A stretch of 52,037 nt of DNA, taken from positions 1 to 52,037 of the IMG/VR virus record IMGVR_UViG_3300036828_000332. One strand, 5' to 3'. The position numbers were made by a program, and so were the translations under genes. Under the pieces are notes generated by a model. It was not told the DNA's origin and made no database searches. It saw only the letters and a list, made by a program, of their open reading frames with translations. Source of the DNA: a virus. Its lineage: Duplodnaviria > Caudoviricetes. Below, one piece after another: positions 1 through 52,037 of the stretch. Within the stretch, counting starts at the first letter, position 1. Each line of letters opens with the position of its first letter.

Positions 1-108
1 TCCTCCTGGCCTCGGGCATCCTGCTGGCCTCGGGCATCCTCCTGGCCTCGGGCATCCTGCTGGCCTCGGGCATCCTCCTGGCCTCGGGCATCCTGCTGGC
101 CTCGGGCA
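1..108. repeat. 18-bp tandem repeat TCCT(C/G)CTGGCCTCGGGCA, 6 units
   Basis: Six exact units alternating C/G at position 5; the same array is at the other end of the window. Confidence 0.98.
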
Positions 109-240
109 ATGGTTGGCCACCAGAGACGCACTACGCAGTCGCCACCTCGGTCGGCCGCTACCCACCAGTCTCCCGACTCCGACCTCATGGTGGGCACCAT
201 ACGCGCACTGGTGGGCCAACCTGAGTCGGCCACTCCTAGG

Positions 241-271
241 TCGTAGCACTCCCGACTCAAGTCGTAGCACT
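241..271 (+). repeat. Two TCGTAGCACT direct repeats, 21 bp apart
   Basis: Same motif as the six-copy array at 51126-51228. Confidence 0.8.
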
Positions 272-281
272 TCCGACCAAA

Positions 282-362
282 AGGTACTCCCCGGCCAACC
301 GAATGGCCGCGGGCCGGCCGCCCGCACAAAATCGCTAGTATCGACGTAAATTGGTGATTTTA
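282..362 (+). other. Putative lambda-like cos packaging site (cosQ/cosN-like plus IHF-like site)
   Basis: AGGTACT-CCCCGGCCAACCGAATGGCCGCG-GGCCGGCCGCC-CGCACAAAATCGCTA aligns by eye with lambda cos; GCGGGC-N5-GCCCGC dyad at 309-325. Confidence 0.65.
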
Positions 363-399
363 CGTGACTTACGCCAACTAAAGTTATAGTAGGTCATAG

Positions 400-603
400 T
401 CAAGGCCGGTTTTTGCTGCTCCACGCCAGCGCCGGCTCACTGGTGATTTCTCCGGTCGCTTCATCTCGGCGGTCGCGGCTTTCCCAGACTTCCCACTCGC
501 CGCGGGTGTTCACCTTCGCGCCCAATTCCCGCAGCGCCACAAAGTCGCGCATGGCCCAGACCTTCGCGAGCAGCTTCAGCTTATCCGCTTGTGTCAGCCT
601 CAC
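400..603 (-). CDS. Hypothetical protein (67 aa, GTG start)
   Basis: GTGA overlap with upstream stop and GAGGAG RBS; the longer track ORF overlaps the neighbouring gene. Confidence 0.6.
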   Translation of the reverse strand: MRLTQADKLKLLAKVWAMRDFVALRELGAKVNTRGEWEVWESRDRRDEATGEITSEPALAWSSKNRP

Positions 604-827
604 AACTCCTCCCGTTCGAGCGCCTGGATGCCCGCATAGACTACCTCGTCGTTTTGCTCTACTGACTGCTGCGGCTCCAGGCGGTGGAATTCCTCGATCC
701 ACTCCTCCAGCGTCATCTTGGCCGCCACGGCCTGCTTGCAGAGACGCAGGCCCATCCGCAAGTGGTCTACTTCGACGGACAGGGCCTCGTTCTCGCGCTG
801 TAATCTTTCTAGTTCAGAATCACTCAT
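600..827 (-). CDS. Hypothetical coiled-coil protein
   Basis: 75 aa helical ORF coupled to the downstream gene. Confidence 0.65.
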   Translation of the reverse strand: MSDSELERLQRENEALSVEVDHLRMGLRLCKQAVAAKMTLEEWIEEFHRLEPQQSVEQNDEVVYAGIQALEREEL

Positions 828-848
828 TCAGGACTATGCTATGGCTAA

Positions 849-1043
849 ATGCTGTTCCCCGCGTTCCTGATTCAGCTCGTTATCGTGCTCGTCGTGGTCG
901 GGCTGGCCCTCTGGATCATCAGCATGATCCCCATGGACCCGGTGATCCTCAGAATGATCCGTATCGTCCTCATCGTGGGCGTGTGCCTCTGGCTGCTGTA
1001 CCTGCTGAGTGGCTTCCTGTCTGTTGCGCCCCTGCGCCGATAG
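849..1043 (+). CDS. Small two-TM membrane protein (Thivi_2564-like)
   Basis: Two hydrophobic helices separated by IPMDP, basic C-terminus. Confidence 0.8.
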   Translation: MLFPAFLIQLVIVLVVVGLALWIISMIPMDPVILRMIRIVLIVGVCLWLLYLLSGFLSVAPLRR

Positions 1044-1056
1044 CGGCCCGGGATCA

Positions 1057-1233
1057 TCACTCCTGCGCCCTCCCCGTTCCGTAATCCCCCGTGCCCTCGC
1101 AGTTCTCGCAAGCGCTGAATGTGCGCACGCCTACATCGCAGTCACAGCCGCGTTCCGGTTCACCGCAGATATCGCAGACCAGCCCGGTGCCGTCGCACAG
1201 GGAGCACTTCAATTGTCGTTTGGGTTCGCTCAT
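1057..1233 (-). CDS. Small zinc-finger protein
   Basis: CSLCDGTG, CDIC, CENCEGTG motifs; ATGA coupling. Confidence 0.7.
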   Translation of the reverse strand: MSEPKRQLKCSLCDGTGLVCDICGEPERGCDCDVGVRTFSACENCEGTGDYGTGRAQE

Positions 1234-1439
1234 AGCTTCTCCGCCCAAGACTCCCCCGCAATCCGCCTTAGTCTCCTCGCCTCTTTCGCTTGCTTAGTGA
1301 GCAGCCGAGCCAGTGCCAATGCCTGCGCCGGAGAAAAGACAATATGCCCCATGCCGTTTTCGTCGGGCTTCATGTCGGGGTGATTGATAACGATTTCGTT
1401 CTCATCGTTCAGACCTACTTCGAGATAGCCCCCGATCAT
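1230..1439 (-). CDS. Hypothetical protein
   Basis: 69 aa, ATGA overlaps on both sides. Confidence 0.75.
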   Translation of the reverse strand: MIGGYLEVGLNDENEIVINHPDMKPDENGMGHIVFSPAQALALARLLTKQAKEARRLRRIAGESWAEKL

Positions 1440-2368
1440 ACCTTGATCCTCACTTCCCGCGGCGCCGCTTCCTTGCCCTTGGTCCCGCGAATCACCGAGG
1501 GTTGCCAGACGAGCTGCTTGTACTTGCCGAACAACCCGCGGCCCTCACGGTAGTCTTTGAAGTGCCCCCGGCAGATGTGCATGGCCTTGGCGATCCCGTT
1601 GGTAGTGCCAGCGCCGCCCTGCGTGCGCAAGATCTGCTTTAACGGCTCGATCTCCAGCGTATGAAACGGACGCGGCCACACGCCTGTTCGCGCGTGGTAC
1701 TTTTTAGCCAATGGTCCCGGCGTCTCCTGGTCGACCACCTTCACGTTCCTGCAATGCAGGAATGACACCGCCAGGAGCGCCGGATGCAAAAGCGTCATAT
1801 GGTCCATGAGGGCTTCATTCCACTGCGGATCCGCGTAGCACTGCATGTGCGGCGTCCCGACCAGCGCGCCTTCCTTGTCGACCAGAAGGAACCACGTGCC
1901 TGCCGGTCCCTCGATCTCCTTGCCGCGAACATCGTAATCGGTGAACATCTCCGCGCATAAGATCCACTTGGCGTTTTCCGGAATCTCTCCGTCCGCTTTG
2001 CATTGCGACGCCTCCGCTGCCATCCACAGAACACCCATGCGCGCGTGTCGCCCCAGCCCGTCCGAAACACTGGTATCGCCGTACTTGTCGCTGTGAATGG
2101 TCTGCGGCATCTTGTGTTCGGTCCAGAAGACCGCATAAGGCGGTGCAAGATTCGGGAAGTCGCGCGTCAGATCCCAATACTCCTGGCCCGTGCCGCGAAA
2201 ATAGTAATCCGCCACGTTGTCAATCAGCAGGACGGGAACCTCGTCCTTGAGAACGATCTCCATCATGCGCCGCGCATGGCGCGACCATTTCTCCTCGTAG
2301 CGCCGGTCTACCCACCACGGCATCTGCAGTCGGCCGGCAGCCCGGATGTCGTCAATCAAGCGCGGCAT
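1436..2368 (-). CDS. Phage hypothetical protein with C-terminal HxxRGH motif
   Basis: 310 aa ORF; HICRGHFKDY motif of a type common in phage proteins. Confidence 0.8.
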   Translation of the reverse strand: MPRLIDDIRAAGRLQMPWWVDRRYEEKWSRHARRMMEIVLKDEVPVLLIDNVADYYFRGTGQEYWDLTRDFPNLAPPYAVFWTEHKMPQTIHSDKYGDTSVSDGLGRHARMGVLWMAAEASQCKADGEIPENAKWILCAEMFTDYDVRGKEIEGPAGTWFLLVDKEGALVGTPHMQCYADPQWNEALMDHMTLLHPALLAVSFLHCRNVKVVDQETPGPLAKKYHARTGVWPRPFHTLEIEPLKQILRTQGGAGTTNGIAKAMHICRGHFKDYREGRGLFGKYKQLVWQPSVIRGTKGKEAAPREVRIKV

Positions 2369-2699
2369 CGGCTACCTCCAGGCGTGGGCGCTTGCTACGT
2401 GCCTCAAACTTGCACACCACTTTTTCGTGCTGCGCTTCCGCCTCTATCCAGGTGGCGCAGCGGTAATACTCGACTGCGTTGTCCTTCCAAAAGACCGCGG
2501 TCTCGAATATGCGCATCCTATATGCGCGCATGAAGTTGTGATCCAATCCCAGGAACAGTGTCGAGATGAAGTACTTTCCGACATTGTGCTCGTTGACGAT
2601 CCGGCCCTTATGCCCCGCGCGGAAACTCCACTCGGCCCACTTCAGAAAATCGGGCTCCTCGACTACGCTCTGGCCGACCAGGATGTAAAGCCGCATCAT
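2352..2699 (-). CDS. Phage hypothetical protein
   Basis: ISTLFLGLDH...FETAVF motif typical of a phage family of unknown function. Confidence 0.75.
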   Translation of the reverse strand: MMRLYILVGQSVVEEPDFLKWAEWSFRAGHKGRIVNEHNVGKYFISTLFLGLDHNFMRAYRMRIFETAVFWKDNAVEYYRCATWIEAEAQHEKVVCKFEARSKRPRLEVADAALD

Positions 2700-2702
2700 G
2701 GC

Positions 2703-2939
2703 TCAAATGACCTCCAGTTCCTCGCGCACGCTGAACCGGCAGAGCGTGATCTTCTTGCCCGGATTCTTAATGATGTCTCGCGCCAACTCCAGTAGCGAAT
2801 CCAGATGCGCTCTGTTCGCACAGATCATCGGCAGAGAATACTCTCCGCTAGAGAACGCAGCAATTCGCTCGCCCTCAGGCTCCTGCGCGACGACCGCGAA
2901 TAGCTCATGAATGCGGAGACGATTCTTCTTGTCGAACAT
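2703..2939 (-). CDS. Hypothetical protein
   Basis: 78 aa; AC-rich leader with AAAGGA RBS. Confidence 0.7.
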   Translation of the reverse strand: MFDKKNRLRIHELFAVVAQEPEGERIAAFSSGEYSLPMICANRAHLDSLLELARDIIKNPGKKITLCRFSVREELEVI

Positions 2940-3032
2940 TTATGTGTAGTCCTTTCGTTTGTTTGTCTGTCAATGTAATTCGATGCATCATTTTACTGCA
3001 ATCCTACTGCTTTTAAGCAGGATCGGAATAAT

Positions 3033-3823
3033 ACCTCAGTGTCCTAAACCAGCGCTGGCGTGAGGTCTAATACTCCCTGGCGAAGGCGGTTCGCCGCGAT
3101 CTCGCAGTAACGTTCGTCGACGTCACAGCCGACCGCTCGAAGGCCGTGGCGCTTGGCGACGACTAAATCCGTTCCGCTGCCGAGGAAGGGCGAAAATAAA
3201 CTGCCGTGCGGTGGGCCGCTATATTCGCAAAGCTGGCTTACAACGGCCTCGGGCTTCTGCGTGGGATGTTCCGCATAACCGTGGCAGTTGGGAGCCCGAA
3301 TAATTGAACGCTGCAACCGTGGACCTCCATCCTCAGAGACATAGGCCATTGCGCCGATATTGCCAGTGTGCGGAGGCCTCGTCTTTCGTCGGGTGATCCG
3401 CGCCGTTGCATCGAGTGTTTTGACGGGATTCTTGTAAACCTGCCCCCATTCGCCCAAATAAAACTGCGCACAGAGTTCATGTACGCGCTTAAAACGGTCA
3501 GAATGGAAGCTGGAACCGTTCTGTTTCTCCCATACAATCTCCTGCGCGAAACTCCAACCTTCAAAATCCGCGGCGTGGCCGAAGAACATGCGGAAACTTC
3601 CGAAGACCCACATGGAACCGCAGGGCGAAAGGGCTGTAAGAATCAGACTCGGCCAACCTCGACACCAGATATCCCAGGCGAGGGACGTATCGCCGTAAGG
3701 GGGGTCCGCGATTACTAGATCGACCGACCCAGCCTCGAGCGAGATTACGACCTCGCGGAAGTCGGCATGATAGATAGCGAGGCCCGACTCTTCAAAGTAT
3801 GGCTTCACCTTAGTGTCCTAAAC
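3033..3823. repeat. 17-bp direct repeats (16/17) flanking the MTase gene
   Basis: ACCT(C/T)AGTGTCCTAAAC at 3033-3049 and 3807-3823. Confidence 0.8.
3044..3808 (-). CDS. DNA amino-methyltransferase (N6-A/N4-C, beta class)
   Basis: N-terminal ADPPY catalytic motif, HPTQKP, C-terminal PFLGSGT SAM-binding motif. Confidence 0.93.
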   Translation of the reverse strand: MKPYFEESGLAIYHADFREVVISLEAGSVDLVIADPPYGDTSLAWDIWCRGWPSLILTALSPCGSMWVFGSFRMFFGHAADFEGWSFAQEIVWEKQNGSSFHSDRFKRVHELCAQFYLGEWGQVYKNPVKTLDATARITRRKTRPPHTGNIGAMAYVSEDGGPRLQRSIIRAPNCHGYAEHPTQKPEAVVSQLCEYSGPPHGSLFSPFLGSGTDLVVAKRHGLRAVGCDVDERYCEIAANRLRQGVLDLTPALV

Positions 3824-4187
3824 TCGCCCCGATGGCATCTTTGGCACACTGACAGCGCCACGCGGTCGAATTGCCTGCATAATCGACGCCGATAATCCAG
3901 CCGGGAACATCCTTGCAAAATGGACACTTCCGCGCGGCTGCCAGTAATGGCGCGGTGTTCGACTGCTCCGGTGTCTTGGTCGGATGGAAGTAGCGGTAAA
4001 TGTGCGATGGCGTCGGCGCTGTCGCTTCGTCGAATAGCCACGACGTCGTGAACACACTTGCTTTGTCGAGATTCGTCGCTGTCATCATTGCGTCGATCAG
4101 CGGATCGACTCCGTCTTCGTCCTTGGGGAATCCGGGCAGACCGGAGAAACGTTTCACGAGCTTCTTGGCTTCAGATCGAGAGATCAT
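3810..4187 (-). CDS. Replication accessory protein (possible helicase loader/inhibitor) with C-terminal Zn finger
   Basis: Coupled to the initiator; CPFC...AWRCQC motif. Confidence 0.6.
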   Translation of the reverse strand: MISRSEAKKLVKRFSGLPGFPKDEDGVDPLIDAMMTATNLDKASVFTTSWLFDEATAPTPSHIYRYFHPTKTPEQSNTAPLLAAARKCPFCKDVPGWIIGVDYAGNSTAWRCQCAKDAIGASLGH

Positions 4188-5086
4188 ACTCGTCCCTCTC
4201 TTGCGTCGCGTTCTTCGATCCTTGCCCACATACGGGCTGATCGTTCGCCCGCCGACTCAAACGCCCGCGGTGCCGGCTTCCGGATCACCGGCGCTACCAT
4301 CCAGTCCCGATCCTCCAGCCAGCGCCAGAGTTGCGGAATGAACTTACCCGCCTCCAGGGTGTTCCAGTACTCAATCCACTGCGCGTGCCGGATCTCGATG
4401 GTTTTGGCACATCGCGCCGCCGTGTCCGAACCGTCCTGCAGAATGGCATCCAGCTTCACCAGCGCCTTGACCGGCAGCCCCGGCTGCGGATGCACCTTCA
4501 GGAGCGTTTCGCAGAGCTTCAGCGTGAAAGGCGAGCGCAGCGAGAAGCGTTGGCCCTGGAAGATTTGCACAGCAACAGACGGGGGCGCCGCCGCCGCATG
4601 GTGTACGCTCGGCGGCGGCGACCCCGCCTCTCTTCCAGATAAGTAGGTTCTATAAGTAGGTTCAGTAATAGATGGGGCGGGTTCTGATTGGACAAACTGG
4701 TCGCTTCTGATTGGACAAGATTGTCCGATCACGTTGCCGTCCCGATTGAACTTACGCGCGGACTTTTCCACTACTGTGGATATTTTTTTGCACAGCAGGA
4801 CGCCCCACTGATCGCGCGCAGCGATTACGTATTGGCAGGTGCGCTGACATCGCTCGACAGTGATCAATCGCCATTTCCGGAGTTCGGCCAGCGCGCGCTG
4901 CACCGTCCGATAGCACACCCCTAGATCAGCGGCCAATCGGCTGATACGCGGGTTACATTGTCCGGTTGTCTTGTTCCTGTAATCGTCAAGTAAGATCAGG
5001 ACGCGCTGTGCCCAGTTCGATAGATCACGGTTTCCAGCCAGGAATTTTGGCAGGATCAAAGATGGTTGAGCTATACAACTGCCCAT
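4184..5086 (-). CDS. Phage replication initiator with N-terminal winged HTH
   Basis: CNPRISRLAADLGVCYRTVQRALAEL HTH; C-terminal KFIPQLWRWL motif; internal repeats. Confidence 0.8.
   Translation of the reverse strand: MGSCIAQPSLILPKFLAGNRDLSNWAQRVLILLDDYRNKTTGQCNPRISRLAADLGVCYRTVQRALAELRKWRLITVERCQRTCQYVIAARDQWGVLLCKKISTVVEKSARKFNRDGNVIGQSCPIRSDQFVQSEPAPSITEPTYRTYLSGREAGSPPPSVHHAAAAPPSVAVQIFQGQRFSLRSPFTLKLCETLLKVHPQPGLPVKALVKLDAILQDGSDTAARCAKTIEIRHAQWIEYWNTLEAGKFIPQLWRWLEDRDWMVAPVIRKPAPRAFESAGERSARMWARIEERDAREGRV
4639..4731. other. Putative replication origin inside the initiator gene
   Basis: TTCTGATTGGACAA x2 (4682, 4705) plus an inverted near-copy at 4721; AT-rich ATAAGTAGGTTC x2 (4639, 4652). 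Confidence 0.6.
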
Positions 5087-5387
5087 AGGGATATCTCCTC
5101 AGCGGACTCGCTGCAGAGCAGTTCGCGGTGTGAAGTTGGGGAAGAATCCGGTCCCGCCGGTGGGTTGATTGGCGAAACCAGGAAGAGATGGGCTATTCTA
5201 AACATGACATGCGCTCCTAGCGCTCCTATTCGGATCGTCTGTAAGTCCTGGTTTGGAAGGTTCCTCAACGGTTCCCCCGGATTAGTCCTTGCAAGTCCTT
5301 TGCGGATCGTTTGGTCGTTTGTTTGTTTTGTCAGCGAGGGCCGCGTGAGATGGCTTAGTCCTCCATCTCTTTACGCGGCCTTTGTTT

Positions 5388-5756
5388 TTAGGGGCTGCGC
5401 TCGTGCCCTGTCAGCCATTCCGCCAGCTCGCGCGAAGACGCCACGACGGCTACGCGCAGGCGGTAGCCCAAGGTCAATTGCTGAATCTTGAACCGCTGAT
5501 CGGCTGAGAGGCCGCCGCCTGCTTCCCGCTTGACCTCCAGCATGAAACCGGGATGTCTGGCATGGATCACCATGTAATCCGGCAAGCCGCGTTCGCCCAG
5601 GCGAATCCAACGCCCGTCACTTGTCTTAAAAGTGCCGACATGTTGGCGCGCCGGATAGTAGCCGCGTACCCGCAGGAGATCCAGGCAAGCCCGCTCTACA
5701 TCGTTCTCCGAGAGCGGCGGCGGAGCTTTGAGGCGAAAGGCGGGAGCGTGTTTCAT
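5388..5756 (-). CDS. VRR-NUC domain nuclease (PD-(D/E)xK)
   Basis: SENDVE...GLPD...LEVK...LSADQ pattern; ATGA-coupled start at 5756. Confidence 0.85.
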   Translation of the reverse strand: MKHAPAFRLKAPPPLSENDVERACLDLLRVRGYYPARQHVGTFKTSDGRWIRLGERGLPDYMVIHARHPGFMLEVKREAGGGLSADQRFKIQQLTLGYRLRVAVVASSRELAEWLTGHERSP

Positions 5757-6349
5757 GGCAGATGCACCCGCGCAATGTGGTCGGCCAGCGGAAACGGGAT
5801 CTTGGAGAGCTTCGCCACCGCGGCCTTGCGCTCCGGAGTGGTCGAATAGAAGCGCGCGAAGTCCGTATCCTCGAAGCGCGGCTTGAACCCCTTGCGGCCA
5901 TCCACCGGGAACGGCATCAGTGCCGGGACATCGCCCCACAGGTAGTAACTGTCGTAGTGCCAGGCCGCGCGCCCCACCCATCGCTGGGCACCACGGACAT
6001 TCTCGATGATCAGTGGAATGTATCGGCCGGCGGCTTGTGACGCTTCCTCCCGGATACGGAAACACGCTTCAAACAGGGAATTATCGGGTGGCGGAAGCTC
6101 GCGAACGCGCTTCCAGGGCATCGCCCGGTAGCTGTACTGCTGGCATGGCGGGGACGCGACAATAACCGCCGCTTTCCTGAACTGCGATCCGTGGAGGGTA
6201 AGTACATCTTGGAGAACGAGTTGCGCGCGATACGGGCGGCGCTCGATGTCGAAACCCACCACATCGTAGCTATTGGCCAGAAAGCCTTCCGTCCAGCCGC
6301 CGAGGCCGCAAAAGAGATCTATGGCGAGAGGCCGCCCCGGAGCGCTCAT
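5753..6349 (-). CDS. Compact DNA cytosine-5 methyltransferase
   Basis: Motif I DLFCGLGG, motif IV SPPCQ, motif VI IIENV. Confidence 0.85.
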   Translation of the reverse strand: MSAPGRPLAIDLFCGLGGWTEGFLANSYDVVGFDIERRPYRAQLVLQDVLTLHGSQFRKAAVIVASPPCQQYSYRAMPWKRVRELPPPDNSLFEACFRIREEASQAAGRYIPLIIENVRGAQRWVGRAAWHYDSYYLWGDVPALMPFPVDGRKGFKPRFEDTDFARFYSTTPERKAAVAKLSKIPFPLADHIARVHLP

Positions 6350-6444
6350 AAGAGCCCCCACAGCGCGCCGATGAGGGTAGGAGGGGCCTCCGGGCGCAAG
6401 CGCGCTGGCGGCCTCACAGGCGGCCTCCTAGCGGCCATAAAAAA

Positions 6445-6704
6445 GAGGGGATCAGGCCTTATCGCGACATGATCCCCTAATGATCCCCCAACCGTTTCTG
6501 GGAGGCTTGTAAATGATTGAAAAATCAGTATGTTAGCTACACATGCCAACCTTTGCAGATTGACAGTATAGCAGCTTTCTTTATCGTATGTTGTTGATTT
6601 TGCTACGCCTGAGTAGCACCTAGAAGGCTCAAATAGGCTCATTTCAGCGCTATTTGATCCCCTATTTGATCCCCTACTTTTCCGAGAGCGGAAATAGGGG
6701 ATCA
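6445..6704. other. attP site (intact)
   Basis: AT-rich non-coding gap directly after the integrase; six TGATCCCC(T/C) arm-type repeats (6445-, 6470+, 6481+, 6655+, 6667+, 6695-); IHF-like AATCAGTATGTTA near 6523. Confidence 0.8.
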
Positions 6705-6710
6705 GGTGGC

Positions 6711-7997
6711 TCATTGAATAGACACCGCCGTTCCGATCCGGGCCGCGACATCCGCAGGGAATGCCGTGCGGCCCCGAAGCAGGTTTTCAAGATGCGACAT
6801 CTGGGAAATCGTAAGCGCATCGACCGGCTGCATGTAGACCCTTGCTGTCATGTCCGGCTTAGAGTGCCCGAGCTGCGCCTGCACTGCCTTCAGGTCGAGG
6901 CCTACGAATTGGGAGATTGTCGCGAAGGATCGCCGCAGCATCTGGAAGTCGATATCCTGAACGGGAATTTTAGCGCGTATTGCGGCTGGCCGCAGCATAC
7001 AGCGGACAATATTGGAATAGATTGCCGGTCGGCCATCACGCTGCCCCCGGAATAAGAGATCCTTCTGGCCGATACCTTCCGTGGCAATCCAGGCATGGAC
7101 CTCGCCCGCCAGTTCGGGCGGAAGATGGATAAACCGGGACCTTCCGGTCTTGGTGCTCTTGACGTTTCTCCAGCGGTCGAATGCCTTGTTGATATGTATC
7201 CAGGTAGGGCCGACATCTGCCACCGTGACCGCCATCAATTCGGCGGGCCGGGTTGCGCCAAGGATCGATACCCAAACGATCAGCCGGTCCCGGATGTTCA
7301 ACTCATTGAGCAAAGCCGGAAGGTGCTGCGGCGGGAACACACTCTTATCCGGCTTGATCGCCTGTTTGGGAACCCTCAGCCGGACAGTCACCGAGCGCGC
7401 CGGATTCCGCGGTGTCATTCCCCGCTCCAAGGCGAGGTCGAAGATAGCGCGAAGGTTCGTTAGGACGTGTGTGGCATACGAGGTACTGACGCCCTTCTTC
7501 AAGGTCTTTTTTCGCAGATCCTGGCGATGAGCCAGCGATCCCATGAACCGCTTGAGATCCTCGGGGAGAATCGAATCAACTGCCCGCTGGCCCAACGCGG
7601 GAATGATTGAGTTATTGAAGATTGAGCGCGTGTTGCGGCGCGTGCCTTCCTCCCAGTCAACTTCCCGCATGGTCAGATAGTCTTCGCAAAGGTCTGCTAC
7701 CTTCGCGCGCCCAGTGGTGGCTACCGCTTGCCCGGCTTGCCGCCGCAACCATTCACGGTGGATATCCTCTGCTTGTCCCTTGGTGGGAATCTCTACCTTG
7801 GTTCCGATGATGCGCTTGCGTTGCTGCCGGCGCGTAGTGCCATCCGGCTTCGCCACAATGACGTGGTAGAAACCCTTCCACTTCTTTTCGCGCTTGCCTA
7901 CGAGTTCTACCCATCCGTTCTGATGGCTCTCGCGGTTGCGATGCGCCGCGTTGTAGCTGGCGAGATCGGGAAGAGGTGTTGCGATCTTGTTGCTCAC
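6711..7997 (-). CDS. int: Tyrosine integrase
   Basis: TRPAEL, LRRSFAT, QLGHS and VYMQ catalytic motifs; 428 aa with N-terminal arm-binding region. Confidence 0.95.
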   Translation of the reverse strand: MSNKIATPLPDLASYNAAHRNRESHQNGWVELVGKREKKWKGFYHVIVAKPDGTTRRQQRKRIIGTKVEIPTKGQAEDIHREWLRRQAGQAVATTGRAKVADLCEDYLTMREVDWEEGTRRNTRSIFNNSIIPALGQRAVDSILPEDLKRFMGSLAHRQDLRKKTLKKGVSTSYATHVLTNLRAIFDLALERGMTPRNPARSVTVRLRVPKQAIKPDKSVFPPQHLPALLNELNIRDRLIVWVSILGATRPAELMAVTVADVGPTWIHINKAFDRWRNVKSTKTGRSRFIHLPPELAGEVHAWIATEGIGQKDLLFRGQRDGRPAIYSNIVRCMLRPAAIRAKIPVQDIDFQMLRRSFATISQFVGLDLKAVQAQLGHSKPDMTARVYMQPVDALTISQMSHLENLLRGRTAFPADVAARIGTAVSIQ

Positions 7998-8197
7998 TTC
8001 CCTTTCTCCAGCCGTTCCATCCGTTGCTCATGGATCTCAGCAATGTGGAGCAACCGCGCCATGCCTTCCATGATCTGGTCGATTTGCGTGCCCTGCTTCC
8101 GAAACTGTTCGCGGTTCTCTATCACCATCAACTCTACGGTTTGCGTTAGCGCCTCATGCCGCTCGATCAGTTTTTCCAGCCGCTCATCAATGGTCAT
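7994..8197 (-). CDS. Small coiled-coil protein (MTIDERLE...)
   Basis: Heptad pattern; coupled overlaps on both sides. Confidence 0.75.
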   Translation of the reverse strand: MTIDERLEKLIERHEALTQTVELMVIENREQFRKQGTQIDQIMEGMARLLHIAEIHEQRMERLEKGK

Positions 8198-8394
8198 CGC
8201 GCAACCGCCTTTGCCTTGTACGGGCGTCCCACCTTGCGGATCTTGAGCGCCTTCAAGTCTTTCTCGGCGATCCTGTATACCTCCCGCGCGCCCCAGGCTA
8301 CCCGGTCGGTCTTCAGCCGCCCCGCGCGGATCAAGGCATATACCCACCAGCGCGAAACCCCTAAGCGCTCCGCTGCCTGATCTACGGTCATCAT
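8194..8394 (-). CDS. Excisionase-like HTH protein
   Basis: MTVDQAAERLGVSRWWVYALIRAGRL, Xis/HTH_17 pattern. Confidence 0.85.
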   Translation of the reverse strand: MMTVDQAAERLGVSRWWVYALIRAGRLKTDRVAWGAREVYRIAEKDLKALKIRKVGRPYKAKAVAR

Positions 8395-8582
8395 GCGCGA
8401 CCTCCCTTCGCCGTAAGCACTACTTTTAACCGCATCGTCTGGGGAGTCGCGCCGAATACCTTCAGGTACGCGCGGCAGTCGTCGCACGTCGTCGGGTATT
8501 CTTCACTTGATCCAAGTGTCTGGCACCCGCACATCTTGCACGGTCCAGTTGGCACGCTTGCTATATCCCAGAGTGCGCTCAT
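8391..8582 (-). CDS. Small Zn-finger protein
   Basis: CKMC...CDDC; coupled overlaps. Confidence 0.65.
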   Translation of the reverse strand: MSALWDIASVPTGPCKMCGCQTLGSSEEYPTTCDDCRAYLKVFGATPQTMRLKVVLTAKGGRA

Positions 8583-8821
8583 GAGCGCCCTCCCTTCCCG
8601 TTGGTGTGTTCCCGGGTAATCGCGCGAATGAGACCGTCAAGGTTCTCCTCGATCCGCTTCATGCGGGCATCGGCGGCATCGACGTACTTATCGACCGTGA
8701 CCGCCAAATGTCCTATGGCCTCCTGCGTCTGAAGCTGGGCCGCTGCCAGCTTGATGAGCGTATCCTGTGTGGTCAGTTGTTTTTCGAGTAACAGCCTGAC
8801 CATCGATTCCATTGATTCCAT
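8579..8821 (-). CDS. Small coiled-coil protein
   Basis: Heptad pattern resembling 7994-8197; AGGA RBS. Confidence 0.75.
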   Translation of the reverse strand: MESMESMVRLLLEKQLTTQDTLIKLAAAQLQTQEAIGHLAVTVDKYVDAADARMKRIEENLDGLIRAITREHTNGKGGRS

Positions 8822-8897
8822 TTCCTAAGTCCTTTGTTTGTTTTGTCTTATGGCTAATAGCCACATAACAATTATACAACACAAAGATTCGGTCGTT
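8822..8897 (-). promoter_or_regulatory. Leftward promoter/leader upstream of the xis-int cluster
   Basis: TATAAT at 8871-8876, small hairpin TGGCTA-T-TAGCCA, AC-rich leader; no good -35. Confidence 0.55.
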
Positions 8898-9110
8898 TCA
8901 GATCGGTATTCCCTTCTCCATGGCCCTTCGGCAGTGTTCGATAAAGGCCTCGATATCGGTGGGCAGGAAGCGAACAGAGCGCCCGAGCTTCACCGAGGGC
9001 AGAACCGGCTTACGCTTCCCTTCGGCGTGCGCCAGGACCCAGGCGATAGAGACGTTGAGCCGGTCCGCCACTTGGCGCGCGTTGAGGAGCGCTGCGGAAG
9101 ACTCCCTCAT
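8898..9110 (-). CDS. Second excisionase-like HTH protein
   Basis: LLNARQVADRLNVS...LPSVKLGRSVRF...DIEAFI. Confidence 0.85.
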   Translation of the reverse strand: MRESSAALLNARQVADRLNVSIAWVLAHAEGKRKPVLPSVKLGRSVRFLPTDIEAFIEHCRRAMEKGIPI

Positions 9111-9388
9111 GCCGGATCTCCCCAATCGAATTCTATGGTGTAGGCTGTCAGCGGGCGGTTCGGCTGGCCATCCGGTCTGGGGCCTGCTGTCGATTCCATG
9201 CGATAGAACTGGATGGCCTCTTCGAGCGTCGGGAATTGGCGCGCCAGATCCCGGCGCTCGGTGGCAATTACATGCACGAATCTCTTGTCGCCATCCGCAA
9301 TCGGAGTCGGATCGTAATCCACAACGTAGAGGCCGTCAAGCTCCGTGGGCTCGCCGCTGTGCAGGCCGATGAGGCGCAGGGTGATCAT
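9107..9388 (-). CDS. Hypothetical protein
   Basis: Operon position; C-terminal RPDGQPNRPLTAY. Confidence 0.7.
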   Translation of the reverse strand: MITLRLIGLHSGEPTELDGLYVVDYDPTPIADGDKRFVHVIATERRDLARQFPTLEEAIQFYRMESTAGPRPDGQPNRPLTAYTIEFDWGDPA

Positions 9389-9401
9389 GTAAACCAATCT
9401 T

Positions 9402-10277
9402 TTAAGCCGCGCGCCTGCTCAACAACTTTAAGTACCGAGCCCACGCCTTTCTTGCAGCGTTGCGGTAACTAGACTGTTTTACCTTTGGCCTCTGGCTCCA
9501 CTCTTTTAGTTTGCTCGACAGCTCACGCGTATCGTCGTTTGGGTCTGGATTGCTCTCGTTCAAAACCTCACCCCAAAAGCCAGACGCCGCCTCGGCATCT
9601 GTTGACCACGCAGACAACATTTCCGCAACTACACTCGGCTTGCCGATCATCCAGACATGTTTGACAGGTTTCCGCCCTGCGTGTTTTGAGGAAACGTTAC
9701 TGATGGCATCCAACCAAAGAGCAAACTCCCGATTTGAGCCTTCCTGAAAATACAGCCCGTGATCCCTGGCGACGAACAGTATCGTTCGGTCATCCCCCTC
9801 CTCCCGCTGAAGGTCTCGACGAAAGTAGTCGATCCCCTTGGCTACCTTGCCGAGAAAGGCGGGGGCCAGACCGGCCAACTCTTTGTAGTCAGCCACGTAC
9901 ACACCAATCTTGTCGGTGTTGGTTCTTGCCGCCATGGGGTTGTCGAATAGATCGAATAGTATCGCCGCATCGTCCATGGATGTCAGCGAGTACCTATTGA
10001 TCGTCACACCCAAGTTTTTCGGAAAGGCACCCGCATCACAACCGGCCAGAACTGTAGAAGTGTGCTGGCCGTCCGCGCGCCACTCTCCCTCCTGGCCGTC
10101 GATGATAGCCATCGACCAACATGGTGAATTAAAGCCTTCTTTCTTTAAGCGGTTCCTGAAGAAGGCCAACCTTGACTCTTTAAGTAGACGCTCCCCCGGA
10201 AGGGGGCGCATCGTTGCCACTTTCTGCGCCAGTTCCGGGGTAAGTGGAACAAGTTCCGAGCTGATCTTTCGTACCAT
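9402..10277 (-). CDS. ParB-like (DGQH-motif) domain protein
   Basis: LTPELA...ADGQHT motif; GGAG RBS. Confidence 0.7.
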   Translation of the reverse strand: MVRKISSELVPLTPELAQKVATMRPLPGERLLKESRLAFFRNRLKKEGFNSPCWSMAIIDGQEGEWRADGQHTSTVLAGCDAGAFPKNLGVTINRYSLTSMDDAAILFDLFDNPMAARTNTDKIGVYVADYKELAGLAPAFLGKVAKGIDYFRRDLQREEGDDRTILFVARDHGLYFQEGSNREFALWLDAISNVSSKHAGRKPVKHVWMIGKPSVVAEMLSAWSTDAEAASGFWGEVLNESNPDPNDDTRELSSKLKEWSQRPKVKQSSYRNAARKAWARYLKLLSRRAA

Positions 10278-10779
10278 TGTTTTCTCCTGCGCTATTGCGC
10301 GATGTTAAGGCGACTTCCCGCCCATTGGCGGATTGGCCTGGGTTAATAGAGTTGAGTTCGTCTTCGATCCAATCGATCAATCGGCAAAGCTCAAGGGTGA
10401 TAACGTTTTCGGGTGTCCATCTCAGACGGCTTTTTCTTTCGTAGTTTGCCTCCTCTCGACGCCGCTTGATCTCGGCGCGCAACGTCTTATAGAAATCAAC
10501 ATGGGACTGTCCACCAAGATGGGCGTGTCGAGTATGCCAGTCGCAAATATTTCGGAGTTCGCGGTCGATTGTGAATGTAAACTTAGCGCTTCCGACGTTC
10601 TGGATGTCAAGCCACGGGATGGCCGCAGCACGCCTCAAGATCGTATTAGCCACGCAAACAGCAGTCCCTGTTGCTGCCAATTTATCCACCGTTTGAATTA
10701 GGTCCTGTACCGCGCCGTGCCGTCGTGTATTTCCGGCCCTAGAAGCCTCCGCGCTGCTGCCTTTCTTCCGCCCCTTCAT
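10180..10779 (-). CDS. Hypothetical protein
   Basis: ATGA-coupled start MKGRKK; the tail overlaps the next gene by ~100 bp. Confidence 0.55.
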   Translation of the reverse strand: MKGRKKGSSAEASRAGNTRRHGAVQDLIQTVDKLAATGTAVCVANTILRRAAAIPWLDIQNVGSAKFTFTIDRELRNICDWHTRHAHLGGQSHVDFYKTLRAEIKRRREEANYERKSRLRWTPENVITLELCRLIDWIEDELNSINPGQSANGREVALTSRNSAGENNGTKDQLGTCSTYPGTGAESGNDAPPSGGAST

Positions 10780-11237
10780 AGACCTCCTCCCGGCGGCAGC
10801 CCGAGTGCCTGGTGCCCCGCTTCGAGCGCTTCGAACATGGTCTTCCCCGGCGCGTATTCGATATAAGGCATGAAGACCTCGACGGCCTGGACCATGCCGA
10901 CATCGATCAGCGCGCACTGCGCCTGAACCCAGCGCAGCAATTGACGCCATGCTACGCGGCGGGCTTTTTCGCGCAGCCGGGCTTTCTCGTTGGAATCGAC
11001 ATAAGTGGTGCGCCGTTTCAGTAGCAGTTGATAAACCGGCTCGACACGGGTGGGCATCACAAACAACGTGTCGCGCCCATTCAGCCGCATGGACCAGCGC
11101 AGGCCGGTGATTTCGCCGCCCTCATAATCGGTCGCAATTTGTGTAGCGCCCGCCTGAATCAGACACGCCGAAATCTCCGCCCCGGTCTTGGCCGGGCTGA
11201 TCTCGGTCGATTCCATGAATAGAGTTTTGCTTGGCAT
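10776..11237 (-). CDS. Conserved phage hypothetical protein
   Basis: RVAWRQLLRWVQAQ...EVFMPY motif; GAGGGA RBS. Confidence 0.8.
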   Translation of the reverse strand: MPSKTLFMESTEISPAKTGAEISACLIQAGATQIATDYEGGEITGLRWSMRLNGRDTLFVMPTRVEPVYQLLLKRRTTYVDSNEKARLREKARRVAWRQLLRWVQAQCALIDVGMVQAVEVFMPYIEYAPGKTMFEALEAGHQALGLPPGGGL

Positions 11238-11246
11238 CAGTCCCTC

Positions 11247-11281
11247 AAAAAAGAAAGCGGCAAGCCACGCGGGCCTGCCGC
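11247..11281 (-). terminator. Rho-independent terminator
   Basis: GCGGCAGGCC-CGCGT-GGCTTGCCGC followed by TTTCTTTTTT. Confidence 0.8.
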
Positions 11282-11297
11282 CAGCCTCGACTACTTC

Positions 11298-11975
11298 TTA
11301 CTTGTGATGCGTAACCCCCGGAGGAGGCGGCTCCACCGGAACCCAGACCCAAAGCCAGCCGCTAATCTGCGGAAAGTAGGCCAACGCCCAAAAACCGGGG
11401 CTCATGCCGCCGGCCTCACTTGGCGGCAGGTTGATGGGATTCTCAATCGATCCGGTCTCACCACCCGGAGGCGGTCCCGGAGGCTCCGGCCAGATGTTCG
11501 GCGGAATCGGATGCTCGACGTGCGGCGGCGGCAGGATCACCCCGCCCGCAGGCGGATTGGGCCACACTGACGGCGGAATCGGATGCGAGACGGACGGAGG
11601 TGGTCCTCCCGGAGCGATAGGGTGTGCGGGGAAACCGGGACCCTGCGACGGCCCAGGCGGATAGTAGATCGGGTGCGATGGATATCCCGGACTTGGCCAG
11701 ATGCCAGGGCCACCACCACCCGGAGGATTGGGCCATACGCCCGGCGGGATGGGATGCGACGGATATGGGGGGGGCCCACCCGGTGCTACCGGATGCGTCG
11801 GGTATCCCGGCGACGGTGTGCCACCCCAAGTTGGCGGTTGCCAAGGTGCGCCATAACCGGGATCGACGGGGCTGTAAATCGGGTGTGTGGGCGCGCCGAC
11901 ACTTCCCGGAGGGATTTCGATGGGATGCGCTGGCTGCCTCGCGGGGACCAGCCAGACAAGGATAGGTGATGTCAT
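11298..11975 (-). CDS. Proline/glycine-rich repeat protein (xHPI repeats)
   Basis: AAGGAG RBS, own terminator, about 8 HP(I/V) repeats. Confidence 0.8.
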   Translation of the reverse strand: MTSPILVWLVPARQPAHPIEIPPGSVGAPTHPIYSPVDPGYGAPWQPPTWGGTPSPGYPTHPVAPGGPPPYPSHPIPPGVWPNPPGGGGPGIWPSPGYPSHPIYYPPGPSQGPGFPAHPIAPGGPPPSVSHPIPPSVWPNPPAGGVILPPPHVEHPIPPNIWPEPPGPPPGGETGSIENPINLPPSEAGGMSPGFWALAYFPQISGWLWVWVPVEPPPPGVTHHK

Positions 11976-11998
11976 CGTTTATTACTCCTTTTTGGAAC

Positions 11999-12205
11999 TT
12001 ACTCAGTGAGGGACTCACTGCCCTCTAGTGTGCTGCTGCTTTGTGTCAGGTTCATTTCGGCGCGCCCGATTACGACGCTGAAAATCTTGTGAAGCCGCGT
12101 TTTCATGCGCTCATCATGGGCCGTCTCGGCGGCCAGGGTCGCATAGCCCACGGCCACCACCAGTTCGGTGTAATCGCTGCCATCGAGCTTCAGCGTGACG
12201 GTCAT
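11999..12205 (-). CDS. Hypothetical protein
   Basis: ATGA-coupled start MTVTLKLDG. Confidence 0.6.
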   Translation of the reverse strand: MTVTLKLDGSDYTELVVAVGYATLAAETAHDERMKTRLHKIFSVVIGRAEMNLTQSSSTLEGSESLTE

Positions 12206-12357
12206 ACATCCGGTTCCGCCACATGCAGGAAATCTTCGATCGTCTGCTGAATGTCCGCCGCCAGCTCCCTCACCGTCGCAGGATCCACGACGCCCGCATC
12301 GTCGCAAAAGTACTCGGCCAATTCGTAACACTTTGAATCGAAGGTCTTCGAGCCCAT
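12202..12357 (-). CDS. Small hypothetical protein (51 aa, below the ORF-track cutoff)
   Basis: MGSKTFDSKCYELAEYF...LAADIQQTIEDFL; GGAGG RBS; fills the gap exactly. Confidence 0.7.
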   Translation of the reverse strand: MGSKTFDSKCYELAEYFCDDAGVVDPATVRELAADIQQTIEDFLHVAEPDV

Positions 12358-12798
12358 CTAATTGACCTCCTTCGGTGGACGTCCGCGCCGCTTCGCAAAG
12401 GGCTGCGCTTCTTCGTCGGGCGGCAAGACCCCCGTCTCGGTAAAGGCGAACGTCTCCTGCAGCTCGTCTGCCGTCATCGCCTCTTCCCGCACGGCTTCGT
12501 GCGTGTCCATGCGGATATACGACTTCATGCCGCGCCGGGGCACATCGAAGGTGATCACGCATTCGGCATCGCGCATTTCGTAACCCTGGTTGATCTTGTC
12601 GGTAGTGGCGGCCACGCGCCCATTGGCTTCCTCGATCCGCGCCGCAAGCGCGCTGGAGACTTCTTTCTTTTGCGCCCGGAGAGAGAAGACCTCTTGCGCC
12701 TCGCGCGCCAGCGATTCACCCAGAACGCGCTTCTCCTCATTTGTGAACGTGTACTTCACCTGTTCAAGAACTACCTTCGGCTGCTTTGAGTCCGGCAT
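12358..12798 (-). CDS. Hypothetical protein
   Basis: 146 aa, TAATG-coupled to the upstream gene. Confidence 0.8.
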   Translation of the reverse strand: MPDSKQPKVVLEQVKYTFTNEEKRVLGESLAREAQEVFSLRAQKKEVSSALAARIEEANGRVAATTDKINQGYEMRDAECVITFDVPRRGMKSYIRMDTHEAVREEAMTADELQETFAFTETGVLPPDEEAQPFAKRRGRPPKEVN

Positions 12799-13817
12799 TA
12801 CTTGGTCTCCTTATCGGCTTCGTCCTTCGCAGGTGCTTCGGGGTTCTTGAGGAGATGTTCGCGCAGGCGTTGCCGCTTGGCGGGCTCCAGCGGCTTTGTG
12901 GTCGCCTCCCCTTCGGCGGGTTCGTTCTTCACGCGCATCAGGTCCGGCCATGTGTACTGCCCTTCCTTCAATCCGTTGAAGATCGCCCCGAGGTGTTGCA
13001 GGGATTCGAGGGTGAGCGATTCGAGCGACTGCCCGTCCAGGTAATCCTTCAGCATGGCGGGCGAGATGCCCAGCGAGCCGAACTTATCCAGGATCTTCTT
13101 TTTGGCCGAGTCCGGATCTTTGGCCGACTCATCCGCCACCGTCGCATCGATGGCGGCGCGGGCTTCGTCCAGAATGTCGCGCGGTAAGAGACGCTGGCCG
13201 TTATCCCGAATCAGCTTCGACCGCTCCGCGCCCATCAGGTTCCGGAACTCGTCTTTGGTGGCTTCGAGCAGATACACCATGTCGCCGTAGGAGTTCTCGC
13301 GCACGCCGCGGGCGGTGCGGCCCTTCTTGACCTCCTTACGCTCGATCAGCTTGTCTACCGTGGCGTCGGTCGAATAGGCCACGTTGGTTTCCAGATCCAG
13401 AACCTTCACCGTCAGCAGCGCCCGGTCGCCGTCTTCATAGGTGATCCGGGCCGTGCTGTGAACGTTGCGCCATGCCATCAGGGCCGACTCTATAAAGCGG
13501 ATTGAGAAGTTCACGGCGAAGGCGTCGCGCCACTGCCCGGTGGCCGGATCCTTCTCGCGTCCCACCGGGCGGTGATAGAGCGCTGTGTCGGCAAAACCCG
13601 GTCTCCGGCAGTCCTTCAGGATGCGCTGCCGAAAGGTGTCGATATCGCGCGGGTTCTTGTAGGCCACCACGTAACTGGCTTCGATCTCCGCTTTCGCTGC
13701 CGCCGCTGCGGCGGTCGGGGCCATATCGCCAGAGACCGAGATCTCTTGCGCCAGCGTTGTGTCGCGCACCGTGACCGAACTGCCGGCCGCCTGCGTGGGC
13801 ATCATTTCATCCTTCAT
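12798..13817 (-). CDS. Putative recombination / single-strand annealing protein
   Basis: Two genes from the YqaJ exonuclease; NPRD...SIRFIE motif; function inferred from context. Confidence 0.55.
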   Translation of the reverse strand: MKDEMMPTQAAGSSVTVRDTTLAQEISVSGDMAPTAAAAAAKAEIEASYVVAYKNPRDIDTFRQRILKDCRRPGFADTALYHRPVGREKDPATGQWRDAFAVNFSIRFIESALMAWRNVHSTARITYEDGDRALLTVKVLDLETNVAYSTDATVDKLIERKEVKKGRTARGVRENSYGDMVYLLEATKDEFRNLMGAERSKLIRDNGQRLLPRDILDEARAAIDATVADESAKDPDSAKKKILDKFGSLGISPAMLKDYLDGQSLESLTLESLQHLGAIFNGLKEGQYTWPDLMRVKNEPAEGEATTKPLEPAKRQRLREHLLKNPEAPAKDEADKETK

Positions 13818-14103
13818 TGGTGGGGATCTCCTTCACTTTCTTGAATAGTTTCGACTTCGGGCAGGTGATGAAATGGTTCGTGCCGTCCGCATCGTAGGGC
13901 GCGAGCTTGCCATTGCGATGCCGCACCCAGTAGATCGTGGCGGGACATCCCTTGCATGTGGAAGCCTCACCGATCAGGTGCATCACGGAGGCGACGGCCT
14001 TCAATATTCGCTGGTGTTCTTCCATTAACTTGTGATGCACTTCGACGAGGCGGCGGCGCTGCCGTTCCAGCTCTTCGATATCTCCGGTGGGGCTCATCAT
14101 CAT
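13807..14103 (-). CDS. Zn-binding hypothetical protein
   Basis: CKGC..IYW...HFITCP motif. Confidence 0.75.
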   Translation of the reverse strand: MMMSPTGDIEELERQRRRLVEVHHKLMEEHQRILKAVASVMHLIGEASTCKGCPATIYWVRHRNGKLAPYDADGTNHFITCPKSKLFKKVKEIPTNEG

Positions 14104-15254
14104 GCCCTCGACTCCTTCGCTTCCATTTCCGCCAATACTTCGCGCACCGATTTCATGGGCGCCAGCGGCTTATCGCTCTCGCTGGCGGGTTCCAGTTCAA
14201 TCAATTGCTGCTGCGCCGGAGCCTCGTGCGCTGGCATCACCGCCGCGATCCGCGCCTGTTCCTCCATAAGCTCCGCAGACCCCGCGGCCGACAATACCGG
14301 CGGCAGCAGACTGGCATCGCAGTCCCAGAGGAAACGCCGCGATCCGGGTTCAACCTTTGAGAACTCATCAATGAGAATCTTGCGCTCCGCTGGCGTGGCC
14401 GACAGCATCAGCGTATTCGCCAAGCGCTTCCAGTCGGTTTTCAAGCTGTCCTTCGAGGCGCGGTAGGTAACCCGGCCCGCAGGCCACGTGATCCCTGCGG
14501 CGTCTCCCAGAACCAGCTTGATGCGCGTTGCGAGCCTCTCCCGCACCGCGTTCAGTTCCTCCTCGCGTAAACGCACGCGCGAATACTCGTCGAGCAAGAA
14601 CGCTTCCGTTTCCGACGCCTCCCGCAGCGGCGTGCGGTGCTTCGGAAACATCTGCTTGAGCCAGCGGTCGGCTGCATCGCTGCTGCCGATGGGTGGTCGT
14701 TCGTCGCCGATCAGATAGCGCCGGTAAAACTCCTGCGCGCGGAAGAGCATCTCGCGTTCGGCCTCAGGATCCCGGTCGATCTGATAGATACGCACGTCCT
14801 GGCCACCCACCAGCGCGCAAACGTCCCACACCTCATAACCCAAAGCCGCCATATACCACCAACACTGCGTGATGACGCGCGGTGGAATGTCGTCTGCCGT
14901 TTCGCCCCACTTATGGCGCTGGTCCCAGCGCACCACCTTGAGATCCACGCCGCGCGGCTCGTGCTTGCAAATACCATCCGGCGTGTACACCATCCAGGGC
15001 CGCTCAGGATGCATCCGGGAATCATTGCAGTACTGCGTCTCGCGCCCGGTAATGTGCTCGTAGATGCGCAGCACGCCTTCTTCGAGCATTCGGCCCAGGA
15101 CCATGTAGAGGGGCGCGTCTTTGTCCGCGATGCGTTTCAGGCCGCCGCGCTTCGATGCCCACACGGCAAACGCATCAGTGTCCGGATCGACGCCCAGGAC
15201 GGCCCCGATCTCAGAGCCGCCGATGGCCAACTTCCTCAACGCTTCGTTCAACAT
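14100..15254 (-). CDS. YqaJ-like viral recombinase exonuclease
   Basis: IGGSEIGAVLG, GRMLE, YTPDG, DLK and QCWWYM motifs. Confidence 0.92.
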   Translation of the reverse strand: MLNEALRKLAIGGSEIGAVLGVDPDTDAFAVWASKRGGLKRIADKDAPLYMVLGRMLEEGVLRIYEHITGRETQYCNDSRMHPERPWMVYTPDGICKHEPRGVDLKVVRWDQRHKWGETADDIPPRVITQCWWYMAALGYEVWDVCALVGGQDVRIYQIDRDPEAEREMLFRAQEFYRRYLIGDERPPIGSSDAADRWLKQMFPKHRTPLREASETEAFLLDEYSRVRLREEELNAVRERLATRIKLVLGDAAGITWPAGRVTYRASKDSLKTDWKRLANTLMLSATPAERKILIDEFSKVEPGSRRFLWDCDASLLPPVLSAAGSAELMEEQARIAAVMPAHEAPAQQQLIELEPASESDKPLAPMKSVREVLAEMEAKESRA

Positions 15255-15262
15255 ACTCTGCC

Positions 15263-15430
15263 TCAGTCCCTTTCTGCCTCCAGCGCCTTGACATAGAGCG
15301 GCGCGCAGACGTCGCATAGCCAGTAGACATCCACGAACTGCCGCCCTGGCTGGTTGTGGCAGCAATCGCATAAGTGCACGCGCGGGCACGCAAGCGCAGT
15401 CAGTCCCGCGCCCGGTAGGGGCGTCATCAT
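15263..15430 (-). CDS. Small Cys-rich protein (55 aa, below the track cutoff)
   Basis: CDCC...WLCDVC; fills the operon gap. Confidence 0.5.
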   Translation of the reverse strand: MMTPLPGAGLTALACPRVHLCDCCHNQPGRQFVDVYWLCDVCAPLYVKALEAERD

Positions 15431-15463
15431 CTCAAGATCTACCTTTGATTGTTTCGCGCGAAT

Positions 15464-15676
15464 CTAACCGGCGCGCCGTCTCTTTGCTGGCGCATCCGAG
15501 ACGATCGGCACGCTGTCCAGATGCGGCGAAGGCAAATTCCGCATCAGCAACTCGTTGATCACGCGGCTAAAAGAACAATACCCGAACTCCGCTTCGGCGC
15601 GAACGGCACAATAAGTTTTTAGCTTCTGGTGCGCTTCACGCGAAACGATAATACCCAGGCGAATACGGTCCAACAT
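15464..15676 (-). CDS. Putative small DNA-binding protein (RHH-like, Cro position)
   Basis: Beta-strand RLGIIVS followed by two helices; first gene after a strong promoter. Confidence 0.5.
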   Translation of the reverse strand: MLDRIRLGIIVSREAHQKLKTYCAVRAEAEFGYCSFSRVINELLMRNLPSPHLDSVPIVSDAPAKRRRAG

Positions 15677-15796
15677 AAAACAAGCCTTTCCCGCTGCGAC
15701 CGTCATCCCCTACGGGCGCGTGCATTCACGCTTTAGAAGTTCTGGAAACTGTCGATTGCGAAATCGTTTTTGTCCGCTCACGATTTCATGCTTCCG

Positions 15797-15825
15797 TTTA
15801 TATGCCCATTCCCAAAGCGCGTCAA
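15797..15825 (-). promoter_or_regulatory. Sigma70-type leftward early promoter
   Basis: TTGACG-17 bp-TATAAA. Confidence 0.75.
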
Positions 15826-16136
15826 GAGGCAGAATATCGTTGGTCAGGTGTTTATTCACTGCCTCATATATAGAATTACTTACAATGTAACAGCGGATCA
15901 ATGTAGACGATAGCAGCGACCTTAAATCACTCGAAATCGGAACCCCAATAAAAGCGCATAGTTGAGTTGATAGACAGGGTTTTCGATAATACTTTCCGGC
16001 GTGCGCGATGTGTGTCTTTAGAACGGGATAAAAGGACCCAAAAATATTTTGGGCGGTCCACTGTCCGGTGTCGCCACTCCGTGGCGAGAGACACAGCGAT
16101 AATGATGACTGTCGTTAAACCGTAACGCGCGGTACT

Positions 16137-16415
16137 ATGCATCCATGCAGGGTGCTTTCATGCGGTCTCCATGCCCAGAATCTAAGGCTGGAACGCTTGC
16201 CCACTCTCACCCAAATCGTAGGCGCCAATATCCGCCGCATCAGAAAGCAGAAAAAAATCAGGCAGGAGGATCTGGCGGAATTGGCGGGGTTGGACAAAAC
16301 CACCATGTACCGGATCGAGAACGGCCTTCGCAAGTCCATCGCACTGGTTTCCCTGGAACGCATCGCCAGCGCCCTGGGCGTCAGCGTGGCCAAGTTACTG
16401 AAAGACGGCCGGTAA
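16137..16415 (+). CDS. XRE-family HTH repressor (start uncertain, possibly near 16197)
   Basis: GANIRRIRKQKKIRQEDLAELAGL...IENG...ALGV; divergent from the early operon. Confidence 0.88.
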   Translation: MHPCRVLSCGLHAQNLRLERLPTLTQIVGANIRRIRKQKKIRQEDLAELAGLDKTTMYRIENGLRKSIALVSLERIASALGVSVAKLLKDGR

Positions 16416-16446
16416 AACCGGCCCTCATTCGGGGTGAAGGGCAACC

Positions 16447-16734
16447 CTAGATCACTTTATTCACCACGCGTTCCACGGCATCGTGCAGAGCGGGATCCGT
16501 GATGGCTGTTCCATCGGTCTGCACCTGATCGTCCATGACGACCGGATGCTGCAACTGGCCGGCCACCGCATCCGGGCTCTGATAGCAAAGCTGCGCCCAC
16601 TTATAACGTGAGTTGTGCGCCTGCGTATCCGGGGGTTCGGTTATATAGTAGTTGGCGATTTCGAGCGCAGCCACTTTCACGCGGCTGCGGAACTCGGGAT
16701 CGCTCATGAGGGCCGCGGATTCGTTGTAAGTCAT
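16447..16734 (-). CDS. Tail-fibre-associated small protein
   Basis: GGGAG RBS; directly after the fibre gene. Confidence 0.7.
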   Translation of the reverse strand: MTYNESAALMSDPEFRSRVKVAALEIANYYITEPPDTQAHNSRYKWAQLCYQSPDAVAGQLQHPVVMDDQVQTDGTAITDPALHDAVERVVNKVI

Positions 16735-16753
16735 TCGTTCGATTCTCCCTGAT

Positions 16754-19700
16754 TTAGAAAGCTGAGAGCGCGATGCGCCTGATCTGATTGTTGGCGATGG
16801 CGATGTAGAGATAGTTCTGATCGAAGAAAAGTTCACCGGCGTAAGTTGCTTCGGAGGATGAAGCGGGCGTACGAGGACCGTCCCAAAGCCGCACCGTATT
16901 CCCCTGATGATAGATTTTTCCGGTGCCGGTCACGTTGTACGGAGCCACTGGCACGCCGAAAACCCAAATCCCACCATTCGTAACCCGGCCTCTCTCCTGG
17001 GCAACGCCCGCGCCGCCGTTAACCGCGGTCATGAATACCATGTCACCGCCTGGTCCGGAGCCGCTTTGTACGGCGGCCTTAATGCCGCAGTGAGGTCCGA
17101 AACTCGAACCGAACAGGAGCTGGCCGCCGTTATTGACGCCTCCGCCCGTATCCTGCAGATACAACGTTCCTCCGGTAGCATTGCCGGGAGTGTAATTTGT
17201 ATTCGTAGTGCCCGCGCCCTCAACGTGAAGCTGCGCGGAGGGCGATCCCGTGCCGATGCCCACGTTGCCGCTACTAGTCGCGTTGAGAGTCAACGGCAAA
17301 CCCTCGATGTGAAGTGCCAAGTACGCACTCGCGCCCCGATCGTAACTCCACAGATACCCGGCCGCACCACCAACAATTTCTACGCCTTGACCAGTCGCCG
17401 GGCGAGCTGCACTACCCGCCACAATGCGAGACAAACCAGCCACATCAAGTACCGCTGCAGGCGTCGACGTACCGATGCCGACATTGCCGCCGCTCTCACA
17501 AATCGTGACATTCCGCGCTCCGCTCCCTGCTTCCGTCGCGAATAGTCCCAATCTTCTGTTCGTTGCTGTGGGGTCGGTGTAGAGGATGATTTGCCCAACC
17601 AGATAATTCGCTCCATCACCGGAACTAACCAGTTGAACAACCGCGCTTCCCGACGCAGTTACTTTACTTGGCCCGTTTACGACAAGGGCATTATTTCCCG
17701 CTGTGAGCCCTGCGGTTATATTGCCGGTAGAGTTGATTGCTCCAACCACATCGAGAGCCACCACTGGAGCCGTTTTCGCGATGCCGACGAAGCCGCCCTG
17801 TTCGCATAGCGTGACATTACGCCATGAAACGTTGTACTCATTGCATGTGATCGCCAAGCGGCGATTGGTAACGGTGGTAGCATCGCCAAACAACTGGAAG
17901 GCACCTTGCAGGGGGGTGGAGGCATCGCTGGAAGTGATCTCGTACAAACCCAGGGAACCCGAAGTCGCCTTCGGCGATGTCGAGAACTGGACCATCGAAC
18001 TTTGATGCCAGACAGGACCCTCCACATGCAGAGTAACGCTAGGGTTCGTGATCCCGATTCCCACGTTGCCACCCGACGGATTAAAACATAAGCTATTCCA
18101 ACCCGTGCCCGAAATCCCGGCCTGTATGACACCGACATTATTCGTGGTATCGAACCCGAGCCACAGAGACTTGTGGTTATTTCCAGTCGTAGGACTGCCA
18201 GTAAGGGTAAGCTGCGCCAGACCCAAGCTGCCAGTCAAGGCGTTTGCATCTCCCTGGATCAATACAGCGCCAACCCCGGTGGCGAGATTCACAGTTAAGG
18301 GGTTATAGCCCATACCGGCCAGCGCTGAATATACCCGCCACATGTTAGTGGCTGCGTTCAACCCAACGAAACACTGCTCGGCGGCTGTCGAATTATCCAG
18401 CCAGCTTCCCGCGCCCATCCCCGTCACGTAACGCAGCCGTAGGTGGCCATTCACATCCAGGGCTTCCGTGGGAGATGACGTTCCAATCCCCACCAAACCG
18501 GCCGCGCTGATGCGCATCCGCTCGGTGACGACTGCCGCGCCGTTATCCGTGGAGAACACGATATTGCCGTATGCCACCCCGCTCGTGAAGCTACTTTCCG
18601 CGAACATGACGATCTCTGCGACGTAGCGGTCCACCGCTCCGTCGTAGCCCCAGCCGCGAATATCCAACAGCCTGTCACCGGCTTGCAATGCGGTCGGCGC
18701 AGCGGAGGTGCCGCGAGCGACGCGGGCATCCCAAACACATCCCGCACTCGGTTGAGCGCCCGTATATAACTGCTGCGAGATGTACATACTGGTGTTCGCG
18801 GGACTCGTCAGAGTCAAAAGCCCGAGGTTGTAATCGAACAGCAGGTTGGGCGATGCTCCCATCACCCCGGCCTTATTGACCTGGATCTGCTGATCCGCGC
18901 CCGCTGCCGTTCCCGCAGCCGCCGCGGCCCACTTCACACCGAGAGTCTGCGTACTGTCGGCTGTGAGCACTTGCCCATCACCACCCACTGAGAGGCGCGT
19001 GGTGGATGTTCCATGAACGACCAGATCGCCCTTGGTCGTCATAGGGTCGACCATTACGTTCGGCACGCCGATAGTGATGTTCTGTGCGGATTGGCTGATG
19101 AGGACGTTGCTCCCGCCCAGCAGCGTCACTGCGCCTACTAGTGCGCCCGGCGAAAGGGAAGTAACACCTACGAACGCGGCAGGAGCGGCCCACTTCACGC
19201 CGAGGTCTTGGGTGGTGTCGACGGTGAGTATTTGCCCGTTGACGGTGCCGATGGGCATACGCGTGGTGCCGGTCGTTAAACCATGCACGATCAGATCGCC
19301 CTGGGAGGTAGTGGGATCGGACATGCCCGTGCTGCTGTTGATGTTCGGTACAGCGATTTGGATCTGCTGGCCGATCTGGGTCATCGTGACATTCGAACCT
19401 GCCGTAAAGGTCACCGCGCCACTTAGAGCACCTGGCGAAATAGTGGTCACGTAAGTAGTCGAGGGTGAGGCCCATTTCATTCCCGTGGCCTGCGTGGAAT
19501 CGGCAGTGAGTAACTGACCATCGGAACCGATCACGATGCGGGTGTTTCCCGAAGTGGTGCGCGTAATGAGATCGCCCTTGGCTGTAGTTGGGTCTATGAG
19601 AAACGTTGGAGCGGCGGTGATCTTCGACCAGGGCAGACTCGTAATCCAGGCCGGATTCGCATACGACTGCGTGGCATCGACCGCGTTCGTTACCATCGAC

Positions 19701-20707
19701 ACGGTGTAGTCTCCCGCTTGCGCGATGACCGCCCCCGTGCGGCCAAAGGCGCTGGTGACGCCGATAGCTGGCGGCGGTTGCCAGCGCAAACCGAGAGGCT
19801 GCGTCGAATCCGCTACCAGTAGATAGCTGTCCGGACCCACCCCGAAGCGCGCGATAGCGGCGGAGCCCCGCACGATCAGATCCCCTAACGTCGTCGTGGG
19901 GTCGGCCAGGACGTTCGCCAACCTGGACAGATCGACCGCGCCGTAAGCCGAACCATTCCAGTACCAGTAGAGCGAACCTCCTTGATAGCCCAAAGCGCCG
20001 TAACCGGCATCCGGGATATTCAACGAACTGGATGCCGCCCACGCTTTGGAACTCACAAACTGATCCGAGCGCACGCGCATAGTGGCATGCACAATGCCGC
20101 TGACCTGCACCACTGCCGCCGAGCCGTCATCCGCTCCGCCGCCTACCAGCAAATGCCCCTTGCTGTAATCGAAGACGAGATTGGCCGAAGCGCCGGGAAC
20201 CCCTGCGGTATTTACCATCACCTGTTTGTCGTTACCGGGAGCCGCGAACCCGGTGATGGTGCCCCAACGGAGCCCGGTGGCCTGACTCGAATCGCAGATG
20301 AGGATATGCGAATCGGCCCCGATGGGGAATCTGGTGGGTGGCGCGCCCGAGGGCTTTGCGATCAAGTCGCCCTTGGTCGTCGTCGGATCGAGCATTCCCT
20401 GGGCCGCGACCCCCCACTTGACGCCTAACGTTTGGGTGTGATCGATGACCAAGGCAAGGCCATCGCCCACTACTATCGGCAAGCGTTGCAGAGAGCCTAA
20501 GGTGCCAGGAGTAGGCCCGTGGACAATTAGATCGCCCACCGACGTGGTGGGGTCTGTGAAGACGCCTGGGATGGTGCAGTTATTGAGGGCGAAGCCACCG
20601 CCATTGACATCCCCGCCCCAATTGCGGATGTCGTTCGCCACGTTATTCATGTCGACGGCATGCAGCTTGTCGGTGGCTGAAAAACTGTTGTTACTCAACC
20701 AAGCCAT
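16754..20707 (-). CDS. Long tail fibre / receptor-binding protein
   Basis: Six DPTTxxGDL...G(V/L/M)(K/R)W repeats and five GxVGI repeats; G/T/A-rich. Confidence 0.85.
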   Translation of the reverse strand: MAWLSNNSFSATDKLHAVDMNNVANDIRNWGGDVNGGGFALNNCTIPGVFTDPTTSVGDLIVHGPTPGTLGSLQRLPIVVGDGLALVIDHTQTLGVKWGVAAQGMLDPTTTKGDLIAKPSGAPPTRFPIGADSHILICDSSQATGLRWGTITGFAAPGNDKQVMVNTAGVPGASANLVFDYSKGHLLVGGGADDGSAAVVQVSGIVHATMRVRSDQFVSSKAWAASSSLNIPDAGYGALGYQGGSLYWYWNGSAYGAVDLSRLANVLADPTTTLGDLIVRGSAAIARFGVGPDSYLLVADSTQPLGLRWQPPPAIGVTSAFGRTGAVIAQAGDYTVSMVTNAVDATQSYANPAWITSLPWSKITAAPTFLIDPTTAKGDLITRTTSGNTRIVIGSDGQLLTADSTQATGMKWASPSTTYVTTISPGALSGAVTFTAGSNVTMTQIGQQIQIAVPNINSSTGMSDPTTSQGDLIVHGLTTGTTRMPIGTVNGQILTVDTTQDLGVKWAAPAAFVGVTSLSPGALVGAVTLLGGSNVLISQSAQNITIGVPNVMVDPMTTKGDLVVHGTSTTRLSVGGDGQVLTADSTQTLGVKWAAAAAGTAAGADQQIQVNKAGVMGASPNLLFDYNLGLLTLTSPANTSMYISQQLYTGAQPSAGCVWDARVARGTSAAPTALQAGDRLLDIRGWGYDGAVDRYVAEIVMFAESSFTSGVAYGNIVFSTDNGAAVVTERMRISAAGLVGIGTSSPTEALDVNGHLRLRYVTGMGAGSWLDNSTAAEQCFVGLNAATNMWRVYSALAGMGYNPLTVNLATGVGAVLIQGDANALTGSLGLAQLTLTGSPTTGNNHKSLWLGFDTTNNVGVIQAGISGTGWNSLCFNPSGGNVGIGITNPSVTLHVEGPVWHQSSMVQFSTSPKATSGSLGLYEITSSDASTPLQGAFQLFGDATTVTNRRLAITCNEYNVSWRNVTLCEQGGFVGIAKTAPVVALDVVGAINSTGNITAGLTAGNNALVVNGPSKVTASGSAVVQLVSSGDGANYLVGQIILYTDPTATNRRLGLFATEAGSGARNVTICESGGNVGIGTSTPAAVLDVAGLSRIVAGSAARPATGQGVEIVGGAAGYLWSYDRGASAYLALHIEGLPLTLNATSSGNVGIGTGSPSAQLHVEGAGTTNTNYTPGNATGGTLYLQDTGGGVNNGGQLLFGSSFGPHCGIKAAVQSGSGPGGDMVFMTAVNGGAGVAQERGRVTNGGIWVFGVPVAPYNVTGTGKIYHQGNTVRLWDGPRTPASSSEATYAGELFFDQNYLYIAIANNQIRRIALSAF

Positions 20708-20729
20708 GGCGATGCTCTCCTGTCAGGTT

Positions 20730-21050
20730 TCAGTTTGAAGATTCCGGTAACTCGATTTGCGGTAAGCCGTTTGGTTTGGCGACCAGCGTAGGAACGTCAT
20801 CCGGAACCACCACCACGATGGTCCCCATCTGCGCCCCTGGGCGCGCGTTGTCGAAGCGTTCGATGCCGCGCGCCACCAGTGCCTGCCGGATTAAGCCGCG
20901 CTGCTTCTCAACGGCCTGGTCGCGCCCCTTGCGGGCTTGGTCAAGCTGTTCGGAGAACATGCCGACCTGCGCCCATGCCTGCGTCAATTCCTGGTCGATA
21001 CTCTGCGCGTTCTGTATCTCCCGCTGATCTAACTGAATCGTCTTTTCCAT
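20730..21050 (-). CDS. Coiled-coil hypothetical protein in the tail module
   Basis: AAGGAG RBS before MEKTIQLD. Confidence 0.75.
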   Translation of the reverse strand: MEKTIQLDQREIQNAQSIDQELTQAWAQVGMFSEQLDQARKGRDQAVEKQRGLIRQALVARGIERFDNARPGAQMGTIVVVVPDDVPTLVAKPNGLPQIELPESSN

Positions 21051-21064
21051 GATGCTTTGCTCCT

Positions 21065-24000
21065 TTACGCAATACTTGTAATTACCCCGCCGTTGACGGT
21101 CACTGTCCTGTTGTCGCCTGTTCTGAACGTCGTCGAGATGCCATACGCGACTCCGAAGATCCCGAACTGGCTGGCCAGTACCACCGCGTTGGCCTGCACG
21201 CCGTTCCCCGACCACGTACCGTTATAATCGCAGCACTTCCTGCCGCTGACCGTAAACGCATCTGTCGTGCCGGAAGGGTTGATCGCCAGGGCCTCGCCGG
21301 TGATTTGACCGGCGGTGGTCAGAGCCCCTCCCCGAACCTCACCACCAGTTTGCACGCCCGACCCACTGAATAAGCCGCCACTGTATCCGGCAAAGCTCAC
21401 TGAGGCGCTGAAATTGAGAAAAACGGTGACGGCACCCGCCGAGCTTGATACTGATATACCGGTTCCACCGGAAAGGGATGTTACTCCATTATTGAAGATG
21501 AGCACCGCACCCGTGGTGGGATTTGCCGCGATCCCCGGTCCCGACGCGGTAATCGAAGTGACGAGGCCGCCGCTGATCCCTCCGACCCAATTCCCGTTGC
21601 TGTCGATGAGTTGTTTCCCGGGGCCCCATCCCAACCAAAGACTGTCCCTAAAGTGAATCTGCCCGTTCTCATCGGCAGTAAAGGTATAGTTCCCGCCACT
21701 GTTGGACAGAAAGAGATGCGAGTCTCCGTAGACAACGCCATTTGTAAGATGACCGGAAGCGATATCCACCGTAATTACTGAGGGATTGACGGGGCTGTGC
21801 AGCGCCAACTGACCCCAAAACTGCGAAGGGAAATCGCTGCCATTCGTATCACCGTTGGTCATCGCGAGAGCCACGATGACCCCGTTGTTCTGTTCGGGCC
21901 TTCCTCGCAACACTAAGCCACGGTTCGTAAGGATCGACCCAAATATCTGTTGCGGCGGTGAGCCGCTGGCCTCGTAAATCTGAATGCCCGGAAACTGCCA
22001 TGAATTGTTAGTCGATCCAACGCCGCTCCAGACGCTCTTGCCCATCAGGATCGTGTAGGCCGGATTCCAGGGAGGATTGTGCAGGCCGTCATTGGGGTTC
22101 GCCGTGAAGTTGATGGAAAAATTATCCGTGTCGCGAATGTAGAACTTTCCCGGAGTTTGCGAACCGTCTATCAGCATTTGCCAGCCAGAGGCACTGGAGC
22201 CGCCCGCCGCGAGCTGCGTAAACCAGGCTCCCGCAGTTACTCCAGGAGGAGCAGGCGACCCGCTACTGTCTCCGGGAGCGGGCGGATTCGTAAGCTGCGC
22301 TCCCATCCGACCTCGTTCGATGCCATAGGCATCGCGCACGGAAATGTACGGATAGGGCGCACCGGCCTGCGCCGCGATCCCGCCGACCATCACGACGCCA
22401 TTCTGATCGATCCACAGAGGCGCGTGCGCGGGCGAGTCGCCACCTATCCAAAGCTGGCCGAACCACGCTCCGCCGTAATTGTTCGCGCCCACGGTGTTTT
22501 GCGGTTGCTGTCCGCCGCTTACCTGCGCTACACCGATCCATCCCACCATCTTGCTATTGCTGTCGTAAACGCCAATCTGCCCGTTCTGCGAAGTAGTCGA
22601 AAAGCTGTTCTTCCCGCCTACTTGCAGGAGCGAGCCGACCTGGATTTTCCCCGCGCCAATAGCGTTTACCGTCAGATCGTTGTTCAACCAGAAGAACTCG
22701 CTGGAGAACCATTGCGGCGTGAGCGGGTTCCGGCTGGGGATGATCACGCCTTCGGTCGGCGTATAGGAAAGCAGGATCGCTGGCGTGACCGTAACGACCA
22801 GGGTGTTACGGTGTCCCTGCGGATCGCGGCTGAGGAGATAGAAAGCGAGTGGGATGCTGTTGCCGAATGACCCCGGCGCGGCAATGGCAGGCGTGGTGAA
22901 GTGATTCGCTCCCTGCGGAACCTGCCAGTAAATCGCATGGGAGATGTCGCCGTTGACGACCAGCGCCACCCAAACACCACCGAACCGATTGTCGGTAGGA
23001 TTCGTCCATGCGCCATTCGTGCCGTTGATGGCGAAGGTCACCATGCGCACGCCATCGCTGGAGGTGCTCTCGGCCGGCACGACCGTGGCTCCTGCATTCA
23101 CGGTCACGGCAGGCGCAAATTCGAGGCCGCCGCCCGTAACCCCTATCCCCGGAGGCCCAACCGTCCAGGCCACAACCGGCGAAGTCCAGCCAGGATTGTT
23201 GCCATAGGTGCTCGGATCGTCTTCAAGCTGGCCGTTGAAATCCACTGCAATTGCCGCAATGGTCCATGTTTCCGGAGCGCTCGGAACATTCGAGACTTCC
23301 ACCGTGGCCTGCATGTCGGTAGAGCTGGTTTGCGACCAGATCTGCGCGGGCACCGGAGCGGTTCCATTGGTCGCCACGCGGTAAAGAAACAACCCGGCAT
23401 AGCGGGCTAATCCGGTCGTTGGGAGCGACCACGCAAAGGTTGCGATATCGACAAAAGATCCATCCAGAAGGTACTGCACGCTGGCGGATCCCGGAACGAT
23501 CCGCAGAGAGGTGACCTTTGGGACTGGCGTCGTTGGATCGATAGTTACATCAACGGAAGGTGTGATCCCATCCACGATGCTGTTCTGGTTGCCGCCGACA
23601 TCCGTACTCACGAAGTAGACGCGGAAGCTGCCTTTCGACGCCTGATACTCGGTCGATTTCCAACTCTCGACATCCCCCACCTGCGGCGAGGTTGCGACGT
23701 AAGGATGCTGCATCGCCTGAATCAGACGGCCATCGTCGAAGTACTTGTACCAGATGGCTACGCCACCGAACGGGGAAAGCCCTGGCGGCCGGTGCGCTTC
23801 CTGTTCCGGTGTGGGCGGCGTGTAGCTGAAGGTGAGCGTATAGAGCGGCGGCGCAAGATTGTATTCCGTGTTGACTTTCACGCCCTGATTCGTCACCAGC
23901 CACGCCACCTCCATGCCGCTCACGTAAGTGCTCGATACGGCTGGAATGGTGACGACGATGGAAGGCGTCGGCGTATGCGTTGTATCATTGGCCCGCACGA

Positions 24001-24478
24001 GCTGAGGACTGCTATTCGGACCAAAAGCCGCGAGGTAAATGCGGATACTGCGGTCTACGTCGCCCTCCGGAATGAGAACCGCCACAGGAGATTTATGCGT
24101 GTCCTGGTCCCGGAGGGGATTCCATTGGCCCGAGACTTGCGCCGATCCGTCGAGCGGCATACTGCCGTCCAGCGGAGCCTCCGTGCCGGAACTGATATCG
24201 GGATCTTCGATAAAGACCGCCGCACCCGCATAATTATTGGCCGTGGCCGTGGCATCCGCGGCATAAGTAACGTCGACCTCTCCCAGATCTGTTTCGCGCG
24301 GGATCACCTTCGCGCCGGAGATCGTAACCGCAGGCGCGCCGCCCACACCTCCGCCACCTGCACCGGCTACTGGTGCTTCGACAATCCAGGAGCTTACGGA
24401 AGCACCCGCGCGCGCTCCCGGAGCCGTGGGCCGGGGCGCTTGGGGCCTTCGAGTGGTGCGGGGTCCGAACAGGCTCAT
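21065..24478 (-). CDS. Large tail protein (central fibre / host specificity)
   Basis: 1137 aa, beta-rich; ends TVTVNGGVIT; position in the tail module. Confidence 0.7.
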   Translation of the reverse strand: MSLFGPRTTRRPQAPRPTAPGARAGASVSSWIVEAPVAGAGGGGVGGAPAVTISGAKVIPRETDLGEVDVTYAADATATANNYAGAAVFIEDPDISSGTEAPLDGSMPLDGSAQVSGQWNPLRDQDTHKSPVAVLIPEGDVDRSIRIYLAAFGPNSSPQLVRANDTTHTPTPSIVVTIPAVSSTYVSGMEVAWLVTNQGVKVNTEYNLAPPLYTLTFSYTPPTPEQEAHRPPGLSPFGGVAIWYKYFDDGRLIQAMQHPYVATSPQVGDVESWKSTEYQASKGSFRVYFVSTDVGGNQNSIVDGITPSVDVTIDPTTPVPKVTSLRIVPGSASVQYLLDGSFVDIATFAWSLPTTGLARYAGLFLYRVATNGTAPVPAQIWSQTSSTDMQATVEVSNVPSAPETWTIAAIAVDFNGQLEDDPSTYGNNPGWTSPVVAWTVGPPGIGVTGGGLEFAPAVTVNAGATVVPAESTSSDGVRMVTFAINGTNGAWTNPTDNRFGGVWVALVVNGDISHAIYWQVPQGANHFTTPAIAAPGSFGNSIPLAFYLLSRDPQGHRNTLVVTVTPAILLSYTPTEGVIIPSRNPLTPQWFSSEFFWLNNDLTVNAIGAGKIQVGSLLQVGGKNSFSTTSQNGQIGVYDSNSKMVGWIGVAQVSGGQQPQNTVGANNYGGAWFGQLWIGGDSPAHAPLWIDQNGVVMVGGIAAQAGAPYPYISVRDAYGIERGRMGAQLTNPPAPGDSSGSPAPPGVTAGAWFTQLAAGGSSASGWQMLIDGSQTPGKFYIRDTDNFSINFTANPNDGLHNPPWNPAYTILMGKSVWSGVGSTNNSWQFPGIQIYEASGSPPQQIFGSILTNRGLVLRGRPEQNNGVIVALAMTNGDTNGSDFPSQFWGQLALHSPVNPSVITVDIASGHLTNGVVYGDSHLFLSNSGGNYTFTADENGQIHFRDSLWLGWGPGKQLIDSNGNWVGGISGGLVTSITASGPGIAANPTTGAVLIFNNGVTSLSGGTGISVSSSAGAVTVFLNFSASVSFAGYSGGLFSGSGVQTGGEVRGGALTTAGQITGEALAINPSGTTDAFTVSGRKCCDYNGTWSGNGVQANAVVLASQFGIFGVAYGISTTFRTGDNRTVTVNGGVITSIA

Positions 24479-27400
24479 GTGGTGTAGATGCCTCCTGCCG
24501 TGATGCGCGCCGTGCCGCCCGCCGTCGAGATGACATATTGTTGCGTGCCGTCCGGAAACACATCCGCTCCATTGGCCGCGATCACTGCGTTGTTGGGGCC
24601 GATGTTGAAGACCAACAAGCCGCGCCCCTGGTAGTCTGCCAGGGGAAGGAGATTCACTGCCACATCGTTGGCCGAGGTGTCCACGCGGATAACCTCGTCG
24701 CTGATCTTGATGTCAAACGGTCCCGCTCCCGGCCCCAGAGTCCGCACATTCGGCGGCTGTCCGAAGATGTAAATCATGCGGTAGCAGGCAAAGCCATCGT
24801 CGGTTTTATTGCCGTTCGTATCCACCAGATAGCCGCCTACCAGGACCACTTCATCGGAGAGGTTCGGAACCTGCGTGTGGAGCTGCACCAGGATGTTATT
24901 CGTCGGCGCGGCCATCTGCGAGGTTTGACTGGGATCGAGCCAGTCGGCCGCTTCGACGATATAGAGCGACGTCGCATCCGGGATTACATCCCACGGAGGC
25001 GCAATCTGATGGGTCAATTCGTTGTTGTCCGTGATGTTGCGCCATTGCCCTGCCCCGGTGCCGCGCAAGATGCGAATGAGGTAGCCCACCTCCTTGCCGG
25101 GTTGCATACCAGCCGAACCGGGGAACTGGTTCCGGGTCACACTGTTATCCCACATCGCATTGGTGATCGAGTTGGCATCCGCTGAGGTCGGCTGCGCCCA
25201 CACGATCAGGACATCCCCGATGCCAACTGAAGTCTGAGGATCGCCAGTCACGCAATCCGGTGTAACCGTCATCGTGCCAGTTGGCGCGTCGAAGGCTGTA
25301 ATCTTGAAATTCCACAGTGGCACCTCACCGGCCACGTTGCTGCAAACGAAGAGAAACTGGCCCACCCAGTTGTCTGTGGCTCCGATGAAGTCGTCCGATT
25401 GAATCAGGTTCGGCGCGGTCACATTCGATACGAGAACACCCACGGTACCGGCGTGCAAAATGGTTTTGGCTTGGATCTGGACGCCCCAGGCCGAGCCTTC
25501 CGGCAAACCTTGCGTCCAGTTCTGAATCGGCCCCGGAATCGCGATGCCTGCAGGCGGCGTTCCCGTACCGTTGAATTGAAAGGCGATCTGCCTGCGATCG
25601 TTGGCCGCCCACACATCGTAGCCGATCAACTTGGGGTCGGTCGACGGCGCGACGGTAAGTGTGACCTGCTGGCCGGTGAGGCCCTGCGGAATCCAGACTG
25701 CCGCGAGGTTGGAGGGAGTCGAGGGCGCGCCGGTATTGTCCCGCTGCGTAAGCGCCGCGTACACGGTCTGTGGCCCGTCGAGATTCCCTCCGGAGGACAG
25801 CTCGATATCGAGAATGCGCGGCTGCGTCGGATAACCGAACTGGTTCACCGTCATGTAGCCCTGGACCCAAATCGTCGGAACCCAATTGCCCTGCGCTCCG
25901 ATGTCGTAGTCCTGCCAGAGCTTAAATGTTCGCTCCCACGCCGCATAGATCGGATCGCCCGATACCGGCGCTTCCATATCGGGCAGCCATGCCAGACCAA
26001 TCGGCGGCTGGAGTAGTTCGGGCGGCGCGGCGGGTGGGGCCACATCTTGAGGCTTCGGACCGACAGTCAGATCGTACATGTCGTCGGTGGTCGCGCTGCA
26101 CTGGATGTCAATCGAGAAATCCGGATTCAATGCCCACCGGCTCACGCGGCCTTCGGCGTAGCCGCCACTGTAGGGAAACGTCGAATGGGTGAGCGAAACG
26201 ATGTCGCCCAGTTGGGTTCCGAGCGCCAGGACAGTGGTGCGGAACTGGAAGTTACGGGCAATCATCTGCTCATTGATGCCGGGACCGTTAGGCGGGATGG
26301 GTTCCGTGCCGTGCGGTCCGCTGCCAGCCGCGAGCCCGCCGATCTCTTCCCGCAGGCGTGCTGTTAAGAGACGCGCGCATTGACTCAGATTCGAGACGCC
26401 CGCGAAGTTCATGGTCTGCACCAGGTATTGCGGCGATTCCGGCGTGCCCAGAGTCGAAGCGTGATCGATGTCATAGATAGTGCAATTGTTGAGCTGCCAA
26501 CCAAACTCCTCATCGCCGAAGTTACCCACCAGCCAATTGAAAGCGGGCTGCAGGGGTCCTACGGACAGGCTGCGGAAAAGGATCGTTGCTTCCGTGAAAG
26601 CGTTACCCGCCAACACGCTGGAATTGACCCGGATGAAGGGCCAGAACTTCCCGTTCGAGAAAATGAAGTTTCCCGAACAACAGTTGAGGATTTCGCGCAA
26701 CCAGTCACGTAAAGGCTTCTGCTCTTTCAGAATGCCCCGGAACGGAAACTGCAACTCGTTACCGCTGCCGATGAGCTTCGGCACTGAAGTGTCGCAGATC
26801 GCAGCCATCTCGATGCATTGGTTGAGATCGAAATACTCCTCCATTTGATACGCCGGGATCTGGTCCTGGTTGGATGGATCGACGCGCAGGCCGATGCCGC
26901 GCAGGAATACATTCACAGCCACCCAGATGGTGTTATGCAGCGCGGGCATCCAACTGCGCGCGCCGGGCCCGGTCCAGATCCACCCGCCCAGACCGGAGGT
27001 GATCGAAACGGTCATGGCGTGATCGGATACCGCCGAAAGCTGCAGACCGGCCGCATCCGTGCGCCGAATCTCGGCTAGGGCGATACCGCCCGCAAAGGTG
27101 GATCCTGGCGGAATGAACGGCGTGCCATCGGGATTCGACCAGGGCGCTTGGGTGATCCCCACAAAGTCGTACTGCCCGCAAGGGTCTGTACCGGAAGTCG
27201 CGCGCCATCCGCCGCCCCTGAGCGGATCGTGCGGGGGCTGTCCGTCGAGAGTCGAATTGATGAGGTTTGCGTCGTAGCTGCCTATCGGACCCTCGCCCAC
27301 CACGCCCAATGCGGCGTAAAAACTGTTCTCGTCGCGGCCTTCGGCTACGTCACAAGTCACCAGCATTTGCTCATCGGTGAAAACTTCTTGCAGCGGACGC

Positions 27401-28536
27401 TGATATATCGTGTCGTCGACCACACTGACGCTCGTAAAGCTCGATCTGCCAAAGCCGAACACACCCGTAGTCGAGTCTTTGATACGTACAGACTGCGGCG
27501 GAAATACCACACCTCCGAAGGAATCGGGCACCCCGCGGGTCACACAGGAATCGTAGTCCTTGGGGCAGGTAGTGAGGGCGCTTGTCGACGGACAGAAGCG
27601 CCCCTTGTAGACCTTCCAGCACTGGCGTAGTATCTTCCGTGAAGGGTAGGGCAGCGTCAATTGGAAAATCCCATCAGTGACGTTGATCTGGAATTTGCCG
27701 CTGGTATCGAACTGCCAGTTCGTAAGATAGCCGTTCCAGACGTCAAGCAGCGAAACATCAGTGACATGGAACAAGGTCAATTGGACTTCGGCAGCGTAGA
27801 GATTTACCTGATTGACTAGCGAGGTCCACACGCCATCGGCGTTGCCCAGATTGAAGCTGCCTGCGTCGGAGCTTTCTCCGAGCGTCTGTGAGATCCCGCT
27901 CCAGTCGAGCATTCGCGGCAGGTACACCGTGCTGTCGACGCTGACCCGCTGATTCGAGATATAGATCGCCGACGCGCCGCGCGGCGTGATCGTCACCAGC
28001 GGGATGATCTGCTGGAATTCGTTGGCAAGCGCTGCGGTCAGCTGCGCATCCGGGAAGCGGACCAGATGCGCCCGCGAGTGTAAATCTGGCGTGGTCGCGG
28101 GGATCTCCAGGAACGTAACCCCTGGCCCCTGCGTGAGCAGCGCCACCATGTGATCGAAGGCCAGCGTGGGGTTTTCATAGCGAACATTGTAAGTCGCATT
28201 GCCCGTGGGCTCGTACATCGTCAGAGGGAATTGCGCATAGACGCCCTGCGCCTGTTCCCAGTGGGATTTCAGCTTGTCGTACTCCGTGCAGGACAGATGG
28301 TTCTTAAAAAAGCGAAAGTGGCGCGGTCCGTTCGGAGCCATGAGAAAGCGCTGCTCGACCTTCAGGCCGGCTTGACCGAAGGTATGCACGACCAGCGGCG
28401 GCGTATAGTCGAGCCCTGCGCCCCAATCGGCTTGGAGCGGGAATGCCGCGATCACCGGAGGCGTCGGGATGGGCACCGGCCCGAGCGAATCGCGGACATC
28501 CGGCACCGGAGGCGGAAAGGCGACCAGGCCGCTCAT
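24475..28536 (-). CDS. Tail tip / baseplate hub protein (gpL/gpJ-like fusion)
   Basis: 1353 aa after the distal tail gene; Cys cluster CWKVY..C..C..C as in gpL. Confidence 0.7.
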   Translation of the reverse strand: MSGLVAFPPPVPDVRDSLGPVPIPTPPVIAAFPLQADWGAGLDYTPPLVVHTFGQAGLKVEQRFLMAPNGPRHFRFFKNHLSCTEYDKLKSHWEQAQGVYAQFPLTMYEPTGNATYNVRYENPTLAFDHMVALLTQGPGVTFLEIPATTPDLHSRAHLVRFPDAQLTAALANEFQQIIPLVTITPRGASAIYISNQRVSVDSTVYLPRMLDWSGISQTLGESSDAGSFNLGNADGVWTSLVNQVNLYAAEVQLTLFHVTDVSLLDVWNGYLTNWQFDTSGKFQINVTDGIFQLTLPYPSRKILRQCWKVYKGRFCPSTSALTTCPKDYDSCVTRGVPDSFGGVVFPPQSVRIKDSTTGVFGFGRSSFTSVSVVDDTIYQRPLQEVFTDEQMLVTCDVAEGRDENSFYAALGVVGEGPIGSYDANLINSTLDGQPPHDPLRGGGWRATSGTDPCGQYDFVGITQAPWSNPDGTPFIPPGSTFAGGIALAEIRRTDAAGLQLSAVSDHAMTVSITSGLGGWIWTGPGARSWMPALHNTIWVAVNVFLRGIGLRVDPSNQDQIPAYQMEEYFDLNQCIEMAAICDTSVPKLIGSGNELQFPFRGILKEQKPLRDWLREILNCCSGNFIFSNGKFWPFIRVNSSVLAGNAFTEATILFRSLSVGPLQPAFNWLVGNFGDEEFGWQLNNCTIYDIDHASTLGTPESPQYLVQTMNFAGVSNLSQCARLLTARLREEIGGLAAGSGPHGTEPIPPNGPGINEQMIARNFQFRTTVLALGTQLGDIVSLTHSTFPYSGGYAEGRVSRWALNPDFSIDIQCSATTDDMYDLTVGPKPQDVAPPAAPPELLQPPIGLAWLPDMEAPVSGDPIYAAWERTFKLWQDYDIGAQGNWVPTIWVQGYMTVNQFGYPTQPRILDIELSSGGNLDGPQTVYAALTQRDNTGAPSTPSNLAAVWIPQGLTGQQVTLTVAPSTDPKLIGYDVWAANDRRQIAFQFNGTGTPPAGIAIPGPIQNWTQGLPEGSAWGVQIQAKTILHAGTVGVLVSNVTAPNLIQSDDFIGATDNWVGQFLFVCSNVAGEVPLWNFKITAFDAPTGTMTVTPDCVTGDPQTSVGIGDVLIVWAQPTSADANSITNAMWDNSVTRNQFPGSAGMQPGKEVGYLIRILRGTGAGQWRNITDNNELTHQIAPPWDVIPDATSLYIVEAADWLDPSQTSQMAAPTNNILVQLHTQVPNLSDEVVLVGGYLVDTNGNKTDDGFACYRMIYIFGQPPNVRTLGPGAGPFDIKISDEVIRVDTSANDVAVNLLPLADYQGRGLLVFNIGPNNAVIAANGADVFPDGTQQYVISTAGGTARITAGGIYTT

Positions 28537-28964
28537 AGGATCTCCCGCAGCCCGAGGCTCACTGTAGCGGAGTTGCCCTTGAATACTCCTGCTAAAACCT
28601 GCATCCGCTCGTTGCCGTAGGTCACGCTCCAGCTACCATCGAAAGTCACGGTGTAACGCCCGACGGTATTCGCTCCAGTGGGATCGGCGGTGAAAGGCGG
28701 CACGGTTTCGCGCGGATTGTAAAAGTAAAACGCATGGCCGAGGTTGGAATTGTAGAAGGTCTGGAGAGACTGAAAAGCATCCGGCAGTAGGGTTTGCTGC
28801 ATGGTGAAGTAGCGGCGGTTGTTCAGCGCCAGCGCGTTGCGGTCGCTCGATCCGTCCGGATACATGTTCAGATCGGCCTCTAAGTGCAATTCCTCGTGGA
28901 AGGCCCGCGAGAGGTTTACCGGCATCACAACGGTGGGTGTGGGAGTGGTGATGTTATTGGGCAT
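28533..28964 (-). CDS. Distal tail protein (gpM-like)
   Basis: Follows the tape measure; FYFYNP and YTVTFDG pattern. Confidence 0.65.
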   Translation of the reverse strand: MPNNITTPTPTVVMPVNLSRAFHEELHLEADLNMYPDGSSDRNALALNNRRYFTMQQTLLPDAFQSLQTFYNSNLGHAFYFYNPRETVPPFTADPTGANTVGRYTVTFDGSWSVTYGNERMQVLAGVFKGNSATVSLGLREIL

Positions 28965-28970
28965 CTCTCA

Positions 28971-31900
28971 TTAGCTCAAGGCCGTGAGCGGCTCCTGCAT
29001 CGCGGCTGCCGTGGTCAATCGGCTGTCGCCTGCCGTGGCCGCCGAGGCCGACGCCATGGCAATCGCCGACGGGTTTCCCTGAATGGTCTGCAGCGTCAAT
29101 TGCTGGAATTGGTTGTTGATGAGCCCGGCAGCGCCCGGCACGCCGAGCCCGGACCCTGGCGAGGGATTCGCGCCCTGCGCCGTGATGGCGGCGTGTGCGT
29201 ATTGGTAGCTGGTCGTCCCGGTGTAGGGGTTCTGTACCTGCACGCCGCCGTTATAGGTGGGCTGCAATTGAACCCCCTGTGTCGATTGCGCGATGGTGGC
29301 GTTGTACATCGGCCGCGGAAGGTTGGCCGCCTGCCCGCTCGAAAGGGCATACAGCCGCACGAGATCCTGGATGTCCTGCCCGTGAATGCCCACCTGGACA
29401 TTGCCGCCGTATTTCTGGTCGACGATCTGCTGGATCTGCGTGAGTATCTGGCGGTTCGAGATATCGACGCCGTACACCTGTTTGATCTGAGCGCGGATCT
29501 TCTCCTGTTCGGTCTTGATGAAGAGACGCACTGTACCCGCCACGGCTCCCGCCGCTGCGCCGATAGCCCCGCCGATCAACGCGCCAGCAGGACCGAAGTA
29601 CGCTCCACCAATCGTCGCTCCGGCAAGAGCCCCGCCGCCGATATCCATAAGCATTCCACCGACGCCGCCCTTCTGGAGCCCCGCGCCTACGAGGCCCAGT
29701 CCCGCGCCCGTGAGGATGCCGCCCGTGAACCCGAGGCCCGGAAACATCTGCGCGAGTTGCGGACCCATCAGCGCGCCGCCCGCCGTTGTCATCACGGCGG
29801 AGTGTTTCTTCAATCCGCCGCTTATCAGCATTCCCCCGGCGATAGCCGAAAGATTGGCGACCCCTGGGGAAGTCACCACACTGCCAAAGGTTGTGCCGCC
29901 TGTCGAAGTAGTGCCGATGCCGAACTGGTCTTTCAATTTGCTTAAATCGAAGCCTGCAATCCCGCCTCCTTTGGCACCCGCTCCTGGTTTCCCGAGGATG
30001 CCGCCAAGTCCACTTCCGCCACCGCCAGCACCCCCGAGAGCGGCACCGGCAACCTTCGCCATCTCGGACTGTGTTTTCGTGTTGTAATCGGGCTGCTGCA
30101 TCGCTCCGACCGTCAGAGCCCCCATACTGATCGCTCCGAGGCCAAAGGGGACCGCCGCGCCACCGAACAGGGCTCCGGCACCGGAGACGCCCGCGGGCAC
30201 CCCAGGAGCCATCCCACCGCCACCCATACCAGCGAGTTCTGGCAGGGCTATCTCCGGGGCGGAAACCGCACTGAGCCTAGTAGGCAGACCGGCGAACTGA
30301 TCCATGCTGAAAGCGGGCGCTCCTCCTGTCGCAACCTGGACGGCGACATCCGCGCCGCCCAACTGCTTAAGCGCCTGCATGACGCGCGGTACGTAGGCTT
30401 GCGTTTCGCGAGGCAGCGGAGTTCCCCTGCGAACCGCGCGATCATAAGCGGCTGGCCCCATGTTGTATGCGGCCAGCGCGGCCGACAGATCTCCCGGGTA
30501 GCGCTTCATGAGCTGGCCGAGATAGCGCGCACCGCCCGTCACGTTCTGGAGCGGGTCGGTTACATCGGTAACGCCCATGTCGCTCGCCGTCCCGGGCATC
30601 AATTGCATGAGGCCCCTCGCGCCTTTCAGGGATCGCGCTATGGGATCCCCTGCCGACTCCCCGCTGATGACTGCTCGAATAATCTGCGGTGAAACGCCGC
30701 TGGCGGCACTGGCCTGCTGAATGATGCTGCCATACCGCCCACCCCCGCCGCCCGCCATGCCCCAACCCGTTGCCAGTGACGGCGCAGGGATGCCCATGGC
30801 CGCCAAGCCGCCGCCTTCCCCCGCACCGCCCGCCGCCGCGAACTGCTGGACGGCCAACAGGAAATCCTGCGTGGCCTTGTTGAACGCATCCACGCCCACG
30901 ATGAAAAGATTGGCCGGCTGCACCATCTTGGCTGCTTCCGTTGTTTCGTAAGCCGGTTTGAAGTCGCTAAGGCCCAGCCCTTCCGGAATGAAGCTCGCCG
31001 GAGGCGCGCCGGGTGGCCGTGGTGTCATTCCCTTTTGAAAGAGCGCGCTAATGATTCCGCCGCCGCGCGAGTATTGCACCTCGGGTCTTCCGTATCCCGC
31101 CAGTTCCGTAGCCGACTGCGCTAGGGTCGAACTGAAAAGCTGTTTGGCTTCCCCGAGAAACAACTTCTTGAATACGTCGCCCATGGCCTGCCCGATGGTC
31201 TTGCCCTTCTGCGTGAAGGCATCAAAGATTTCATCGAACTCACCCTTGAAGGCTTCATAGATCCGCTTCTGGTCTTCGATGATGATGTCGTTGGCTTTCT
31301 TCCAGCCCTCAATCCGGTACTTCTGCGTCTCATCAACCGCCTTGATGTCGATCCCCTTCTGTTTTCGGATTACTTCATCCTTACGGGCCTGAATCAACGC
31401 GTCCACTTCGCCGGATGTGTATCCCTGCTTCGCGAAGTCCGCGCGGTGCGCGTTAATCATCGCGACTTCCTCGTCGAGAACCACCTGCAATTCGCCCTTT
31501 TGCTGCGCCGCCACTTCCTCGTTGGATTTGATACGCAACTCCGTGATGCGCGCGAGATTCGCTATCTTCTTGCGCAAGTCCTGTTCGTCGGCGGCTTCGA
31601 TATAAAGAATCTGCGCGTCGTAGGAGCCCTTAATCCGCTCCTGGTTCTGCTTGGCAAGGTCGGTGATCCGCTGCCTTTCTTTCTCGATCACCTTGGAGTC
31701 CATTTCAATCTTTTGCGCTGCGGTGAGCTGATCGCTGAGGCGTTGCGCGGCCGCTCCAGTGATGAGCTTGTCGTGCATCAGCTTGTCGAGCTTCTCGAAG
31801 AGTTCCTTGTATTTGAAAGCCACGGCTTCAACCGGAGAACTGAGAGCCAGCAGGAGGGTCTTACTAGCCGCGAGGCTCCATTCGTCGACTTGGGCCTGCA

Positions 31901-33212
31901 CATCGTCCAGTTTGTCTTTCAAGTTCTCTTGGCCGGGCTTGCCAGTTCCCATGGTCAGATCGGGAACCTTGGCGCCCTTGGGTAGCAGGCCGCTTTTCTC
32001 GGCCAGGGTGGAAATCGTGCTCTGCATCGTCTCCCACACGGTTTTACCCCAACCCACCGCTGAGTCCTTGAGCTTTTTGGCCTGTTCGGGAAAGCGATCC
32101 GCGAGAATGACACCGATGCCCGCGACACCCGCCGCCACAGCCAGAGCCTCCGGGCTCATGAGTGCCAGTACCCCGGCAAGCGATCTCAGAACCGCAACGG
32201 CAGGTCCCACCACACCCGGCACAATTTTCATGACCAGATTGAACGCCCCGAATGCCACGCTTAACGCGACAACATTCACAATCACTTCCTTAACCGGCTC
32301 GGGCAGATCCATGAGCCACTGCGCGAATGCCGCCAGGATCTTTAAGACGCCCATCACCTCTTCGCCCAGCTTCGAGAACGCTCTGCCAAACCCCTCGTCG
32401 CTCATTATTTTTTGGCGCAACACGTCGAAGGCGTCTCCAAGGTTCTTGAGCATTTTGGCTAGGTCGGAAATCTGCGCGCCCGCGCCTCCGGTCTGGTCTT
32501 TCATGGCCTTGAGCATGATGGCAATCGTTTCCGGTCCCGACATCACGCCTTCTTTCAGCCACTTGCGAACCTCGTCGGTAACAACCGGCCTGTTGAGTTG
32601 GGCCGTCATAGCCTGCCGCAGAGCTTCCATTACCTGCACGCCCTGTTTTGGCAACGCCCGCATCAGGTCCTCGGCAGTCAGGAATTCCTTGTTCATGATG
32701 CGCCCGAAGAGGCGCACGATCGTTCCGACGTTTCCTATTTGCCCGCCCATCGCCGTAACCTGGTCGGTGATGATCTTGAGAGTGGCCGGAATGTCTTTGG
32801 CTTCGAAGTTGAATCCGGCTAATTGGCGCGCCGCCTCCTGCAGGTCTTTGAAGCTGAAGATGCTCTGCGAGGCAACCTCGCGGATACCTTCCATCACTTT
32901 CCTAGCGTCGTCTGCATTGTCAACAAACTGCGCCATCATCATCTGGGCACGGCCCATTTCCGAACCAACTCGGACAAGCTGCTCCACCATGCGCACGATC
33001 CCCAAGCCCGCCAGCGCATTGGTGAGGCCTCCGAAAGCGCTGATGGTCTGGTTTACCGCGACGTTAACGCGCCCCAGGCCCGCCGTAGCCTGCGCGGACG
33101 CCTTCTCGCTGGTGGGGCCGGTCTGCGAAATGGCCTGATTCAGCGCGTTGACGTTCTGCTGCGCCGTCTGGCTGTTGAGATCGACCTGGATGTAAATGTT
33201 GTTAGCGGCCAT
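28971..33212 (-). CDS. Tape measure protein with internal lytic transglycosylase (SLT) domain
   Basis: 1413 aa, helical, A/G-rich; ESAG...GARGLMQLMPGTA...AAYNMG...ETQAYV. Confidence 0.95.
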   Translation of the reverse strand: MAANNIYIQVDLNSQTAQQNVNALNQAISQTGPTSEKASAQATAGLGRVNVAVNQTISAFGGLTNALAGLGIVRMVEQLVRVGSEMGRAQMMMAQFVDNADDARKVMEGIREVASQSIFSFKDLQEAARQLAGFNFEAKDIPATLKIITDQVTAMGGQIGNVGTIVRLFGRIMNKEFLTAEDLMRALPKQGVQVMEALRQAMTAQLNRPVVTDEVRKWLKEGVMSGPETIAIMLKAMKDQTGGAGAQISDLAKMLKNLGDAFDVLRQKIMSDEGFGRAFSKLGEEVMGVLKILAAFAQWLMDLPEPVKEVIVNVVALSVAFGAFNLVMKIVPGVVGPAVAVLRSLAGVLALMSPEALAVAAGVAGIGVILADRFPEQAKKLKDSAVGWGKTVWETMQSTISTLAEKSGLLPKGAKVPDLTMGTGKPGQENLKDKLDDVQAQVDEWSLAASKTLLLALSSPVEAVAFKYKELFEKLDKLMHDKLITGAAAQRLSDQLTAAQKIEMDSKVIEKERQRITDLAKQNQERIKGSYDAQILYIEAADEQDLRKKIANLARITELRIKSNEEVAAQQKGELQVVLDEEVAMINAHRADFAKQGYTSGEVDALIQARKDEVIRKQKGIDIKAVDETQKYRIEGWKKANDIIIEDQKRIYEAFKGEFDEIFDAFTQKGKTIGQAMGDVFKKLFLGEAKQLFSSTLAQSATELAGYGRPEVQYSRGGGIISALFQKGMTPRPPGAPPASFIPEGLGLSDFKPAYETTEAAKMVQPANLFIVGVDAFNKATQDFLLAVQQFAAAGGAGEGGGLAAMGIPAPSLATGWGMAGGGGGRYGSIIQQASAASGVSPQIIRAVISGESAGDPIARSLKGARGLMQLMPGTASDMGVTDVTDPLQNVTGGARYLGQLMKRYPGDLSAALAAYNMGPAAYDRAVRRGTPLPRETQAYVPRVMQALKQLGGADVAVQVATGGAPAFSMDQFAGLPTRLSAVSAPEIALPELAGMGGGGMAPGVPAGVSGAGALFGGAAVPFGLGAISMGALTVGAMQQPDYNTKTQSEMAKVAGAALGGAGGGGSGLGGILGKPGAGAKGGGIAGFDLSKLKDQFGIGTTSTGGTTFGSVVTSPGVANLSAIAGGMLISGGLKKHSAVMTTAGGALMGPQLAQMFPGLGFTGGILTGAGLGLVGAGLQKGGVGGMLMDIGGGALAGATIGGAYFGPAGALIGGAIGAAAGAVAGTVRLFIKTEQEKIRAQIKQVYGVDISNRQILTQIQQIVDQKYGGNVQVGIHGQDIQDLVRLYALSSGQAANLPRPMYNATIAQSTQGVQLQPTYNGGVQVQNPYTGTTSYQYAHAAITAQGANPSPGSGLGVPGAAGLINNQFQQLTLQTIQGNPSAIAMASASAATAGDSRLTTAAAMQEPLTALS

Positions 33213-33564
33213 GGTGCGTGTTCTTGATCGACTCCGTTGAGAACCGGTTTCGCTCCTCGGTCAATAAGCGCAGCAATAAAAACTCCGGGTACGGGATCTC
33301 AGCCAGCCCGACTGTGACCCCCGCCTGCAACGCAAAATCCAGATCGATGGTTTGCGCGATCAACTGGCCTGCTGGAGACTGCAAGTGATCGTCCAGCAAC
33401 TGCGAGGGACATTCGTCGCACCGCGGCGTATCGTTGTTCGCATCGGGGTTCGCCATCAGCACCGTGCCGCATTCGCCCGGTCCGGGACACAGGTCGTTGC
33501 GCCGCAGGATCCGGTGAAAGATGAAGCGCGGCGACGGATACTCCGGCCAGCCGCCGCCCTCTAA
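33202..33564 (-). CDS. Tail assembly chaperone, frameshifted extension (gpT-like)
   Basis: The -1 frame is open from the slippery site to 33202. Confidence 0.8.
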   Translation of the reverse strand, partial: LEGGGWPEYPSPRFIFHRILRRNDLCPGPGECGTVLMANPDANNDTPRCDECPSQLLDDHLQSPAGQLIAQTIDLDFALQAGVTVGLAEIPYPEFLLLRLLTEERNRFSTESIKNTHHGR

Positions 33565-33570
33565 AAATTT
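33530..33570 (-). other. -1 programmed ribosomal frameshift signal
   Basis: A AAT TTT heptamer (33564-33570) immediately before TAG; GGCGGCGG/CCGTCGCC hairpin 5 nt downstream. Confidence 0.85.
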
Positions 33571-34157
33571 GTTTCGTCATACTTCGGCATCGCCTCTTGT
33601 TCGATAGCCGAAATCACGGCGCGAATGGCAGCGTCCTTATGCACGGCAGGCACGGGACCTTCATACGATTCGCCCTGGCCGCCGCACTTATCCCAGAGCG
33701 TAGCGGCTGCGTCGAGACTGGTGCGGATCTCCTGGCGGTTATAGGGCAGCGAAATCAAGCGCGTGGACTTCTGCAACGTGCGCACCTCGTCCATGGTAGG
33801 AATGCGAACCGTGTGCCTGGTTTCTCCCATCAGGGTGTTCATCGTCACGTCGGCGCTCTCCGCTCCCAATTCAACGTCGATCACATCGCAGGTAGCCAGG
33901 GTGTCGATGATGCGCGTGGCCTCTGCCGCCGTGAGCGCTTGCGCGCCATTGAGCTTGATCGAGTCGTAGAGCTTGGCGTCGGCTTCCGCCGTATCGATCT
34001 GCGTCTCGGTCTGCCCGCGCCCGAGTTGCACCTGCATGATCTTGCGCCGCCTGCGGTGCACGGACCATTCCTCGTCGTTCGGCCAGCGCACAGTAATATC
34101 CGCTTTACCGGTCGAGGTGCGCAGGCCGATGGTAATTGTGGAGTCGGTGTTGAACAT
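33561..34157 (-). CDS. Tail assembly chaperone (gpG-like)
   Basis: Between tail tube and tape measure; ends in the slippery site. Confidence 0.8.
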   Translation of the reverse strand: MFNTDSTITIGLRTSTGKADITVRWPNDEEWSVHRRRRKIMQVQLGRGQTETQIDTAEADAKLYDSIKLNGAQALTAAEATRIIDTLATCDVIDVELGAESADVTMNTLMGETRHTVRIPTMDEVRTLQKSTRLISLPYNRQEIRTSLDAAATLWDKCGGQGESYEGPVPAVHKDAAIRAVISAIEQEAMPKYDETNF

Positions 34158-34158
34158 A

Positions 34159-35277
34159 TTAAAGCCCCAGGATTCCATCTTGTATACAGGTAGCCGTCAG
34201 AGTCACAATAGGCGTCACCCCATCGGTCGGCTGCAAGAGCGTCACGCCGCACTGCACGGTGACGATGTTGTTGTCATCTCCATTTACGACGCTCTGCATG
34301 CGCACGCGCGGCATCTGGATCTGGAAGCTATGGTATAAGGTCCCGGCAATCAGCGCCCCCTGCACGCCAATCGTCGCCGTACCTTCCACGCCGTTAATCA
34401 GGTTGTTGTACTCGGTCGAGCCCTTTTGCGCGCGGGCCACGAAGGAGAACATCATTTCGCGGATGCCATATTCCATGCGTCCGCGCACGGCATAGCCGTT
34501 CTGCGTCCCCGAGCCAGGATACAGGCCCGTATCGAGGCGCACGTTATTATTCCAGCGGAACTCCGATGAGATGAACGACTGCGAGAGCACATAGTCCACG
34601 CCATTGATCGTGATCGTAGCGCCAGCGGCATTCAGAAAATGCTCCTGCGTGATGGCCGGGAGCGGGGTGAGTCCTGGCACTTGCACGTGCCCGCTGCCGG
34701 GGAGATTGCAGCTCACGCGGCAATTAGCGCGGCCCGGTCCCGACTGCATCGTGAGGGTCCAATCGCCGACCACGCACCCGATCAGCATCCGGTCAATCAC
34801 CGAATTCGGGCTGGGGCGGATCTGTTCGTCCCAGGAGAACGTCGGCAGATTGATGCAATCGACAGCCGGGTCGTTCGGCACCGCTGCGTAAGTGACACCC
34901 GTAGCCGCGGTGCCCGTTTTGGTGGCTTTGCCGGTGGTGAAGCAGAACAGCCACGCCAGAAACTCGCTGGAAGCGTACTTCTCCAGAGCCACGCTGGCGT
35001 CCTGGTAGGACGGAAAGACCTGGCTCGGAAATTCGTTGCCCTTGCCGATGTCGAGAGCGTTGGTTTCATTGACCGGATTCAGAACCGACACCGCCGGATT
35101 CACCTTGGTTAAGCTCCACATCTGCGGGAGGGTGTTGGCGGTGGCGACATCGGTCTGCGGCGCATATCCGAAGGCAATGCGCGTCTCCTGAACATTGGCC
35201 GGACAGGACGTGACGGCTTTTGCCCCTCCGGACGGCGGGGTGCGGGACGCGGGCGGTTCTATGATGGCGGTGGACAT
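34159..35277 (-). CDS. Major tail tube protein
   Basis: Position, AAGGAG RBS, beta-rich ~370 aa. Confidence 0.75.
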   Translation of the reverse strand: MSTAIIEPPASRTPPSGGAKAVTSCPANVQETRIAFGYAPQTDVATANTLPQMWSLTKVNPAVSVLNPVNETNALDIGKGNEFPSQVFPSYQDASVALEKYASSEFLAWLFCFTTGKATKTGTAATGVTYAAVPNDPAVDCINLPTFSWDEQIRPSPNSVIDRMLIGCVVGDWTLTMQSGPGRANCRVSCNLPGSGHVQVPGLTPLPAITQEHFLNAAGATITINGVDYVLSQSFISSEFRWNNNVRLDTGLYPGSGTQNGYAVRGRMEYGIREMMFSFVARAQKGSTEYNNLINGVEGTATIGVQGALIAGTLYHSFQIQMPRVRMQSVVNGDDNNIVTVQCGVTLLQPTDGVTPIVTLTATCIQDGILGL

Positions 35278-35293
35278 AAAGTTCTCCTTGGGG

Positions 35294-35755
35294 TCATGGC
35301 CTCGGCCAGTCTCCTGTTTCAAGGGTTGTGGTTTCGATGAGCATGTAATCCACGCCCTCGGTATCGGTGTTCCGTGAAATTCGCATCACCTGCGTGGGCA
35401 GAAGACCATCCAGAAGCGGGCAGTTCCGCCAGACCATGCCGTCGCCGGGATTCGGCACGCCCGCCATGATGGCGTCGATCAGATCGAGATCGGACGCCCC
35501 CGGCAGCGAGCGAATGCAGATATCCATGTCGTGCGACCACTTGCTCATTTCGCTTTCGGTGAGATCGCTTCCCCGGTACACAATCAACACCTGCCCCGGT
35601 TGCATCTGGTAAATGGCCTTATCGACGGAATTGGCCGTGGGATTCAGATCGATGTAAGCCACCACCGGATTGACCGGCGCGAGAATCTGTACGATCTCCG
35701 GCACTCCGCCGAGCGTCGACGCCAGGGCATTCACGAGATGGGAGAGGCCGATCAC
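35294..35755 (-). CDS. Tail terminator-like protein
   Basis: Position; GTGA-coupled start. Confidence 0.6.
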   Translation of the reverse strand: MIGLSHLVNALASTLGGVPEIVQILAPVNPVVAYIDLNPTANSVDKAIYQMQPGQVLIVYRGSDLTESEMSKWSHDMDICIRSLPGASDLDLIDAIMAGVPNPGDGMVWRNCPLLDGLLPTQVMRISRNTDTEGVDYMLIETTTLETGDWPRP

Positions 35756-36219
35756 TGGCGCGGCCGGCCTTTCGTACCATCGAGAGGAAACCACGCCTTG
35801 GTAACGTAGTCCCCAAATTGCGTCTGAGCTTCATCGGTTACCACCTTCACGTCGGTGAGAGCAAACCCGATCATCTGGTCATACTTGTTCGCGCGCAGCG
35901 CCTTGGCACGCTCCAGACGCGTCGTATTCTCCGCGCGGATGCGTCCTTCGGCAGCCTTGCGCAGTGTGAAATTAGCCAGCGTTGCGCCGGTCATCACCAT
36001 GTCCCGCACGGCCCGCTTGTGCGTGTACTGTTGCTTGATGATGGCGTACTTAACACTCAGCTTCTTGGCCGGGTTCCCCTCGGCGTTGACCACCCGGCTC
36101 CAGCGCGCTTTCTGTTCGGCCACCATCTTGTCGCCAATGATGCGCAACTGAGGGTTGCTCAGATTCGGTCCGCGCACGCGTCCCGTCTTCTTAACCTGGA
36201 TGTTCAGAGTAGTAGCCAT
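35752..36219 (-). CDS. Tail completion / neck protein
   Basis: Basic 155 aa protein with MVMTG motif; position. Confidence 0.6.
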   Translation of the reverse strand: MATTLNIQVKKTGRVRGPNLSNPQLRIIGDKMVAEQKARWSRVVNAEGNPAKKLSVKYAIIKQQYTHKRAVRDMVMTGATLANFTLRKAAEGRIRAENTTRLERAKALRANKYDQMIGFALTDVKVVTDEAQTQFGDYVTKAWFPLDGTKGRPRQ

Positions 36220-36560
36220 CAGAGTACCGGCCCCGCTTCCTGTACGACGATTACCGAAAAGCCCACGGCCAGAGCCGCGATGCGGACTACCTGATACTGC
36301 TTTGCGTCCTTCTGCACCATGTCTCCCGGCGCAGGAGGCAATGCGAGATCGGCGTTCCGAATGTCCATGTGGCTGTAGCGCCCAGGAGAGACCTCTTCAT
36401 CCGACGCACCTTCCTTCCAGAGCACCGAGATCGAAACCGACTGCCAGATGTCGCCTTGCGGCAAATACGACACCGCCCGCCCGAAGGTCGCAATCTGCGC
36501 AGGCCAGAACATCCCCGGCAGGTAGGAGTCGATAAACGGATTGATGGGTGTGGCCGCCAT
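36219..36560 (-). CDS. Head-tail joining protein (gpFII-like)
   Basis: FGRAVSY...PAPGD..YQV pattern directly after the capsid gene. Confidence 0.7.
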   Translation of the reverse strand: MAATPINPFIDSYLPGMFWPAQIATFGRAVSYLPQGDIWQSVSISVLWKEGASDEEVSPGRYSHMDIRNADLALPPAPGDMVQKDAKQYQVVRIAALAVGFSVIVVQEAGPVL

Positions 36561-36649
36561 GGTGTCGTGCCTTTGCTGCGCCTGCGCCCCTAAACCCCCA
36601 GTACGATCCAGAGGCGCACACCGCGCATTCCGCTGGCACGCGGAATCTG

Positions 36650-37672
36650 TTACTGGACCTTGGCCGCCAAACTGGCATTGGGCCGGAATGGAACCATCAG
36701 AGGCGCGGATTGCAGCATCACATAGCGCACGCTCGGATCGTACTGAATCCAACTCTTTACGTAGTACGGCACGGGCTGCAGGCCGATTTCTTCGTCCCGG
36801 ATCGCGCCATATGCCTGCACGCCTTCGAGAGACGGAGAAACCATGAGCACGGTCCCCACGGGCAGAATCGGCTTTTCTGTCCCGGTCGCCGGGTCGACAT
36901 ACCAGCCGCTATAGACGAAGATGTTGAAGCCTTCGATGGTGCCCATCTGCACGCCGCCTTCGGTGACTTGCGCGGTGGGCTGCATCGACGGCAGGTCCGT
37001 ATAACGCCGGAAGATATTCAATACGTTGGTGATGCCTGCATCGGCGCGGAAGGTTTTCCACACATCCACCGTCATGATGACGTCGTTGGGGAAAACGCCG
37101 GTGTCCTCCAGACAGATTTGCGCCCAGTCCTGCAAGTTATCAAGGATCTTGGCCGACCCGGAATTCCACAATGGATTGGCCGTAAAGGTGTGCGAGGCGG
37201 AGCGTAAAAAGTCTACTACCTGCGTAGGGTACTTATCGCCCGCGATGGTGGATTTGCCGCTTGCCAGCACCTCACCGCACATGACCTCCAGCCGGCGCCG
37301 CAGAATGGTCAATTGATCCTGCATATCGAAGGCGATGAGCGCCCGCACGCGGTCGGCTGGCGACATAGTGCCGCCGATCTGCTCACCGGCCATGCGTTTC
37401 AAGGGCCGGTTCATATCGAACACGCGCTTGTCCTTGATGTAGGCCGGGGTGAAGGTGTTGGTGACGAAGCCCTGGGATGCGACCACTTGACCTTCCACGA
37501 GGGGCGAGACGAAAGGCGCGACGCGCCGCTTGCCCTGGATCACGTCAAAGTGGATCTGCTCGCTTGATTCGGCTTGCGTGATCCCGAAATACCGATCCAG
37601 CAAAAACTGTGGGTTGCCCAGTAAGCTCTGGAGAACGGCAGTCAATACGTCCGTACTAAAGACATCAGCCAT
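36650..37672 (-). CDS. Major capsid protein (lambda gpE family)
   Basis: VAPFVSP, PAYIKDK and LQSAPL motifs. Confidence 0.95.
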   Translation of the reverse strand: MADVFSTDVLTAVLQSLLGNPQFLLDRYFGITQAESSEQIHFDVIQGKRRVAPFVSPLVEGQVVASQGFVTNTFTPAYIKDKRVFDMNRPLKRMAGEQIGGTMSPADRVRALIAFDMQDQLTILRRRLEVMCGEVLASGKSTIAGDKYPTQVVDFLRSASHTFTANPLWNSGSAKILDNLQDWAQICLEDTGVFPNDVIMTVDVWKTFRADAGITNVLNIFRRYTDLPSMQPTAQVTEGGVQMGTIEGFNIFVYSGWYVDPATGTEKPILPVGTVLMVSPSLEGVQAYGAIRDEEIGLQPVPYYVKSWIQYDPSVRYVMLQSAPLMVPFRPNASLAAKVQ

Positions 37673-37765
37673 TTGGCGGAACTCCATTCAACTGGGGGCG
37701 AGATCGAGAGGGTATGCGACGCGCCGCCTGTGCCAGAGGATCGGCGCGTCACGCTTGCGGGGCTT

Positions 37766-38410
37766 TTAATGCTTGGGGTTAGGAACGGCTGGATTCGGCT
37801 TGGCCTGGTCCTTGGACTTGTCATGCTCCTTCTTGGCTTCTGTTGCCGACTCGGCTTCCAGCTTTTTCTCCTCGGCCTGTAGTTGCTCGATTTGCTGGCG
37901 GTCCTTCTCCACTTGCGCCTCCAATCGGCGCAACTCGTCCCGCAGGCTTTCCTTGGGGGCCACCTGTGGCAGCGGGCCGCCTGTCGCCGGAAGTCCGGTC
38001 ATGGGAACCAACAGGCCTGAGCGCTGCTCGACGGTGAGGACGTAAATCCCGGTATCCCAGAGTTGCGCCACATCGAGAGCCGCACCTTGCGAGGTGAAGG
38101 TCATGGCGGTATCGAGGAACTTACCCTGCGTGTAGACCAGCCCGGTGAGATTCCCGGCTGTGACGTCAATGTCGGCTGCCAGAATGCAGCGGGCTACCAA
38201 TCCGGTGGCGAAGACGGGCGTGAGCACCGTGGTGCCAGTGATGGGCGTACCGATGGCCGGGCCGAATAATACCGTGCCGTGGGTAAGCGCAGCAGCGCCC
38301 CCGATTAGGGCACTCTGCGAAATAGTTTCCGCCGCGGGAAGCGGGTCGAAAGTGTAAGTGTTGGCCGTAAAGCTGGCCTTCGAGATCGGGGACGTGGGAA
38401 GTGTTGCCAT
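37766..38410 (-). CDS. Head decoration protein (gpD-like) with charged C-terminal extension
   Basis: Between protease and capsid; ILAADID...VYTQGKF pattern. Confidence 0.75.
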   Translation of the reverse strand: MATLPTSPISKASFTANTYTFDPLPAAETISQSALIGGAAALTHGTVLFGPAIGTPITGTTVLTPVFATGLVARCILAADIDVTAGNLTGLVYTQGKFLDTAMTFTSQGAALDVAQLWDTGIYVLTVEQRSGLLVPMTGLPATGGPLPQVAPKESLRDELRRLEAQVEKDRQQIEQLQAEEKKLEAESATEAKKEHDKSKDQAKPNPAVPNPKH

Positions 38411-38428
38411 GTGTCAGTTCTCCTTTCG

Positions 38429-39850
38429 TTACTGGATGTGAGCGTGCTTGCGGTCCTTCGGCACGAAGGCCAGGATACGCTGCGCCTCTGCGGCTGGACT
38501 GGCATTGTCGTGTTCTTCGCCCGGGACGCCCACCTGCGGGTTCGGAATCTGGCCCATGCGGGTGTGGAATCCGGTGGTAGCCTTGGCCACGGGAGCGGCT
38601 AGGAGCAGCTTCTTGGCGGCCTCGGGACTGTGGTTGGTTTCAAGGGCCAGAGCACGGGCCAACTCTTCCCGGCCCTTGGCTTCCTCGCTAGTTAAGATTG
38701 CAGCGATCCGCTGCCGGTCTTCAGTTGGCGTTAGCACGTCGTCACTATCTCCTTCTGGGCTGGAACCGGATGCGGCTTCCTTTTCCCTGCCCTCATCATC
38801 TTCATCGTCATCTTCCTCGTCGTCATCATCCTCTTCGCCGCCGTCATCCTGTTCGTCCTCTTTGACGCCATCCTTTTCGGATTGAGTATCGAGAGCGGGA
38901 GGTGGGGTGCAGTCCTGTTCGTTGTTGATCTGCTCCTCATCCGTCTCCTCTTCCAACTCTTCCTCGTCGAAGGGGCCATCCGCCTGGGCTTTCACGCGCA
39001 ACCCGGGCTTGTCGCGGATCTGCCGGATGGGCGCGCCGGAGCCGTCGCCGCCCCGCAGCACGCCTTGCAACGACCCAATCTCATCCGCCATGCCTGCCGC
39101 GACCGCCGCGGGAGCCATAACGACGGCACCCTTGCCGAAATCGCTCTCCACCTTCTCGGGAGTCGTGCCGCGAAACTGGGCCACCTTGCCGATGAACACC
39201 TGCGCCATCGCATCCACCATCGACTGGAGTTGCGCCCGTCCTTCATCGGTCCCCGGATCGGTGCGCTTGAGCGGGCTCTGCGACGAGACTACATCGTAAC
39301 GCTTGAGGCCCGATTTCTGTTCCGATCCGGAGGCGTCGATTACCGTGGCAAGTACTCCGATAGAGCCCAGTTGCGCTGTTTCGTCGGCCACGATTTTTCC
39401 CGCCGCCGCCGCCAGCCAGTAAGCGCCGGAAGCACCCAGGCCGCCCACGTAGGCTGTCACGGGTTTTTGGGAGTTGGCCGCGCGGATGGAATTCGCCAAT
39501 TCGTTGATGCCGTCGATCTGACCACCGGGCGAGTTAATCGAGAGCACGATGGATTTCACCAGGGGATCGTCGAGCGCCGACTGGAGCCCCGCCGATGCTT
39601 CCTCGACAGAGGTGCCACCAAGGAGCCACGTCCAGATGGAGCGATACCGGAACAGCGTGCCGCGAATGTCCACCACGGCGGTTCCGTTATAGCTGGGAAT
39701 ATCGGTATCCATCGAGGCGGCGTTGAGGCGCGCTGCGGCCTCGAAATCGGGGTGCTCGGCCACGCGGCACATCATCTCCATCGCGTCCGGCGTGATGGCC
39801 CACGGCCTGTCGCTGAAAACTTCCATCGCAAGGGGCATTTGGTCGGGCAT
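38429..39850 (-). CDS. S49 prohead protease / scaffold (gpC/Nu3-like)
   Basis: INSPGG, ASGAYWLA and GSIGV motifs; acidic linker; ERxRIAAIL-like scaffold end. Confidence 0.92.
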   Translation of the reverse strand: MPDQMPLAMEVFSDRPWAITPDAMEMMCRVAEHPDFEAAARLNAASMDTDIPSYNGTAVVDIRGTLFRYRSIWTWLLGGTSVEEASAGLQSALDDPLVKSIVLSINSPGGQIDGINELANSIRAANSQKPVTAYVGGLGASGAYWLAAAAGKIVADETAQLGSIGVLATVIDASGSEQKSGLKRYDVVSSQSPLKRTDPGTDEGRAQLQSMVDAMAQVFIGKVAQFRGTTPEKVESDFGKGAVVMAPAAVAAGMADEIGSLQGVLRGGDGSGAPIRQIRDKPGLRVKAQADGPFDEEELEEETDEEQINNEQDCTPPPALDTQSEKDGVKEDEQDDGGEEDDDDEEDDDEDDEGREKEAASGSSPEGDSDDVLTPTEDRQRIAAILTSEEAKGREELARALALETNHSPEAAKKLLLAAPVAKATTGFHTRMGQIPNPQVGVPGEEHDNASPAAEAQRILAFVPKDRKHAHIQ

Positions 39851-39853
39851 TGT

Positions 39854-41521
39854 CTACACCACCTCCCGGAGCGGCGTTTCTTCTGGTTGTGCCGGGAATC
39901 CCGGCGACTTCTGCGGCATGGTTGGCTCCTGCCAGAGACCGGCCTCCTGCAGGCGTTTCTTTTCAATCTGCCGCTGGTCGATCACGTCGTTATAGTCGAG
40001 GCCTTGCTCGGCGCATTCGATCTCCAGCGTCGAGATGCCGGTAAACATCCGCACTTGCGCGGCTTCGGCTTCCTTCACCGGATCGATCCAACCCCGGCCT
40101 GGGCCGATCCACTTGGCGCGCGTGTAGAAGGTCCGCTGCGCATAGAAGTCGGGAGCTTCGATCAGCCCCGCGTTCACGGCTTCCTCGAACCAGAGTTCAT
40201 ATACCGGCTGCGCCCAATACGTGGTGAGCCAGGAGCGCCGTGTGGTGAAGTATCGCCAGGACTCCAGGAGTGCCGCCCGCGCGCTGGAATAGTTCGTTTT
40301 CGAGTAATCCTTCATCACCTGCTCGTAGGGCAGGCCCATCGAAAGACCGATCTGCCGGAGCACAAATTCGGAGAACGCGGCGAACTGCGGAGCCGGCCGG
40401 TCGGGTGCGAATGGCACCATCTTATCGCCCGGGTAGAGCGGAATGAAGGTGCCGCCTTCAAGCTGCACGCGGTACTCGTTCTTGGCTGCCAGATAGCCAT
40501 TGGCGTCGCCGCCCACCATTTCCGCCAGGGTCGACGGATCGAGGGGTGTCTCGATGATTCCCGCGACTAGCGCATTGACGATGGCCGATTGCAGTTCCGC
40601 CCGCTGGTAGCTGTCGAGCATGCGGAACTGTTCCAGAACCGGAGCGAGCAGCGGCTTGCCGCGCGTCTGGTCCACGCGATCCGGCGTGTAGACGTGAATT
40701 ACCCGCTTACGGCCCCAGTCGGTTTCAGCCGGGATACATTCCCACTCGCCTGCGATGCCGCCGATAGCGGGAAAGAACATGGCCGGCCAAGTGGAAATCT
40801 TGCGGATGTGGTAAGCCGTGGGGCGTCCGTAGAGGTCCATCTCGATGCCGCCGCGCAGGCAGAGCGTTGGTGTCATGTTGGCAGGATTCGATAAGCGGTC
40901 GGTATCCACCAACTGGAAACAGGTCTTGAAGGGCGAGGTTTGCGGGCGGTCGATCCAAAGCGGCAGCGCCAGACCTTCCCCGTTCTGCAGCACGGAGCGG
41001 AACATCAGCGTTGTCAGGCCGGTAAAGGTGAGCTTGCCCGCTACATCGATAGCCGTGGTATCGGCCCAGGCTTTCCATTGCGACTCGACGGAGCGGCCCC
41101 ATTCCTCGCCCCAGTCGGCATCCTTGCCCAGAGCCCGGTAGTCGGGCCACGCCGAGAGACGCAAGGCGGTCCCAATTACGTTATCGAGGATGGTCTGAAA
41201 TGCCCCTGCCGCCACGCCCGTGTTGCGGTCCAGATCGCGCGACCGGGCCACGAGCGTGCCCATGTCGCTGAGGAGTTCCGCGTCGGCAGCGGCGCGGATC
41301 GGCAGCCAGTTGGACATCTGCTTGCGGATCCACGAGGCCCCGGTGTAGGGTGTGTCGCGGTAGCCGTAGCGCCCGTAGCCGTAGCCCATGCCGTAGTTCC
41401 ATGCGCCGTCTGAGGATTGGCCGCGCAGGCCGCCGAAGAGGCGTGAAAGGAACCCCGGCTTCTTGGCTAGATGCTCCAGCGGGTTGGGCGATGGCGGTGT
41501 TGGGGGCTGCTCGGGTGACAT
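39854..41521 (-). CDS. Portal protein (lambda gpB family)
   Basis: RSRDLDRN, QTRG, NYSSARA and GWIDPVKEA motifs. Confidence 0.95.
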   Translation of the reverse strand: MSPEQPPTPPSPNPLEHLAKKPGFLSRLFGGLRGQSSDGAWNYGMGYGYGRYGYRDTPYTGASWIRKQMSNWLPIRAAADAELLSDMGTLVARSRDLDRNTGVAAGAFQTILDNVIGTALRLSAWPDYRALGKDADWGEEWGRSVESQWKAWADTTAIDVAGKLTFTGLTTLMFRSVLQNGEGLALPLWIDRPQTSPFKTCFQLVDTDRLSNPANMTPTLCLRGGIEMDLYGRPTAYHIRKISTWPAMFFPAIGGIAGEWECIPAETDWGRKRVIHVYTPDRVDQTRGKPLLAPVLEQFRMLDSYQRAELQSAIVNALVAGIIETPLDPSTLAEMVGGDANGYLAAKNEYRVQLEGGTFIPLYPGDKMVPFAPDRPAPQFAAFSEFVLRQIGLSMGLPYEQVMKDYSKTNYSSARAALLESWRYFTTRRSWLTTYWAQPVYELWFEEAVNAGLIEAPDFYAQRTFYTRAKWIGPGRGWIDPVKEAEAAQVRMFTGISTLEIECAEQGLDYNDVIDQRQIEKKRLQEAGLWQEPTMPQKSPGFPAQPEETPLREVV

Positions 41522-41530
41522 GGTTTACTT

Positions 41531-41845
41531 CTATGGCCAGCCGTAAAAGCTGATCGGTTTGCGGACGTTCACGCCGCTGCTGCCATAGCCGCCGCTCGCG
41601 CCAGCGGTGACAACTCCATTTAGATAATCGATCAGGCGCTGCAGATCCGCCGCGCTGGTGGCGGCAAAGGTCACACGGCCCAGTTGCGGCGTTTCGACCC
41701 CGGAGGGCATCTGTCCGATGAGCAGGTTGAAATAAGCCTGCTGCGCCTGCGTGAGCATGGTTTGTGCCTGATCCGGCGTCAATCCGCGCAGGGCCACTTT
41801 CAGGTCCATGGGCATGGGCGCGTTGGCTCGATAGGGAGGCGTCAT
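41531..41845 (-). CDS. Head-tail adaptor (gpW-like)
   Basis: Between terminase and portal; AYFNLLIG...VTF...LQRLI. Confidence 0.75.
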   Translation of the reverse strand: MTPPYRANAPMPMDLKVALRGLTPDQAQTMLTQAQQAYFNLLIGQMPSGVETPQLGRVTFAATSAADLQRLIDYLNGVVTAGASGGYGSSGVNVRKPISFYGWP

Positions 41846-41848
41846 AAG

Positions 41849-44800
41849 TTACTCCAGAAAACTGTCCGTGTTGGCCCCGTGTGACCGGAACTCCGGCATG
41901 GGGGTTTGGCCCTTCGAACCCAGGCCGGTTTTCCCGCCCACAGCGGCACCCGCCCGCAGAGCGGCCTCGATATCACCCCAACGCTTATCGGTAAAGACCT
42001 CCAGGCGCAGCACCGCCGCCGCCGCGCGGGCATAGATCCGGCAGTTACCCGCGACAAATACTTGCCCGTTCCGCCTGCAGATCAATGTGCCGTTCGGCAC
42101 GGTGGCGCAATAAACCTTTCCATCATAGGCAACGGACTTTCCGATAAACCCCCGCTGCCCATTGCCGCCGCCGTCGAGGGAGGCTTTTTTCGTGTGGGCA
42201 TTCTCATGAACGTGATACTGATCTTTGGTGTTATCGCCAGAACGCCCGCGAATACTGTAGGCAGCGGCTTTGCGGATATGGATCCGCGGTGCGCAGCCAA
42301 GTTTGATAAAGAGTTCCTGGTAATCATCGGCCAAGTCTTTGCAGATGGTGGCAATCGCCCGGCACCCGTTATTCTGATTCCATCCATCCCCGGCGATGGC
42401 TGCATCTATGAAGGCCGAGATTACGTCCATACCGGACTTCTTGATCCACAGCGGAACTCGCCGCGCTTCTTGAAGGCGACCCCATTGAATAACCTCATTG
42501 TGAAGTTGTTTCGAAGTGCACGTGAATTTGTGGACACCTTCGTTCCAATTAAAGCGCCAAGGCAAGCGATCGAGCAGTTCCGCGATCACCTCGACATTCG
42601 CAGTCTTGGTCTGGGTAATCGATACGAGGCGCCGGTGCGAGCCTTCATAGTGATTGGTAATCGCCGAACCTTCAGTTATCCACCAGCCGTAGAAACTCGC
42701 CAGATCGACGGCCTTTACGTTCCGCGACGGCTCGATCTCCAGCCCGGAATCATCCTTCGAACTGGCCGGTATTGAGATGCAACACGGCCCAGTTGCGGAC
42801 CATCGTCCCGTCAGCTTGATTTGATGACGTTGCGTCAGGTCCTTGGCGAGCGTAATAGTCGGCGTTGCGGCAATGACGGCGTTCCGGTTCGGCAGGTAAG
42901 TCACCATGCGGTGATTCGGCGTTACCAAAATGTCGAGACGCCTGCCCGTAAGGTAAATCATTTCGCCTGAATGGTTTCGGCTGATGAGATCTGATGGCTT
43001 TTGAAACTCGATTGCATCGCTTTCAAGTTCCACAGTTGCTAATTTCTGGTTGGACACATTCGCAAACGGAGACCAGCCAGCATCGGTAAGCACTTCGGTT
43101 TCGCCATCGAAACAGTCGAGCGCTTCGTTGCGGTCGCGGCGCTTTTCCCATTTTGTGGTCGTGCGCCCAGCTAAGGTGTGCGTGATCAATTGCTCGGCGC
43201 ATAGTTGGTCGAAGAATTCCTTACCGTAGCCGGGAAAGTGGCAGTAGCCCGCCGGCCAAATCTCTCCGGCCGCGAGGTCCGGGACATTCAGGCGCAACGC
43301 GCGGTAGAGTTCCTCTTTGCCGATGGAGGTATTCACCGGCCACAGGCGCACGCCGCCGCGCACGATGCGGCCTCCTGCCGTGACATCCATGAACGACGGT
43401 GCGCCCACAAAGGCCGAGATGTGGGAGTGGGTTTCGCCCTTTACCGCCATCACGCTTTGCGATCCCATGCGCCTTACCCATTCGTAGACGCGCATGGTGT
43501 TGAACCCGGAATCGACGGCCAGCTTCTTAATGCGCAGCGCGCCGCCGTAAAAACTCGGGAATTCCTCATCTAGCACTTCCGCCAGCTTGGCCCACACCTC
43601 GGGCTGGTTGGTGTTGCCGTCGAACACGCGGTAATCCACGGACCAGGATTCGCGGTTGCGGCCCCAGGCAACCACCTCACATTCGATGCGGTTGACCTGC
43701 ACATCGACCCCGGCTGTGAGCACGAGCCCACCCTCGGGCACCTCGCCCATCGCATAGAGTTCGCGCCGCTCGTAGAGACGGTCTACATCCGGCACTTCGC
43801 CCTGATCGGCCCATGGCACACCGAGGACGGTGTTGTAGAAGGCCTGTAACTTCTCGGGAGACACCATGCTCTTATCCCGCATCCGCATGATCTGGGTCCA
43901 GGAGAGCCAGCCGACCGGCGAGTAATAGCTGGAGAGGTGGAAGCCCTTGGTAACGCCATCGCCCAAGCCGAGAGAACGCCACTCGCCCGCGGCTAACATG
44001 ATGGTCTTCTCGTGGTCGAAGATCTCCTTTTCGCAGTCCTGGCAGCGATAGGCCGCGCGGTGCGGCATCGCTGCGGACCATTGCAATTGCTCCGGCAGCA
44101 AGGTGATGAAGACGCCACAGCGCGGGCACGGCACGAAGTAGTAGCACTGATCCGACTGGCTGAAGAACGTTTCAATGCGGCTACGGCCTGCAATCGTGGG
44201 TGTCGACGCGATGAGGATTTTCTTGCGCCGGAAATTCGAGGTGCGCGCTATGGCCAGATCGCAGGGCTCGCCCTCACGATCCACGTTCGCCGGATAGGCG
44301 TCCACCTCATCGAGAAACAGATAGCGTGCCGCCATGGAACGCAGGCCCTTGGCGCTGTTGGCTCCCGCCAGCACCAGAATGCCGCCCAGGAACTCTTTGG
44401 CCAGAATGGTATTGCCGGAGTCGCGCTCCTTCGGAGAACGCACCAAGGTGCTCAGAATCGGACAGTCTTCGATCAAGGGACCGATGCGCTGCTTCGAGTT
44501 GCGCTTGGCCATGGTTTCGGTTGGTTGCACCACCAGCATGGGACCGGGCGCTAAATGGATCACATAGCCCATCCAGTTGATCCCGGCTTCGGTGGCGCCA
44601 ACCTGCGAGCCTTTCATGAACACCACCCGTTCGCAGGGCGATTCCGGCATCAGCGCGTCCATGATCTCGCGCAGGTAGGGCGTGCGGCTGGTGCGCCACA
44701 TACCGGGCTCCGGCGATGAGCGCGTCGTCAGAACCCGGTACTGATCCGCCCATTCGCTGATGGCCAGCTTCGGGTCGGGCCGCGCACCCATGCGGCAGGC

Positions 44801-44872
44801 TTTGACTGTAGCTTCATAGGCGTTGGCGAGACCAGGGAGGGAAGCGTGCAGCGTGTTCCCTGGCGTGATCAT
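41849..44872 (-). CDS. terL: Terminase large subunit (lambda gpA family), intein-interrupted
   Basis: RTPYLREI, KGSQVGAT, LFLDEVD, STPT, GVDVQ and RNEALDC motifs; 650 aa after intein removal. Confidence 0.96.
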   Translation of the reverse strand: MITPGNTLHASLPGLANAYEATVKACRMGARPDPKLAISEWADQYRVLTTRSSPEPGMWRTSRTPYLREIMDALMPESPCERVVFMKGSQVGATEAGINWMGYVIHLAPGPMLVVQPTETMAKRNSKQRIGPLIEDCPILSTLVRSPKERDSGNTILAKEFLGGILVLAGANSAKGLRSMAARYLFLDEVDAYPANVDREGEPCDLAIARTSNFRRKKILIASTPTIAGRSRIETFFSQSDQCYYFVPCPRCGVFITLLPEQLQWSAAMPHRAAYRCQDCEKEIFDHEKTIMLAAGEWRSLGLGDGVTKGFHLSSYYSPVGWLSWTQIMRMRDKSMVSPEKLQAFYNTVLGVPWADQGEVPDVDRLYERRELYAMGEVPEGGLVLTAGVDVQVNRIECEVVAWGRNRESWSVDYRVFDGNTNQPEVWAKLAEVLDEEFPSFYGGALRIKKLAVDSGFNTMRVYEWVRRMGSQSVMAVKGETHSHISAFVGAPSFMDVTAGGRIVRGGVRLWPVNTSIGKEELYRALRLNVPDLAAGEIWPAGYCHFPGYGKEFFDQLCAEQLITHTLAGRTTTKWEKRRDRNEALDCFDGETEVLTDAGWSPFANVSNQKLATVELESDAIEFQKPSDLISRNHSGEMIYLTGRRLDILVTPNHRMVTYLPNRNAVIAATPTITLAKDLTQRHQIKLTGRWSATGPCCISIPASSKDDSGLEIEPSRNVKAVDLASFYGWWITEGSAITNHYEGSHRRLVSITQTKTANVEVIAELLDRLPWRFNWNEGVHKFTCTSKQLHNEVIQWGRLQEARRVPLWIKKSGMDVISAFIDAAIAGDGWNQNNGCRAIATICKDLADDYQELFIKLGCAPRIHIRKAAAYSIRGRSGDNTKDQYHVHENAHTKKASLDGGGNGQRGFIGKSVAYDGKVYCATVPNGTLICRRNGQVFVAGNCRIYARAAAAVLRLEVFTDKRWGDIEAALRAGAAVGGKTGLGSKGQTPMPEFRSHGANTDSFLE
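42044..43114 (-). mobile_element. Intein (357 aa) with LAGLIDADG-type homing endonuclease
   Basis: N-terminal CFDGETEVLT, block B VTPNH, GWWITEGS and AAIAGDG motifs, C-terminal VYCATVP...AGN/C. Confidence 0.93.
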
Positions 44873-45423
44873 GCGGCCAGCTTTCCTTCCGAGTAGGCGT
44901 CGAACACCTTGCGCAGCTCATCTTCGAGCAACTGCTGGCACGCGCCGATGTTCAATTCCCCTGCCAGCAGCGGAGCGATGCGCGACGGGATGTTGAAACA
45001 CGCCTCGCGGATGGTGCGGAATTCCTGGAAGCGGGCGTTCTCGACATCCGCGGTGGGCGTGAGATTGCCGACGCGTTCCTCGTAGCGGGTCTTCTTCAGC
45101 AGCGCCTCGTAAACCTGCGTCGATGCCCTGGCGCGGGCATAGGCTGTCGAGCGTGTTTCGTCGGGCTTAGGGATATCGGCGTTGGGGATTTCCGGCAGCG
45201 TGCCGCTGAATTCCACCGGCTTTCCACCGCTGCCGCCGGACGCGGATCGGTTGTTGTGGCCCTTCTCGTGGTGCGTGGTGGCGTGGAACTCCGCCACGGC
45301 TTGATCGAGGTCGTAGAGGCCGTCCGCGCCGGGTGTAATGCGTCCCGCTTGCATGGCAATATGGACCGCCATGCGGCTGCGCTTGAGCGCCTTGGCGAGT
45401 TCGATTTCTCCCACGCGGGCCAT
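44869..45423 (-). CDS. terS: Terminase small subunit (Nu1-like)
   Basis: N-terminal HTH, coiled coil, NIPSRIAPLLA; coupled to terL. Confidence 0.85.
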   Translation of the reverse strand: MARVGEIELAKALKRSRMAVHIAMQAGRITPGADGLYDLDQAVAEFHATTHHEKGHNNRSASGGSGGKPVEFSGTLPEIPNADIPKPDETRSTAYARARASTQVYEALLKKTRYEERVGNLTPTADVENARFQEFRTIREACFNIPSRIAPLLAGELNIGACQQLLEDELRKVFDAYSEGKLAA

Positions 45424-45475
45424 CGCGCTGATTCTAACGTGGAAAACTCTCTTTCACCAAATGCTAAATTCAAGC

Positions 45476-46114
45476 ATGAGCGACGCGATGCCTCTCGACA
45501 CCCAGACTTGGCCGGCAGATCAGGTCGAGCGCTGGCCGCTCTCGAAGCTGGTCCCCTATGCGCGCAATGCCCGCACACACTCCCAGGAACAGATCCGGCA
45601 GGTGGCCGCATCCATGCGCGAATGGGGTTGGACCATCCCGGTCCTGGCCGATGATCGGGGCGGCATCATCGCAGGACACTGTAGGGTGAGTGCTGCGGAG
45701 ATAAATGGCTACGACGAAGCGCCCGTAATGGTAGCCCGCGGCTGGTCGGATGCTAAGAAACGGGCTTACATCATTGCCGATAACAAGCTGAGTCTCAATG
45801 CCGGATGGGACGAAGAACTGCTGGGTCTGGAATTGCTAGAGCTGCGCGAGAGCGGCGTCGATCTTGGATTGACCGGCTTTGCGGGCTCGGAGTTGGCAGA
45901 CCTGCTGCGCGAAGTCGAAGAGGCCCAGCCTCCGGAGTTGCCCACGGGAGAGCGCACGCCATACCGGCAGATCACCTTTACTCTGCACGATGAGCAGGCG
46001 GAATTGGTCGCGCTGGCCATCGCGGCAGCCAAAGCCAAGGGACCGTTCTCGCTGGAATTGAATGAGAACGTCAACGGCAATGCCCTGGCGCGGATCTGCG
46101 AGGCGTACTTATGA
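45476..46114 (+). CDS. ParB/Srx-like N-terminal domain protein
   Basis: LVPYARNARTHS, IIAGHCR and IADNKL motifs; C-terminal ITFTLHDEQ...NGNALARICE. Confidence 0.88.
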   Translation: MSDAMPLDTQTWPADQVERWPLSKLVPYARNARTHSQEQIRQVAASMREWGWTIPVLADDRGGIIAGHCRVSAAEINGYDEAPVMVARGWSDAKKRAYIIADNKLSLNAGWDEELLGLELLELRESGVDLGLTGFAGSELADLLREVEEAQPPELPTGERTPYRQITFTLHDEQAELVALAIAAAKAKGPFSLELNENVNGNALARICEAYL

Positions 46115-46263
46115 ATCTCTATATCGTGCTAATGCGGTCCTGGGACGGCGGTTTTCGGGTCGAGGCTATTTTCGAAACCCAGGAGTTGGCGGAGAAGCGT
46201 GGCCGGGAATTGGGAAATGAATCCAAAGTAGTGATGCTAGAAGCGGTTCTGTTCAAGTTATGA
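46111..46263 (+). CDS. Small hypothetical protein (50 aa, below the track cutoff)
   Basis: MNLYIVLMRSWDGG...; ATGA overlaps with both neighbours. Confidence 0.65.
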   Translation: MNLYIVLMRSWDGGFRVEAIFETQELAEKRGRELGNESKVVMLEAVLFKL

Positions 46264-47048
46264 CCACAGCCAAGGATCTGCGCGTTGCCGTGATCGGATC
46301 CGCCGATGCCCACGCCTTCATGCGCAAGACGCACTATTCCCATAAGAGCGTACAGAATTCGCAACTACACCTCGGGGTCTTTCTCGGGACACGCCTCGAA
46401 GGCGCCATGCAATTCGGACCGCCGCTGGATCGCCGGAAGTTGATCACGCTGGTTCGCGATACGCCTTGGACCGGCTTCCTGGAATTGAACCGCATGGCGT
46501 TCACCGACAACCTGCCGCGCAATTCGGAAAGCCGCGCCATCGCGGTCGCCATGCGCCTGCTGAAGAAACACTTCCCGCAGATTCAGTGGATCGTCAGTTT
46601 TGCCGACGCCACGCAATGCGGGGATGGTACGATTTACCGCGCCTCGGGATTCGTGCTTACCGCGATCCGCGCGAACACCACCATCTGGGGAGGACCAGCC
46701 GGCGAGGTGATTACCAACATCGGCATCCGCACCAGCGGCCAAGCCATCCAGTCGTTTGCCCATGTGGGCGGCAAAGACGTGTACCGGGGCGGAGCCAGCA
46801 TGACGCACTTCCGCGCGGCGGGCTTCCGTCCGCTGAAAGGCTTCCAGCTTCGCTATCTCTATTTCCTTCACCCTACGGCCAGGGAACGGCTGACCGTGCC
46901 GGTGATACCATATTCGGCAATTCGCACGGCAGGCGCTACAATGGCTCGCGGTGTGCGTCCCAGCGTCGGAAGTATCCCGGTAGACACAGCCGCGTTCCCC
47001 GCGGAAGAGGGCGGTTCGACTCCGACCCCGACGCTCCAAGATCCATAG
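46260..47048 (+). CDS. mom: Mom-family (GNAT-fold) DNA adenine modification enzyme
   Basis: HYSH, ELNRMAF, PRNSESRAI, IVSFAD and GTIYRASGF motifs characteristic of Mu Mom homologues. Confidence 0.88.
   Translation: MTTAKDLRVAVIGSADAHAFMRKTHYSHKSVQNSQLHLGVFLGTRLEGAMQFGPPLDRRKLITLVRDTPWTGFLELNRMAFTDNLPRNSESRAIAVAMRLLKKHFPQIQWIVSFADATQCGDGTIYRASGFVLTAIRANTTIWGGPAGEVITNIGIRTSGQAIQSFAHVGGKDVYRGGASMTHFRAAGFRPLKGFQLRYLYFLHPTARERLTVPVIPYSAIRTAGATMARGVRPSVGSIPVDTAAFPAEEGGSTPTPTLQDP
46963..47038 (+). tRNA. tRNA-Gly(UCC)-like element, non-canonical, inside the mom 3' end
   Basis: 76 nt; perfect 7-bp acceptor GCGTCGG/CCGACGC, U73-CCA, TTCGACT T-loop, GG in the D-loop, anticodon TCC. Confidence 0.8.
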
Positions 47049-47081
47049 CCGCGCGTACTATGTAACCTAAAGGAGCATTCG

Positions 47082-47738
47082 ATGCCTGCATTGAATATCA
47101 CCGAAACGCTTTCTCTCACGCACGCTGTCGTAGCCACCAGCCCGGCGTCCCCCAGCAGCGCCAAAACCGTAAGCAGCGGCCCGGTCAAGATCAACCAGAT
47201 CGGCAACAATGTCTCCAGCGGCATTCAAATCGTGACGACCACTGCCGCGGTCATCAATATCGGAGCAGTGTCGGGAGGCGCACTGGGCCGCTTCGCCATC
47301 AAAAACCTGGACGGCGCGAATGACCTGAGCGTGTTGCCGGGACTGGCCGGACCGGCGTTCCTCACATTGCTGCCCGGAGAAATGGCGCAAGGCCGCTTCG
47401 ACGCCAGCGTTACGGCTCCAGCGGTGCTGACGAGCGCCGCAGCGGGTAGTTCGATTACCGCCATAGCCGTGGCGACCGGTGGCGCCGGCTATACGGTTGC
47501 GCCAACCGTTACCCTGGCCGGCGCAGGCGCAGGCACTGGAGCGGCATTCACAGTGAACCTGACAGGAGGCGCGGTTAGCTCTGTCACTGTGACTGCCGGA
47601 GGGTCCGGGTATCCCAGTAGCGGCGTAACCGCGACATTTACAGGTGGCACCTTTACCACCGCCGCTACGGCTGGCGCGGTCACGGTAACAACGCCAGCCA
47701 CGACGGTGTTGATGGAATACATCGTCTGTGCGGACTAG
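47082..47738 (+). CDS. Thr/Ala/Gly-rich beta protein, virion- or surface-protein-like
   Basis: AAGGAG RBS; two GG(A/S)GY repeats. Confidence 0.75.
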
Positions 47739-47948
47739 ATGACCGTCGAGTTCACGCGCCAGGGCAAAACCTACTTCTGCGTGCTCGGCCCGGTTCATGG
47801 GCGCACGCCACCAGAGCGGATTTCTATTGCCTTCCGGCCTTGCGCCTACAAAGCGCCGGTCATGCTGGAACTCGCCTATCTCGGCCGCGATCCGGCGCGG
47901 GCCATAGAACTGTACCAGCCCGTCGAAAGCGATCCTGGCGAAGACTGA
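47739..47948 (+). CDS. Hypothetical protein
   Basis: Starts directly after the upstream stop. Confidence 0.55.
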   Translation: MTVEFTRQGKTYFCVLGPVHGRTPPERISIAFRPCAYKAPVMLELAYLGRDPARAIELYQPVESDPGED

Positions 47949-47959
47949 ATTCCCGCAGC

Positions 47960-48053
47960 GTGAAGCTCCTTCGCGGGTGAAGCTTCAGACGCGGTGAAGC
48001 CCTTATTGTGGTGAAGCTCCGGGACTCGTGAAGCCTTCTGGTGAGTGAAGCTC
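47960..48053 (+). repeat. GTGAAGC array, six copies, exact 17-bp period
   Basis: Starts at 47960, 47977, 47994, 48011, 48028 and 48045. Confidence 0.93.
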
Positions 48054-48383
48054 TCTCGTGCGCGTCCCCACGACGTAGCGGTCGAGCAACTCGTGAAAGA
48101 CTGTCACGCAGCCGGCGCAAAGGTCCGGTGGCAAGCTTCGGACTCGTCGGCGACCAGTTACCACCAGAAGTGCGGCACCGCAATAAGCGTGCCATGGGTC
48201 ATCGAACAACTCCAGGTGTGTCACGCCGTCGAAGTCGCGCACCCGTAAGTCGATCTGATTGAGCACCCAGGTCTGCAGGAACCGCCGTTGGTGCTGCAGC
48301 AGCCCGTTGCGGGCGCGCACCGCCTGGCATTCCCGGCAGACTCGCTTCACCGTTTTGCCGCATTCCGCGCAGATCACGCGCAC
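48003..48383 (-). CDS. Cys-rich hypothetical protein
   Basis: CAEC, CREC, YCG and CAGC motifs; the tail runs into the repeat array. Confidence 0.55.
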   Translation of the reverse strand: MRVICAECGKTVKRVCRECQAVRARNGLLQHQRRFLQTWVLNQIDLRVRDFDGVTHLELFDDPWHAYCGAALLVVTGRRRVRSLPPDLCAGCVTVFHELLDRYVVGTRTRELHSPEGFTSPGASPQ

Positions 48384-48405
48384 CAGAATATCAGGATTTC
48401 GACTG

Positions 48406-48445
48406 TTTGCTGAATGTTGACAGAGACAGCAAAGTTAGGTATCCT
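48406..48445 (+). promoter_or_regulatory. Sigma70 promoter with a dyad around the -35 box
   Basis: TTGACA-17-TATCCT; TTTGCTG-N14-CAGCAAA. Confidence 0.8.
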
Positions 48446-48491
48446 ATAAGAGATCGGATAGCCGATCAGAAACGGACTAAGACAAACAAAC

Positions 48492-48767
48492 ATGACTATT
48501 CAACAAGCGGCACAAACGGCACTCGATATTCAGTACGCTTCCAACGCTTCGGGAGTGATTAAAACGCTGGCAGGACCAGTGACAGAAGCGATCTGGGAAG
48601 AGGTGCGCAGCTCGGGCAGCGGGTGTTTCAACCGGCACCCGATCATCGCCATGTTCCTGTTCAAGATCGGTGAGCTGAACGGCTGCGGAATCAGTTCGCT
48701 CGATTCCGGTTATGAGGCGGCTGAGCAGGCGTGCAGAGCACTCGCGAATCAGGAGGTGGCCCAGTAA
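48492..48767 (+). CDS. Hypothetical early protein
   Basis: First ORF after the promoter; ASNASG and NRHPI motifs. Confidence 0.75.
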   Translation: MTIQQAAQTALDIQYASNASGVIKTLAGPVTEAIWEEVRSSGSGCFNRHPIIAMFLFKIGELNGCGISSLDSGYEAAEQACRALANQEVAQ

Positions 48768-49075
48768 TGCCCGCAGAGATCACTCCCCAGGAGATGCACG
48801 AAAAGATGCTGGCCATTGCGGCCACCCTCGGGCTCCCGAAGCACTATCAAAACGATCTTCTCTTTCATGACCTGGAAGCGCTGTGCGATATGCGCGCTGC
48901 AGGCAAAACGAGGTTCTGGTGGCGGCTGCGCGAATGCGGCACCCAATTCTCTTCGCACTCGGAGAGCTACGCGCGGATGGCGTGGAGCAATGAGCAGGGC
49001 CACTGCTACTTTGGCGATCTGGCGACCGGCGAACTCCGGCTGTTGCCGGTTCCGGCCGAAAGGCGGGTGCGGTAG
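48767..49075 (+). CDS. Hypothetical early protein
   Basis: AGGAGG RBS, TAATG coupling; DLLFHD...WRLRECGT. Confidence 0.75.
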   Translation: MPAEITPQEMHEKMLAIAATLGLPKHYQNDLLFHDLEALCDMRAAGKTRFWWRLRECGTQFSSHSESYARMAWSNEQGHCYFGDLATGELRLLPVPAERRVR

Positions 49076-49522
49076 ATGGCGGCCAACGATTCCAAGCCCG
49101 GTTGTTTGAGCATCATTGCGTTCTTCCTCTTTCTGGGAGGCGCAGTGTGGCTATTCCAAACTCTCACGGCAACTCCGCAGGATAAGGCCCGGTGGGCCAA
49201 GAATGACCGAGAGCATGCCGCATATAACGCACAGAAGGTGAAGGATCCGCAATCGCAACTCGAATATTACGCTTGCAAGGAAGTGCAAAAATACGCACTT
49301 GCTCAACTCCGCGCTCCTTCTACGGCAGACTTCCCCTCTTGCACATGGGATGGGAAGGGGACGGTCACCTACAAAGGCGACGGGCATTACGAGGTAAATT
49401 CCTACGTCGATTCACAGAACGGCTTTGGTGCGATGCTCCGTAGTACGTTTTGGGGAAAGATAGACATAGCAGGGAAGCAGTGGACGATCTCTGATTTCGG
49501 TTTTGAAGGAGAGTTGCAATGA
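49076..49522 (+). CDS. Membrane-anchored exported protein
   Basis: N-terminal TM helix; LRAPSTADF...VDSQNGFGAMLR motif. Confidence 0.8.
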   Translation: MAANDSKPGCLSIIAFFLFLGGAVWLFQTLTATPQDKARWAKNDREHAAYNAQKVKDPQSQLEYYACKEVQKYALAQLRAPSTADFPSCTWDGKGTVTYKGDGHYEVNSYVDSQNGFGAMLRSTFWGKIDIAGKQWTISDFGFEGELQ

Positions 49523-49713
49523 CCCTCTTTATCCGAATCGGGAATCTCACTTACGAGGTTCCCCGCAGCGGTATGAATGGCCTCCTGGGGCAACTCAAGG
49601 TGGCCGCGGATGCAAGCGGCAAGCCGGTGACAGCTACCATCACGGTGCTGCCGGCCGCAGCTCAACGCGCCTGCGATCTCATCACCGATACGCTGCAGGA
49701 GTTCCGCCGATGA
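49519..49713 (+). CDS. Hypothetical protein
   Basis: ATGA-coupled on both sides. Confidence 0.65.
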   Translation: MTLFIRIGNLTYEVPRSGMNGLLGQLKVAADASGKPVTATITVLPAAAQRACDLITDTLQEFRR

Positions 49714-50039
49714 GCGACACCAAGCGCATCGCCGAACTCAACAACCTCGCGCGCACCGCGATGGGCATCTGTAGCCGAGCCCGCCAGACTAGCGGCATCT
49801 CGGCACTGCCGCCCGCGGTTCAATCCCGCATCCGCGAAAAGGTGGAAACCTTCTCGGATTTCACCCCCGGTAACGACCCGCACGGCGAGCGCGACTTTGG
49901 CGCGTTCGAGCACGATGGCGAACGTATCTTTTGGAAAATCGACTACTACGACAAGGCCCTGGAGTGGGGAAGTGAAGACCCGGCGAACCCGCAAGTTACC
50001 ACGCGGGTTCTGACCATCATGCTGGCCGAAGAGTACTGA
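49710..50039 (+). CDS. DUF3768-like protein
   Basis: IAELN...NDPHGERDFG...FWKIDYYD...RVLTIMLAEEY. Confidence 0.85.
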   Translation: MSDTKRIAELNNLARTAMGICSRARQTSGISALPPAVQSRIREKVETFSDFTPGNDPHGERDFGAFEHDGERIFWKIDYYDKALEWGSEDPANPQVTTRVLTIMLAEEY

Positions 50040-50043
50040 AGAA

Positions 50044-50364
50044 ATGAAAGGACTCATTATGAAGACGACGAAAATACCAGACACAAGAACCCTTGCCGAA
50101 AAGCGCCGCGATGCCAGTTTGGCACGCCAAACCTTCTCGGGTGGACATGGCAAACGATCCAAAAAGATCCGCTGCGAATGCGGACAGATGACTGCCGCGC
50201 GGGCCCTCGCCAGAGGCCACTACTGCGGAGCCGAAGCGGTTGCAGCTCGGGCGGCCGATGAGATCACCAACCTTTGGTGGGCCGCGCCGGATGAGAACAG
50301 ACTGAGCAAGCTGGACGTGGTTCGCGAGATCATCCTGCGCCACTTCAAGGAATCGAAAGCATGA
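50044..50364 (+). CDS. Hypothetical protein
   Basis: CECGQMT..RA...H motif; start may be 50059. Confidence 0.7.
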   Translation: MKGLIMKTTKIPDTRTLAEKRRDASLARQTFSGGHGKRSKKIRCECGQMTAARALARGHYCGAEAVAARAADEITNLWWAAPDENRLSKLDVVREIILRHFKESKA

Positions 50365-50804
50365 GCCACTACGAGTTTGTTCTGGTGCGATCCGCTGGCG
50401 ATAAGTGGGGTCCGAGCATCTGGAACTTTTACGAAACACAGGAGGATGCCGCGCAAGCGGCACTGCAGGTCAATTCGCAGGAACGCGGCGATCTCTATAC
50501 GCCGATGACCTACGTGCGCTTCCAGGAGTTGGAGCGGGAGTTCTGGCTGAAGGAGGGACCATCCAGGATCTCCGCCGAGAAGTTCCATGACATGCTGAAT
50601 GTCTTGCCGCCCATGCGCTGGAAACAGGAGGGTGCTTTCAACTCCTTCATGATGTCCGAGCGCATGAGCGGAACATTCACCTACCAGTACGCGCAGCTCG
50701 GGTTCGAGCCCGGAGCGGTGTACTTCCAAAAGATGGTGGATCTGGCGGATGCGACAACTTTTATGACTGAAAAGAATGTGAGGGAACTATGCAGCTTACG
50801 GTAA
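50361..50804 (+). CDS. DUF1419-like protein
   Basis: ISAEKFHDMLNVLPP...FMMSE motif. Confidence 0.7.
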   Translation: MSHYEFVLVRSAGDKWGPSIWNFYETQEDAAQAALQVNSQERGDLYTPMTYVRFQELEREFWLKEGPSRISAEKFHDMLNVLPPMRWKQEGAFNSFMMSERMSGTFTYQYAQLGFEPGAVYFQKMVDLADATTFMTEKNVRELCSLR

Positions 50805-50986
50805 CAATCACCATGGGCAATGATGCCATGCAGACCGGCGAGGATCTGGCCGACGCGCTGCGCAGGGTGGCGAAGGAGGTTGAGGATCTGAGAATGACCG
50901 AAGCCCATGCGGAAAGGCTGTCGGGCCGCATCCGAGACGTCAACGGCAATACGGTAGGAGGGTGGAGTGTAACAGGCACAGCATAG
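50789..50986 (+). CDS. Small conserved phage protein
   Basis: LADALRRVA...IRDVNGNTVG motif. Confidence 0.75.
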   Translation: MQLTVTITMGNDAMQTGEDLADALRRVAKEVEDLRMTEAHAERLSGRIRDVNGNTVGGWSVTGTA

Positions 50987-50997
50987 GCAATTTGACC

Positions 50998-51032
50998 AGC
51001 CCCGATTCGGACCATTCCGGATCGGGGCTTTT
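50998..51032 (+). terminator. Rho-independent terminator
   Basis: AGCCCCGATTCGGA-CCAT-TCCGGATCGGGGCT followed by TTT. Confidence 0.8.
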
Positions 51033-51034
51033 GC

Positions 51035-51077
51035 GTGAAGCTCATCTTGTGGTGAAGCTCTGCACTTGGTGAAGCTC
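51035..51077 (+). repeat. Second GTGAAGCTC array, three copies, 17-bp period
   Basis: Starts at 51035, 51052 and 51069. Confidence 0.9.
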
Positions 51078-51125
51078 TGCAAGCTCAGCTTAGCCCTGGT
51101 CGGAGTCGGTAAAAGTGAAGTGAAA

Positions 51126-51228
51126 TAGCACTTTCAACTTCAGCTCGTAGCACTTTTGGTCGGTAGCACTTTTCACCAGGTTCGTAGCACTTTGGTCGGG
51201 TAGCACTTTTGACTCGGATCGTAGCACT
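51126..51228 (+). repeat. TAGCACT array, six copies
   Basis: Starts at 51126, 51148, 51164, 51185, 51201 and 51222 (spacings 22/16/21/16/21). Confidence 0.9.
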
Positions 51229-51284
51229 GTCATTGGCCTTGATCCCCATGGGGGAATGGGGGAATGGATCGTATAAAAATCTTT

Positions 51285-51324
51285 TGCTGATCTCTTGACA
51301 TATTCAGCATGTCATGCGTACTAT
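51285..51324 (+). promoter_or_regulatory. Sigma70 promoter with a dyad around the -35 box
   Basis: TTGACA-18-TACTAT; TGCTGA...TCAGCA. Confidence 0.75.
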
Positions 51325-51371
51325 GGTCAAGTACCCGCTAATGCGGGGTATAGAAACGGACAAATAAACAT

Positions 51372-51857
51372 ATGACAAACAAACAGATCAAGAATTCAGT
51401 AGCGGCAGAAAAGAAGATTGTCGATACTCTCAAGGCAGTAAAGGCAGCTCCGGCAGCTCCCAAGGCCTCTAAGGCTCCGGCAGCTCCCAATAAGGCATCC
51501 AAGGCAGCTCCGGCAGCTCCCAAGGCAGCTCCCAAGGCCTCTAAGGCTCCGGCAGCTCCTAAGGCCTTCGGCATCCACATCAACAAGACAGGCCGCGTAT
51601 GCTTCTCTTCTACCGCTGCAGCGCGCATTCCTGCAGACATGCCACATGCCCGCGTATTGGCCGATGGCAAGAAAATCAGCATCATTCCTGTAGCGAAATT
51701 TGCAGAGGATACTACGGAAATCCGCTTTGCTGGCAATCGGCCGTATATCTCCGCTACCAAAATCCTCAAGGGTACGGGCCTTTTTGATGGCTCCAAGAGC
51801 TTTGATTTCGAGGCCGCGCCCATCAATGGATGTGGCTTTCAATTCGTAATGGCTTAA
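51372..51857 (+). CDS. Histone H1-like (Lys/Ala/Pro repeat) protein with a small globular C-terminal domain
   Basis: KAAPAAPKASKAP repeats; own promoter and terminator. Confidence 0.8.
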   Translation: MTNKQIKNSVAAEKKIVDTLKAVKAAPAAPKASKAPAAPNKASKAAPAAPKAAPKASKAPAAPKAFGIHINKTGRVCFSSTAAARIPADMPHARVLADGKKISIIPVAKFAEDTTEIRFAGNRPYISATKILKGTGLFDGSKSFDFEAAPINGCGFQFVMA

Positions 51858-51882
51858 TCTCCCAAACATCCGCTTTACTCTT

Positions 51883-51920
51883 AAGGCCGCCTGCAGAAAT
51901 GCAGGCGGCCTTTTTCATTT
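51883..51920 (+). terminator. Rho-independent terminator
   Basis: AAGGCCGCCTGCA-GAAA-TGCAGGCGGCCTT followed by a T tract. Confidence 0.92.
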
Positions 51921-51926
51921 CCCGAG

Positions 51927-52037
51927 CTGGCCTCGGGCATCCTGCTGGCCTCGGGCATCCTCCTGGCCTCGGGCATCCTGCTGGCCTCGGGCATCCTGCT
52001 GGCCTCGGGCATCCTCCTGGCCTCGGGCATCCTGCTG
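51927..52037. repeat. 18-bp tandem repeat, continuing into position 1
   Basis: Five full units plus two partial units of TCCT(C/G)CTGGCCTCGGGCA. Confidence 0.98.

What the first reader, a model, noticed from the sequence alone, without database searches (positions are those of the whole stretch)
45476..47048. Coupled ParB-N / small ORF / Mom / tRNA-like operon divergent from the terminase
Seen: three genes chained by ATGA overlaps, sharing a 52-bp divergent control region with terS and ending in the tRNA-like element. Known: Mu Mom makes N6-carbamoylmethyl-adenine late in infection, and ParB-like domains often accompany phage DNA-modification enzymes. Inference: a self-contained hypermodification module timed with packaging, in which ParB-N may load or target Mom.
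Basis: partly seen in the sequence, partly recalled or inferred. Interest (0 to 1): 0.7.

Follow-up and report, generated by a model that had tools for sequence, protein, structure and literature searches.

The report
Mom gene carrying tRNA-Gly mimic
A phage gene for the DNA-modifying enzyme Mom, which is known to take glycine from charged tRNA-Gly, carries inside its own coding tail a conserved tRNA-Gly look-alike that probably serves as the enzyme's private glycine carrier.

Summary
ParB-like (45476-46114), a 50-aa ORF (46111-46263) and Mom (46260-47048) are chained by ATGA overlaps, 52 bp from a divergent terS. A tRNA-like element (46963-47038) lies inside the Mom ORF tail.

The element is the main result. 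It is a conserved, covarying, non-canonical tRNA-Gly mimic.
- It follows the Mom domain by 11-42 nt in 80 of 80 relatives chosen by protein alone.
- A search with its 3' motif alone found a Mom domain beside it in 112 of 119 viral loci and 29 of 35 prokaryotic loci.
- The bacterial GlyRS determinants (G1:C72, C2:G71, C35, C36, U73) are invariant in 71 of 71 distinct copies.
- It departs from decoding tRNAs: a 5-nt anticodon loop, a G.A pair in a lengthened T stem, and no D arm in about half of the distinct copies.
- ARAGORN and Rfam miss it. Eight other Mom lineages, including Mu, lack it.

Mom uses Gly-tRNA-Gly (Silva et al. 2026), so I read the element as a phage-encoded glycyl donor dedicated to Mom (confidence 0.6). 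Function is inferred, not shown.

ParB-Mom linkage is strong (77 of 78). The small ORF is a lineage-specific insertion. I found no report of the element.

The parts
44869..45423 (-). Terminase small subunit gene, divergent from the module
   Evidence: phrog_57, E 1.3e-19; ORF
45424..45475 (.). 52-bp gap between the divergent terS and ParB-like starts
   Evidence: Coordinates. No sigma-70-like site found there by the simple scan.
45476..46114 (+). ParB-like protein, 212 aa. It has a ParB/Noc-type N-terminal domain plus helical domain, with motif GHCR in place of GERR. Its C-terminal domain of about 60 aa has no known family.
   Evidence: Pfam ParB_N 18.7 bits, below cut-off. phrog_620 E 5.4e-48. 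1vz0 Spo0J E 1.4e-4. AF2 model pLDDT 89. Foldseek Noc 7ng0 E 6.5e-8. The C-terminal part is the best-conserved stretch of alignment A5. The Atlas search returned only viral hypothetical clusters.
46111..46263 (+). 50-aa ORF joined to both neighbours by ATGA overlaps; a lineage-specific insertion of about 150 nt
   Evidence: No Pfam or PHROG hit. Replaced by 12 nt in L002, and no tblastn hit in any other locus. Atlas scores under 0.9.
46260..47048 (+). Mom ORF, 262 aa. The GNAT-type Mom domain covers residues 6-219. The C-terminal tail is the in-frame translation of the tRNA-like element.
   Evidence: PF25680 E 6.5e-51. phrog_1384 E 1.8e-46. Mu Mom structure 8bv8 E 7.7e-29. R78 and S91 are invariant in A2 and A4.
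46963..47038 (+). tRNA-Gly mimic, 76 nt: acceptor stem 46963-46969 with 47028-47034; D-like arm 46972-46987; 6-bp stem with UUCCC pentaloop 46989-47005 (loop 46995-46999); T arm 47009-47027 with a G.A pair; U73-CCA 47035-47038
   Evidence: Model R1 gives 80 bits, E 1.3e-17, and this is the only hit in the window. Covariation in A1 and A3. Conservation counts. ARAGORN none. Rfam below threshold.
41849..44872 (-). Context: large terminase subunit (lambda gpA type) with an intein-like LAGLIDADG insertion
   Evidence: GpA_ATPase 1.3e-89, GpA_nuclease 1.7e-78, LAGLIDADG_3 at residues 815-867

Best explanation
The module is a phage adenine-hypermodification unit made of three conserved parts: a ParB-like DNA-binding protein, the glycyl-transferase Mom, and a tRNA-Gly mimic encoded at the 3' end of the mom gene. 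The 50-aa ORF is an accidental insertion.

Proposed mechanism (all steps inferred):
1. The mimic is cut out of the operon transcript by the host tRNA-processing enzymes.
2. The host alpha2beta2 glycyl-tRNA synthetase charges it with glycine, because it keeps every known GlyRS determinant.
3. Mom uses it as a dedicated glycyl donor to make N6-glycyl-adenine in double-stranded DNA, which then rearranges to N6-carbamoylmethyl-adenine.

Its non-decoding features (5-nt anticodon loop, no conserved U33, G.A pair and an extra pair in the T stem, D arm often absent) would keep it away from EF-Tu and the ribosome. Momylation would then not compete with translation, as with the non-proteogenic tRNA-Gly that feed the Fem transferases in Staphylococcus aureus. 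The ParB-like protein probably brings or holds Mom on the phage DNA near the packaging machinery.

Shown here: that the element exists, its structure, its conservation, and its linkage to Mom and ParB. Inferred: processing, charging, use by Mom, exclusion from translation, and the role of ParB.
For: (1) Mom chemistry. Mu Mom transfers glycine from Gly-tRNA-Gly to N6 of adenine in dsDNA and is selective for tRNA-Gly (PMC13219725; abstract and sections 10 and 14 read). The window Mom matches the Mu Mom structure 8bv8 at E 7.7e-29. It keeps the residues equivalent to the essential R111 and S124, here R78 and S91, both invariant in A2 and A4.

(2) Linkage to Mom.
- 80 relatives were picked with a Mom-domain-only alignment. 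All 80 have an R1 hit on the same strand, starting 11-42 nt after the Mom match.
- In the reverse direction, a 30-nt pattern of the element's 3' part gave 119 or more viral loci. A Mom domain lies within 400 nt on the same strand in 112 of 119: on the 5' side in 108 and the 3' side in 4. Six of the 7 misses lack upstream sequence.
- In 596 Gb of prokaryotic genomes the pattern gave 35 loci, 29 of them with a Mom domain beside it.

(3) It is an RNA-level element, not a peptide.
- The ungapped alignment A1 (59 distinct 76-nt copies) is 95.8% paired against 74.2% in shuffles. Its covariation score is 0.567 against 0.146, reached by 0 of 500 shuffles; slid controls score at most 0.128. The D and anticodon stems, which were not used to find the copies, both covary.
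- The protein-selected set A3 is 93.4% paired, scores 0.619 against 0.142, and has changes on both sides in 19 of 22 pairs.
- Copies are intergenic in Y8A (two in tandem), in B2_17 and in 5 of 93 other loci. Four copies are read in another frame.

(4) Glycine identity. G1:C72, C2:G71, C35, C36 and U73 are each 71 of 71 in the protein-selected set, and CCA is encoded in 59 of 71. These are the stated determinants of bacterial GlyRS (PMC10464925 abstract). ARAGORN, where it calls a copy at all, says tRNA-Gly: 4 of 8 calls among the 119 viral loci, with the other 4 undetermined, and 4 of 5 calls among the 35 genome loci. GenBank annotates the B2_17 copy as tRNA-Gly.

(5) Non-decoding features.
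- Positions 32-38 are paired in 54 of 59 copies.
- U33 occurs in 12 of 71, and position 34 is U 35, A 29, C 7, G 0.
- Position 55 is G in 61 of 71, and the A of the G.A pair is 71 of 71.
- 37 of 71 copies are 67-70 nt, without a D arm.
- No Rfam family reaches threshold in 8 sources.

(6) Precedent. S. aureus keeps non-proteogenic tRNA-Gly that bind EF-Tu poorly and feed FmhB, FemA and FemB (PMC7826273 abstract).

(7) ParB.
- Linkage in 77 of 78 loci.
- The fold matches CTP-binding ParB/Noc.
- Complex prediction gave weak support: score 0.53 against a best control of 0.02. The mark was reached by 58 of 80 solved complexes and 2 of 110 mismatched pairs, but at 0.60 or under by only 7 of those 80 and by both mismatches. 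The runs agree in at least 83% of contacts, and the partner's pLDDT is at least 83.
Against: - No RNA data. Nothing shows that a discrete 70-76-nt RNA is made, processed or charged.
- Silva et al. found that all three E. coli tRNA-Gly isoacceptors support Mu Mom, and they regard scavenging of host tRNA as the strategy. A private donor is therefore not needed in principle.
- PMC10464925 reports that L. plantarum GlyRS needs the arms and the whole L-shape. D-armless copies with a 5-nt loop may be poor substrates.
- The element usually lies inside the Mom ORF in one conserved frame: 82 of 93 ORFs read through it, and 79 of 83 of these use the same frame. That frame is stop-free in 58 of 59 copies against about 50% for shuffles. 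This points to some link with translation that the donor model does not explain.
- 12 of 71 copies do not encode CCA.
- The window copy folded alone is not exceptional: z -0.61, and the cloverleaf at -22.8 to -26.2 kcal/mol sits above the MFE of -27.8.
- Element-bearing Moms are not one clade apart from Mu-type Moms in the quick tree.
- The ParB:Mom prediction is weak only.
Confidence: 0.6

Rival explanations
1. The mimic acts in cis on the mom message instead of, or as well as, acting as a donor. It could be bound by Mom or GlyRS to feed back on translation. Or its excision from inside the ORF could turn the mom mRNA into a stop-less message, limiting the dose of a potentially toxic enzyme.
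For: The element lies inside the Mom ORF in 82 of 93 loci, in one frame in 79 of 83. That frame is stop-free in 58 of 59 copies, against 19 and 41 of 59 for the other frames and about 50% for shuffles. In the Chloroflexota gene order it lies at the 5' end of the Mom ORF, again in that frame. From my own knowledge: Mu mom is under unusually tight control (Dam/OxyR, C, Com), and no Com-like gene is seen here.
Against: The element is intergenic in Y8A, B2_17 and 5 of 93 other loci, so embedding is not required. C35 and C36 are invariant (71 of 71). GlyRS reads these, while Silva et al. suggest that Mom reads mainly the acceptor end, so selection appears to act on charging. This reading is compatible with the donor model rather than exclusive of it.
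Confidence: 0.2
2. It is an ordinary phage tRNA-Gly gene that supplements translation of glycine codons and lies next to mom by descent only.
For: ARAGORN calls a minority of copies tRNA-Gly. GenBank annotates the B2_17 copy as tRNA-Gly. R1 also picks up a genuine tRNA-Thr at 38.6 bits.
Against: Positions 32-38 are paired, giving a 5-nt loop, in 54 of 59 copies. U33 occurs in only 12 of 71 and position 34 is never G. About half of the distinct copies have no D arm. There is a conserved G.A pair and an extra T-stem pair. No Rfam tRNA hit reaches threshold. No other tRNA occurs in the window or in the 119 viral loci. The tie to Mom holds across Mom identities of about 25-67%.
Confidence: 0.07
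3. It is a DNA-level site: an attP copy of a host tRNA-Gly gene, or a packaging signal near the terminase genes.
For: Phage attachment sites often copy tRNA gene ends (general knowledge). The module lies beside terminase genes.
Against: The pattern is almost absent from 596 Gb of prokaryotic genomes: 35 loci, 29 of them beside Mom, and none in an ordinary tRNA context that I saw. The record has direct terminal repeats and is rated complete. The whole cloverleaf, including the 5' half, is kept with RNA-type G-U-tolerant covariation and GlyRS determinants. Its distance and orientation relative to terS vary.
Confidence: 0.03
4. The conservation reflects a C-terminal peptide motif of Mom (GG[AS][TS]PT..L), not an RNA.
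For: The tail is translated in one frame in 79 of 83 read-through loci, giving a recognisable motif.
Against: Compensatory changes in stems alter the encoded residues. Copies lie outside any ORF. Four copies are read in another frame, as GRCDSDPDAP. Third codon positions are as fixed as the others.
Confidence: 0.02

Closest known systems
Phage Mu Mom, the Gly-tRNA-Gly-dependent adenine N6 glycyl-transferase (PDB 8bv8; Silva et al., Nat Commun 2026, PMC13219725)
   Same: Same protein family (PF25680, E 6.5e-51; 8bv8 E 7.7e-29). The residues equivalent to the essential R111 and S124 are kept.
   Different: Mu has no ParB-like neighbour and no tRNA-like element after mom, and it uses host tRNA-Gly. 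Mu controls mom through Com; here the gene is coupled to a ParB-like gene. The paper's main text has no occurrence of 'ParB' or 'phage-encoded tRNA'. Its supplements could not be read.
Non-proteogenic tRNA-Gly isoacceptors of Staphylococcus aureus that feed FmhB, FemA and FemB (PMC7826273)
   Same: Dedicated glycyl carriers for a GNAT-fold aminoacyl-transferase, kept out of translation through weak EF-Tu and ribosome binding (abstract). This is the closest functional analogy.
   Different: Those are full cloverleaf tRNAs of a staphylococcal lineage, encoded as normal tRNA genes, and the acceptor is peptidoglycan. Here the RNA is phage-encoded, often has no D arm, has a 5-nt loop, overlaps the enzyme's ORF, and the acceptor would be DNA. 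Not a member of that lineage.
ParB-terminase (ParB-Tls) loci of phages, which carry DNA-modification enzymes (Iyer/Aravind; described in PMC4738411 and PMC8256090)
   Same: A ParB-like gene next to a DNA base-modifying enzyme and the terminase genes, predicted to modify phage DNA in connection with packaging (passages read).
   Different: The passages I could read describe methyltransferases and TET/JBP enzymes. The original 2013 NAR paper was not held, so I cannot say whether Mom was listed there. No RNA component is mentioned in what I read.
Phage-encoded tRNA genes and viral tRNA-like structures
   Same: A virus-encoded RNA with a tRNA acceptor/T-arm mimic and a CCA end that a host synthetase could charge. 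The comparison with plant-virus 3' tRNA-like structures is recalled, not tested.
   Different: It is not detected as a tRNA by ARAGORN in the window or by Rfam at threshold. It is tied to one enzyme gene, and its anticodon loop is not built for decoding.

Membership tests
Mom family (PF25680), GNAT-fold DNA glycyl-transferase | Profile match above the curated cut-off | tested here: met
   173.3 bits against a cut-off of 27.1, residues 6-219; phrog_1384 E 1.8e-46
Mom family (PF25680), GNAT-fold DNA glycyl-transferase | Catalytic residues equivalent to Mu R111 and S124 | tested here: met
   R78 and S91 are invariant in A2 (12 sequences) and A4 (36 sequences). The mapping is my inference: chain 8bv8, the S124A crystal, has Ala where S91 aligns, giving an offset of 9, so R111 corresponds to the Arg of ELNR.
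Mom family (PF25680), GNAT-fold DNA glycyl-transferase | HTH-like insertion (Mu residues about 175-209), required for activity | tested here: inconclusive
   Only a weak second alignment stretch, query 174-215 to chain 181-224, 5.7 bits
Mom family (PF25680), GNAT-fold DNA glycyl-transferase | Forms 6-NcmdA (dA +57 Da) in DNA | not testable with these tools
   Needs LC-MS of DNA from expressing cells
ParB/Srx N-terminal domain (PF02195) | Profile match above the curated cut-off | tested here: not met
   18.7 bits against a cut-off of 26.3. Relatives score 24 (L003), 42.4 (L006) and 48.1 (B2_17) bits.
ParB/Srx N-terminal domain (PF02195) | ParB/Noc-type fold of the N-terminal and adjoining helical domains | tested here: met
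   AF2 model pLDDT 89. Foldseek: Noc 7ng0 E 6.5e-8, TM 0.53/0.56; ParB-CDP/CTP 6sdk and 7bm8. phrog_620 E 5.4e-48.
ParB/Srx N-terminal domain (PF02195) | GERR arginine motif and CTP binding | tested here: inconclusive
   The window has GHCR where Spo0J has GERR. Relatives have GHGR, GHLR or GNGT. Nucleotide binding cannot be tested here.
Canonical elongator tRNA-Gly | 7-bp acceptor stem, discriminator and CCA | tested here: met
   Perfect 7-bp stem followed by UCCA in the window. 117 of 119 pattern loci have a perfect 7-bp complement. 100% paired in A1 and A3.
Canonical elongator tRNA-Gly | GlyRS determinants G1:C72, C2:G71, C35, C36, U73 | tested here: met
   Each 71 of 71 in the protein-selected set. 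The determinants are as listed in the PMC10464925 abstract.
Canonical elongator tRNA-Gly | 7-nt anticodon loop with U33 | tested here: not met
   Positions 32-38 form a pair in 54 of 59 copies. U33 occurs in 12 of 71. The window has G32-C38 closing a UUCCC loop.
Canonical elongator tRNA-Gly | 5-bp Watson-Crick T stem, U55, and a D arm | tested here: not met
   A G.A pair is conserved (the A in 71 of 71) and an extra nucleotide or pair lies before the acceptor 3' strand. Position 55 is G in 61 of 71 (the window itself has U). 37 of 71 copies are 67-70 nt, without a D arm.
Canonical elongator tRNA-Gly | Recognised by tRNA finders or the Rfam tRNA model at threshold | tested here: not met
   ARAGORN finds none in the window and of 119 and 5 of 35 relatives. 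Rfam gathering mode gave 0 hits in 8 sources.
ParB-terminase DNA-modification locus | A ParB-like gene adjacent to a DNA-modifying enzyme and to terminase genes | tested here: met
   Window: ParB-like and Mom lie 52 bp from terS and terL. Y8A: ParB-Mom-terS-terL. L003: ParB-Mom-small ORF-TerL.

The most novel reading that the evidence does not exclude
The mom gene is a two-in-one gene: one transcript encodes both the enzyme and, within the same codons, its own non-decoding glycyl carrier RNA. RNase P/RNase Z-type excision of the carrier from inside the ORF would cut off the stop codon. Each message would then switch from making Mom to making cofactor, and leftover translation would be tagged for decay. 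That would act as a built-in timer and dose limiter for a dangerous DNA-modifying enzyme. The lengthened 13-bp acceptor/T helix and the G.A pair would keep the charged carrier away from EF-Tu, and the ParB-like protein would hold the system on phage DNA.
Probability: 0.2. Interest if true: 0.92.

Novelty: new variant of a known kind. Interest (0 to 1): 0.82.

Why it matters
Mom was shown only in 2023-2026 to be the first enzyme known to use a charged tRNA to modify DNA. That work assumed the phage scavenges host tRNA-Gly. Here a large, environmentally widespread branch of the family appears to bring its own specialised tRNA-Gly mimic.

If the mimic is the donor, this would be:
- the first virus-encoded tRNA dedicated to a non-ribosomal reaction;
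- a second natural case, after the staphylococcal Fem system, of partitioning Gly-tRNA between translation and another pathway;
- a compact natural minimal substrate, 67-76 nt and sometimes without a D arm, for studying what GlyRS and Mom each recognise.

It also has practical consequences. This RNA family is missed by tRNA finders and by Rfam, and the Y8A paper reports 'no tRNA genes' (abstract). The C-terminal tails of many annotated Mom proteins are translations of an RNA gene. Two cultured phages, Psychrobacter vB_PmaS_Y8A and Salinibacter B2_17, make the question directly testable.

Tried and rejected
- Single-sequence folding of the window element gave z -0.61, and the MFE structure is not the cloverleaf. 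It is uninformative alone, so I relied on comparative data.
- Peptide-motif reading: rejected.
- attP or packaging-site reading: rejected.
- A conserved internal promoter for the element. The scan found TCGGCA-17-TACAAT at 46914-46942. In relatives the -10-like hexamer falls in the conserved MY(K/R)G codons at varying distance from the element, so I do not claim a promoter.
- RNA evidence: no RNA holder was listed for 45400-47200.
- ParB C-terminal domain: Pfam found nothing and the Atlas returned only viral hypothetical clusters.
- Small ORF: no family, and Atlas scores under 0.9 are leads only.
- ParB HMM counts in prokaryotic loci. My HMMs come from clade A and miss divergent partners. In viral pattern loci the clade-A C-terminal domain accompanies clade-A Moms (36 of 41) but was not detected with clade-B Moms (ParB-N only in 42 of 50). 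Clades were assigned by a motif regex.
- Tree. Only the quick IQ-TREE result was obtained (SH-aLRT support, midpoint root); the careful search did not finish. 145 of 222 Mom domains were kept after dropping rows at least 75% identical to a kept row and rows with a partial domain. It does not settle one gain against several.
- Literature. Four searches found no report of a tRNA-like element linked to Mom: Mom, bacteriophage Mu, tRNA, glycyl; tRNA-like, Mom, ParB, phage; ParB, Mom, GNAT, DNA modification, phage; 0 papers; momylation, tRNA; 4 papers. Term look-ups in PMC13219725 and its 2023 preprint also found none. The library is partial, and supplements, which may show gene neighbourhoods of the more than 8000 mined homologs, were closed.
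Full report
**The locus.** The window is a complete 52,037-bp virus record with direct terminal repeats.
- A 212-aa ORF runs from 45476 to 46114.
- A 50-aa ORF (46111-46263) is joined to it by an ATGA overlap.
- A 262-aa ORF (46260-47048) is joined to that by a second ATGA overlap.
- The first ORF starts 52 bp from the start of a divergent small-terminase gene (44869-45423; phrog_57, E 1.3e-19).
- Beyond terS lies a lambda gpA-type large terminase.

The 262-aa protein is a clear Mom (PF25680, E 6.5e-51, residues 6-219; Mu Mom structure 8bv8, E 7.7e-29).

The 212-aa protein is ParB-like. Pfam ParB_N is below its cut-off (18.7 against 26.3 bits). But phrog_620 gives E 5.4e-48, and an AlphaFold model (pLDDT 89) matches Noc and CTP-bound ParB structures (Foldseek E 6.5e-8).

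No sigma-70-like site was found in the 52-bp gap.

**The small ORF is not part of the conserved unit.** The relative L002 is about 90% identical in DNA on both sides. It has 12 nt where the window has the roughly 150-nt ORF, and no other fetched locus encodes anything like it.

**The tRNA-like element.** ARAGORN finds no tRNA in the window. Rfam gives only a sub-threshold tRNA-Sec match at 46963-47034. Read by eye, 46963-47038 has these parts:
- a perfect 7-bp acceptor stem followed by UCCA;
- a T arm, GGGCGG-UUCGACU-CCGACC;
- a hairpin whose loop, UUCCC, holds the last two letters of a glycine anticodon.

It lies wholly inside the Mom ORF, beyond the Mom domain.

The tails of four related Mom genes keep the element while the acceptor stem changes on both strands together. 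In Psychrobacter phage vB_PmaS_Y8A the Mom ORF stops earlier, and two copies stand in tandem in the 165-nt spacer before terS. That rules out a mere peptide motif.

**Why this matters: Mom's co-substrate.** Silva et al. (Nat Commun 2026, PMC13219725; abstract and sections 10 and 14 read) showed that Mu Mom transfers glycine from Gly-tRNA-Gly to N6 of adenine in double-stranded DNA. They also showed that it does not accept tRNA-Ala charged with glycine. An on-base rearrangement then gives the carbamoylmethyl group. A tRNA-Gly look-alike glued to mom is therefore a candidate co-substrate.

**Test of linkage, from the RNA side.** A 30-nt pattern of the element's T arm and 3' end was scanned through the viral contig collection.
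- 117 of 119 have a perfect 7-bp complement to the 3' acceptor strand at a fixed distance. This gives elements of 76 nt (70 loci), 69 nt (32 loci) or nearby lengths.
- A Mom domain lies within 400 nt on the same strand in 112 of 119: on the 5' side in 108 and the 3' side in 4.
- Of the 7 without one, 6 have less than 700 nt of contig upstream. One (L083) has room but shows only a ParB-N hit.
- The same pattern in 596 Gb of prokaryotic genomes gave only 35 loci. 29 have a Mom domain beside it; the other 6 include 2 at contig ends.

The sequence is therefore not that of ordinary host tRNA-Gly genes.

**Test of linkage, from the protein side.** An alignment of Mom domains with the tails cut off (A2) retrieved 80 viral loci at 49-67% identity. 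A covariance model built from 59 distinct 76-nt elements (R1) hits all 80 on the Mom strand. The hits start 11-42 nt after the Mom match. One locus has two tandem copies. The only other hit is a 27-bit match on the opposite strand.

Eight Mom loci from other lineages have no hit at E up to 10 within 1.5 kb: Mu, Aeromonas pAEv1818 and PX29, Proteus, Mycobacterium, Enterococcus, Listeria and Bacillus phages. In Synechococcus phage S-SSM7 the model finds only a genuine tRNA-Thr.

Salinibacter phage B2_17 has ParB_N, Mom, an annotated 'tRNA-Gly', then an HTH protein and a 542-aa protein. Its tRNA-Gly is a member of this family, scoring 91.9 bits.

**Structure.** On the ungapped alignment A1, the proposed cloverleaf is 95.8% paired against 74.2% in shuffles. 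Its covariation score is 0.567 against 0.146, reached by 0 of 500 shuffles, and slid controls score at most 0.128. The D stem and the anticodon stem were not used to find or delimit the copies, and both covary.

On the protein-selected set (A3, fitted to the model) the figures are 93.4% paired, 0.619 against 0.142, and changes on both sides in 19 of 22 pairs, T stem included.

The structure departs from a decoding tRNA in several ways:
- Positions 32 and 38 pair in 54 of 59 copies, leaving a 5-nt loop.
- U33 is present in 12 of 71.
- Position 34 is U, A or C and never G.
- Position 55 is G in 61 of 71.
- The T stem holds an invariant G.A pair, with one more nucleotide or pair than usual before the acceptor strand. 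That probably explains why the tRNA-Sec model matched best (my inference).
- 37 of 71 distinct copies are 67-70 nt, with a short linker instead of a D arm.

No Rfam family reaches its threshold in eight sources.

**Identity.** In the 71 distinct protein-selected copies, G1:C72, C2:G71, C35, C36 and U73 are each invariant. G3:C70 holds in 67 of 72 rows, and CCA is encoded in 59 of 71. C35 and C36 were not part of any search pattern. These are the determinants given for bacterial GlyRS (PMC10464925 abstract). The same paper reports that a change at position 55 did not affect glycylation. It also reports that the enzyme needs the arms and the L-shape, which is a caution for the D-armless copies.

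Where ARAGORN calls a copy, it says tRNA-Gly or leaves the anticodon undetermined.

**Relation to the reading frame (unexplained).**
- In 82 of 93 loci the Mom ORF reads through the whole element. It stops inside the element in 6 and before it in 5.
- The frame is the same in 79 of 83 read-through loci, giving GG[AS][TS]PT.
- That frame is free of stops in 58 of 59 76-nt copies, against 19 and 41 of 59 for the other frames and about half of shuffles.
- In a gene order found mainly in Chloroflexota assemblies (element, Mom, ParB), the element sits at the 5' end of the Mom ORF, in the same frame if the ATG 6 nt upstream is used.

This suggests some interplay with translation. It is the basis of the cis-regulatory rival and of the bolder 'two-in-one gene' reading.

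**ParB.**
- A ParB-like gene lies directly upstream in 77 of 78 protein-selected loci with room; L128 lacks it.
- It usually overlaps the Mom start by 4-29 nt (32 of 35 pairs, with heuristic start codons).
- In clade A the best-conserved part of the partner is a C-terminal domain of about 60 aa with no known family. Clade-B Moms have a ParB-N partner without that domain as far as my HMM can see.
- The complex prediction gave weak support: 0.53 against a best control of 0.02. The mark was reached by 58 of 80 solved complexes and 2 of 110 mismatches, but at 0.60 or under by only 7 of the 80 and by both mismatches. Runs agree in at least 83% of contacts, and the partner's pLDDT is at least 83.

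The idea that ParB proteins direct phage DNA-modification enzymes in connection with packaging is already in print for other enzymes (passages in PMC4738411 and PMC8256090). I could not read the 2013 source paper.

**Evolution.** A quick tree of 145 Mom domains uses SH-aLRT support only and a midpoint root, and the careful search did not finish.
- The window falls in clade A: 83 rows, support 99.
- Clade A groups with the element-less Mu/pAEv1818 and PX29/Enterococcus Moms: 87 rows, support 99.
- Clade B (45 rows, support 100) and the Chloroflexota clade (8 rows, support 94) stand apart.

Either the element is old and was lost in Mu-type lineages, or it moved between clades. The data do not decide.

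**Conclusion.** Such modules are a known kind of locus.

What is new is the RNA. It is a widespread, previously undescribed family of tRNA-Gly mimics tied to Mom. I found no mention in four literature searches or in the two Mom papers; the library is partial and supplements were closed. I read it as Mom's dedicated glycyl donor, by analogy with the non-proteogenic tRNA-Gly of S. aureus (PMC7826273 abstract). My confidence in that function is about 0.6. My confidence that the element is a real, selected, Mom-linked structured RNA is above 0.95.

Noticed in passing
window 41849-44872 (-): The large terminase is 1007 aa. It has lambda gpA ATPase and nuclease domains (residues 52-586) followed by a long extra region with a LAGLIDADG_3 match at 815-867. 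This looks like an intein or homing-endonuclease insertion near the C-terminus.
   Followed up: partly
L007 3662-3729 and 3734-3802 (OQ059336.1, about 7786-7853 and 7858-7926): Psychrobacter phage vB_PmaS_Y8A has two tandem intergenic copies of the mimic between the ParB-linked Mom (annotated 'hypothetical') and terS. Its paper states that no tRNA genes were found and names a different ORF (ORF69) as Mom. The phage therefore has two Mom homologs.
   Followed up: partly
L243 2292-2939 (Salinibacter phage B2_17, OR896349.1): The Mom domain upstream of the annotated tRNA-Gly is split over two reading frames: HMM positions 1-137 and 139-204 fall in different ORFs. This is a frameshift, a sequencing error or a pseudogene in this partial genome.
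   Followed up: no
L006 1735-2361: A second, divergent Mom paralog (PF25680, 118 bits) stands upstream of ParB-Mom-element. In the quick tree it groups with element-less Moms of Proteus and Listeria phages.
   Followed up: partly
L217, L224, L209, L214, L227, L235-L238 (mostly Chloroflexota/Dehalococcoidia assemblies): An alternative gene order, element then Mom then ParB, in which the element overlaps the 5' end of the Mom ORF. In L217 an 807-aa ORF ends by an ATGA overlap 6 nt before the element.
   Followed up: partly
window 46914-46942 (+): A promoter-like pair, TCGGCA-17-TACAAT, ends 20 nt before the element. In relatives the -10-like hexamer coincides with the conserved MY(K/R)G codons at varying distance, so its meaning is unclear.
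   Followed up: partly
L083 1229-1305: The one pattern locus with enough upstream sequence but no detectable Mom. Only a ParB-N hit, about 300 nt upstream of the element, was found.
   Followed up: no
L123 (ParB 7163-7771, Mom 9331-10005) and L128/L055, L120: Among the window's nearest Mom relatives (64-67% identity) the ParB gene is either 1.5 kb away (L123) or not detected upstream (L128/L055, L120). The tight coupling is loosened in this sub-lineage, where the window also has its small-ORF insertion.
   Followed up: no
window 28971-33212 (-) and 47082-47738 (+): The tape-measure protein carries an SLT lytic transglycosylase domain. The gene after mom encodes an Ala/Gly/Thr-rich 218-aa protein with weak PHROG matches to structural proteins.
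   Followed up: no
L250 1053-1367 (Synechococcus phage S-SSM7): An element-less Mom-like gene stands directly after a cluster of four ordinary tRNA genes (Ile, Thr, Arg, Leu), none of them Gly.
   Followed up: no

What the first reader, a model, noticed from the sequence alone, without database searches (positions are those of the whole stretch)
46963..47038. tRNA-Gly-like RNA hidden in the 3' end of the mom gene: candidate dedicated glycyl donor for DNA hypermodification
Seen: exactly 76 nt on the sense strand within the last 29 codons (peptide SVGSIPVDTAAFPAEEGGSTPTPTLQ). It has a perfect acceptor stem GCGTCGG/CCGACGC, U73, encoded CCA, a D-arm with GG, anticodon TCC and a TTCGACT T-loop. 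Known: G1-C72, C2-G71, G3-C70, U73, C35 and C36 are bacterial GlyRS identity elements, and all are present. Its deviations fall on translation features: A8 instead of U8, a G32-C38 pair, C37 instead of a purine, a G27-A43 mismatch, and an extra A in the T-stem where EF-Tu binds. Staphylococci use non-proteinogenic tRNA-Gly for cell-wall bridges. The Mom product is a glycinamide adduct, and I recall recent work reporting Gly-tRNA-Gly as the Mu Mom donor (verify). Inference: the phage encodes enzyme and private co-substrate in one overlapping locus, charged by host GlyRS but shielded from the ribosome.
Basis: partly seen in the sequence, partly recalled or inferred. Interest (0 to 1): 0.95.

Follow-up and report, generated by a model that had tools for sequence, protein, structure and literature searches.

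The report
Mom gene's private glycine tRNA look-alike
The last codons of this phage's Mom (DNA-disguising) gene also spell a conserved but deformed glycine-tRNA look-alike that accompanies almost every close Mom relative and is probably the enzyme's own glycine carrier, though nobody has tested this at the bench.

Summary
Window 46963-47038 (+) lies inside the last 28 codons of a Mom-family gene. It forms a 76-nt cloverleaf with G1-C72, C2-G71, G3-C70, U73, encoded CCA, a UCC loop and a T stem with a bulged A.

Default ARAGORN and Rfam reject it. Relaxed ARAGORN calls tRNA-Gly(tcc) at exactly these coordinates.

It is a real, conserved RNA gene. A covariance model finds it beside 155 of 161 untruncated Mom loci (45-93% protein identity, many phyla). 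All four helices covary. The element persists whether Mom's stop codon lies after it (106), inside it (23) or before it (24). It is read in all three frames and twice lies antisense.

GlyRS identity nucleotides are kept. Decoding features are not: U33 in 27 of 138, A34 in 53 of 138.

Mu Mom is known to use Gly-tRNAGly (Silva 2026), and Mu lacks the element.

Best reading (about 0.65): a GlyRS-charged, non-ribosomal glycyl donor for Mom. No expression or charging data exist.

A tRNA-Gly-like 'pseudo-tRNA' in Dehalococcoides mom homologues was printed in 2011 without a function. This scan has already noted the same idea on other DNA (54 notes, at least 39 genomes).

The parts
46260..47048 (+). 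Mom-family gene (262 codons). The catalytic domain spans residues 6-219. The tail, residues 229-262, is predicted disordered.
   Evidence: Pfam PF25680, E 6.5e-51. PDB 8bv8 (Mu Mom), E 7.7e-29. 37% identity to Mu Mom, with R78 and S91 aligned to Mu R111 and S124; both are invariant in A1. AlphaFold2 pLDDT is 31-34 over residues 229-262.
46963..47038 (+). tRNA-Gly-like RNA element, long (76-nt) class, overlapping Mom codons 235-260.
   Evidence: Sequence. ARAGORN -ps calls tRNA-Gly(tcc). Model R1 scores 76.6 bits, E 3.5e-16, the only hit in the window. Covariation.
46963..46969 (+). Acceptor stem, 5' strand (G1 C2 G3 U4 C5 G6 G7).
   Evidence: Pairs 7 of 7 with 47028-47034. Pairs 4-7 covary across the family, with 58 distinct complementary combinations in 138 sequences.
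46972..46987 (+). D arm (stem GTAT/ACAC with one A-C mismatch; loop CCCGGTAG with GG).
   Evidence: D-stem columns 10-13/22-25 are 84% paired, and 3 of 4 pairs show double changes, in an alignment that was not selected on this stem.
46989..47005 (+). Anticodon-like arm. The loop is GTTCCCC, with T34 C35 C36 at 46996-46998.
   Evidence: C35 C36 are kept in at least 110 of 138 distinct elements by a naive register, and most of the remainder show CC shifted by 1-2 nt. The stem covaries.
47010..47027 (+). T arm GGCGG-TTCGACT-CCG(A)CC, with a bulged A at 47025.
   Evidence: A bulged base is present in all 138 distinct elements (A 126, T 10, G 2). All 5 T-stem pairs show double changes in A3.
47028..47038 (+). 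Acceptor stem 3' strand (47028-47034), discriminator U73 (47035) and encoded CCA (47036-47038).
   Evidence: U73 in 137 of 138 and CCA in 108 of 138 distinct elements.
45338..46114 (+). ParB N-terminal-domain gene just upstream, on the same strand. A recurrent neighbour of this Mom clade; its role is unknown.
   Evidence: PHROG ParB-like, E 9.4e-48. Pfam ParB_N is weak, E 0.0027. The same order is seen in Psychrobacter phage vB_PmaS_Y8A and in the loci.
46914..46942 (+). Weak sigma-70-like promoter match (TCGGCA-17-TACAAT) ending 21 nt before the element. It may be chance.
   Evidence: 9 of 12 matches. Two such sites were found in 3.2 kb against 0.8 expected. Conservation was not tested.

Best explanation
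The 76 nt at 46963-47038 are a gene for a non-canonical tRNA-Gly-like RNA that travels with one large clade of phage and prophage Mom genes.

Proposed mechanism:
1. The RNA is transcribed on the mom strand, probably as part of the ParB-orf-mom message. (Inferred.)
2. It is cut out like a tRNA: RNase P at G1, then 3' trimming to the encoded CCA. Where CCA is not encoded, cleavage after U73 and CCA addition would do the same. (Inferred.)
3. The host glycyl-tRNA synthetase charges it. It keeps the bacterial glycine identity set G1-C72, C2-G71, G3-C70, U73, C35 and C36. (Conservation is shown; charging is inferred.)
4. It is a poor partner for EF-Tu and the ribosome. A base is bulged inside the first three T-stem pairs, the anticodon loop is closed to 5 nt, and across the family U33, purine 37, the TTC of the T loop and often the whole D arm are dispensable. 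(Sequence is shown; the consequence is inferred.)
5. Mom takes the glycyl group from its 3' end and puts it on N6 of adenine in double-stranded DNA, giving the carbamoylmethyl adduct. (This chemistry is shown only for Mu Mom with host tRNAGly. Here it follows from homology, with both essential residues conserved.)

The overlap with the Mom reading frame is genome economy, not a requirement. The peptide it encodes is a disordered tail.
For: Family-wide presence:
- Model R1 finds the element beside 155 of 165 Mom loci, which is 155 of 161 loci not cut before the Mom stop. Of these, 153 are on the mom strand and 2 are antisense.
- No other tRNA is called by ARAGORN in any of these loci.

Structure (ungapped MAFFT alignment A2, 38 sequences):
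- 93.0% of cells are paired, against 72.7% in shuffles (0 of 500 reach the observed value) and 35.6-42.6% when partners are slid.
- 12 of 21 pairs have changes on both sides.
- The D and anticodon stems, which were not used to pick the sequences, are 84% and 83% paired.

Structure (model-fitted alignment A3, 74 distinct, mostly non-seed sequences):
- 97.7% paired, and 19 of 21 pairs have double changes.
- Only G1-C72 and C2-G71 never vary.

It is an RNA on the + strand: G-U pairs outnumber A-C pairs 25 to 3 in the acceptor and T stems, and 18 to 5 across A2.

It is not a peptide constraint:
- Mom's stop codon lies after the element in 106 cases, inside it in 23 and before it in 24.
- Among 96 distinct translated T arms, the frame is 0 in 71, 1 in 18 and 2 in 7, giving unrelated peptides.
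- Three of the 120 best homologues read the same DNA in another frame.
- The tail is predicted disordered.

It acts in trans:
- Some elements are separated from mom by another gene (L144, L146, L149, L153).
- Some follow a tandem pair of mom genes (L151, L154, L158).
- Two are antisense (L155, L159).
- Tandem copies have spacers of 1, 4 and 28 nt (L010, L167, L164).

Identity set is kept while decoding features are lost (138 distinct elements):
- Positions 1-3/70-72 are GCG/CGC in 127. U73 is present in 137. CCA is encoded in 108.
- The anticodon is ACC in 53, TCC in 43 and CCC in 11.
- U33 is present in only 27. Positions 32-38 are pairable in 104. The T loop begins TTC in only 23.

Identity elements in the literature: G1C72, C2G71, C35, C36 and U73 (PMC10464925, abstract and passages).

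Enzyme:
- Mu Mom uses Gly-tRNAGly and rejects Gly-tRNAAla (PMC13219725).
- The window's Mom keeps R78 and S91, aligned to Mu R111 and S124.

Host tRNAGly genes in five genomes that carry the element are canonical and differ from the elements.

Precedent: staphylococcal non-proteogenic tRNAGly serve GNAT-fold Fem transferases. They have TGC or TGT instead of TTC in the T loop and weak EF-Tu binding set by the first three T-stem pairs (PMC7826273, passages).
Against: - There is no evidence that the RNA exists as a small processed species or is glycylated. No RNA run holds this DNA.
- The window's own sequence does not fold into the cloverleaf as its minimum-energy structure (z -0.61).
- Mu Mom works with all three host isoacceptors, and Mu has no element. 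A private donor is therefore not needed for the chemistry.
- L. plantarum GlyRS prefers a purine at position 4 and a pyrimidine at 69, and needs the whole L shape. The elements mostly have a pyrimidine at 4 (57 of 73 in A3). The short class lacks a D arm.
- In most lineages (106 of 155) the frame stays open through the element. The T arm is read in one frame in 71 of 96 cases, so some selection on translation through it, or on the peptide, is not excluded.
- Six loci with full flanks have no element within 1.5 kb.
- A3 is fitted to the model, so its pair counts lean towards the structure.
Confidence: 0.65

Rival explanations
1. A regulatory tRNA mimic. The RNA, free or still within the mom message, binds Mom (or GlyRS) as a decoy or operator. 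This would hold back a toxic enzyme or tie its synthesis to the tRNA charging state. It does not donate glycine.
For: - The element overlaps the mom ORF in 129 of 155 cases, so cutting it out would remove the stop codon from the message.
- Mu controls mom with Com (annotated). No Com-like protein was seen here: the 50-aa ORF 46111-46263 has no family hit.
- Mom discriminates tRNA bodies, so it could bind a mimic.
Against: - C35 and C36 lie far from the acceptor end that Silva et al. suggest Mom reads. Their conservation is best explained by GlyRS.
- Encoded CCA (108 of 138) and head-to-tail tandem copies look like genes for processed tRNAs.
- Elements separated from mom, or antisense to it, cannot act in cis.
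Confidence: 0.15
2. An anti-defence decoy or spare. The RNA soaks up, or replaces, host tRNAGly attacked by tRNA-targeting defence enzymes. Its link with mom would be only genomic.
For: tRNAGly is a target of toxic enzymes such as FaRel2 (seen only in the search listing and abstract). Phages are known to carry tRNAs (recalled).
Against: - The element is tied to one clade of Mom genes: 155 of 161 loci, and it is the only tRNA-like gene there.
- It is absent from 8 cultured phages with more distant Mom genes.
- It lacks decoding features, so it could not replace a tRNA in translation.
Confidence: 0.05
3. An ordinary phage tRNA-Gly used in translation.
For: The window's copy has U33, a TTC T loop and a UCC anticodon. 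Default ARAGORN accepts 6 of 155 elements as tRNA-Gly(tcc).
Against: - Default ARAGORN rejects 146 of 155.
- Across 138 distinct elements: A34 in 53, U33 in only 27, positions 32-38 pairable in 104.
- A bulged T-stem base is present in all 138.
- The short class has no D arm.
- The window's copy has C37 and A8.
Confidence: 0.04
4. A conserved C-terminal peptide motif (GGSTPTPTLQ) whose codons happen to look like a T arm, or a chance match, or an integration-site remnant of a host tRNA gene.
For: The peptide footprint is present in 115 of 120 homologues. The phage has a tyrosine integrase at 6711-7997.
Against: - Three reading frames are used and stops occur before the element.
- Paired positions about 60 nt apart show compensatory changes.
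- The tail is predicted disordered.
- The shared bulge and the non-host sequence rule out copies of host tRNAGly.
- The integrase is 39 kb away, and the element follows mom, not the integrase.
Confidence: 0.01

Closest known systems
tRNA-Gly-like 'pseudo-tRNA' embedded in the mom homologue of Dehalococcoides ssrA genomic islands (McMurdie et al., BMC Genomics 2011, PMC3146451; passages read)
   Same: A 76-bp conserved tRNA-Gly-like locus, with apparent anticodon DCC, inside a Mom homologue that follows a ParB-domain gene. It was seen in 16 islands and one marine fosmid. A Dehalococcoidia genome in my set (L120) carries an R1 match of 60.8 bits.
   Different: That paper gave it no function, because Mom's tRNA dependence was unknown then, and used it as a primer site. 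It places the locus in the first 150 bp of the gene as annotated there; here it is at the 3' end. I did not align the published sequences themselves, because the supplementary figure is closed.
Phage Mu Mom with host Gly-tRNAGly (Silva et al., Nat Commun 2026, PMC13219725; PDB 8bv8)
   Same: A homologous enzyme: 37% identity, with both essential residues conserved. The proposed donor chemistry is the same.
   Different: Mu has no element anywhere in its genome. It uses all three host isoacceptors and is regulated by Com. The word 'tRNA-like' does not occur in that paper's main text. Its supplements could not be seen.
Non-proteogenic tRNAGly of staphylococci feeding FmhB, FemA and FemB (Rietmeyer et al., NAR 2020/2021, PMC7826273)
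   Same: - Extra glycine tRNAs that are charged by GlyRS, bind EF-Tu poorly and serve GNAT-fold aminoacyl transferases outside translation.
- TGC or TGT replaces TTC in the T loop. In the Mom elements this holds for 53 of 138.
- The anticodon loop is narrowed.
   Different: - Those are chromosomal, stand-alone, full cloverleaf tRNAs of one bacterial genus, and their acceptor is peptidoglycan.
- They weaken EF-Tu binding through A-U pairs. The Mom elements have a G-C-rich T stem with a bulged base.
- The window's own copy keeps TTC.
- There is no evidence of common descent.
Aminoacylatable tRNA-like structures at the 3' ends of plant RNA virus genomes (recalled, not checked here)
   Same: A virus-encoded tRNA mimic that keeps synthetase identity elements and is not used for decoding.
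   Different: Those sit at the 3' terminus of an RNA genome, have pseudoknotted acceptor arms and serve replication or translation. This one is a plain cloverleaf gene in a DNA phage, tied to a DNA-modifying enzyme.
Ordinary phage-encoded tRNAs
   Same: A small RNA gene carried by a phage. For comparison, Corynebacterium phage Darwin has a canonical tRNA-Gly(tcc) in a tRNA cluster.
   Different: Canonical phage tRNAs pass default ARAGORN, sit in tRNA clusters and are not linked to mom. The Mom element fails default detection in 146 of 155 cases.

Membership tests
Canonical elongator tRNA-Gly | Detected by standard tRNA finders or by the Rfam tRNA models at their thresholds. | tested here: not met
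   ARAGORN default finds 0 genes. The best Rfam match is tRNA-Sec at 22.3 bits, below its gathering score of 47. Only ARAGORN -ps accepts the element.
Canonical elongator tRNA-Gly | U8, U33, purine 37, an open 7-nt anticodon loop and an uninterrupted 5-bp T stem. | tested here: not met
   The window has A8, C37, pairable G32-C38 and a bulged A at 47025. U33 is present. Across 138 distinct elements, U33 occurs in 27 and a bulge in 138.
Substrate of bacterial GlyRS (tRNAGly identity set) | G1-C72, C2-G71, (G3-C70), U73, C35 and C36. | tested here: met
   All are present in the window. Across 138 distinct elements: GCG/CGC in 127, U73 in 137, CC at 35-36 in at least 110. The identity set is taken from PMC10464925.
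Substrate of bacterial GlyRS (tRNAGly identity set) | Actually glycylated. | not testable with these tools
   This needs an in vitro charging assay or charged-tRNA sequencing. One caveat: L. plantarum GlyRS prefers purine 4 and pyrimidine 69, whereas the window has U4-A69.
   R1 scores 76.6 bits, E 3.5e-16. The element overlaps Mom codons 235-260. Note that the window was one of the 38 seed sequences of R1, so its own score is partly by construction. 117 non-seed loci match independently.
Mom family (PF25680), tRNA-dependent DNA glycyl transferase | Pfam domain, homology to the solved Mu Mom structure, and the essential residues R111 and S124. | tested here: met
   PF25680, E 6.5e-51. PDB 8bv8, E 7.7e-29. 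R78 and S91 align with Mu R111 and S124. The essentiality of those residues comes from the abstract of PMC13219725.
Mom family (PF25680), tRNA-dependent DNA glycyl transferase | Forms N6-carbamoylmethyl-adenine in DNA. | not testable with these tools
   This needs nucleoside LC-MS of DNA from cells expressing the gene.
Staphylococcal non-proteogenic tRNAGly | TGC or TGT in the T loop and a weak A-U combination at T-stem pairs 49-65, 50-64 and 51-63. | tested here: not met
   The window has TTC and G-C pairs plus a bulge. It may work like this family, but it is not a member. The family features are taken from PMC7826273.
Phage attachment site derived from a host tRNA gene | Identity to part of a host tRNA gene, and a position next to the integrase. 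| tested here: not met
   The elements differ from host tRNAGly in five genomes. The integrase at 6711-7997 is 39 kb away. The element tracks mom in 155 loci.

The most novel reading that the evidence does not exclude
A large clade of phage and prophage Mom enzymes has co-evolved with its own aminoacyl carrier. This would be a GlyRS-charged, ribosome-excluded mini-tRNA, usually written inside the enzyme's own reading frame, whose only job is to deliver glycine to DNA. It would be the first virus-encoded non-proteinogenic tRNA, and the first RNA co-substrate gene dedicated to a DNA modification. A bolder extension (about 0.15): cutting the RNA out of the message removes mom's stop codon, so donor production and Mom synthesis limit each other.
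Probability: 0.6. Interest if true: 0.9.

Novelty: new variant of a known kind. Interest (0 to 1): 0.82.

Why it matters
Mom was shown only recently to use charged tRNAGly to modify DNA. Why some phages would need more than the host's tRNA is an open and directly testable question.

If the element is the donor, it has four consequences:
- It shows that viruses can privatise an aminoacyl-tRNA pool away from EF-Tu, which is the same solution staphylococci found for cell-wall synthesis.
- It gives a natural minimal substrate of 67-76 nt, sometimes without a D arm, for dissecting what GlyRS and Mom each recognise.
- It is a clean case of one DNA stretch encoding both a protein tail and a structured RNA.
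- It gives annotators a marker (model R1) for a DNA-hypermodification system spread over many bacterial phyla. In the one annotated record I inspected that carries the element (Psychrobacter phage vB_PmaS_Y8A), no tRNA is annotated at its two copies, and default ARAGORN misses 146 of 155 elements.

A cultured phage with two copies, Psychrobacter phage vB_PmaS_Y8A, offers a bench system.

Tried and rejected
Thermodynamic folding of the single sequence gave no cloverleaf and no significant z-score. It was not used as support.

The Rfam scan of 46700-47300 gave no family above threshold.

DNA similarity to the phage collection found only a 103-nt stretch of the Psychrobacter phage mom gene.

My first regex-plus-stem scan found 105 of 166 sources (165 loci plus the window's own excerpt). 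It was too strict and gave one false hit (L165, 6 of 7 pairs). It was replaced by model R1.

My naive anticodon-hairpin finder puts about 28 of 138 loops in the wrong register. The figure of 110 of 138 with C35 C36 is therefore a lower bound, not an exact count.

Expression: the look-up of sequencing runs listed no RNA holder. The only full holder is a soil-metagenome DNA run that may be the source of the contig, and four others hold small shares. Read laying was therefore not used, and nothing about expression or habitat is claimed.

Attachment-site, peptide-motif and chance readings were considered and rejected (see the rival explanations).

Weak R1 matches in Methylophilales phage Melnitz-3 and Corynebacterium phage Darwin proved to be ordinary tRNA-Trp genes.

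A sensitive search of the six element-less loci gave only a 26-nt acceptor-like hairpin in L157 (E 0.09) and a doubtful match in L134 (E 0.41).

Not attempted:
- A separate model for the short (67-71 nt) class.
- R-scape-type statistics.
- A survey of all 7957 or more homologues.
- A comparison of CCA encoding with host phylum.

Searches for prior print of the functional link found only Silva et al. (2023 preprint and 2026 paper) and McMurdie 2011. Supplementary files of these papers are closed and might hold more, for example a conserved C-terminal motif in the Mom sequence network.
Full report
WHAT IS THERE

The window is a single 52,037-base virus record. It is a temperate tailed phage. It carries a tyrosine integrase (6711-7997, -), a DNA methylase, a YqaJ recombinase and a lambda-gpA-type large terminase, portal, protease and small terminase on the minus strand.

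From 45338 a plus-strand block follows: a ParB-N-domain gene (45338-46114), a 50-codon ORF (46111-46263) and a 262-codon ORF (46260-47048). The last ORF is a Mom-family protein:
- Pfam PF25680, E 6.5e-51, residues 6-219.
- 37% identity to Mu Mom.
- Homologous to the solved Mu Mom structure 8bv8, E 7.7e-29.
- R78 and S91 align with Mu R111 and S124, the residues Silva et al. report as essential (abstract). Both are invariant in my 15-sequence alignment A1.

THE OBSERVATION

- a perfect 7-bp acceptor stem
- T73 and an encoded CCA
- a D arm with GG
- an anticodon arm with TCC at 46996-46998
- a TTCGACT T loop
- a T stem with one extra A at 47025

Standard tools do not accept it. Default ARAGORN finds nothing in the window. 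Rfam gives only a sub-threshold tRNA-Sec match (22.3 bits, E 0.064). The single-sequence fold is not a cloverleaf and is not unusually stable (z -0.61).

Relaxed ARAGORN (-ps) makes one call in the whole window, tRNA-Gly(tcc) at 46963-47038. Twenty shuffled windows (1.04 Mb) gave two calls, neither of them Gly.

RELATIVES

A protein search found at least 7957 homologues with E of 1e-5 or better among 8000 scored. Of the 120 best:
- 115 carry the tail footprint [GD]GxxP[TI]xxL.
- 3 read the same DNA in another frame (P0052 and P0089 by pattern, P0002 by eye).
- 2 have neither (P0083, P0118).
- 5 carry the footprint twice.

I fetched 165 loci: 5 with the window's protein and 80 with alignment A1 from viral contigs, and 80 with A1 from prokaryotic genomes of many phyla. 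These are the best-scoring relatives (45-93% identity). They are not a random sample of the family.

Thirty-eight distinct 76-nt elements, the window's included, align without a single gap (A2). I picked them by a T-arm pattern and a 7/7 acceptor stem, so pairing in those two stems is partly by construction. The D and anticodon stems were not used for picking.

On A2 with the cloverleaf I wrote:
- 93.0% of cells pair, against 72.7% in shuffles (0 of 500 reach the observed value) and 35.6-42.6% when partners are slid.
- 12 of 21 pairs have changes on both sides.
- Acceptor pairs 4-7 each show four or more pair types.
- The unselected D and anticodon stems are 84% and 83% paired.

A covariance model built from A2 (R1) gave the following:
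- It hits the window once (76.6 bits, E 3.5e-16).
- It hits 153 of the 165 loci on the mom strand (155 hits, 137 distinct sequences) and 2 more antisense.
- Of the 10 loci without a hit, 4 are cut before the Mom stop (L044, L075, L108, L139).
- The other 6 have full flanks and nothing convincing even with filters off.
- The rate is therefore 155 of 161 untruncated loci.

On a model-fitted alignment of 74 distinct, mostly non-seed sequences (A3), 97.7% of cells pair. Nineteen of 21 pairs have double changes, and only G1-C72 and C2-G71 never vary. Slid controls give 38-45%. This alignment leans towards the structure.

RNA, NOT PEPTIDE OR DNA

Mom's stop codon lies after the element in 106 hits, inside it in 23 and before it in 24. 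One ORF runs off its locus, and one locus lacks my Mom motif.

Where the T arm is translated (96 distinct elements), it is read in frame 0 in 71, frame 1 in 18 and frame 2 in 7. The peptides are unrelated (GGSTPTP, RRSSTDP and AAEHHRP types). The stop follows a median of 16 nt after the element.

The tail of the window's protein (residues 229-262) has pLDDT of about 32.

G-U pairs outnumber A-C pairs 25 to 3 in the acceptor and T stems, and 18 to 5 in A2. This fits a structure formed by the plus-strand transcript.

The element can stand apart from mom:
- It lies after an intervening gene in L144, L146, L149 and L153.
- It follows two tandem mom genes in L151, L154 and L158.
- It is antisense in L155 and L159.
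- It occurs as tandem copies with 1-, 4- and 28-nt spacers in L010, L167 and L164.

WHAT IS CONSERVED AND WHAT IS NOT (138 distinct elements)

Conserved:
- 7/7 acceptor pairs in 136.
- Positions 1-3/70-72 are GCG/CGC in 127, GCG/TGC in 5 and GCC/GGC in 6.
- U73 in 137.
- CCA in 108. The others mostly have U-rich trailers.
- CC at 35-36 in at least 110.
- A bulged base in the 3' strand of the T stem in all 138 (A 126, T 10, G 2).

Not conserved:
- Position 34: the anticodon is ACC in 53, TCC in 43 and CCC in 11.
- U33 is present in only 27.
- Position 37 is A in 79 and C in 46.
- Positions 32-38 can pair in 104.
- The T loop starts TTC in only 23 (TGC 49, GGC 30).
- A short class of 67-71 nt has no D arm.

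Default ARAGORN accepts only 9 of 155 elements, 6 of them as Gly-tcc. It finds no other tRNA in any locus.

The conserved set is the published bacterial GlyRS identity set: G1C72, C2G71, C35, C36 and U73 (PMC10464925). The lost features are those needed for decoding (established tRNA knowledge).

Host tRNAGly genes in five genomes that carry elements are canonical and clearly different.

DISTRIBUTION

Phage Mu, Aeromonas phage pAEv1818 and Pseudomonas phage JD024 (30-37% identity to the window's Mom) have no element in their whole genomes.

Five further phages with more distant Mom-like genes also lack it: Melnitz-3, Darwin, DillTech15, vB_EfaS_159 and LP-031. Their only R1 matches are tRNA-Trp genes.

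Psychrobacter phage vB_PmaS_Y8A (53% identity) has two tandem elements directly after the Mom stop, and neither is annotated.

The element therefore marks one clade of Mom, usually preceded by a ParB-domain gene.

MECHANISM

Shown:
- The sequence, the covarying cloverleaf and the linkage to Mom.
- Retention of the GlyRS identity set and loss of decoding features.
- Conservation of Mom's essential residues.

Known from print:
- Mu Mom transfers glycine from Gly-tRNAGly to N6 of adenine in dsDNA.
- It needs the terminal ribo-A and rejects Gly-tRNAAla (PMC13219725).
- EF-Tu affinity for the tRNA body is set by the first three T-stem pairs.
- Staphylococci keep non-proteogenic tRNAGly, with TGC or TGT in the T loop, for Fem transferases (PMC7826273).

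Inferred: processing, glycylation, escape from EF-Tu and use by Mom.

I put this reading at 0.65. The main rival is a regulatory mimic, at 0.15.

Points against the main reading:
- No expression data exist.
- Mu needs no private donor.
- Most elements have a pyrimidine at position 4 (57 of 73 in A3), where L. plantarum GlyRS prefers a purine.
- The frame stays open through the element more often than indifference would predict.

NOVELTY

A tRNA-Gly-like 'pseudo-tRNA' inside the mom homologue of Dehalococcoides islands was printed in 2011, without a function (PMC3146451). That lead came from the scan's earlier notes.

My searches found no paper that links such an RNA to Mom's tRNA dependence. 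Supplements were closed.

The scan itself has noted the same idea on other DNA: 54 notes in at least 39 genomes. These notes are not independent evidence.

I class the finding as a new variant of a known kind, namely a dedicated non-proteinogenic tRNA. It is phage-borne, usually ORF-embedded, and serves a DNA modification.

Noticed in passing
window 41849-44872 (-): The large terminase is 1006 aa. The gpA ATPase and nuclease domains end at about residue 587. The remainder carries a LAGLIDADG-like hit and PHROG hits typical of intein-bearing proteins, so an intein or homing-endonuclease insertion is likely.
   Followed up: partly
window 45338-46114 (+); also L167 897-1508 and the loci: A ParB N-terminal-domain gene sits directly upstream of this Mom clade again and again, often overlapping its start. 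McMurdie 2011 lists the same order, ParB then Mom. It may be a third part of the system.
   Followed up: partly
L167 2162-2229 and 2234-2302 (Psychrobacter phage vB_PmaS_Y8A, OQ059336.1): A cultured phage carries two tandem short-class elements between the Mom stop and the small terminase gene. Neither is annotated. This is a ready bench system.
   Followed up: yes
L155 2217-2290 (-) and L159 2228-2296 (-): In two Clostridia-type loci the element is encoded antisense to the 3' end of mom.
   Followed up: partly
L151, L154, L158: Two Mom genes lie in tandem, followed by a single element. Bradyrhizobium sp. TZ2 has three element copies in one genome.
   Followed up: partly
alignment A3, columns 4 and 87: The elements mostly have a pyrimidine at position 4 (U-A 34, C-G 23 of 73). 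The host tRNAGly genes I looked at have G4. This may be a mark that tells Mom, or other enzymes, the private RNA from host tRNA.
   Followed up: no
window 46914-46942 (+): A weak promoter-like site ends 21 nt upstream of the element, inside mom. Its conservation was not checked.
   Followed up: no
window Mom residues 155-178: This segment has low model confidence and lies in the gapped part of the alignment with Mu Mom. It may be a clade-specific loop.
   Followed up: no
L157 1243-1268: One of the six element-less loci has only a 26-nt acceptor-stem-like hairpin (GCGCCCG...CGGGCGC followed by TC) upstream of mom. The match is weak, E 0.09.
   Followed up: no
L001 3698-3776: The closest relative (93% protein identity) has a 3-nt longer anticodon loop that still contains ACC. 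The loop size is therefore free, while CC is kept.
   Followed up: partly
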